32,000 bases of DNA. Source: Candidatus Lokiarchaeum ossiferum (GTDB lineage: Archaea; Asgardarchaeota; Lokiarchaeia; Sigyniarchaeales; Promethearchaeaceae). The position numbers and the translations under genes were made by a program. Below are positions 1-32,000 of the stretch, piece after piece. How positions within the stretch are numbered: position 1 is the first letter of the stretch; each line of letters opens with the position of its first letter. The stretch lies in contig CP104013.1 in NCBI GenBank assembly GCA_025839675.1, positions 180,001 to 212,000 on the forward strand. Reading direction: 5' to 3'. A model generated the notes under the pieces. It was not told the DNA's origin, ran no database searches, and worked only from the letters and a program-made list of their open reading frames with translations.

Positions 1-158
1 AAAGATTAAGGAATGCTTTAGAAATTGCCCCAAAATGTAAATACGTATGAATTTTTAGATTAATACCGTGGAAAATTCTAATATTTGTTTAATACTTCTT
101 TATATTAATGAAAAAAAATAATGGGAAAGAAGGAACTCGAATTCGCATTCCAACCTTG

Positions 159-557
159 TTATCCTGATTTATCTCCTTTTCCTTGCATTTTTAATTCAAT
201 ATGATTAATTCGGTTTTTTTTTGAAATAAGAAAAATTACTGCCCAAATTGAAAATGAACTGAATCCTATAATACTGTAAATATTAAACACTTCAATATTC
301 ATCGTTGGAGTATCATTATCTTCTAAACTACTTTCTATAGGACTAGTCGTTGTATTTGAATTTTCGGTCGTAGTTGTTGTACTTGATGCCGTAGTTGTTG
401 TACTTGATGTCGTAGTTGTTGAAGAGTTAATTTTTCCAACATCAATCGTAGATCTCCTACTTTCTCCTCCGATGTTACTTGCTTTTATATAATAGAAATA
501 ATAATATCCAATAAGGACCTCCCAATCAGAATAAGTAAAGTTATACCTATCAACCAC
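159..557 (-). pseudogene. 3'-terminal fragment of a type-I surface-protein gene (end of an FN3-like sandwich, Thr/Ser-rich stalk, C-terminal TM anchor with basic tail)
   Basis: The translation reads YYFYYIKASNIGGESRRSTIDVGKI, then the stalk SSTTTTSSTTTTASSTTTTT, then the anchor IYSIIGFSSFSIWAVIFLISKKNR. The track start is a GTG. The frame is open only back to 605 and has no ATG, so the signal peptide and ectodomain expected for this architecture (compare 26619..28472) are missing. Confidence 0.35.
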
Positions 558-741
558 TGCAAGAAGGAAGTAAGAATCTTCAAATAATTCGCTTCGACAT
601 CTACATTACATAAAGGGTAAAATATCTTCATAGGGAATATGTAGAAAATGCAATTTTACTTTTTTGTAGATGAATTGACTTGAATTATCTTCGAAATGTA
701 GAAAATAAAAGTAGCTATTGATTTGTATTTATTGATATTGA

Positions 742-990
742 ATGAGTAGGGAAGTAAACCAAAACAAAACAAACCTCTTTTTATTAATAAAAAAGACAAA
801 GCGATCAATACTAGTATCGATCACCATTAGTGTTTTATTAGTGGGAGGATCTCTACTTCTAATGCAGTTAAAGTGGCTTCCAAAAACAGTTGGAGGAATC
901 CTTTTATTTACGGTTCTCTTTTTTTTTGTGAGATCTGTGTGGTTAGATTATTTATATCTACGAAGGTTAATTTTGATTGGATACGTCTAA
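742..990 (+). CDS. small hypothetical membrane protein (two predicted TM helices)
   Basis: ATG-initiated 82-aa ORF with two hydrophobic stretches (ILVSITISVLLVGGSLLLM and VGGILLFTVLFFFV). No recognisable family. Confidence 0.3.
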   Translation: MSREVNQNKTNLFLLIKKTKRSILVSITISVLLVGGSLLLMQLKWLPKTVGGILLFTVLFFFVRSVWLDYLYLRRLILIGYV

Positions 991-1116
991 CAAAATGCCA
1001 AATGTCAGGAGATTGTTAAAAAATGTCCCTTACTACTCCCTTGAGTAGGCGCTCCCATCCATTCGCTCTTTGGATCCGATCTCTGGTTTCTTACCACCTT
1101 TTGGGATAAGATCCAA

Positions 1117-1398
1117 ATGCGCACCTCCAATCTCCCCTCATCTATCAAGCATCTATTTAATGATCGTGCTAATATCCCCCAAATTCACTCGATATATGTG
1201 AAATCATGTCTGGAATTAGCTAGGGACTATGCAAAGGGTCACACTCTCTCCCCGATTCTTCACGAACGTCTTCTACATGAAGGATCCGATCGGGAATATG
1301 ACATTATTGCTGCTGCCCGCCCCACCGACAAATTGATCCTTCCCTTTCTTCAATTACGAAATAAAATTGCGGTGAAAGATCATTCACTCTTGTTATAA
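1117..1398 (+). CDS. hypothetical protein in a patch of visibly higher G+C
   Basis: 93-aa ORF with no motif I recognise. The local composition is less AT-rich than the surroundings, so a structured RNA or foreign fragment cannot be excluded. Confidence 0.25.
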   Translation: MRTSNLPSSIKHLFNDRANIPQIHSIYVKSCLELARDYAKGHTLSPILHERLLHEGSDREYDIIAAARPTDKLILPFLQLRNKIAVKDHSLLL

Positions 1399-1405
1399 AA
1401 GAAAG

Positions 1406-1434
1406 TTAAAAAATCTCCTTCAGGAAAAGAAGGA
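1406..1434 (-). terminator. hairpin plus T6 tract immediately 3' of rps10
   Basis: The minus strand reads TCCTTC-TTTTCCT-GAAGGA (6-bp stem) followed by GATTTTTT, starting 15 nt after the rps10 stop codon. Confidence 0.4.
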
Positions 1435-1448
1435 TCTCGAACCGTGCT

Positions 1449-1754
1449 TTAAATTAATTCAATTTCTACTAAAACTTGTTCAGGGAACATAATTTTCATT
1501 ATCAAAACCATAGAACGTTCATCGGCATTAACATCAATCAAACGCTTATGGATTCTCATCTGATAGTGCTCCCACGTAGTTGTTCCCTCCCCACAAGGAC
1601 TTTTTTGGGTAGGGATGGTAAGTTTTTTGGTGGGAAGGGGGACGGGGCCATACATTTTGACACCGGTTTTGGTGACAACGCGTTTAATTTCACTGATAAC
1701 TTGGTTGAGGGCATCCATATCAACGGAGCTTAATCTGACTCGTGCTTTTTGCAT
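1449..1754 (-). CDS. rps10: 30S ribosomal protein uS10 (archaeal S10)
   Basis: The 101-aa product MQKARVRLSS...GPVPLPTKKL...KSPCGEGTTTWEHYQMRIHKRLID matches archaeal S10 sequences along its full length as I recall them. Confidence 0.95.
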   Translation of the reverse strand: MQKARVRLSSVDMDALNQVISEIKRVVTKTGVKMYGPVPLPTKKLTIPTQKSPCGEGTTTWEHYQMRIHKRLIDVNADERSMVLIMKIMFPEQVLVEIELI

Positions 1755-2208
1755 AATAATTCACTTTAGGTACGGAGTTATATCGTTTGGCTTCGGATCC
1801 GAATTTAGAGAACAATGAGGTATTAGCGCAGAAGGGAAAGGATTCGGATCTGCCCCACCAAACGTACTCACAATAGAAGGCTTAGGTCTATCGTCTGCAA
1901 CAGAGAATTTCATCCATTGCCAAACCACTGAGTTTTGAAATGTAGCATATATAAAAAATTTTTCGATAAAAGGGGGGAAAAAAGAGGGAAATCGGGGAGA
2001 TGGGATTGGAAAAGAGGAGGTGAGAAGGGTCGGGTGAAGTGAAACGGGTGAATTTTTTCGTTATCGATCATTTTGATCGTAATGAGAATGAATTGCCATA
2101 CTTTATACAGAATAATTGTGTTTTGGAAAGTATTGATAATGAATTTGTAATTACTTGACAAAATTTAGAGTTGATTTCCTCAATGAGATATCTGGTTCCT
2201 ATTTTTAA

Positions 2209-2388
2209 CTCAGAGTAATTCGCGTGCGTGATTCTCTGGGAAATGAACACATTGAAAAATATATCATCCAGATACCAGAACCTTCTTCTAATACAGGTCT
2301 AATAATTGGATTAATTGGTGGAGGGTTAGTTTTAATCGGTACAGGAGCAGGTGTTTTTATATTTCTCAAAAAAAAAAAACAAGGTTAA
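2209..2388 (+). pseudogene. orphan 3' fragment of a surface-protein gene (TM anchor plus KKKK tail), no start codon
   Basis: Hand translation of the frame open from 2209 gives LRVIRVRDSLGNEHIEKYIIQIPEPSSNTGLIIGLIGGGLVLIGTGAGVFIFLKKKKQG followed by a stop at 2386-2388. A stop lies at 2206-2208 and there is no ATG in frame. This ORF is not in the supplied track. Confidence 0.3.
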
Positions 2389-2605
2389 TGTTATAGGTTT
2401 GCCCGACTGTGTTAAATTGCAGTGAATATTTTTCTTTTTCTCTCTTTTTATTCTTAATTTGAGTTGTTATTTTCATTTTAGGTGATTTCATTTAATTTTG
2501 GGATTCATTACATACAGTTGCAAGCTTGATTATCGCCTAATTATCATTAGATAAACTTGAGGGGGATGAAAAATATAAAAAGGATGTCAGCATTGAACTT
2601 CAAAT

Positions 2606-2794
2606 ATGCACAAAAGCGAAACTACTCAGAAAAAAAAAGGAAAGGCAAAGGAAAATCAAACGAAGGCGAATAAAAATTCAAAAATGACCTTAGGTGATCA
2701 ATTACTCGAAAAAGAATTTCAAAGGAAAAAGGATGTTGAAGATCTACTGGCGAAACACCAAGAAGATAAAAACAATCCCCAACAAGAAAAATAG
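2606..2794 (+). CDS. hypothetical small Lys/Glu-rich protein
   Basis: 62-aa ATG ORF of low complexity. Support is ORF length only. Confidence 0.2.
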   Translation: MHKSETTQKKKGKAKENQTKANKNSKMTLGDQLLEKEFQRKKDVEDLLAKHQEDKNNPQQEK

Positions 2795-2827
2795 ACTACA
2801 AAATTAATTCCAAACCTTTAGTCTCGC

Positions 2828-4678
2828 TTATAAAGTTGAAAGAACTCGATATACGTTTTGAATGGTATAAGGTTTGGGAATAATAGCAAATATGCCATGT
2901 TTTTGGTAATTCGCCATAAAGGGGTCATCTGAATAACCGCTAGAGATGATAATTTTTACTTTTGGATCGATCTTTAAAAGTTGGGTTGCAACATATTTTC
3001 CGCCTCGTTTTCCTGGGATGATAAGATCCAATATGGCACAATCATAGCGATGATGAGACAACAAACTTTGATCATATTTTTGCAACAAATCCTCATCAAT
3101 CTGGGTAAAATCAGCCGTACATCCAAGCTTATTCAGAATTTTCAATAACACATGTTGAATCATAGACTGATCCTCCAAAATTAAAATGTGTTTTCCTAAC
3201 TCATGGAATGAGAAATTGGTTTTTACATGCGTTTCAGAAACAATTTCTTTAGAAACGGGAAGAATAATGACAAATTTTGCACCTAATGTATATGTATCGT
3301 CATGAAATAGCAATCCTCGGTGCTTTTTAATGATAGAATAGGATGTGGTAAGCCCTAAACCAGTACCATGAGGTTTTGTGGTAAAATACGGGTCAAAAAT
3401 TTTGGATGCATTTTCCTTGTGGATTCCTACCCCAGTATCTTCAATACTTAGGTAAATGTATTGGCCTGGAGGGACCTTAATGGAATTTAAATCATCAAAA
3501 TGGACATTTTTGGCAGTAATTTTTACAACTCCTCCGTCAGACATCGCCTGAACTGCATTTAGCAAAAGATTCTGAAGAACTTGATGAATTTGGGCTTCAT
3601 CCCCATAAATTGGTAATAAATCCGGATCGATGGAAGACTGATATGTGCAATTAGTTCCCTTAAACACTAATTCGGAGGTAAATGAAATTGTGGATGCCAA
3701 ATCAAGAACTTTTTTGATGGGGGCACCTCCTTTGGCGAAGGTGAGAAGCTGATTCGCAAGTTTTTTTGCTTTATTTCCAGCAAGATCCATTTCTTGACAA
3801 AGTTCTTGCAAATCTTCATGTTCTTCGAGTTCCATCGCAAGAAGGGAATTGAGTCCCAAAATAGATGTCAAAATATTATTAAAATCATGGGCGATTCCAC
3901 CTGCCAGTAATCCGATTGTCTCCATTCTTTGAGTGATGCTTTGATCCTGTTCTAAGCTTTTACGTAGAGAAATGTCGGTCACAACTTCTATAATTCCCAC
4001 CATATCTCCATTTGAATCAAAATAAGGGGTAGCATTTTTTATAACGGTTTTATCAATGGATGATTTGGTTTTTAACTTAATTTCTATTCCTTGTATTTTT
4101 TCCCCTGCAAAAATTCTCCGCAAGACACATTTGTTTGTGTGACAGATCATCGTTGGAAAATCAATATAGCATTTTTTTTGTGTAAACTGCTGCACCTCCT
4201 CAGAATCACATCCCATGATGTTTAAAAAAATCGAGTTCACATATCGGACAGAAAAATATCTATCAACAATACGGATTCCTAAAGGCAGAGAATTTAAAAT
4301 TTGATTGATTTGAGTATCCAGATTTGGATTTCTCGGATTTCGTGTTGATTTGATCTTCGGATCAATAATACAGCTGGATCTGATGAAATTATGATTTGTG
4401 TCATAAAGAATTTTACCATTATAGCTTATTTCAATGAAGTTTCCGGATTTCTGCCTCATTTTAAATATAATTCCAGCGATTTTTCCTTCTTTTTGAAACC
4501 TTGGAAAATTTAACTTGAAATTTTCGAGATAATCTTCATGTACTAAATCCCCAAACCATGTTCCGATAATTTCTTCATGATCATATCCAAAAAGTTCTAA
4601 CCATGCATCATTTACTATGATAATATTCCCATTTTTGTCTAAAGATTGGTATGGAACTGGAAGGGTGTTATAATCCAT
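2828..4678 (-). CDS. PAS-domain hybrid sensor histidine kinase (PAS-PAS-HisKA-HATPase_c-REC)
   Basis: H-box GGIAHDFNNILTSILG. ATPase motifs DTGVGI, FDPYFTTK and GTGLGL. C-terminal receiver with ILILEDQ, AILDLIIPGKRGG, IIISSGYS and PKPYT. The N-terminal half is PAS-like (NGNIIIVNDAWLELFGYDHEEIIG). Confidence 0.9.
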   Translation of the reverse strand: MDYNTLPVPYQSLDKNGNIIIVNDAWLELFGYDHEEIIGTWFGDLVHEDYLENFKLNFPRFQKEGKIAGIIFKMRQKSGNFIEISYNGKILYDTNHNFIRSSCIIDPKIKSTRNPRNPNLDTQINQILNSLPLGIRIVDRYFSVRYVNSIFLNIMGCDSEEVQQFTQKKCYIDFPTMICHTNKCVLRRIFAGEKIQGIEIKLKTKSSIDKTVIKNATPYFDSNGDMVGIIEVVTDISLRKSLEQDQSITQRMETIGLLAGGIAHDFNNILTSILGLNSLLAMELEEHEDLQELCQEMDLAGNKAKKLANQLLTFAKGGAPIKKVLDLASTISFTSELVFKGTNCTYQSSIDPDLLPIYGDEAQIHQVLQNLLLNAVQAMSDGGVVKITAKNVHFDDLNSIKVPPGQYIYLSIEDTGVGIHKENASKIFDPYFTTKPHGTGLGLTTSYSIIKKHRGLLFHDDTYTLGAKFVIILPVSKEIVSETHVKTNFSFHELGKHILILEDQSMIQHVLLKILNKLGCTADFTQIDEDLLQKYDQSLLSHHRYDCAILDLIIPGKRGGKYVATQLLKIDPKVKIIISSGYSDDPFMANYQKHGIFAIIPKPYTIQNVYRVLSTL

Positions 4679-4772
4679 TTGTGAATCACATAAAAAAGCT
4701 AATCTATTTACCTAATTTATATGTACCTAAGTACTTAATGAATGAAAATCTTAGGAGAATAGGTTTTTTTTT

Positions 4773-5402
4773 TCATTTCTTCTTCAGTTGCAACATTAGA
4801 AATTTTTTTTCCTTTTTGGTATTGGGAAACATTATATACATCCCACCAATGAAAGGATAACGCCTCAAAGTGGATAGAAATACTTCTTCTTCTAGTTTCG
4901 TTGGATAAAATTCAATAACAATATGTCCGTGATTTTTAAGAATTTTTTGGATACATTGAAATGCTTTTCCAATTTGTTGTTCCATCTGTTTTCGGGTTTT
5001 AGCATGGGCCGCAGCAAAATTAAAAGCCGAGATGGAAATAACATGATCTACTTGATTGGTGCGAAGTGGAATAAATCGCATATCAGCATTAATCAAATGC
5101 AAATTGGGATCTGTGGGGCATTCATCTAACATGTCATGGGAAAAGTCCACACCTATGACTCGAGAGCCTTGAGCAAGAATCGTGTGGCTGGAATAGCCGG
5201 TACCACACCCAATGTCCAAAAAGAGTAATTCGTGTTTTGGATTTGTTATGATACCGCCGATTTGCTCATCTTCCAACATGTTCAAGGCGGTTTCGGTAGT
5301 ATGAATTTGATTTCGCGCCATCCATTGGGATGTTCCATAGGCCTCTGCTTCTAATCCAAAATATTCATCAAGATCGGGGCGATTATTTTTGCGAGGTGAC
5401 AA
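4773..5402 (-). CDS. Bud23/WBSCR22-like class I SAM-dependent methyltransferase (paralog 2)
   Basis: SAM motif I is LDIGCGTGYSS. The family blocks ISISAFNF, IEFYP and GGMYIMFPNTKKEKKFLML are collinear with human WBSCR22 blocks ISISAVQW, LQLYP and [20 protein letters not shown], recalled from memory. Confidence 0.7.
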   Translation of the reverse strand: MSPRKNNRPDLDEYFGLEAEAYGTSQWMARNQIHTTETALNMLEDEQIGGIITNPKHELLFLDIGCGTGYSSHTILAQGSRVIGVDFSHDMLDECPTDPNLHLINADMRFIPLRTNQVDHVISISAFNFAAAHAKTRKQMEQQIGKAFQCIQKILKNHGHIVIEFYPTKLEEEVFLSTLRRYPFIGGMYIMFPNTKKEKKFLMLQLKKK

Positions 5403-5427
5403 TTTGATCTACCATAACTTGGAACAA

Positions 5428-6087
5428 TTAATGTATAGGTTTTTCTAAATAGAGAAAAATCCTACGCTTTTTGGGAATATCGGGATTATCGATGATGAAA
5501 TTGCCGGAGAAATGATCCGTATCGGCAATGATCCCTCCAAATTCTTTCATGGCCTCATCGGATTTAGGATAAAACTGCATGATAATTTTACCCCCAGGTT
5601 TTAGGACAAAATTACAAATCTCTGCAATATTTTTGATATATTGGGTCCTTTTCTTTAATTTTGGTTCTGCCAACACCCATTGAACAGCGGATATGGATAT
5701 GATGAAATCGAACATTTCGGGACGAAATGCAAATTGGCGCATATCTGCGTGGACTGGATTAATTTCGGGAATATCGTAGAAATTGAGAAACATACGATTA
5801 ATATCAATACCCACGGTCTGATAATGTTTCAAACGTAAATATGTCGAGGCAAATCCACACCCCATTCCTAAATCTAAAACTCGTGCAGGAGGTTCGGCTT
5901 CCAAAATCCGCAAGGCTCTTTTGGTGATTCCTTCTTGAATACGCATTAATGCTTTGGAACGCGCATATTCGGTGACTTCTTTCTGGGTATAAAACACCAA
6001 AGGATCACGCGCTTGTTCTTCTGGGCGCTGATGTTTGATAAAGAACTCAAAAGCTTGCTTCTTCCGTTCTTGCTTTTTTTTGGACAT
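5428..6087 (-). CDS. Bud23/WBSCR22-like SAM-dependent methyltransferase (paralog 1, candidate small-subunit rRNA m7G methyltransferase)
   Basis: The blocks PLVFYTQKEVTEYARSKALMRIQEGITKRALRIL, LDLGMGCGFAS, FDFIISISAVQW, MQFYPKSDEA and IIDNPDIPKKRRIFLYL are collinear with eukaryotic Bud23/WBSCR22. Confidence 0.8.
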   Translation of the reverse strand: MSKKKQERKKQAFEFFIKHQRPEEQARDPLVFYTQKEVTEYARSKALMRIQEGITKRALRILEAEPPARVLDLGMGCGFASTYLRLKHYQTVGIDINRMFLNFYDIPEINPVHADMRQFAFRPEMFDFIISISAVQWVLAEPKLKKRTQYIKNIAEICNFVLKPGGKIIMQFYPKSDEAMKEFGGIIADTDHFSGNFIIDNPDIPKKRRIFLYLEKPIH

Positions 6088-6409
6088 ATTTACTCGACTT
6101 GTGAAATTATCTTAATGCAACTCGGTATTTTGAACTAAATAATCGACATAAAGCTCCAATACCCGTTTGTATTTATATGAAAAATCTTTAGTTTTCCTTC
6201 CTTCAAAGATTTTTATTATATGTAAAGAAATGAAAGCTTCCCAATATTCTTTGTGATGTAAGGGGGGAAAGGAAGATCGCAAAATTTGAAGATAAAAATC
6301 TTCTGGATTTAAATCGGCTCACGGTGTTCTTTTATAATAAAATTTTTTATTGATGTCGTATTTTTTGACCATAAGAATATAATATTCATTACATTCAATG
6401 TGAAATTTT

Positions 6410-6763
6410 ATGGCAAAGAAAGGAAAAGCTGTCAAAGAAGAAGTTGTAAAAGCACCTGAAATCGAAGATGAACGTCTCGATAAGACGGAAGTGCTCACCA
6501 AAGTCAAAAAGATGGCAAAAAAATATGGTAAAGTGGCAAACATCGAATTAAAACAAAGAGATCCTTATGTACCTCGTGCATTAGAAAATAAACTCAGACA
6601 AGATATTGTGAAGATGAAAGCCATTACCGCAAATGATTTAGCTGCACGACATGATGTTCGTGTTTCTGCGATGAAAAAACTACTTTTAACCATGGAAGAT
6701 GAAGGATTAATTGAACGAATTGCTTCTTCTTCCCGATTGAAAGTATTTAATCCCGTACAGTAA
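6410..6763 (+). CDS. rps25e: 30S ribosomal protein eS25 (S25e)
   Basis: Lys-rich N-terminus followed by a winged-helix block ITANDLAARHDVRVSAMKKLLLTMEDEGLIERI, as in archaeal and eukaryotic S25e. AT-rich TATA-like AATATAAT lies about 30 nt upstream of the ATG. Confidence 0.8.
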   Translation: MAKKGKAVKEEVVKAPEIEDERLDKTEVLTKVKKMAKKYGKVANIELKQRDPYVPRALENKLRQDIVKMKAITANDLAARHDVRVSAMKKLLLTMEDEGLIERIASSSRLKVFNPVQ

Positions 6764-6849
6764 ACTTTTTTTTTTTCTGACACATCGTTAGATTGTTATT
6801 ATATTTTTCTTCATTCTATTATAAACAATAATCATAGGAATAAAAAACA

Positions 6850-8031
6850 ATGGCAAATTTTTTAGAAGAACTTCAAAGCAAAATTACCATAAAAGAAGGT
6901 ATTGAAGGACATCGGAGCATTTTACGGGAAATTTATCGTGCAGGACATATTTCATTGCAAGACTTGGCTTTTAAAACACTCCTCCCAATTTCGCTTTTAT
7001 CAAAAATTGTCAATTTTCTTATCGAAAAAGAACTGTTGGGGCGTATTCCCGAAGGAATTCTTTATACAGACAAAGGAATGCAATTTGTTGAAGCAGAATT
7101 ACACTTTTATGGAATTGGAATCAGCAATTGTGAAGAATGTGGAGATACTCCAGTATATATTTCACCTCGCTGGGATGATTTACTTGATAAGATGGACTTG
7201 ATTTTAGACTCGCGACCAAAAGTAGATACAACCCTCGATCAAGCTTTTGCAGATGCCGAGACAGATGTACTTCGGGCCCTTTATCTATATCAAAAGGGTG
7301 CCTTGGAAGGAAAATCGCTGTGTTTCTTGGGCGATGATGATTTCACTTCTCTATCCGTGGTAAATTTATATGAAGGTATTATCCCTGAAGACCAAAAGAT
7401 GATTCCAACCGAAATAATGGTTGTGGATATTGATCAGCGGATGTTGTCTGGAATTCAAGCAAATATTCCCAATAAATCAATGAAAATTGGATTTGAACTG
7501 TGGGATTACCGTCATCCTGTCCCAAAAGGACTGATCCACCGATTTGATACCATTATGGTGGATCCCCCCTATTCATTAAGTGGGTTACGTTTAGTGCTTT
7601 CACGCGCAATATCATTATTACGAACAATTCCAGGCGGTGAAATTTATTTGTCTTTTGCTCATCGCGCAGCGGAAGATACACTGGCGATGCATGCATTGTT
7701 TTGTAAACTTGGATTAGCAGTGATCGAAATGATCCCTCGCTTTAATTATTATGAAGGGGCGGGAATTTTAGGAAATACTACTCAAATGATACGATTGGTT
7801 ACAACCAGCAAGAGTTCTCCCTTAATCTCTCCGAAAGAAGAATTTCAAGAGAAAATATACACTGGAGAAATCAAACCCAATATTCGGTATTACTTCTGCA
7901 ATAATTGTGGAAAATTAATTCCGATTGGTGAAACAGAGCAAATAAAGACGGTTGAAGAATTGAAAGCTCAAAAATGTCCTCATTGTAATGCAGATGGTCC
8001 CTTTAATTTAGATCATAAAGAAGATGCCTAA
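6850..8031 (+). CDS. bpsA: BpsA (DUF43)-like aminopropyltransferase with N-terminal wHTH-like domain and C-terminal Cys4 zinc ribbon
   Basis: LCFLGDDDFTSLSV (the GDDD motif of branched-chain polyamine synthase), VVDIDQRML, YRHPVP and FDTIMVDPPYSLSG. The C-terminal tail carries CNNCGK...(25 aa)...CPHCN. Confidence 0.7.
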   Translation: MANFLEELQSKITIKEGIEGHRSILREIYRAGHISLQDLAFKTLLPISLLSKIVNFLIEKELLGRIPEGILYTDKGMQFVEAELHFYGIGISNCEECGDTPVYISPRWDDLLDKMDLILDSRPKVDTTLDQAFADAETDVLRALYLYQKGALEGKSLCFLGDDDFTSLSVVNLYEGIIPEDQKMIPTEIMVVDIDQRMLSGIQANIPNKSMKIGFELWDYRHPVPKGLIHRFDTIMVDPPYSLSGLRLVLSRAISLLRTIPGGEIYLSFAHRAAEDTLAMHALFCKLGLAVIEMIPRFNYYEGAGILGNTTQMIRLVTTSKSSPLISPKEEFQEKIYTGEIKPNIRYYFCNNCGKLIPIGETEQIKTVEELKAQKCPHCNADGPFNLDHKEDA

Positions 8032-9374
8032 TCATCATCCATCATATCCCAAAACATGGGCGGCTCGTTCGATTTTTTACTTTTACTATTTACTTTAAAT
8101 TTTGGAGCGTCTTTTTTAGATGAAAGTTTGATTTGACCTGCAGCCGCAATCTTGCTTTGTTCATGTCGTTCCTTTTTATCAATATAATTGATCGTTTGTT
8201 CCAAATGGAGTATTTTTGCTTCGGAATCGTCTGAATTCGCAGCTGAAGTATCTTTTGTAATATCTTCTGAAGTTTCATTTTGACTTCGTTTAATATTGCG
8301 CGAGGTTTTCTTTCCTTTGTTCTCTACATAATCTTTCCACAAGGCGATTTCATGCTTGATATCATGAGCTAAATGATTAAGAAATGTCTCAAAAATCTGA
8401 AAATTCGAGTTTGCACGTTTTTTGAATATATAAAATCGATCCGATTCACTTAAACTTTGAAAATCCAATATAACTCGTTCATTGAGGGCCGGATCATTTA
8501 AATCTATCATCATTTTTTTGTAATTCCACTCTTTCATATCAAAAAAATCATCTTCAAAGATATCTTGAATCACTTCCAATGTGCTTTTCGTACTTTCCGA
8601 TTTTTCCGTTGAAGATTCTTCAATGTTTGACCCATTCTGGGTTTCGAGTTGTTTTATTCGCTCTTTGTCAGCTAACTGCGATGTTCGGTAAATTCCACGA
8701 ATTGATAACCAATGGTAATATTGTCCATATATTATAATATAATCCGGATTATTAGCAAATTGTTCCAGCTTATTCCATTTGACTTTTGTATTTTGAGAGA
8801 TTTTTTTTTTTAGTTCTTTTTGGGTAAAATAAATCGCACCGGTCATATCCTCGCTATCTTGATACAAAAATTCATAGTTGAAAATTTCGGCTAAAATTTT
8901 TAATTCCAGATCCGTTTTCATGGTATGAATATTTTCCATCAACATAATTGGGGTAATATAGTCGCGATCTTGAGTGTAATTTAAATATAAATAGCCTTCT
9001 TTTAATTTTCCTTGATCTAACATGGCTTTATGAAATTGTTCTTGATTAAAAGAGTTCATTACTCGGATATCTTCATAAGTATAGTTTAAGCGATCACTGA
9101 AAAAGGAATATATCTGATCTTTGCCTTCCTTTGATGAATATCCTACAGCTTTTAATAATAAATATTGAAGAGCAATAGCATATTGCAATTCTTTTTGTTC
9201 AAATTTTGTTTTAAGAAAAATTAACTTGACTTTATTCCATGTTTTTTGTAAAAAGTCTTCAATTTCCTTATTTTGGGGTAAATCAAGTAACATAAGTAAA
9301 GCCGAAAGTCCACAACCATTCGGGTGTTGTGTATAAGTCGGAATATTACGAATTAGGGGCTTTTTACTAGACAA
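8028..9374 (-). CDS. papain-fold (peptidase C39-like) cysteine peptidase domain protein with a long charged C-terminal region
   Basis: N-terminal TQHPNGCGLSALLMLL resembles the Q-x5-CG(L/V)A(A/C)L-M-L catalytic block of C39 peptidases. A candidate catalytic His lies in IIYGQYYHWLSIRG. The rest is low complexity and acidic, ending PPMFWDMMDDD. Its stop overlaps the convergent bpsA-like stop by 4 nt. Confidence 0.4.
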   Translation of the reverse strand: MSSKKPLIRNIPTYTQHPNGCGLSALLMLLDLPQNKEIEDFLQKTWNKVKLIFLKTKFEQKELQYAIALQYLLLKAVGYSSKEGKDQIYSFFSDRLNYTYEDIRVMNSFNQEQFHKAMLDQGKLKEGYLYLNYTQDRDYITPIMLMENIHTMKTDLELKILAEIFNYEFLYQDSEDMTGAIYFTQKELKKKISQNTKVKWNKLEQFANNPDYIIIYGQYYHWLSIRGIYRTSQLADKERIKQLETQNGSNIEESSTEKSESTKSTLEVIQDIFEDDFFDMKEWNYKKMMIDLNDPALNERVILDFQSLSESDRFYIFKKRANSNFQIFETFLNHLAHDIKHEIALWKDYVENKGKKTSRNIKRSQNETSEDITKDTSAANSDDSEAKILHLEQTINYIDKKERHEQSKIAAAGQIKLSSKKDAPKFKVNSKSKKSNEPPMFWDMMDDD

Positions 9375-9590
9375 GATAAATAAAAATAGGTATTAATTCC
9401 TTTATTTATTTTGTTATTTGCTATCTTTGTTTTTTAATCACATAATCCAAAAATGGGGTTTTTCCCGACAAAATCCATTTAGTATGAGTTAATAGAGGTA
9501 GGAAATTTCTTTTAGGAATACCGTTTGGTCCTAAATTAGAAAATTAGGAATTGGGTTTCAACAATCGGTAATTTTTTTAGCGATTTTGCA

Positions 9591-9598
9591 TTTTAAAA
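9591..9598 (+). promoter_or_regulatory. TATA box (TTTTAAAA) for tRNA-Ser
   Basis: The octamer starts exactly 30 nt upstream of the first tRNA nucleotide (9621), so it is centred near -26/-27 as expected for archaeal promoters. Confidence 0.4.
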
Positions 9599-9620
9599 CT
9601 TAGATTTTTGTTCCAACTTT

Positions 9621-9703
9621 GCACGTGTATCCAAGCGGTTACGGAGCCGGATTCGAAATCCGGTGCCCTCACAGGTTCATGGGTTCAAGTCCCCTCACGT
9701 GCG
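9621..9703 (+). tRNA. tRNA-Ser (anticodon CGA), class II with long variable arm, no encoded CCA, no intron
   Basis: Hand fold: acceptor GCACGTG/CACGTGC, D stem TCC/GGA with GG in the loop, and anticodon stem CCGGA/TCCGG with loop TTCGAAA. The variable arm is 15 nt. The T arm is ATGGG-TTCAAGT-CCCCT with one U-C mismatch, and the discriminator is G. Confidence 0.8.
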
Positions 9704-9807
9704 CTTATTATTACCCTTAGATTGATAGTTATTTTTCCCTTTTCTTTAATATAGAATGGAATTCATTAAGGGGGAAAGGAAGGGATATAAATCACACCCT
9801 CAAAAAT

Positions 9808-10161
9808 TCAAGAAACTAAAATATTAACCGATTTTTTATGATCTGGATATTGAAATGGCAAAGTTTCATACATAAGGAAAAGGTTATCCAATTCATTCTC
9901 CAAATAATGATCAATAAAATGAAGATCTATTAAAATGGAATACAATTGGTAAAGGACCCCATTAATAGGAATATATCTTGCAAATTCGATGTTGATATTT
10001 GCCATATCGGAAATCTTCAAAGTTAAGTTTGGTGTTATTGCTCTATTTAGAAGAAGGAAGTTATCTTCTTTTCTTAAAAATAGGGGATAAAAAAAGGGTG
10101 CTCGAGTTCTTCTTGAATCTGTTTCAATGATATAATTCATCGATGTTTGATTCCTTTTCAT
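9808..10161 (-). CDS. hypothetical protein, overlaps the 3' end of the radical SAM gene
   Basis: 117-aa ORF on the same strand as the upstream radical SAM gene. It overlaps that gene by 38 nt, or by 17 nt if the MNYIIETD start at 10140 is used. No recognisable motif. Confidence 0.3.
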   Translation of the reverse strand: MKRNQTSMNYIIETDSRRTRAPFFYPLFLRKEDNFLLLNRAITPNLTLKISDMANINIEFARYIPINGVLYQLYSILIDLHFIDHYLENELDNLFLMYETLPFQYPDHKKSVNILVS

Positions 10162-11662
10162 CGGAATTAGTCTGTTTTGGTGACTGAAGTATTATTATTT
10201 CTTCGTTTAACTCGTCATTAATTGGAGGAATTGCGAAATGTTTCTTTTTTCTAATAAAAAGCTTTTTAATTCTATCGAGATATTTTTGTTGGCCTTTCAC
10301 CCATTTCTTGTTCAATTTATGGGCATACAGACCAATAAATAAACTGATTAGATTTCCTCTAATGAATCTACGAAAAACGTTACCAAATTTATAAAATTGG
10401 TCATGAGCCATTATTTGGGTTTGTTGTAAGTCCCAGAGTGAAAACTGCTTAGGAATGAAATTAACATGGTGGGTATCGTATTTCTCCCAATTCTGCTCTA
10501 ACAATCTATTCTCTTCAATCATTTGTTTAAAAAATCCTGTACCTGGTAAGGGAGTTAAAATTAAAAACTGAGCGCTGCCAATTTTAGATTTTATCGCAAA
10601 ATCCACGGTGCTTTGTGTTGTTGCGATATTATCACTATCGAACCCAAACACAAACATACCATGAATGTGAATTCCACGTTTTCGAATTTCTTTAATGCCA
10701 AATTGAATATCTTGAATGGATTGTGCTTTCTTCATTTCTTTCAAAGCTTCAGGGTTGACTGATTCAATTCCTATGAAAAGTACCATACAACCTGATTCTT
10801 TCAGGAGATCCATTAGTTCGGAATCTTTAGCGATATCAATCCTTACTTGTGTTACCCATTGAAATAATCCTCCAAATTCCTTCTGGTGAGAAATCATAGC
10901 TCTCAACAATTGTTTTGTACGGGTTTTGTTGGCAGAAAAATTGTCATCGTAGAAAAACAAAATATCTTTTTTAGGATTATAGCGTTTCATTTCACTTATT
11001 ATACTTTCAACGGATCTAAATCGGAATTTTTTTCCAAACATTGAGGTAACTGAACAAAATTTACAATTGAAAGGGCATCCTCGACTCGCTTGGATTGGAA
11101 TGGTCATTTTTCGTGTAATACCATTGTATGCTTTACCTCCATTATCAAGTAAAGAAAAATCGGGAAAAGGAAGACTATCTAAATTCTCGATGGGCCGACA
11201 TAAATCATTATGAGTAATTTCGCCCTTATTTATCCAAGAAAGGGAGGGAACTTCCTCAAGGTGCATATTATTATTTAATTCAGAAACAAGTTTCGGTAAG
11301 GGAATTTCGCCTTCACCTCGAATAACAAAATCGCAATGATCCAAAGCTTCATTAGGAAGGGCGGTTACGTGTGGACCTCCAAGAACTACGGGTATCCCTT
11401 TTTCCCGAAAATAATCGGCTAATCTAAAGGCATAAGTAATGGTGGGAGTGATTGAAGAAATGGCAATTAAATCTGCGTCAAGATTTCTCTCAATGATTTC
11501 GTCGGTTTTTAAAAAATAAGCTTCAACCAAATAGCCTTCTTGCTTCATTATTGTAGCCAATAACACCGAACCTAATCGAGGAAGTTCAAATTTGGAATAA
11601 ATGTGTAAATTCTCAGTTTTTGGTTCTAAAAAGATAATTTTTTTAATTGACATAAAGATCAC
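10124..11662 (-). CDS. B12-binding-domain radical SAM protein (class B)
   Basis: N-terminal Rossmann-like cobalamin-binding region (DLIAISSITPT...GIPVVLGGPHVTALP) followed by the radical SAM cluster motif SRGCPFNCKFCS (CxxxCxxC). Confidence 0.85.
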   Translation of the reverse strand: MIFMSIKKIIFLEPKTENLHIYSKFELPRLGSVLLATIMKQEGYLVEAYFLKTDEIIERNLDADLIAISSITPTITYAFRLADYFREKGIPVVLGGPHVTALPNEALDHCDFVIRGEGEIPLPKLVSELNNNMHLEEVPSLSWINKGEITHNDLCRPIENLDSLPFPDFSLLDNGGKAYNGITRKMTIPIQASRGCPFNCKFCSVTSMFGKKFRFRSVESIISEMKRYNPKKDILFFYDDNFSANKTRTKQLLRAMISHQKEFGGLFQWVTQVRIDIAKDSELMDLLKESGCMVLFIGIESVNPEALKEMKKAQSIQDIQFGIKEIRKRGIHIHGMFVFGFDSDNIATTQSTVDFAIKSKIGSAQFLILTPLPGTGFFKQMIEENRLLEQNWEKYDTHHVNFIPKQFSLWDLQQTQIMAHDQFYKFGNVFRRFIRGNLISLFIGLYAHKLNKKWVKGQQKYLDRIKKLFIRKKKHFAIPPINDELNEEIIILQSPKQTNSDEKESNIDELYH

Positions 11663-11786
11663 ATAGGATACTTGTTTGTTTGCACAAGAAGTATGTAGTT
11701 GTTAGATCAACATAGATATTTAAACCTTTTGTTAAATCTACATTGTTATTTTTAGATTTTCCCACATCAAAGCAGTCAACTTCATA

Positions 11787-12536
11787 ATGAAGAAGATCTT
11801 TGATATTAGTGTAATGGTCCGGGTTGCTAAACATTTGGAACATGGTATCTTTGAATATCGCGAAAATCGATTTGTGGGTTATTTTAAGATGAATGGGCAA
11901 TTACATAAATGCCATATACTTAACCCAGGTAGAATGGAAAATTTTCTAAACCCTGGAGCTGAAATACTGGTAGAGAATCGTAAATCTCCCAAACGTAAAA
12001 TTGCATTTTCTTTACTTTATGTGATTCATCCCAATTCATTAATATTAATTGATTCTCAGCTTCCCAATAAGATTATTAAAGAAGCATTGCAAAATCGAGT
12101 AATTGACCAGTTCAAGCATGCAAAACTCATAAAACCTGAACAAACCTATGGAAAATTAAGAAAATCACGAATTGATTTTTTGTTAGATAATTCTCTTTAC
12201 ATTGAAGTAAAAGCAACGAATTTTGTGCATGAAGGAATTGGATATTTTCCGGATGCGCCTAGTATTCGAGCTCAAAAGCATATTACTGAATTATGTGAGG
12301 TAATAGAGAAGGATTCTTCAAAGGAAGCCTATATCATTTTTCTCGCCCAAAGAACGGATATCACAGAAATTCGGCCTTTTGATAAAATCGATCCAAAAGT
12401 TGCACATTTATTGCGAGCGGGGGCGGCTAAAGGAATAAGAATGCTTGGCTTTTTAATAAAGTATGCTGAAAGTGGACATTTAGCTTGTTTGGGTGAAGAA
12501 ATTCCAATCAATTTGCAACCTTATGATGATTTTTAG
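11787..12536 (+). CDS. sfsA: SfsA-family nuclease/sugar fermentation stimulation protein homolog
   Basis: The blocks YRENRFVGYF...HKCHILNPGRM...PGAEILV, SRIDFLLDN..YIEVKA and GYFPDAPSIRAQKHITEL are collinear with E. coli SfsA. The true start may be the Met at 11814. Confidence 0.8.
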   Translation: MKKIFDISVMVRVAKHLEHGIFEYRENRFVGYFKMNGQLHKCHILNPGRMENFLNPGAEILVENRKSPKRKIAFSLLYVIHPNSLILIDSQLPNKIIKEALQNRVIDQFKHAKLIKPEQTYGKLRKSRIDFLLDNSLYIEVKATNFVHEGIGYFPDAPSIRAQKHITELCEVIEKDSSKEAYIIFLAQRTDITEIRPFDKIDPKVAHLLRAGAAKGIRMLGFLIKYAESGHLACLGEEIPINLQPYDDF

Positions 12537-12577
12537 ATAGAAAAATGGAAAAAAATGTGTTTTATTACCAAGTCAAT

Positions 12578-13765
12578 TTAGATAATGCTTAATTTTTTGC
12601 CAACTTTTTCAATGGAGGCTAAGGCTTGGTCCAAATCTTCTCGAGTTAAGGCAGCATTCATTTGAACTCGGATACGTGATAATTCACGGGCAACCATTGG
12701 GAAGACAATTGGAGTACCATAGATATTTTCTTCACGGAATAATATATCGGCTAATTGCTGGGATTTACCCGGATCTCCTACTATTAGAGGTATGATCGGT
12801 GTGCAGGAATTACCCGTATTAAAGCCTAGGGCTTGGACTTTTTCTCTAAAATAGGTTGTATTTTCCCATAACCGTTCAACAATTTCTGGTTCATTTTCAA
12901 CCACAGAGATTGCGGCATCGGCGGCTGCAACAACACTTGGAGGATGGGCAGTACTTAACAAATAGGATCGACTTTTATTGGTGACAAACTCACATAAATC
13001 TTTAGAACCAGCGACAGTTCCTCCGAAACACCCGAAACCTTTGCTTAAGGATCCTCCTTCAACATGAACTTTGCCTTGTAATCCAAAATGAGCAACTATT
13101 CCTCGTCCTTTGCCTAACATTCCTTCCCCATGGCAATCGTCTACATAGATCATAGCGCCATAAGGTTCACAAACTTTAGTTATTTCATCAAGGGGGGCCA
13201 TATCTCCATCCATGGAAAAGACTCCATCTGTAATCACTAAAATTCTTCTTGCTCCTGCGGCATCGGCTTCTTTTAAAACGCTTTCCAAATCGGAGGCATC
13301 ATTATGTTTGTAAACACCTCGTTTTGCTTTGGTTAAGCGAACCCCATCAATGATAGATCCATGATTGAGAGCATCCGATATAACATAATCTTCCTTTCCA
13401 ACTAATTGTGGAATTACTCCTTGATTCACAGCAAATCCAGTTTGACATAACAAGGAGGCTTCAACTCCTTTAAATTTAGCGAAATGTTCTTGGAATTTCT
13501 TTGTTAAATCAAAAGTTCCAGCAATTGTTGGCACTGCGCCTGCCCCCAAACCATATTTATCTAAGGCATCTCGAGCAGCTTGAACCACTTTAGGGTGAGT
13601 TGCTAATCCTAAATAATTATTTGTGTTTAGCATGAGGACTTTTTTTCCATCTACAGTTGAGTGTGGTTTAGATCCTTCTTCTAAATGGCGAATAACCCAG
13701 TTAAGATTATTGTCATAGAGATTCTTAACTTCGGTTCCGAGAAAATTTGTGGGATTTCTTGTCAT
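12578..13765 (-). CDS. kbl: 2-amino-3-ketobutyrate CoA ligase (glycine C-acetyltransferase), PLP-dependent
   Basis: Resembles Kbl/AONS family members along its full length. Blocks include DALNHGSIIDG, VFSMDGDMAPL, YVDDCHG and SLSKGFG (PLP lysine). It is divergently paired with a tdh gene. Confidence 0.85.
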   Translation of the reverse strand: MTRNPTNFLGTEVKNLYDNNLNWVIRHLEEGSKPHSTVDGKKVLMLNTNNYLGLATHPKVVQAARDALDKYGLGAGAVPTIAGTFDLTKKFQEHFAKFKGVEASLLCQTGFAVNQGVIPQLVGKEDYVISDALNHGSIIDGVRLTKAKRGVYKHNDASDLESVLKEADAAGARRILVITDGVFSMDGDMAPLDEITKVCEPYGAMIYVDDCHGEGMLGKGRGIVAHFGLQGKVHVEGGSLSKGFGCFGGTVAGSKDLCEFVTNKSRSYLLSTAHPPSVVAAADAAISVVENEPEIVERLWENTTYFREKVQALGFNTGNSCTPIIPLIVGDPGKSQQLADILFREENIYGTPIVFPMVARELSRIRVQMNAALTREDLDQALASIEKVGKKLSII

Positions 13766-14028
13766 TTTAACACCAATGAATGTTTTTTATAAATCTTGAA
13801 AATGATTTACAGCTAATCTTCATGAAAAAATTAAGAAGAGTTAGATTATAATTTTTCCCAATTCAGATTTGAATATAATTCGCCTTCAACCCCAATAAAA
13901 TGGGATGAAAATTCAGTAAAAATTATGACTGTGTTGAATTTACCTAACATTTATATGAAGTGTGAATATTTGATACCCTAGAATTAAGAAATATCTTCAA
14001 TTGAATCATTTATAGTAGCTGAAAAATA

Positions 14029-14979
14029 ATGCGAAAAATTCTTGTTATTGGAAGTTTAGGACAAATTGGGAGCGAATTAGTACCTGCTCTTCGTAAAAAA
14101 TATGGAAATGATAATGTTATCGCTTCTGATCGAAGAAATCCCGAAATCGAAAGCGAATTGGGTTCTGGACCTTTTATTAATATTGATGCTTTGGATCGAG
14201 ATGCAATCCGTCAAGTTTTGAAGGATTATCAAATTGATACGATTTATCACATGGCATCATTGTTATCTGCAACAGGAGAAAAAATGCCTCAAGCAGCATG
14301 GAATTTAAACATGAATGGGTTGATTAATGTATTAGAACTTGGGCGGGAAAATGGCATAAAAAATATCATTTGGCCAAGTTCAATTGCCGCTTTTGGTCCA
14401 ACTACCCCAAGAGATAATACACCTAACGACACGATACTCCAACCTTCAACTATGTACGGAGTCACCAAGGTTGCTGGTGAATTGTTAGCAGAATATTATT
14501 TCAATAAATATGGATTAGATACACGATCAATGCGATTACCTGGAATAATCAGTAGTGAAACCTTACCAGGAGGGGGAACTACAGATTATGCCGTTGAAAT
14601 ATTTTATGAAGCTATTAAAAATAAGCGATATACATGCTTTGTTAGTGAAGATACCGTATTACCAATGTTATACCAACCCGATTGTATTAAATGTATGGTT
14701 GATTTATTAGAAGCGGATAACTCCCATTTGAAGCATCACATCTTTAATTTAACAGGAATGAGTTTTTCTGCAGGAGAACTTGCTGCTGAAATTAAAAAAC
14801 ATATCCCAGAATTTGAAATCGAATATCGACCTGATTTTCGACAAGCAATTGCTGATACATGGCCTCGTACTATTGATGATTCGTGTGCTCGAGCAGAATG
14901 GGGCTGGAGTCCCGATTATGATCTTGCTTCTATGGTAAAGGATATGATTGACAAATTGCGTGCTAAGTTAAATGCTTAA
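14029..14979 (+). CDS. tdh: SDR-type NAD-dependent L-threonine 3-dehydrogenase
   Basis: ILVIGSLGQIGSELVPALRKKYG..NVIASD, MYGVTKVAGELL, GGGTTDYAVEIFY and PEFEIEYRPDFRQAIADTWP closely parallel the Thermoplasma-type short-chain TDH. Confidence 0.85.
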   Translation: MRKILVIGSLGQIGSELVPALRKKYGNDNVIASDRRNPEIESELGSGPFINIDALDRDAIRQVLKDYQIDTIYHMASLLSATGEKMPQAAWNLNMNGLINVLELGRENGIKNIIWPSSIAAFGPTTPRDNTPNDTILQPSTMYGVTKVAGELLAEYYFNKYGLDTRSMRLPGIISSETLPGGGTTDYAVEIFYEAIKNKRYTCFVSEDTVLPMLYQPDCIKCMVDLLEADNSHLKHHIFNLTGMSFSAGELAAEIKKHIPEFEIEYRPDFRQAIADTWPRTIDDSCARAEWGWSPDYDLASMVKDMIDKLRAKLNA

Positions 14980-15065
14980 AAAGCTCGTTTTTTTTAGAAA
15001 AAGGTATAAGAAATTAAATTCCAATTCCTTTTCTTTTTTAATTTTGTTTGTTTAAATTATCATAG

Positions 15066-15713
15066 ATGACTAATTTTGAAGAAATAATTCGGATCCCTTC
15101 ACCTATAGGCAATCTTGAGGCAAAATTTTCTAAAGGGAATAATTCAAAAAAGTTTGGAATTATTTTTTGTTGCCCGCACCCTATATATTCAGGTACGATG
15201 GATATGGAGTTAATTTCTATCATAATGTCACCCTTTATTGAAGCAGGTTATCCCACAATTCGATTCAATTATCGAGGAAAGGGAAATTCGGATGGACAAT
15301 ATGGACGGGGAATTGGAGAACGGATGGATGTACGAACAGTTTGCACCCACTATCTGTCTACTCCAAATGTCCCGCCAAAAATCGTTTTAATGGGATATTC
15401 TTTTGGGGCCGCCATTGGATCTTCAATCGTTTCTGAATTTCAAGATATAATCGGTTATGTCGCAATTTCTTATCCTTTTCCAATTAATCCCATTTATATT
15501 AAAAACGCTTCCGTATCAAGACCTAAATTGTTTTTATGGGGGGATGCTGATAAAGTAATTAGCATTTCTGCATTGGAGTCTGCTTATGCCGATCTTCAGG
15601 AACCTAAAGAAAAAAAAGTATTTCCCGGAGCAAGACATTCATGGAAAACATTTGAAGAAAATTTGGCCACTTTTATTTTTTCCTGGGTTAAAAATTTACA
15701 TTTTATTAAGTGA
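15066..15713 (+). CDS. alpha/beta hydrolase (COG2945-like), tandem paralog A
   Basis: CCPHPIYSGTM, RFNYRGKGNSDG, GERMDV and the nucleophile elbow GYSFGA. Confidence 0.7.
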   Translation: MTNFEEIIRIPSPIGNLEAKFSKGNNSKKFGIIFCCPHPIYSGTMDMELISIIMSPFIEAGYPTIRFNYRGKGNSDGQYGRGIGERMDVRTVCTHYLSTPNVPPKIVLMGYSFGAAIGSSIVSEFQDIIGYVAISYPFPINPIYIKNASVSRPKLFLWGDADKVISISALESAYADLQEPKEKKVFPGARHSWKTFEENLATFIFSWVKNLHFIK

Positions 15714-16348
15714 GAATCATGCACAATAAAAAAATTATGATCCCCAATAGTGTTGGAGTACTGGAAGCACAAATTTCCGATAGCATCGAACATTTCAAAC
15801 TGGGTTTGGTTCTATGTCATCCGCATCCTCAGTTTGGTGGAACGATGACAAATAATGTAACTGGGAAAATTTTTCATCATTTTTCTTCTTTAGGATATCC
15901 GTGTGTTCGGTTCAACTTCCGTGGTGTGGGAGCATCCTCAGGATCTTATTCCAATGGTGTCGGTGAAAGACAAGATGTGAAAGATGTGTGTAACTTCTTT
16001 TTGAAAAACAAACCGCAACTGGAAAAAATAATTATTATTGGTTATTCCTTTGGGGCAGCAATTGGTTCATCTATTGTAGATGAAATTTCAGAAATATGTG
16101 GATTTGTGGCAATATCATATCCGTTTACCTTTATTCCTGATTTTATCACAAGTTCTTATTCAAATAAACCCAAATTATTTATTATGGGAGATCAAGATGA
16201 TTTTACATCTATTGCCAGCTTTAAACGAGAGTACGAAAAATATCCAATCCCAAAAAATCAAGAGATTCTGGAAGGGATAAATCACTTTTGGAATGGGAAA
16301 GAAGAACTTGTCATTAAAAAAATTGAATGGTGGATCAATTTGCTATAA
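15710..16348 (+). CDS. alpha/beta hydrolase (COG2945-like), tandem paralog B
   Basis: CHPHPQFGGTM, RFNFRGVGASSG, GERQDV and GYSFGAAIGSSIV, the last identical to a 13-aa block in paralog A. The track start is a GTG overlapping the upstream stop, and an ATG at 15719 is an alternative start. Confidence 0.7.
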   Translation: MRIMHNKKIMIPNSVGVLEAQISDSIEHFKLGLVLCHPHPQFGGTMTNNVTGKIFHHFSSLGYPCVRFNFRGVGASSGSYSNGVGERQDVKDVCNFFLKNKPQLEKIIIIGYSFGAAIGSSIVDEISEICGFVAISYPFTFIPDFITSSYSNKPKLFIMGDQDDFTSIASFKREYEKYPIPKNQEILEGINHFWNGKEELVIKKIEWWINLL

Positions 16349-16565
16349 AATCTAAAAAATAATATACAAATCCATGAAATTCAATTTTATTAGACAAGAA
16401 ATAGATGCAATTTTTGTCTTATAGATACCAATATTCCAAGACAAACTTAGAATAATTACAGAAATATTATTATTTAACTAAGAGAAAATTAAGCTGTATT
16501 AACTAACATAAAGACTTCAAATGAAGACCTTAGTTATATCTTAATATGGATTTAATGGAAATAAA

Positions 16566-16991
16566 ATGATTCAAATCAAAAATGATGAAATGATAAAAGA
16601 TTCTTCTCACCATGCACGCGCACTAGTGTTGGATGATGATCCAGCAATATGTAAAATGCTCTCAAAGTTACTTCTTCGGCTGAAATTTGACGTTGTGTGC
16701 ACTTTTCAAGGTAAGCAAGCAATGGATGAATATAAAAAAGCTAAATCTTTAGCTGAGGGATTTGATGTTGTGATATTGGATTTAATAATACCCGGCGATA
16801 TGGGAGGTGAAGAAGCCTTTCAGCACATTTTTGAATTTGACCCTAAAGTTAGAGCCATTGTGTCTAGTGGATATTCAAAAAATCCTATAATGTCTAATTA
16901 TCAAAATTACGGGTTTAGAGCAGCTCTTCCCAAACCCTATAATTTTAGTGAATTAAGAGAAGTTATTGAAGAAATAATGCAAGTATCTTAG
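16566..16991 (+). CDS. stand-alone response regulator receiver (CheY-like)
   Basis: LVLDDD, VVILDLIIPGDMGG, IVSSGYS and LPKPYNFSEL. There is no output domain. It is very similar to the REC domain of the kinase at 2828..4678. Confidence 0.85.
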   Translation: MIQIKNDEMIKDSSHHARALVLDDDPAICKMLSKLLLRLKFDVVCTFQGKQAMDEYKKAKSLAEGFDVVILDLIIPGDMGGEEAFQHIFEFDPKVRAIVSSGYSKNPIMSNYQNYGFRAALPKPYNFSELREVIEEIMQVS

Positions 16992-17108
16992 ATTCTATAT
17001 TTTCCATGGAAAAAAGGGAAATTTGTGGTCCTTCCTTTTATTCTTGTATTCATCTAATTTTGAATCAAAATCACTTTTATATATGGAATTCCTTAAGGAT
17101 ATGTAATA

Positions 17109-17429
17109 ATGGAAGAGAATTCAATACATAAAATTATTAAATTATTACAAAATCTACCTAAAGATTTTCAAAAAAATAACATTAATGTGCTTTCAGAGAT
17201 TTTTGGCTTATTAGAGCATTTAGAAACTGTATTCGATAAACATTATCAAATTTCAAAGCCTTCGACGCATTTTACTTCAAGAAGTGAAACAACTTCCAAT
17301 ATACCTCAAATTTCAGTTCAATCAAATGCTGATGCTCAGAAGTTACAAAAAGATTTATTAAAATATTTACGCCGGACTCGTAGTTCTATGGTTCGAATAG
17401 ATCATAAGAAAATTATAGAGGATCATTAA
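17109..17429 (+). CDS. hypothetical protein
   Basis: 106-aa ATG ORF followed by a T9-C4 tract (17464-17476). No recognisable motif. Confidence 0.3.
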   Translation: MEENSIHKIIKLLQNLPKDFQKNNINVLSEIFGLLEHLETVFDKHYQISKPSTHFTSRSETTSNIPQISVQSNADAQKLQKDLLKYLRRTRSSMVRIDHKKIIEDH

Positions 17430-17634
17430 GTCTCTTAACAAAAATTAACGATCGGCATTTTGGTTTTTTTTTCCCCTTATATTTTATTTTTTATGTTCTA
17501 AAATGTGCTTTCCATTTAAATAAGATATTGAAATATGAAACAAGTAAAAAAAACTCGCTCAAAATCTAAAAGCTTTTTATGAGGCTTAACGTTTTAAATC
17601 CTATACCTCTACAAAAGTTTATGGTTATTAGACA

Positions 17635-18606
17635 ATGAGATTACTTAAAGATAGAATACTAAAAGAAGTTACAGCTTCGGAAATAACTTCAATTACCTTT
17701 GAACCACGTAAGAAATTCATTGCTATTGGAGCCTTTCAAGAACCAGTTCTGGTATATCGCTATCCATACATGAAATTGTTTAAAAAAATTATCCATCGAG
17801 AAAAAATTCCGATTACTGATGAAGAAATATCTTTAAACCCTGATTTAAAAGTTATAGTTGATCCTAGTGGAGACAAATTCAAAAAAGGTAATATACTATC
17901 TCCAGCAAATATCCTTTTTACAAAAAATGGCTCCAAACTCGTTATTGGATATGAAAATGGAGATATTCTTGTTTATAATACCCAATTGTGGAAGAAAGAA
18001 TCAGAATTAATCTTGAATGACAAAATTTCTTCAATGAATTTTATTAAAGACAACACCTTGCTTTTTGTACTTTTAGCAAACTGGACTTTTCATTTAATCA
18101 ATACGAAAACATGGAAGATTAATAAAACTTTTCAACTTAAAACTGCAAACGATGGAAGAGCCGTATTAACAAACGATCTCAAGAAGATTTATGCAATTAC
18201 AGATAAAAAAAGAATTAGCGTTATCGATGTGAGCACGTTGGAAGAAATTCATTCATTCAAAGCCCATAATTCTGGAATAAACATGATAAAATTATCCCCC
18301 AATGAAGATATATTATGTTCTTGCGGGAATGATTGTAAACTAAGTTTATTTGATCTCCAAACTAATGAATTATTAAGTTATTTGTTAGGGCATTCAGATG
18401 AAGTGCATTCTTTTGCTTTTTCTCAAAAAGGGGATTTTATTGTATCTGGTTCTGAAGATAATACATTGCGCTTGTGGGATTCGAAAACATACAAATGTGT
18501 AAAGATTATGCATGAAATTCCAAATTCGTTTGTTATGGAACGATATGGGGAATTATTAGTTATGGGTAATGTTGAAGGTGATATCTGTACCTTCAAGTTT
18601 TACTAG
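17635..18606 (+). CDS. WD40 repeat beta-propeller protein
   Basis: Canonical repeat LLGHSDEVHSFAFSQKGDFIVSGSEDNTLRLWD, plus weaker repeats (FKAHNSGINMIKLSPNEDILCSCGNDCKLSLFD and NGDILVYN). Confidence 0.8.
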   Translation: MRLLKDRILKEVTASEITSITFEPRKKFIAIGAFQEPVLVYRYPYMKLFKKIIHREKIPITDEEISLNPDLKVIVDPSGDKFKKGNILSPANILFTKNGSKLVIGYENGDILVYNTQLWKKESELILNDKISSMNFIKDNTLLFVLLANWTFHLINTKTWKINKTFQLKTANDGRAVLTNDLKKIYAITDKKRISVIDVSTLEEIHSFKAHNSGINMIKLSPNEDILCSCGNDCKLSLFDLQTNELLSYLLGHSDEVHSFAFSQKGDFIVSGSEDNTLRLWDSKTYKCVKIMHEIPNSFVMERYGELLVMGNVEGDICTFKFY

Positions 18607-18709
18607 TTTTTTTTTTATATGCCAAAATCGCTCTTTCCCCAAAATATTATATTTTGTTTTTAACTTTTTATTACCTATTTAAGATATTCACAATTAAATC
18701 CTGATTTGT

Positions 18710-20842
18710 ATGGCTTCCGAAGAAAATAGAAAATCAAAATACTTTTTAAAACAAGAAGCTAAACGTTTAAAAGACGAAGAAAGGCGTCGGAAGAGCTTGG
18801 AAAAAAGCGAAGCTCGATTACGGAAAGAAATGGCCCGAGATGATAAAAGAAATAAAAAAAATCGGCAAAAAATTCTGTCTTCCGAACCTTCAAGAAATAA
18901 ACCAATCGATACGAAAGTAAATAAAAAAAAAAAGGAAAAGACTAATAAATCTTCATCAGGATTCCAAAATTCTCAAAAAAGAAAATCTAAGAAAGAACAA
19001 CCTAAGAAAGAACAACCTAAGAAAGAAAAACCTAAGAAAGATAAACCTAAGAAAGATAAACCTAAGAAAGAAAAACCTAAGAAGGAAAAACCTAAGAAAG
19101 AACAACCTAAGAAAGAAAAACCTAAGAAAGAAAAAGCTAAGAAAGAAATATCTAAGAAGGAAAAACCTAAGAAAGAAAAACCTAAGAAGGAAAAACCTAA
19201 GAAGGAAAAACCTAAGAAGGAAAAACCTAAGAAGGAAAAACCTAAGAAGGAAAAAGCTCCGAAATCAGTTAAAGTGAATAAACCAAGAAAGAAAAAACAT
19301 GCTGCCAAAGACCAGATTCTTAAAGAGATTACTTATGAAAAAACAGTCCAAACAGAAATATTAAGCCATAGATCGAATAAAAAAAGAAAATCTCTCCCTT
19401 CTCCATTATCAAATCCACAATATCAACCAAAACCTCAAAAAATCCAGAGTTCAAGGAAGCCTGAACCCAAAATTTCCGGATTTACATTTGCAACGGAATT
19501 AAAAAATGATAAAATAAATTTTACTGATACTATTAAAGCTAAGTTCATCATAGCTAACAACGGTTATCTTCAAGATACGGATCGTATCTTATATAAAATA
19601 TACATGGTAAATTCTTCTGAAGAAGTTTTTCTTCTCAAAATTGGTTTAAAATCCTTTAAACGTAATTTAAAGCTATCAATTTCCACTAAATTTTCTAAAA
19701 TTATTCCTCCAACTCCCTTCTTTAATTTTAGGATTGAATTATTTTCACATCGGAAATTAATTGCTAGCTACGATGGGGAAGAAATAAAAGTCGATGATAT
19801 CAAAGCTGAAAAAAATATTAAAATTCAATCCATTGATATTGTTTCAAACGTCATTATTCCCAAAAATCCTCTGATCTTCTGGCTTAAATACACATATAAA
19901 CCTATTCCTCGGGCTAGAACGGTAGAAATGCAAGTTTCTTTATCATCTCAAAATTTGAATTTAGAAGAAAATACCTATGAATTGGAACTTGGAGATTCTT
20001 CCCATAAGGGTAATGATTCACAAATAATTCCATTTTCGTTTAATATTCCTGAATTTACAGATGAGAAAGAAAAATTGAAATTTAATGTTTCTATCATGGA
20101 TGTAGAATCACAGAAGACTCTTTTTTCAAAAAATTTGTTGATCAATGGAAAATCTTCACTAATGGGGTTACGGTATGAACACATTGGATACAAACGTGAT
20201 ATAAAAATTGGAGAGACTGCTTATATGGTGGCCGATTTAATCAACAAAACACCTTATAAAGTAAAAGGAAAAGCAACATTTACTTTTTTCACAGTTTTAT
20301 CGGAAAGTGTCAAATGTTTCTCTCGAAAATTCCGAATCCGTCCGAATAATTATGATAAAATCTCAGAGGATATAACTCTTACTGAAGATCTCGGAGGAAA
20401 AAAGATGTGGGTGATTGTTCGCTCCAAATTTAAGACAAAAAGAGGAAAAATTTTACTTGAGGGCATGTCCAAACAAATAAATCCAAGAATTAATAATTCA
20501 CCTCATTTTATTGCAAAAATTCGGGCAGCAATCCATGCTGATGGTGTATACTTTAATGATATAATTACAATTGGGATTGACACTCGGATTCGTACACGGG
20601 ATAAATTAAAGCATGCAATTTGTGAAGTGGTTCAAAATTTTGAAAATATAGATATAAAACCGATTCACACCTTCAAAATAAAAGATTTGGAATCATTTCA
20701 TAGTAATTTTCATTGGAAGGTACCACCAAAATATGGTCAATGTACCCTTGATGTGCGATTTTATGTAAACGGATTACGAGTGCTTGATGAAAATATTGAG
20801 AAGAGCCCTCTTACTTTTGATTTATACCCAAAACCAAAATAA
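18710..20842 (+). CDS. large basic protein: about 210-aa Lys-rich N-terminal region with KPKKE pentapeptide repeats, plus about 480-aa beta-rich C-terminal region
   Basis: Long uninterrupted ORF with no signal peptide or TM segment. The N-terminus is rich in charged residues (EERRRKSLEKSEARLRKEMARDDKRNKKNRQK) and is followed by the repeat block. The C-terminal part looks like three or four beta-sandwich modules of about 110 aa, judged only from alternating hydrophobic patterns. Confidence 0.6.
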   Translation: MASEENRKSKYFLKQEAKRLKDEERRRKSLEKSEARLRKEMARDDKRNKKNRQKILSSEPSRNKPIDTKVNKKKKEKTNKSSSGFQNSQKRKSKKEQPKKEQPKKEKPKKDKPKKDKPKKEKPKKEKPKKEQPKKEKPKKEKAKKEISKKEKPKKEKPKKEKPKKEKPKKEKPKKEKPKKEKAPKSVKVNKPRKKKHAAKDQILKEITYEKTVQTEILSHRSNKKRKSLPSPLSNPQYQPKPQKIQSSRKPEPKISGFTFATELKNDKINFTDTIKAKFIIANNGYLQDTDRILYKIYMVNSSEEVFLLKIGLKSFKRNLKLSISTKFSKIIPPTPFFNFRIELFSHRKLIASYDGEEIKVDDIKAEKNIKIQSIDIVSNVIIPKNPLIFWLKYTYKPIPRARTVEMQVSLSSQNLNLEENTYELELGDSSHKGNDSQIIPFSFNIPEFTDEKEKLKFNVSIMDVESQKTLFSKNLLINGKSSLMGLRYEHIGYKRDIKIGETAYMVADLINKTPYKVKGKATFTFFTVLSESVKCFSRKFRIRPNNYDKISEDITLTEDLGGKKMWVIVRSKFKTKRGKILLEGMSKQINPRINNSPHFIAKIRAAIHADGVYFNDIITIGIDTRIRTRDKLKHAICEVVQNFENIDIKPIHTFKIKDLESFHSNFHWKVPPKYGQCTLDVRFYVNGLRVLDENIEKSPLTFDLYPKPK
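18983..19267 (+). repeat. 18 in-frame copies (plus one degenerate) of a 15-bp unit AAACCTAAGAA(A/G)GAA encoding K-P-K-K-E
   Basis: Direct reading shows units differing only at 1-2 positions (CAA/AAA, GAA/GAT, AAA/AAG, CCT/GCT/TCT). The last six units are nearly identical. Confidence 0.95.
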
Positions 20843-20876
20843 AAAAGTGTAAATTGCACCGTTTTTTAATTCATTT

Positions 20877-21227
20877 ATGCATGCCTTAGGGTTTCATTAT
20901 TTAATTGAACTTTATGAGTGTGATCATAATCTTTTGAAAAACTCCAATTTTCTTGAAAATCTTCTTCGGGAGTCCGTAAAAGAAAGTGGTGCTACCGAAA
21001 TCGGACATGTATTTCATGAATTCTCACCACATGGTGTAAGTGGAGTGGTTTTGATTTCTGAATCTCATTTTTCGATTCATACATGGCCTGAACATAATTA
21101 TGCGGCGGTTGATCTTTTTACTTGTAATCCAGATCTTAAAATTCAGCATGTCTATCAGAAATTGAAAAAAGAGTTAGAATCACCTAAATCATCTATTTTA
21201 GAAATCAAACGTGGAATCGAAATTTAA
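20877..21227 (+). CDS. speH: S-adenosylmethionine decarboxylase proenzyme (pyruvoyl-dependent, SpeH/SpeD class 1)
   Basis: HYLIELYECD, GVSGVVLISESHFSIHTWPE (self-cleavage E/S site) and AAVDLFTC. Confidence 0.9.
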   Translation: MHALGFHYLIELYECDHNLLKNSNFLENLLRESVKESGATEIGHVFHEFSPHGVSGVVLISESHFSIHTWPEHNYAAVDLFTCNPDLKIQHVYQKLKKELESPKSSILEIKRGIEI

Positions 21228-21454
21228 ATTTCTACTTCAATTTTCTCCAATACTTCCTATTTGATCAACAATTTTAACAATAGTTACAATAAATGCAATT
21301 CTATTTGAACTTAATATTATTTAAGAAAATTTAGTTAAGATGACTTTTGTGTTATATTTTTTCTACAAACATTTAAATATCTACGTTCGCTTATTAATAT
21401 TAGAATCGAACGTATTGAAAAAATTATTATTTTCAATACTTATGGTGAAAAAAA

Positions 21455-21532
21455 ATGAAAAAAAAAAACATAAAAAATAACAATTATCGCTTAGCCTACA
21501 ATTACACAACTGATTTACGTACCATTGCATAA
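21455..21532 (+). CDS. mini-ORF copy 1: MKKKNIKNNNYRLAYNYTTDLRTIA
   Basis: Hand translation, TAA stop, then T8. The upstream region is not part of the repeat but is AT-rich (ATTATTATTTT about 30 nt upstream). Coding status is unproven. Confidence 0.35.
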   Translation: MKKKNIKNNNYRLAYNYTTDLRTIA

Positions 21533-21566
21533 TTTTTTTTAAAATCACATAAGGAGAAATCAAACA

Positions 21567-21644
21567 ATGAAAAAAAATAACATGAAAAATAACAATTATC
21601 GCTTAGCCTACAATTACACAATTGATTTACGCACCATTGCATAG
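21567..21644 (+). CDS. mini-ORF copy 2: MKKNNMKNNNYRLAYNYTIDLRTIA
   Basis: TTTTAAAA at 21537-21544 starts 30 nt upstream of the ATG. AAGGAG lies 11-16 nt upstream. TAG stop followed by T8. Confidence 0.35.
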   Translation: MKKNNMKNNNYRLAYNYTIDLRTIA

Positions 21645-21678
21645 TTTTTTTTAAAATCACATAGGGAGAAATCAAACA

Positions 21679-21756
21679 ATGAAAAAAAATAACATAAAAA
21701 ATAACAATTATCGCTTAGCCTACAGTTACATAACCGATTTACGCACCATTGCATAG
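21679..21756 (+). CDS. mini-ORF copy 3: MKKNNIKNNNYRLAYSYITDLRTIA
   Basis: Same architecture: TTTTAAAA at -30, GGGAG 10 nt before the ATG, then TAG followed by T8. Confidence 0.35.
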   Translation: MKKNNIKNNNYRLAYSYITDLRTIA

Positions 21757-21790
21757 TTTTTTTTAAAATCACATAGGGAGAAATCAAATA

Positions 21791-21868
21791 ATGAAAAAAA
21801 ATAACATAAAAAATAACAATTATCGCTTAGCCTACAGTTACACAACCGATTTACGCACCATTGCATAG
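21791..21868 (+). CDS. mini-ORF copy 4: MKKNNIKNNNYRLAYSYTTDLRTIA
   Basis: Same architecture as copy 3. Confidence 0.35.
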   Translation: MKKNNIKNNNYRLAYSYTTDLRTIA

Positions 21869-21902
21869 TTTTTTTTAAAATCACATAGGGAGAAATCAAA
21901 CA

Positions 21903-21980
21903 ATGAAAAAAAATAACATAAAAAATAACAATTATCGCTTAGCCTACAGTTACACAACCGATTTACGCACCATTGCATAG
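21903..21980 (+). CDS. mini-ORF copy 5: MKKNNIKNNNYRLAYSYTTDLRTIA
   Basis: Same architecture, identical to copy 4. Confidence 0.35.
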   Translation: MKKNNIKNNNYRLAYSYTTDLRTIA

Positions 21981-22014
21981 TTTTTTTTAAAATCACATAG
22001 GGAGAAATCAAACA

Positions 22015-22092
22015 ATGAAAAAAAATAACATAAAAAATAACAATTATCGCTTAGCCTACAGTTACACAACCGATTTACGCACCATTGCCTAG
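22015..22092 (+). CDS. mini-ORF copy 6: MKKNNIKNNNYRLAYSYTTDLRTIA
   Basis: Same architecture. It carries a synonymous GCC in the last codon, and the TAG stop is followed by T7 and A6. Confidence 0.35.
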   Translation: MKKNNIKNNNYRLAYSYTTDLRTIA

Positions 22093-22238
22093 TTTTTTTA
22101 AAAAACTGCACATAAACATATCTGGTATACAAATTTAGATATTATACACTACTCATAGTTTAAATTTTCATTTATTCTTACTATTCTTATTCTTTAAATA
22201 AATTAAAAAATCAAACAACTATTCCATCTTTTATATTT

Positions 22239-22982
22239 ATGTTCTATTTATTGAATATGATAAGGGACACTCAATATTTTCAGACTTGGAATTCTCCAAA
22301 TTATGGATATGCTAAACGTTCTTTTGATCTTCCAATTCTCCATGTAATTGGTCTTGTTGGTTCAGGAAAAACCTTTTTTATAAAGAAATTCTTTTCCAAT
22401 GTCCCAACCTTTGATATCAAAAAAATTTATGAAGATTTTGGATTTTCACCCGAAGATTTACATAAACAACCAGAAAAATATTCCCAGTTTCAAAGCGCAT
22501 TACAAATAAATTTTGAGAAATTTCTTGCTTTTGTTAAAATGGAAAAATTTCCGATTGTTTTAGTAGAATCATCAGGCATAAATCAAGCTTTGAATCAGAT
22601 ACTAAATCAATACAATAATTATAGAATATGGATAAAAGCTGATATTTCTAGAATAACTTCTCTTAACATCTATACAAATAGACCTTATGCAAAAAAATTG
22701 AATGAACATATGCTAGGTTTAAGAAAAAATCGGAAAATAATTTTCAATAATGAGTTTGATCTCAAATCACTGGAGTTTTCAAATTCATTACCTCCGATTC
22801 TTAAGTCAGATTTAAATCCATTTAAAGCTAAAAGGCCAAATCCAGAAAGGGACAATAAAATGCAAGATTTTCGTAAAAATGATCGCTATCATTGTCCAAA
22901 TTGCGGAGCTAATTTTGGTAGAAGCAAATTATTAGAATTACATTTTTCAAGATCAAAAACGTGTCAAAAAATTTTGGGTTAA
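22239..22982 (+). CDS. P-loop NTPase/kinase-like protein with a C-terminal classical-type (C2H-C) zinc finger
   Basis: Walker A is GLVGSGKT and Walker B-like is PIVLVESSG. The C-terminal YHCPNCGANFGRSKLLELH (22887..22964) fits (F/Y)-x-C-x2-C-x3-F-x5-L-x2-H, with the fourth ligand probably the Cys seven residues on. Confidence 0.5.
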   Translation: MFYLLNMIRDTQYFQTWNSPNYGYAKRSFDLPILHVIGLVGSGKTFFIKKFFSNVPTFDIKKIYEDFGFSPEDLHKQPEKYSQFQSALQINFEKFLAFVKMEKFPIVLVESSGINQALNQILNQYNNYRIWIKADISRITSLNIYTNRPYAKKLNEHMLGLRKNRKIIFNNEFDLKSLEFSNSLPPILKSDLNPFKAKRPNPERDNKMQDFRKNDRYHCPNCGANFGRSKLLELHFSRSKTCQKILG

Positions 22983-23107
22983 CCTCTCTATTTTTTTTTA
23001 AAGAAAATGACATATTCCGTAAATTCTTTCATAGATGCTTTTTTATTTTGATTTGGAGAGTTTTTTTGAAAAAACTACTGCAATAAGGGCTTCTTGGGAG
23101 TATTTTT

Positions 23108-23626
23108 ATGAAACGGATAATGATCATCGGTTGTGCAGGATCAGGAAAATCAACTCTGGCTTCTAATTTGGGAACAACATTGAATTTACCGGTCTATCAC
23201 TTAGATAAAGTATTTTGGAAACCAAATTGGGTAAAGATATCACCTGAAGATTGGCAGCAATATATATCAACTATTATCCAAAAAGAATCTTGGATAATCG
23301 ATGGAAATTATTCAAGCACAATGGAAATTCGAATGCGTCGTGCAAATATTATAATTTATTTAGATTTTCCTCGTTTTTTTTGTCTCTGGCGTGTAATTAA
23401 GCGACGATTTCAGTACAATAACAAGTCTCGACCGGATATAAATGACCAATGTAATGAAAAACTTGACTTGGAATTTCTTAAATGGGTATGGAATTATCCC
23501 AAACGCTCTAAACCAAAAACGATGCAATTATTGGAGCAGTGTACAAAAAATCACATTATTTTTCATATTACCAAGAAAAAGCAATTACTAAACATTCAAG
23601 AAAAAATTTTGAATCTCTTTTTTTGA
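23108..23626 (+). CDS. adenylate-kinase-fold P-loop protein of the topology-modulation (FlaR-like) family
   Basis: RIMIIGCAGSGKSTLA, PVYHLDKVFWKPNW, WIIDGNY and IIYLDFPRFFCLWRVIKRR match the family pattern as I recall it. Confidence 0.75.
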   Translation: MKRIMIIGCAGSGKSTLASNLGTTLNLPVYHLDKVFWKPNWVKISPEDWQQYISTIIQKESWIIDGNYSSTMEIRMRRANIIIYLDFPRFFCLWRVIKRRFQYNNKSRPDINDQCNEKLDLEFLKWVWNYPKRSKPKTMQLLEQCTKNHIIFHITKKKQLLNIQEKILNLFF

Positions 23627-23774
23627 GACAGAGATCATTAAATTTGTAAAGATTATCACTTCAATCTGTTTAAAAGATTATAGAATCATGATATTTCATG
23701 TTCTAACTTCTTTGAATATTGTAAACTCTAAGGAAAAAATCTAAAAAATTATTCAATTAAATACGATCAAAAGA

Positions 23775-23969
23775 TTATGCGTCTTCAATTGTAATTGCTT
23801 CTTCAGGACATCCAGACACACATGCTTGACATCCAACACAATCATCTTCACGAGCAACAACAGTTTTACCGTCTACCGGTGCATCATAACATTCTGAAGG
23901 GCATACATCAACACATTCGCCACAACCGGTACATTTGCCAAAATCGATTATTATTTTAAAATCTCCCAT
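23775..23969 (-). CDS. 2x[4Fe-4S] ferredoxin
   Basis: CTGCGECVDVCP and CVGCQACVSGCP in a 64-aa acidic protein. GAGGT lies 9 nt upstream of the ATG. Confidence 0.9.
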   Translation of the reverse strand: MGDFKIIIDFGKCTGCGECVDVCPSECYDAPVDGKTVVAREDDCVGCQACVSGCPEEAITIEDA

Positions 23970-24186
23970 GGTTTTTCTACCTCGGAATTAATTGGTTCTT
24001 TAAACACCAAACCAATATGACTTTATTAGGTGCGATTTCATTAAAAACTTTATCTGGCAAATTTTGAATATTCTTTCCGCGGAAGTTAGCATTCTATTCG
24101 CAAAGCTAATTTTAAAATTAAACACAAAAAATGAAGAAAAATAGTTAGGAAAAAAATTCAGTAAATACCGTCGTATTTCTGGAGAA

Positions 24187-24432
24187 TTATAATAATGCCT
24201 TCTTAGGAGGACATCCATGCATATCTCGAATTTTACATTTTTCTTTAGTAGAACTGCCTTCACACATTGCACAGTCTACATCTCGAAGCATTTGAACAAT
24301 GGCATCTTCTTGGCGAGGTACTACATCTTTTTCATCAGCAAGCATTTCATCATCTAATTCATCAAGGTCTTCTTCGATAAATTCGGGACCATCTTCTTCT
24401 TCTTCTTCGATCTCAATTTTTTTCTTGGCCAT
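24187..24432 (-). CDS. small highly acidic protein with a C-terminal Cys4 cluster (hypothetical)
   Basis: I prefer the internal start MAKKKIEIEEEEEDGPEF... (81 aa) over the track start at 24522. The C-terminal pattern is C-x2-C-x9-C-x7-C (CAMCEGSSTKEKCKIRDMHGC). It lies on the same strand as the ferredoxin, just upstream of it. Confidence 0.4.
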   Translation of the reverse strand: MAKKKIEIEEEEEDGPEFIEEDLDELDDEMLADEKDVVPRQEDAIVQMLRDVDCAMCEGSSTKEKCKIRDMHGCPPKKALL

Positions 24433-24731
24433 ATTAATTGAAAATTTCCAAAAAAAAAAAAGTTTTCGATATTCTGATTTTGGAGTTACTTTATGGTAAA
24501 TCTTTTTCTGAAATCTCACCAAAAAAATTTTAATGAGATTAGAAAAAATCCGTCATATAGGTAGAAAATTAAAAAATTTCCAATCCTTTACTGGGACATT
24601 ATAGAATCCTTCCATATTCCATTTTTCTTATATATATTAGATTTAACATAAATCAATTTGTATCGATTAGAAAAAGAAGCCATCTGGTATTAACAATTTA
24701 ATGTTATCAAACTATCTTTTTAGTATTACAG

Positions 24732-25196
24732 ATGAAACATTTCTTAATCCAAATTTCAGTTGACAATTCTCCAGTTTTAAATTATTTCTCGAAATTTTTA
24801 ACATATCAAACTTTTTCGGGAAAAAAAAAATCAAATAATCAAGTTCATTATGAAATTTTGGAAAATGGTTTAGTTTTGGTATATTCAGATTATACAACCT
24901 TTCTTGATTTTAATGATCAACCACCAATTAGAGATATATCCATGAAAACTAAAATTTTGTCTACTTTAGGGGGACTATCTAAAATAATCGTTCCTGCAAA
25001 AGGTATTAATTTAACAATGGAACCTTTCCACTGTGAATTTGATAATTTCTTTCAAGAAATTAAGAAATATTTTACATTATTGCATGAGAATTTTCAATTG
25101 TCTCAAGATGGAAAGAAAGTGCATATAAAATTAACTCAGATTGAGGCAGTGACCGCATTTCTCAACGATTTTTTCAAGAGATATGGGATGTTTTAA
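24732..25196 (+). CDS. hypothetical protein
   Basis: 154-aa ATG ORF with no recognisable motif. Confidence 0.3.
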   Translation: MKHFLIQISVDNSPVLNYFSKFLTYQTFSGKKKSNNQVHYEILENGLVLVYSDYTTFLDFNDQPPIRDISMKTKILSTLGGLSKIIVPAKGINLTMEPFHCEFDNFFQEIKKYFTLLHENFQLSQDGKKVHIKLTQIEAVTAFLNDFFKRYGMF

Positions 25197-25273
25197 GCTT
25201 AATTACATTTTATTAGAAATCATTAAGATAAAAAGAGAATAGGAAAAAAGCTTAAATAAAAAAAATATTGAAT

Positions 25274-26356
25274 TTAAACGTCAAGGTGCATTACACTATC
25301 TTTACGTTGAGACCCAGATTCGTATTTTCTGTCTTTCTTGAAAGAATCTCGAAGGGATTGAAACACGAGGTCTAATGGAATATTCATTGGACAATTAGTA
25401 GTGCATCGCCCACATTCTACACAAGTATCCCCAACATGGGTAAATCTGGTAGTAAGAAAAGTCATCTTATCCATGGTTTTAGCTTTAACTTGGGTTGTGA
25501 GGTTACAAACTTTGCAGAAACAGACGGGGCAAGACTTTACACACATTCCACAGGCAGTACATTTTGTTAAAAGGGAAAATCGCTCTTCATTAGCAAGGAA
25601 AGCAGAAAGATCTTTTTCTCTTTTGGTTGTGCACTTGGAAATAACTTCTTGTGCAACCTTGTCATAATCTGCACTAATTTTTTCGTCAACCGCTTTTTTA
25701 CTCCATCCTAAAGTTTCTACCATTCTTTTTGCTCGATCACTTTGTGGTGTTATAATATAATCTTCCGATTTTTCAGGAAGGGAATAAGTTCCGATCATGA
25801 AATCTGCCAGTGCATGATCTTTTTGAATACATCGGGAACAATTACCCGCAATATCAATATCTTTTCCTAAAGGAAAAGATTGAAATTTACCATTTTTCAT
25901 TTTTAAAATAAAATTGGAAGGGGTAAGTCGTTCATATTCAATATCTGCATCTTTAATTTCAGTTTTTTTAAAGAATTTTTTAAGGGATTTGTTCGGAAGG
26001 TATCCTAGATCATGAAAAGCAATAATAAACAAATTTTCCCATACGACTTGCTTTTTCTTGTCCAATTCTACCATCGCTCTTACATCACATGCTCGCCCAA
26101 TAACTGCGACCTTTGTATTAAGCGCTTTTTGACTGTGCAATATGGAATTTGATGCCGAATCTGTCCGGGCGTAACCGTATGTCATTAATTGTGAAAGAGG
26201 AAATAAATCAATCTGAGCAGGGTCGGAAACAAATTCCGGAGTTACTACATAGCGATTCTTCTTTTCTGTACCCGAAAGTATTTCAGACACAACATTTTTC
26301 TTCAAGAGATGTTTCAAGAGTTCTTGGAAATCAGTTTTTGTAATTTGATAGCGCAA
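25274..26356 (-). CDS. Fe-S oxidoreductase subunit, AsrA/HydB (sulfhydrogenase beta)-like or FrhB-like, with two C-terminal 4Fe-4S motifs
   Basis: The N-terminus MRYQITKTDFQELLKHL resembles the start of AsrA/HydB-type proteins. Cluster motifs are CTACGMCVKSCPVCFC and CVECGRCTTNCP. No partner subunit is adjacent. Confidence 0.5.
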   Translation of the reverse strand: MRYQITKTDFQELLKHLLKKNVVSEILSGTEKKNRYVVTPEFVSDPAQIDLFPLSQLMTYGYARTDSASNSILHSQKALNTKVAVIGRACDVRAMVELDKKKQVVWENLFIIAFHDLGYLPNKSLKKFFKKTEIKDADIEYERLTPSNFILKMKNGKFQSFPLGKDIDIAGNCSRCIQKDHALADFMIGTYSLPEKSEDYIITPQSDRAKRMVETLGWSKKAVDEKISADYDKVAQEVISKCTTKREKDLSAFLANEERFSLLTKCTACGMCVKSCPVCFCKVCNLTTQVKAKTMDKMTFLTTRFTHVGDTCVECGRCTTNCPMNIPLDLVFQSLRDSFKKDRKYESGSQRKDSVMHLDV

Positions 26357-26618
26357 AATTCTTACCTCTGACTATATATGTGATAGCTAAAATCAAAAAC
26401 TTAAAGAAACTTTCTATTTCTTCCAGTGAAGGAAAATCATACTATTATAATACCACTTCGTCGAAAATGAAAAATGGAAGGCATGGAATTGTAGGAAAAA
26501 AAACATTTTTATCGATACATCCTAAATAAAAACTCTCACTGACAATAGATGAATTTTGTTGAAAAATTTATTAGAAGTTTAATTTATAGGAAGAATTTCC
26601 TTAAATTTTCTTAATAGC

Positions 26619-28472
26619 ATGGTCAAAATCTGTATTATCGGGGTTTTATGGAACAAATGCAAGGAAATTCGAGTAAAAATGCCTTCCAATAGCAAAAATT
26701 TTCCAAATAAGCAATATTTAAATGTAATTTTTCTGATTTACTTAATATTTTTTCCCATCATCGCTTTTTCCACTTCATCACCATCTGAAAATAACTATTC
26801 GACTCAGATATTAAATACAGATAATGGTATGAAACCCCGACCAAATATATATTCTCCCTCCGCAAAATCACCTGTAATGGTTGATGATATTCTCATTTAT
26901 GATGTAATCCAAAGTGAAAATGGAACGCTATGGGAAGGAAAGTATAAGTATACAATCTCTTCGATTACTAATATTTTAGGTGTTCTAAATATAAAAGCAA
27001 ATTTGTTCATAAAAAATTCAACCACTACTGAATGGGGTTCTTCTGTAAATTCAGAAATGACAATTGGGGAGTTAACCCTAAATAATGTCAAAATTGGAAA
27101 TCCTTACATAATACAGCATCAATATTTCTTTTTTGATTTTCAAGGCGAAAATGATTTGAGTTCTGCAAAAGAACTGATACGTCAAAATATAAGTTCTGAA
27201 AGCTCAATGAATGTAGATAGTGAGATAGAAGAATGGCTGGATTATTTTAATCCTCATCTTTCTTTAGAAATGTCAAATTTAACTCATGAAGGTCACTTTT
27301 CTTATGAATTCTATCGAGGAATTTTAGCTTGTTCTAATGAATCAATTATCCAGCTCTCCAATTCGAATAAAAGTGAAGATTTTTTCATGTTAAATCAAGC
27401 TGAATCCTTCATTCAAAAAGAACAATATAATTTTTGGGGAGCAACGACCCAAAATATACCCCTTCATGCAGATGACCAAATAATTAACACTGATAAATTG
27501 ATTTATTCTTATTCTGATGATGTAAGTTCTAATCCAGAAACTATTTTAAAACAATATACGATTATATCTATTGATCCTGATCCTCAGAATCGCAAAACGA
27601 TAGTAACAACTACGATTGAAGATTATGATGAAGAAAATAGCATTTGGGAATCAAAAGGATCTGGTTTGATCACTATAGACCATTCGAATCCCTTTAAATT
27701 AGCAAGTTATCAAACTAATTTTCTAATTCTACCCTCAACTTTACGCTTCAATATAAATGATACAGTTGAGGAATTAGAAGCCACAAAGTATTGGTTAGAA
27801 GAATATAATATCTGGGACAGTTTTGATTATATAATAAATGCTCAAGATTACTCTTTTCACCTTAAATCTGGCTCAAGAGAAATTAACGTTGCAGCGACCT
27901 ACGGGTTTGATAATATTTTAATGAATTATGAATTGACAGAATATACTTCATCCGTAAAAACAAAATTCATAAGTTACGAACTCAAATACTTGGAATCTAA
28001 AATCAAAGATTGGCTAGATACACCGCCCGCAGCCCCAACATTGCGTTTGTTATCTTCAAGTCTTACTACAAATATCTCAATTCGTTTATCTTGGACTCAA
28101 CCTTTTTTCACTGTAGGTTCAACGGTATACATGCACAGGAGAGAAGGGTTTAATTCATCTTTAGCCTCTCCAGCTACATCTTCGTATATTCCAGTATTGG
28201 AAGGGCTTACAAATACCGAACTGACCTTTCAAGGTGCTGTTAATTATACTTATTACTTCCGAGTTGCATCCGTTAATCCGGGAGGAATAGAATCAAGTTT
28301 ATCCAACTCCGTTACAGTAATAATAAGCGCCAAAGAGGAAACCAGCTTTCCAACTTGGATAATTTTCTTGATCATATTCATAATTATTGGTGGTGTTGCT
28401 ACCTTCTTCATGATTAAAAAACTAAAAACAACAAAAAAAAAAGAAGAGTTAGATCTTTCCGATTTTTCTTAA
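26619..28472 (+). CDS. type-I surface protein: signal/TM, large Asn/Ser-rich ectodomain, FN3 domain, C-terminal TM anchor with Lys-rich tail
   Basis: The likely true start is MPSNSKNF at 26679, followed by LNVIFLIYLIFFPIIAFS. The membrane-proximal region is FN3-like (IRLSWTQP...YYFRVASVNPGGIESSLSNSVTV). The anchor is WIIFLIIFIIIGGVATFFMIKKLKTTKKK. Confidence 0.6.
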   Translation: MVKICIIGVLWNKCKEIRVKMPSNSKNFPNKQYLNVIFLIYLIFFPIIAFSTSSPSENNYSTQILNTDNGMKPRPNIYSPSAKSPVMVDDILIYDVIQSENGTLWEGKYKYTISSITNILGVLNIKANLFIKNSTTTEWGSSVNSEMTIGELTLNNVKIGNPYIIQHQYFFFDFQGENDLSSAKELIRQNISSESSMNVDSEIEEWLDYFNPHLSLEMSNLTHEGHFSYEFYRGILACSNESIIQLSNSNKSEDFFMLNQAESFIQKEQYNFWGATTQNIPLHADDQIINTDKLIYSYSDDVSSNPETILKQYTIISIDPDPQNRKTIVTTTIEDYDEENSIWESKGSGLITIDHSNPFKLASYQTNFLILPSTLRFNINDTVEELEATKYWLEEYNIWDSFDYIINAQDYSFHLKSGSREINVAATYGFDNILMNYELTEYTSSVKTKFISYELKYLESKIKDWLDTPPAAPTLRLLSSSLTTNISIRLSWTQPFFTVGSTVYMHRREGFNSSLASPATSSYIPVLEGLTNTELTFQGAVNYTYYFRVASVNPGGIESSLSNSVTVIISAKEETSFPTWIIFLIIFIIIGGVATFFMIKKLKTTKKKEELDLSDFS

Positions 28473-28487
28473 AAAAATGTGAAAATA

Positions 28488-31400
28488 TTACATATTTTGG
28501 GAAGAATCGGACTGATCTTCATCAAAAACCTCGATTTTTTCTTCTTCATCTATAAAAGAAACTTCCACTTGGTCTGGTTTCATAGATTTTTTATCATCAT
28601 CATGTGAATTTGACTCCATGGTGAGATTATTGTTTTGCCATCCTTTCTTTTTGACGAGATATGAAGCAACGAAAGCTAATCCTATTGAAACACCGATAAT
28701 TCCTCCAACTATGGCGTATGGAATTAATTTAGAAATTAAAGCTGAACTAAACATCTGAGTCGATATTACATTTCCATAAACATCCAGTATCATAATGATA
28801 AACCGCAGATTCGAATCCATATTTTCTAAATCATTTAAAATAATTTCGCATGAATCTTGACTATTATCATAAATTTGGGTATAAGTTTTCCAACCTTGTC
28901 CTTGGGAATATAATATTTGAATCTTCTGGATGGGGTTTTCATCTGAAACATGTAAATTGATTTTAAAAAGCATATCATCAGTGTCATCCTTTTGCGAATA
29001 TTGATAGGATTGAATTTGTGGTGTATAAACATCCCTATAAAGGGTATCATTTGAGTAGTATTTGATTGGTATGTTTTCAAGAACCAATGTGTCTGCGGAC
29101 ACAGAAACGCTGTCATACATCCCCCATAAACGACAATCACCAAAATAGGAATTCTTCACTCTCGCAATTTGCAATTGGTAAGTGATGGATAGAGTTCCGA
29201 CTTCCAATTCGGAAATGAACATATTTAAACCCGAAGTGGTAACCTCTAATGTCGTATTAATTACTTCATCATTCATCAAAAAAACTAAAGAATTTTCAAT
29301 ATATGATGCACCTGCGGGGAATGAATCACTAAAGGCATAATACTGTCCGATTTCTCCATTATTTTGAATTGTTATGGAAATGTTTACAATATCTCCTGGT
29401 AATAATAACTCGTTTGATTCAATATCTTTCCTAAGAGATAGAGATGATTCGGATGATAAAGGCTCTAATAAAGGTGAATTTGTTTTTAAAATATGGTGAT
29501 TTCTTGAATTTTGAGATTCTAAAGGCAGAGTATTAGTACTGACTTCCACATTAATAGGGCCGATTGTTTTTCGTAAGGCTTGTTGACTTTGGCAACCTTG
29601 ATCTGTTCGATTGTAAATTATTGTGGCTCTAATTATCATTTGATCTATTTCATAATCCCCAGTTGTTTGTGGAGCTTGTAACGTAAATACTACCTCACTA
29701 TCCGATTCTATCAATGAAAAATATTTCTCATAATCAATATCTTTTAATTTCATTTCTTCCGGAATTCCCTGTAATGCAACCGTAACATCTTTCATTGGAA
29801 TTCTAGAAGTAATATCAGAAACAATCATAGAAACTTCAAATTCTTCTCCAGGTTGAACAATTATAGCTTTATTAGTGTTAATCGTTGGGTTTGCTCTAAT
29901 GATTTGTTTTTGTGAAAATACATAAGAAATTTGCCCTTCACCTTCAAGATCTATTCTAATATTATTTGATTTCAAATTTGTGTTGGGAATTCTAAGTAAA
30001 ACATCATTCAAATCAATTGAGGTATTACTAACAGCGATTTTTTTAAAAGGTTCTAAATCATCACTAATATAAATTGAGATATTCCCGTCAAACTTAATTA
30101 TCTCATTTGTACTGGCAAATGACTTCAAATTTGTCAAGCTTGTAATTGCTGCGGCCGTATCAGCAGTACTGCTCCAACCCCATTCATTTTTCTCATTTAG
30201 CAAATATTCAATTGATTTTTGAATTATTGAAAAATGATCCAAATATCCATCTAGCGCCAGAGCCCAAACACAATAGGAGGTGATCTCAACATTATTACCA
30301 AGATTTCTCCAATACCACCCAATACGGCCTGGATTGCTCCAATAGACAGTTCCATCCTTTGTATCACGCTCTAACAGAATATAATTAATTAAAGTGTCAC
30401 AAAATGCAGTATTTTCAAAGCTCGAATTTTTAAATCCAAGATAATATAAGGCTGCCCCAAATGGACTTTGGTTATCGGCTGTTCCCCATAAATTTTGTAG
30501 TGCAATATTGGCTTTTTGAATCGCTGTTGAAAGCGTTGATGTTAATGTTGGAGCAGAAAGTAAAGCTTTTGAAATATACGCTGTAGATTCAAAAAGGTTA
30601 GAGCTTAAGTATTCAAACATCCATGTACCATCACTTTTTTGATTCCCAAGAATGAAGTCAATAGCTTTCGAAAATACACTTTCACTAATTGAAAAACCTG
30701 CTGCATCAATTTGATATAGAGCAGAAAGAACTATCGCAGACATTTGAACTCGCGAGTTATCGTCAAACCACCATCCCCACCCTCCATCACTATGTTGAAA
30801 TCCATAAATCCGATTTAGACCTTCGAAAATCATTTGAGTCATTTCCTGCTGTTGTGTAGAAGAAAGCATATTATTATCTTGAAGATATTTATAAATTTTT
30901 GCCGTAGGAAGCAATTTAGACATGGTTTGCTCTACACACCCATACGGGTAACCAATGAGTGATTCCCAAGAGTCGATTGAGATATCCATTAAATCTGTAT
31001 AAAGTGCAATGGTTTCTTTATTGTAAATGCTTAAGGGATCAACAGTAAAATTAATTTGCGTCGAACCTAAAGTTGCATTCAAAAATCCTTTGGTAAAATT
31101 GATAAGTTCAAGACCATTGGGTTGTACATAAATATTCATAAGTTTAGCATCCGAGTAGACTTGGCCAGATATATTCGTCGCAGCTAATAAGGTTATATTA
31201 TTCATATAGGGATTTTCACAGTACAAAGAAAACTCAATTTCTGCGACATAGTCTTTCGGCACTAGTATTTGTTGGACTTCATTATTTAATACTGCAAATC
31301 CAGGCGCATCTATAGCCACATAAACATGAGTTGCTTCTTCCAAATAATTGTGTACATAGCCTTTAACTGATAAAATATCATCCTGATAAATTGGTTCCGC

Positions 31401-32000
31401 AATATCAAATTCAATGAAAAAGGGAAGATATGTTTTAATTTGAATGGTCTGAATTTCTCCCCATAACAGATTTCCTTCTTGGTCTGAATCATAATGATTT
31501 CCCACCGCACGAATTGTCCATTCCCCAATGTTATCAGGTAATTTAAATGTAAAATCAGTTGATTCCGTAATAATCAGGCTTGGGATCCAGTTTGCAGATT
31601 CCGATATGTTTTTTCGAATTTCTGTTTCAAAATTTGATAATAAATCATTAAAGCTTGGAGGTTCAATAGCTCGTTCCCCACCTTTTTGACTATTGGCATC
31701 ATCTGCCGCATAATCTGAAACCATTTCCATTGTATCATCAACAAAATATCTGTTCGGTATATAGATTCCTCCAGTGGAAGATCCATACCCAATCCACCAA
31801 TAACTTTCAGCACTAAATCCGGATCCCCATGAACTCCCGGAACCAATATAGGCATAATATGAAGATTGAGTGAAGTAGGCAAGTTCTGAATCATCCTCGG
31901 GCTCCACATCTAACACCGAACTATCAATAAATGAGAGTGATACAAGGGTTGGATGATTATCATTGGGAGATATTGTCAACGTTATCGTATCTCCCGGTTC
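28488..32000 (-). CDS. alpha-2-macroglobulin-family thioester-containing protein, C-terminally membrane-anchored; 5' end lies outside the window
   Basis: The thioester motif YPYGCVEQT was verified by hand at 30927..30950 (GCVEQ = 30927..30941). The A2M block is IRKNISESANWIPSLII...FKLPDNIGEWTIRAVG, and the TED-like block is QHSDGGWGWW. The C-terminal TM is LIPYAIVGGIIGVSIGLAFVASYLV, followed by an acidic tail. The reading frame is still open at 32000 (the track start at 31979 is a TTG). Confidence 0.85.
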   Translation of the reverse strand, partial: EPGDTITLTISPNDNHPTLVSLSFIDSSVLDVEPEDDSELAYFTQSSYYAYIGSGSSWGSGFSAESYWWIGYGSSTGGIYIPNRYFVDDTMEMVSDYAADDANSQKGGERAIEPPSFNDLLSNFETEIRKNISESANWIPSLIITESTDFTFKLPDNIGEWTIRAVGNHYDSDQEGNLLWGEIQTIQIKTYLPFFIEFDIAEPIYQDDILSVKGYVHNYLEEATHVYVAIDAPGFAVLNNEVQQILVPKDYVAEIEFSLYCENPYMNNITLLAATNISGQVYSDAKLMNIYVQPNGLELINFTKGFLNATLGSTQINFTVDPLSIYNKETIALYTDLMDISIDSWESLIGYPYGCVEQTMSKLLPTAKIYKYLQDNNMLSSTQQQEMTQMIFEGLNRIYGFQHSDGGWGWWFDDNSRVQMSAIVLSALYQIDAAGFSISESVFSKAIDFILGNQKSDGTWMFEYLSSNLFESTAYISKALLSAPTLTSTLSTAIQKANIALQNLWGTADNQSPFGAALYYLGFKNSSFENTAFCDTLINYILLERDTKDGTVYWSNPGRIGWYWRNLGNNVEITSYCVWALALDGYLDHFSIIQKSIEYLLNEKNEWGWSSTADTAAAITSLTNLKSFASTNEIIKFDGNISIYISDDLEPFKKIAVSNTSIDLNDVLLRIPNTNLKSNNIRIDLEGEGQISYVFSQKQIIRANPTINTNKAIIVQPGEEFEVSMIVSDITSRIPMKDVTVALQGIPEEMKLKDIDYEKYFSLIESDSEVVFTLQAPQTTGDYEIDQMIIRATIIYNRTDQGCQSQQALRKTIGPINVEVSTNTLPLESQNSRNHHILKTNSPLLEPLSSESSLSLRKDIESNELLLPGDIVNISITIQNNGEIGQYYAFSDSFPAGASYIENSLVFLMNDEVINTTLEVTTSGLNMFISELEVGTLSITYQLQIARVKNSYFGDCRLWGMYDSVSVSADTLVLENIPIKYYSNDTLYRDVYTPQIQSYQYSQKDDTDDMLFKINLHVSDENPIQKIQILYSQGQGWKTYTQIYDNSQDSCEIILNDLENMDSNLRFIIMILDVYGNVISTQMFSSALISKLIPYAIVGGIIGVSIGLAFVASYLVKKKGWQNNNLTMESNSHDDDKKSMKPDQVEVSFIDEEEKIEVFDEDQSDSSQNM

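Follow-up and report, generated by a model that had tools for sequence, protein, structure and literature searches.

The stretch of DNA analyzed here, referred to below as the window, covers 32,000 nucleotides of the Lokiarchaeum ossiferum genome. Within it, the gap between the genes for an AdoMet decarboxylase and a P-loop/C2H2 zinc-finger protein is occupied by six head-to-tail copies of a 112-bp unit. Tandem Repeats Finder, covering positions 21450-22104, reported a period of 112, 5.8 copies, 96% matches, and no indels (score 1205), and a 39-nt core of the unit occurs six times against 0.00 occurrences expected from shuffles. Each copy comprises a 25-codon frame opened by ATG, a stop codon, and a T7-8 tract. 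A second complete genome (L007) carries the same array at the same place with seven units, and in two more distant Lokiarchaeum-like lineages the same gap holds 2 + 2 (L009) and 1 + 1 (L036) units of two paralogous types, A and B. The array in the window consists of the following features.

21455..21532, + strand: unit 1 ORF, MKKKNIKNNNYRLAYNYTTDLRTIA, stop TAA; orthologous to unit 1 of L007
21533..21566, + strand: first 34-nt spacer, made up of T8 (21533-21540, oligo-T terminator signal), AAAA (giving the T/A octamer at -30), and the GGAG core (21553-21556)
21567..21644, + strand: unit 2 ORF, MKKNNMKNNNYRLAYNYTIDLRTIA, stop TAG
21679..21756, + strand: unit 3 ORF, MKKNNIKNNNYRLAYSYITDLRTIA, stop TAG
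21791..21868, + strand: unit 4 ORF, MKKNNIKNNNYRLAYSYTTDLRTIA, stop TAG
21903..21980, + strand: unit 5 ORF, same peptide as unit 4, stop TAG
22015..22092, + strand: unit 6 ORF, same peptide as units 4 and 5 with GCC rather than GCA as the last codon, stop TAG; orthologous to unit 7 of L007
22093..22099, + strand: final T7 tract after unit 6; in L009 and L036, tracts of T8 and T6, respectively, follow the last unit

The 34-nt spacer recurs every 112 nt as far as 22014. The array region (window 21370-22260) corresponds to about 264,970-265,736 in CP163304.1. An earlier note on this DNA had placed the six ATGs at 21455, 21567, 21679, 21791, 21903, and 22015, each opening a 25-codon ORF that ends in TAA or TAG, and the sequence bears this out. 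The variants that it listed are all correct (K4N, I6M, N16S, T18I, T19I, ACT/ACC, CGT/CGC, and GCA/GCC), as is its count of just two variable sites in the spacer. Its statement that T8 directly follows each stop holds for units 1-5, whereas unit 6 is followed by T7. As this final T7 has no further unit after it, a terminator role of the T tracts is supported.

Short-read contigs from Logan match the window at 100% and end exactly at the first and last unique 31-mers of the array edges, at 21496 and 22059. Because these independent contigs match and the second complete genome has the same array, an assembly artefact, the outcome that the earlier note had named as fatal to its interpretation, is excluded. 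Logan contigs SRR32148621-25 were also considered as transcriptome evidence and were dropped; their left ends lie at the first unique 31-mer and their right ends inside a (TCT)n microsatellite (24392-24408), an end pattern that is no proof of an RNA origin.

Upstream of unit 1 lies a leader with its own set of signals, listed below together with the ribosome-binding motif of the first unit.

21372..21379, + strand: canonical archaeal TATA box TTTAAATA, the leader promoter, matching the consensus at 8/8 positions
21383..21413, no strand assigned: palindrome ACGTTCG-N17-CGAACGT, a candidate operator that spans the predicted transcription start
21412..21439, + strand: 5' UTR hairpin GTATTGAAAA / TTTTCAATAC just before the first ribosome-binding site (-9.7 kcal/mol, z = -2.2)
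21444..21448, + strand: GGTGA, the Shine-Dalgarno (SD)-like motif of unit 1, 6 nt before the ATG; the same in L007 and L009, AGGT in L036

The TATA box is the only canonical one at the array; all four genomes have it either unchanged or as TTTATATA, and the sequence further upstream is unalignable. Transcription is predicted to start near 21402. The palindrome occurs once in the window (0 expected from shuffles); of the 43 loci examined, only L007, L009, and L036 have it, each at the corresponding place. The hairpin preserves 6-10 pairs in all species, including one compensatory pair. The leader as a whole, comprising TATA box, palindrome, and hairpin, is conserved across three lineages.

GGAG or GGTGA lies 6-11 nt ahead of every unit ATG, with AGGT as the L036 counterpart of the unit 1 motif, and GGAGA is invariant in the spacer alignment (10 units from 3 genomes). 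The GGGAG that the earlier note saw before each ATG is present in units 3-6 only; unit 2 has AAGGAG and unit 1 has GGTGA. Among ordinary genes of the window, SD-like motifs are about as frequent as background (9/22 vs 28%), and reviews describe SD motifs as rare in Lokiarchaea; pairing with the 16S rRNA 3' end is presumed on the basis of the canonical archaeal sequence. A search for bacterial-type promoters and hairpin terminators gave none above background.

The earlier note had further proposed that each unit is a self-contained transcription unit with a leaderless mRNA, which is plausible. The octamer TTTTAAAA does start exactly 30 nt before each internal ATG as well as before tRNA-Ser (9621). 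Every internal unit has this T/A octamer at -28 to -30, a position that agrees with the conserved TATA of the neighboring SD-less P-loop gene and with the tRNA-Ser geometry. However, it matches the TATA consensus at 6/8 positions, which is no better than background in AT-rich DNA, and the TATA positions of 22 ordinary window genes gave no clear positional rule of the kind "TATA at -30 means leaderless." The SD-like motif in every unit also counts against a leaderless mRNA, since such an mRNA would not contain one. The T7-8 terminator after each stop and the SD motif before the next ATG are partly contradictory signals.

The relatives allow the coding capacity of the units to be examined. All 19 units from the four genomes (17 in the window, L007, and L009 plus two in L036; 15 distinct sequences) have an ATG, exactly 25 codons, and a stop. 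When all six frames are read across the eight diverged units, the proposed one alone is free of stops in every unit, and at 30-55% nucleotide divergence the units still share frame, length, start, and stop. In a neutral simulation at the observed divergence, intact units amounted to 0.3-3.5% for the more diverged pairs and 13.5% for the closest pair (W5/R2), while ∼0% of units were intact and also kept D-x-R. For five unit pairs, four of them orthologous between lineages, pN/pS was 0.30-0.49 over the whole ORF and 0.17-0.40 over codons 11-25; as the ORFs are very short, these and related statistics rest on 13-28 substitutions per pair. In the W5/R2 pair, 9/13 differences fall at third codon positions (p = 0.009). 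The earlier note had suggested scoring whether indels respect the frame and whether dN/dS is below 1; the units always keep 25 codons, and pN/pS is below 0.5.

Conservation within the peptide is concentrated in the C-terminal 15 residues, and the N-terminal 10 are variable (pN 0.21-0.55). The C terminus reads YRLA[YW]xxSTD[LI]RTIA in type A and HxHIWHxxxDLR[ST]IA in type B, and the positions fixed in both types within the 25-residue frame are Y/W15, D20, R22, and [IY]24. D-[LIV]-R at positions 20-22 is preserved through synonymous first-position changes; the invariant Arg22 is encoded by five codons (CGC, CGA, CGT, AGA, and AGG), and position 21 by TTA, CTT, CTC, GTT, and ATA. Selection is on the peptide and is strongest over the C-terminal 15 residues; the main effect of the A-rich N-terminal third is to leave the start region unstructured. 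Minus-strand ORFs of 57-60 aa were considered as real genes and rejected because they are broken in L009.

Coding and a noncoding RNA had been left as equally open readings in the earlier note. They are no longer equal: the frame, pN/pS, and synonymous codons seen on comparison with relatives strongly favor coding, which the note had rightly held to be plausible. It is extremely improbable that the array consists of small RNA genes, a DNA satellite, or protein-binding repeats in which the ORFs arose by chance. The units do contain A/T tracts resembling promoters and terminators, and the ORFs, which are too short for gene callers, are not annotated as genes in any assembly. These observations are set against the retention of frame, length, start, and stop at 30-55% divergence, the third-position excess, the low pN/pS, and the five Arg codons at one invariant position. 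Moreover, the sense RNA is unusually unstructured, folding less well than shuffles (z = +2.2), and Rfam gave no match at the gathering threshold or at E ≤ 1, both of which disfavor an array of small structured RNAs in particular. The noncoding reading is already largely refuted.

We therefore assign a probability of roughly three in four to the explanation that the array units are real protein-coding mini-genes for a 25-residue basic, hydrophilic microprotein. On this comparative evidence, the array appears to be a real, previously undescribed small-protein gene family, with the peptide kept at the protein level in two related species. The peptides carry a net charge of +3 to +5 and have a mean Eisenberg hydrophobicity of -0.10 to -0.32 and a hydrophobic moment not above that of shuffles. 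They contain no Cys, double-Gly site, signal sequence, or transmembrane or amphipathic segment. Each is roughly 3 kDa in size, and trypsin would release LAYSYTTDLR from units 3-6, LAYNYTTDLR from unit 1, and LAYNYTIDLR from unit 2.

These properties bear on two other explanations in which the peptides are also translated. Type I toxin-antitoxin loci, in which toxic small peptides would be checked by an antisense RNA from the opposite strand, offer an architectural parallel: tandem whole small-ORF cassettes resemble those of E. coli ldr/rdl (in the LDR repeats), ibs/sib, and zor/orz, which are likewise head-to-tail mini-genes of promoter, short ORF, and terminator with a copy number that varies between strains. 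On the minus strand, the T8A4 element becomes T4A8 and the A-rich 5' third of the ORF gives T6-T8 runs, so that an antisense RNA of ∼50 nt is architecturally possible. However, the E. coli toxins are hydrophobic membrane peptides with antisense RNAs, whereas the array peptides are hydrophilic and basic, lack a transmembrane or amphipathic segment, and have no evident antisense partner; shuffled sequences fold at least as well as the antisense strand (z = +0.9 and +0.4), which has no conserved promoter beyond low-complexity A/T. We regard a toxin-antitoxin identity as very improbable.

The suggestion in the earlier note that the units encode precursors of a modified (RiPP) or signaling peptide found no support. 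Such precursors, whether modified by a maturase encoded elsewhere in the genome or secreted as signals, are quite unlikely. Multicopy near-identical short ORFs do recall some RiPP precursor arrays, such as those of prochlorosin (procA) and the cyanobactins, and the conserved segment, rich in Tyr/Ser/Thr in type A and in His/Trp in type B, would offer potential modification sites. The window also contains a gene for a B12-binding radical SAM protein (10124-11662), but it lies 10 kb from the array, beyond unrelated housekeeping genes. Searches with Pfam, NCBIfam, and PADLOC found no radical SAM/SPASM protein, YcaO, lanthionine synthetase, ATP-grasp protein, peptidase, or ABC exporter within ∼9 kb on either side. 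The syntenic neighbors are instead the AdoMet decarboxylase, the P-loop/C2H2 zinc-finger protein, a FlaR-type kinase-like protein, and a ferredoxin, and L009 has the same unrelated neighbors. In contrast to RiPP precursors, in which an N-terminal leader would be conserved, the would-be leader is here the variable part and the C terminus is conserved; the lack of Cys, a double-Gly site, and a signal sequence counts against this reading as well.

A third possibility is that the 25-mers are not end products but translation-coupled sensor or arrest peptides acting in cis within the ribosome exit tunnel. TnaC and the fungal arginine attenuator peptide (AAP) are arrest peptides of 24 aa each. In such a scheme, the fixed length, the C-terminal D-x-R-x-I-A, and the aromatic residue at position 15 would act in the tunnel, and a pause at the stop codon beside the oligo-T tract would modulate transcription termination or read-through, so that the P-loop/zinc-finger gene would be preceded by a series of TnaC- or AAP-like attenuators. 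Several observations are consistent with this: the exact length of 25 codons in 19/19 units of both types, the conservation of the final 15 residues, including an invariable Y/W at position 15, a T tract 0-11 nt after every stop, and SD motifs that imply translation on a longer, leadered RNA. Known arrest peptides, including the MAGDIS peptide of the AdoMetDC uORF along with TnaC and AAP, are alike in their length of ∼24-25 aa, in C-terminal conservation, in an aromatic residue at a fixed distance, and in a termination signal directly after the stop. These peptides, however, are encoded upstream of the gene that they control on the same transcript, whereas here each copy is followed by the next and the downstream gene has its own promoter. 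In three lineages, a conserved TTTTATAT precedes the ATG of the P-loop gene by 28-30 nt; this gene lacks an SD motif and thus does not depend on read-through. Copy numbers of 6, 7, 4, and 2 would be odd for a calibrated attenuator, and a single ligand would hardly suit two peptide types that differ in their middle segments. A role in cis is unlikely on these grounds; if true, it would be an archaeal counterpart of TnaC-/AAP-type attenuation in an Asgard archaeon, arranged in series.

Returning to the microprotein explanation, we propose that the conserved and probably regulated promoter and leader upstream of unit 1 drive the locus and that each cistron is translated from its own SD-like motif. 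The oligo-T tract after every stop would end many transcripts at that point, and for the unit that follows, the same T/A stretch may double as a weak TATA box that gives rise to a leaderless transcript. Many short mRNAs would be the outcome. The chances are about even that the peptide is cytoplasmic and acts in trans, binding an abundant partner, either a protein or a nucleic acid, via its aromatic...D-L-R-T-I-A tail. We infer this role from the composition of the peptide and from an apparent need for large amounts of it; on this view, tandem amplification would serve simply to increase the dose.

The family is restricted to Lokiarchaeum, where it comprises two paralogous types and is known from three lineages, always at one syntenic locus. 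The units are missing from more distant syntenic loci, in which AdoMet_dc is 66-72% identical or the P-loop protein 43-53% identical. The codon-degenerate pattern YRLAYxYxxDLRT had 0 matches in GTDB species genomes and 0 in JGI metagenomes. A relaxed pattern (GGAG, 8-12 nt, ATG, 25 codons with D-x-R, stop, T5) gave 7 and 14 single matches, which were rejected as chance: each came from an unrelated bacterium or a metagenome contig and either had in-frame stops or encoded an unrelated peptide. In viral contigs, the relaxed architecture had 0 matches. The earlier note knew of no described family that matches the peptide, and this was borne out: a concatenated A + B peptide query shared no words with any of 5.8 billion proteins, and searches of Pfam, NCBIfam, and PDB returned nothing except a sub-threshold hit to Pfam HBS1_N (E = 0.17) for the L009 R4 peptide. 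The literature on small proteins, promoters, and transcript maps in Lokiarchaeum and Asgard archaea gave nothing on the array locus.

The history of the locus can be read from the arrangement of the two types. Just downstream of the final T7 tract lies a further feature.

22108..22158, + strand: start-less type-B remnant, AHKHIWYTNLDIIHYS and stop, a pseudogene that aligns to the last type-B unit of L009

An in-frame TAA stands immediately upstream of this remnant, which has no start codon and has lost the invariant Arg; it records gene loss in L. ossiferum. The ancestral locus, between the AdoMet-decarboxylase gene and the P-loop/zinc-finger gene, contained a single gene of each type, A and B, and both were duplicated in one lineage. 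In L. ossiferum, type A was amplified to 6-7 near-identical copies via unequal recombination of the whole 112-bp cassette, and type B was lost. The edge units are orthologous between the window and L007, the inner units are homogenized, and the copy number differs (6 vs 7), all of which supports the concerted evolution that the earlier note had proposed.

Among the closest known systems are the archaeal microproteins of less than ∼70 aa, such as sP26 (23 aa) and sP36 of Methanosarcina mazei and the zinc-finger microproteins of Haloferax volcanii. Like the array units, they are encoded by free-standing, very short, unannotated ORFs with amino acid conservation among close relatives and presumed binding to a larger partner. 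However, there is no sequence relationship, and those genes are single-copy, whereas here a cassette is repeated 6-7 times in tandem, the family has two paralogous types, and it is known from sequence alone. The tandem 11-aa ORFs of Drosophila tarsal-less/polished rice share with the array the near-identity of tiny ORFs, a shared C-terminal motif, and a raised dose, but they lie on a eukaryotic capped mRNA without inter-ORF terminators, so that this is an analogy without homology.

L. ossiferum is among the very few cultured Asgard archaea and is used as a reference in work on eukaryotic origins. The array locus is entirely absent from its annotation, and the gene family is invisible to gene callers. 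The comparative evidence for translation is about as strong as sequence alone allows. The architecture is unusual, with 112-bp expression cassettes in tandem, a copy number that shifts between strains, and a clear history in which A + B was followed by duplication and then by amplification of A and loss of B. The significance of the family stays moderate until a partner or phenotype emerges. The locus is a natural test bed in Lokiarchaea for the use of SD motifs, the behavior of oligo-T terminators, and possible leaderless promoters.

Tandem Repeats Finder places the repeat at 21450-22104 of the window, with a period of 112 and 5.8 copies; matches amount to 96% and indels are absent. This bears out the position, period, and copy number in the earlier note. 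The 39-nt core of the unit occurs six times in the window versus never in shuffles. In each unit, an ATG (the first at 21455, then in 112-nt steps to the last at 22015) opens a frame of 25 sense codons, whose stop is followed by a T tract that continues into AAAA. While all variant sites listed previously are correct, two features ascribed to every unit hold only in part. T8 follows units 1 to 5, whereas the last unit has T7, and GGGAG precedes the ATG in units 3 to 6, whereas unit 2 has AAGGAG and unit 1 has GGTGA. No gene is called in the array gap in any assembly.

Both junctions are independently confirmed by short-read data: Logan contigs from several runs are 100% identical to the window, and their ends coincide exactly with the first and the last unique 31-mer of the array edges (21496 and 22059). 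The neighboring P-loop protein is 98% identical to an L. ossiferum protein on the 6.27-Mb record CP163304.1, where the gap exceeds that of the window by 112 bp and contains seven units. With the junctions confirmed and the array present in a second genome, the possibility of an assembly artefact was not borne out. Between the two strains, the first and last units are orthologous and the inner units are homogenised, a signature of unequal recombination that agrees with the concerted evolution suggested earlier.

Two more distant lineages were located via a synteny search. In L009/L010 (ENA ERZ26802894), the P-loop protein is 79% and the AdoMet decarboxylase (AdoMet_dc) DNA 85% identical to the window; in L036/L037 (ERZ23491059 / GCA_029935835.1), the values are 70% and 78%, respectively. 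The gaps of these loci hold the following units:

L009 gap, four units (R1-R4): MKNQHIKNKTSRLAYSYSTDLRTIE / MNNKHIKNNTYRLAYTYSTDLRTIA / MKIKSNTKIAHKHIWHQHIDLRSIA / MKNKHHKKVVHKHIWHNNFDVRYYS
L036 gap, two units: MNIHKVKKTNYRLAWMNSTDIRTIA / MKLTNLKKPNHDHIWHHHRDLRTIA

Judged from the L009 and L036 units, the family comprises two paralogous types, A and B, and the simplest history would begin with an ancestral A+B pair, of which both members were duplicated in one lineage and type A was amplified in L. ossiferum. Directly after the array, window 22108-22158 holds a pseudogene remnant of a type-B (His/Trp-rich) unit, without start and without Arg, that is orthologous to the last L009 unit. This start-less remnant shows that L. 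ossiferum lost type B while type A was amplified. Loci with flanking genes only 43-72% identical contain no such units, and pattern scans of a species-genome collection, a metagenome collection, and viral contigs gave chance matches only. The sample ERZ26802894 has two Lokiarchaeum-like AdoMet_dc alleles on separate contigs (L009 and L039), 90% and 91% identical to the window, and thus at least two related populations coexist in it; the L039 contig stops 24 nt past the AdoMet_dc gene, before the array position.

The earlier note had left peptide genes and noncoding RNAs equally open. In every unit of every genome examined, the ATG, exactly 25 codons, and the stop are kept. The proposed frame is the sole stop-free one of six across all eight diverged units. 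For four orthologous pairs and one paralogous pair (R3/R4), pN/pS was 0.30-0.49 over the ORF and 0.17-0.40 over codons 11-25. In the closest cross-species pair (W5, the fifth window unit, and R2), third positions hold 9 of the 13 differences (p = 0.009). The C-terminal motif D-[LIV]-R-[TS]-I-A is encoded by varying codons, namely CGC, CGA, CGT, AGA, and AGG for Arg22 and TTA, CTT, CTC, GTT, and ATA for residue 21. When neutral substitution was simulated at the observed divergences, start, frame, and stop survived in only 0.3-3.5% of cases among the more diverged units (W5/R2, the closest pair, 13.5%), and essentially none had an intact unit together with D-x-R. Moreover, 199 of 200 shuffles fold better than the sense RNA (z = +2.2), the antisense RNA does not stand out, and Rfam returned nothing for the array RNA even at E ≤ 1. 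Numbers are small as the ORFs are tiny, but frame, pN/pS, codon usage, simulation, and RNA folding independently agree, and we conclude from these comparisons that selection acts on the translated peptide. Coding is thus favoured by the frame, pN/pS, and the Arg22 codons, while a noncoding array, having neither an Rfam match nor structure, becomes the least credible reading. Antisense 57-aa ORFs of the window were ruled out as genes, being broken in L009.

The leader upstream of unit 1, approximately 85 nt long, is strongly conserved in all lineages, and sequence farther upstream is unalignable. It carries the following features:

21372-21379, canonical TATA box TTTAAATA
21383-21413, palindrome ACGTTCG-N17-CGAACGT, spanning the predicted start near 21402 and unique among all sequence examined
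21412-21439, hairpin in the 5' UTR
6 nt before the unit 1 ATG, GGTGA

The leader looks like a regulated promoter with a ~53-nt 5' UTR. Its two conserved inverted repeats, the palindrome over the predicted start and the 5'-UTR hairpin, occupy 21383-21439; the palindrome tolerates a C-to-T change, by which a G-U pair is possible in RNA and the DNA symmetry is lost. A run of T6-T10 lies within 0-11 nt downstream of every stop, including that of the last unit of each array, behind which there is no other unit; this argues that the T tracts would act as terminators and not merely as the TATA box of the next unit. The internal T/A octamer, a TATA consensus match at only 6 of 8 positions, begins at -28 to -30 from the ATG. 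At the same 28-30 nt, the P-loop gene has a conserved TTTTATAT without a Shine-Dalgarno (SD) motif, which suggests that its mRNA is leaderless and makes a leaderless transcript from each array unit geometrically possible. The 22 ordinary genes of the window follow no clear positional rule for TATA.

GGAG lies 10-11 nt before the ATG in every internal unit, and the spacer alignment shows no variation in GGAGA. Assuming a canonical archaeal anti-SD, GGAG with a 10-nt and GGTGA with a 6-nt spacing would share the same rRNA register. SD motifs are stated in two reviews not to be prevalent in Lokiarchaea (PMC12993045, PMC7531240); in the window, such motifs precede 9 of the 22 ordinary genes, roughly the background frequency of 28%. 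A strong terminator is at odds with an SD that serves the next cistron, and the most economical fit to these signals would be leaky termination, perhaps plus weak internal initiation. Two ordinary genes, 12578-13765 (-) and 17109-17429 (+), also pair a good TATA-like octamer at -28/-33 with SD-like GGTG/AAGGA at about -10, so the pairing may be more widespread among gene starts of this genome. A terminator directly behind the stop, the fixed 25-residue length, and the C-terminal conservation would suit a cis-acting arrest or attenuator peptide; however, the downstream gene has its own conserved promoter and the copy number is variable, and we regard this reading as improbable.

The peptides are hydrophilic (net charge +3 to +5) and lack Cys, a signal sequence, and any transmembrane or significantly amphipathic segment; a type I toxin is a very unlikely reading. 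The N-terminal third is variable in sequence and always 59-81% adenine, by which the start region is kept unstructured. The last 15 residues form the conserved module, with an aromatic residue or His at 11, Tyr/Trp at 15, Asp20, Arg22, and a Thr/Ser-Ile-Ala end. In line with the earlier statement that no described family matches, Pfam, NCBIfam, PDB, and a 5.8-billion-protein collection gave no resemblance, bar one sub-threshold Pfam match of the R4 peptide (HBS1_N, E = 0.17). The proteins encoded in synteny with the array are AdoMet decarboxylase, a P-loop NTPase that ends in a C2H2-type zinc finger, a FlaR-type 'DNA topology modulation' kinase-like protein, and a ferredoxin. They include no RiPP enzymes, proteases, or exporters, which speaks against the RiPP-like precursor array proposed earlier and leaves it unlikely.

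The P-loop gene (22239-22982) probably starts at ATG 22257 rather than 22239, because orthologues begin MIKN. Its zinc-finger tail matches PDB 1mey_C (E = 7e-4, residues 215-235), and distant Lokiarchaeial homologues of 184-190 aa are without it. With 227 bits, the 172-aa protein at 23108-23626 passes the NCBIfam cut-off of 'DNA topology modulation protein' (PRK08118); the family takes its name from bacteria, and this member belongs to an Asgard archaeon. Within the ORF at 18710-20842 (+), 18.6 copies of a 15-bp unit (18978-19255) encode (K-E-K-P-K)n; this 710-aa protein has no family match, and its length differs between strains (724 aa in CP163304.1). The L009 contig starts within a similar 15-bp repeat. 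Close to the 5' end of a minus-strand gene (81 aa) is a (TCT)5.7 microsatellite (24392-24408). Several runs gave short-read contigs that stop inside it or shortly past it (24396, 24405, and 24416), which may reflect length heterogeneity in cultures. The gene at 28488-31979 (-), which runs off the window, encodes a giant alpha-2-macroglobulin-like protein that carries TED, A2M, and MG2 domains and reaches 2056 aa in full contigs.

We favor, at a probability of about 0.5, a cytoplasmic microprotein that would bind an abundant partner stoichiometrically via its C-terminal module; cassette amplification would raise the peptide dose. That L. ossiferum lost type B and amplified type A may point to overlapping functions of the two types. 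Earlier work has described both microprotein genes and small-ORF cassettes amplified in tandem; what is new is the family and its archaeal arrangement. By all searches made here, this is a new small-protein family, overlooked by annotation and with no detectable relatives outside one genus; it is arranged, unusually, as tandem mini-cassettes in an Asgard archaeon that serves as a key model.
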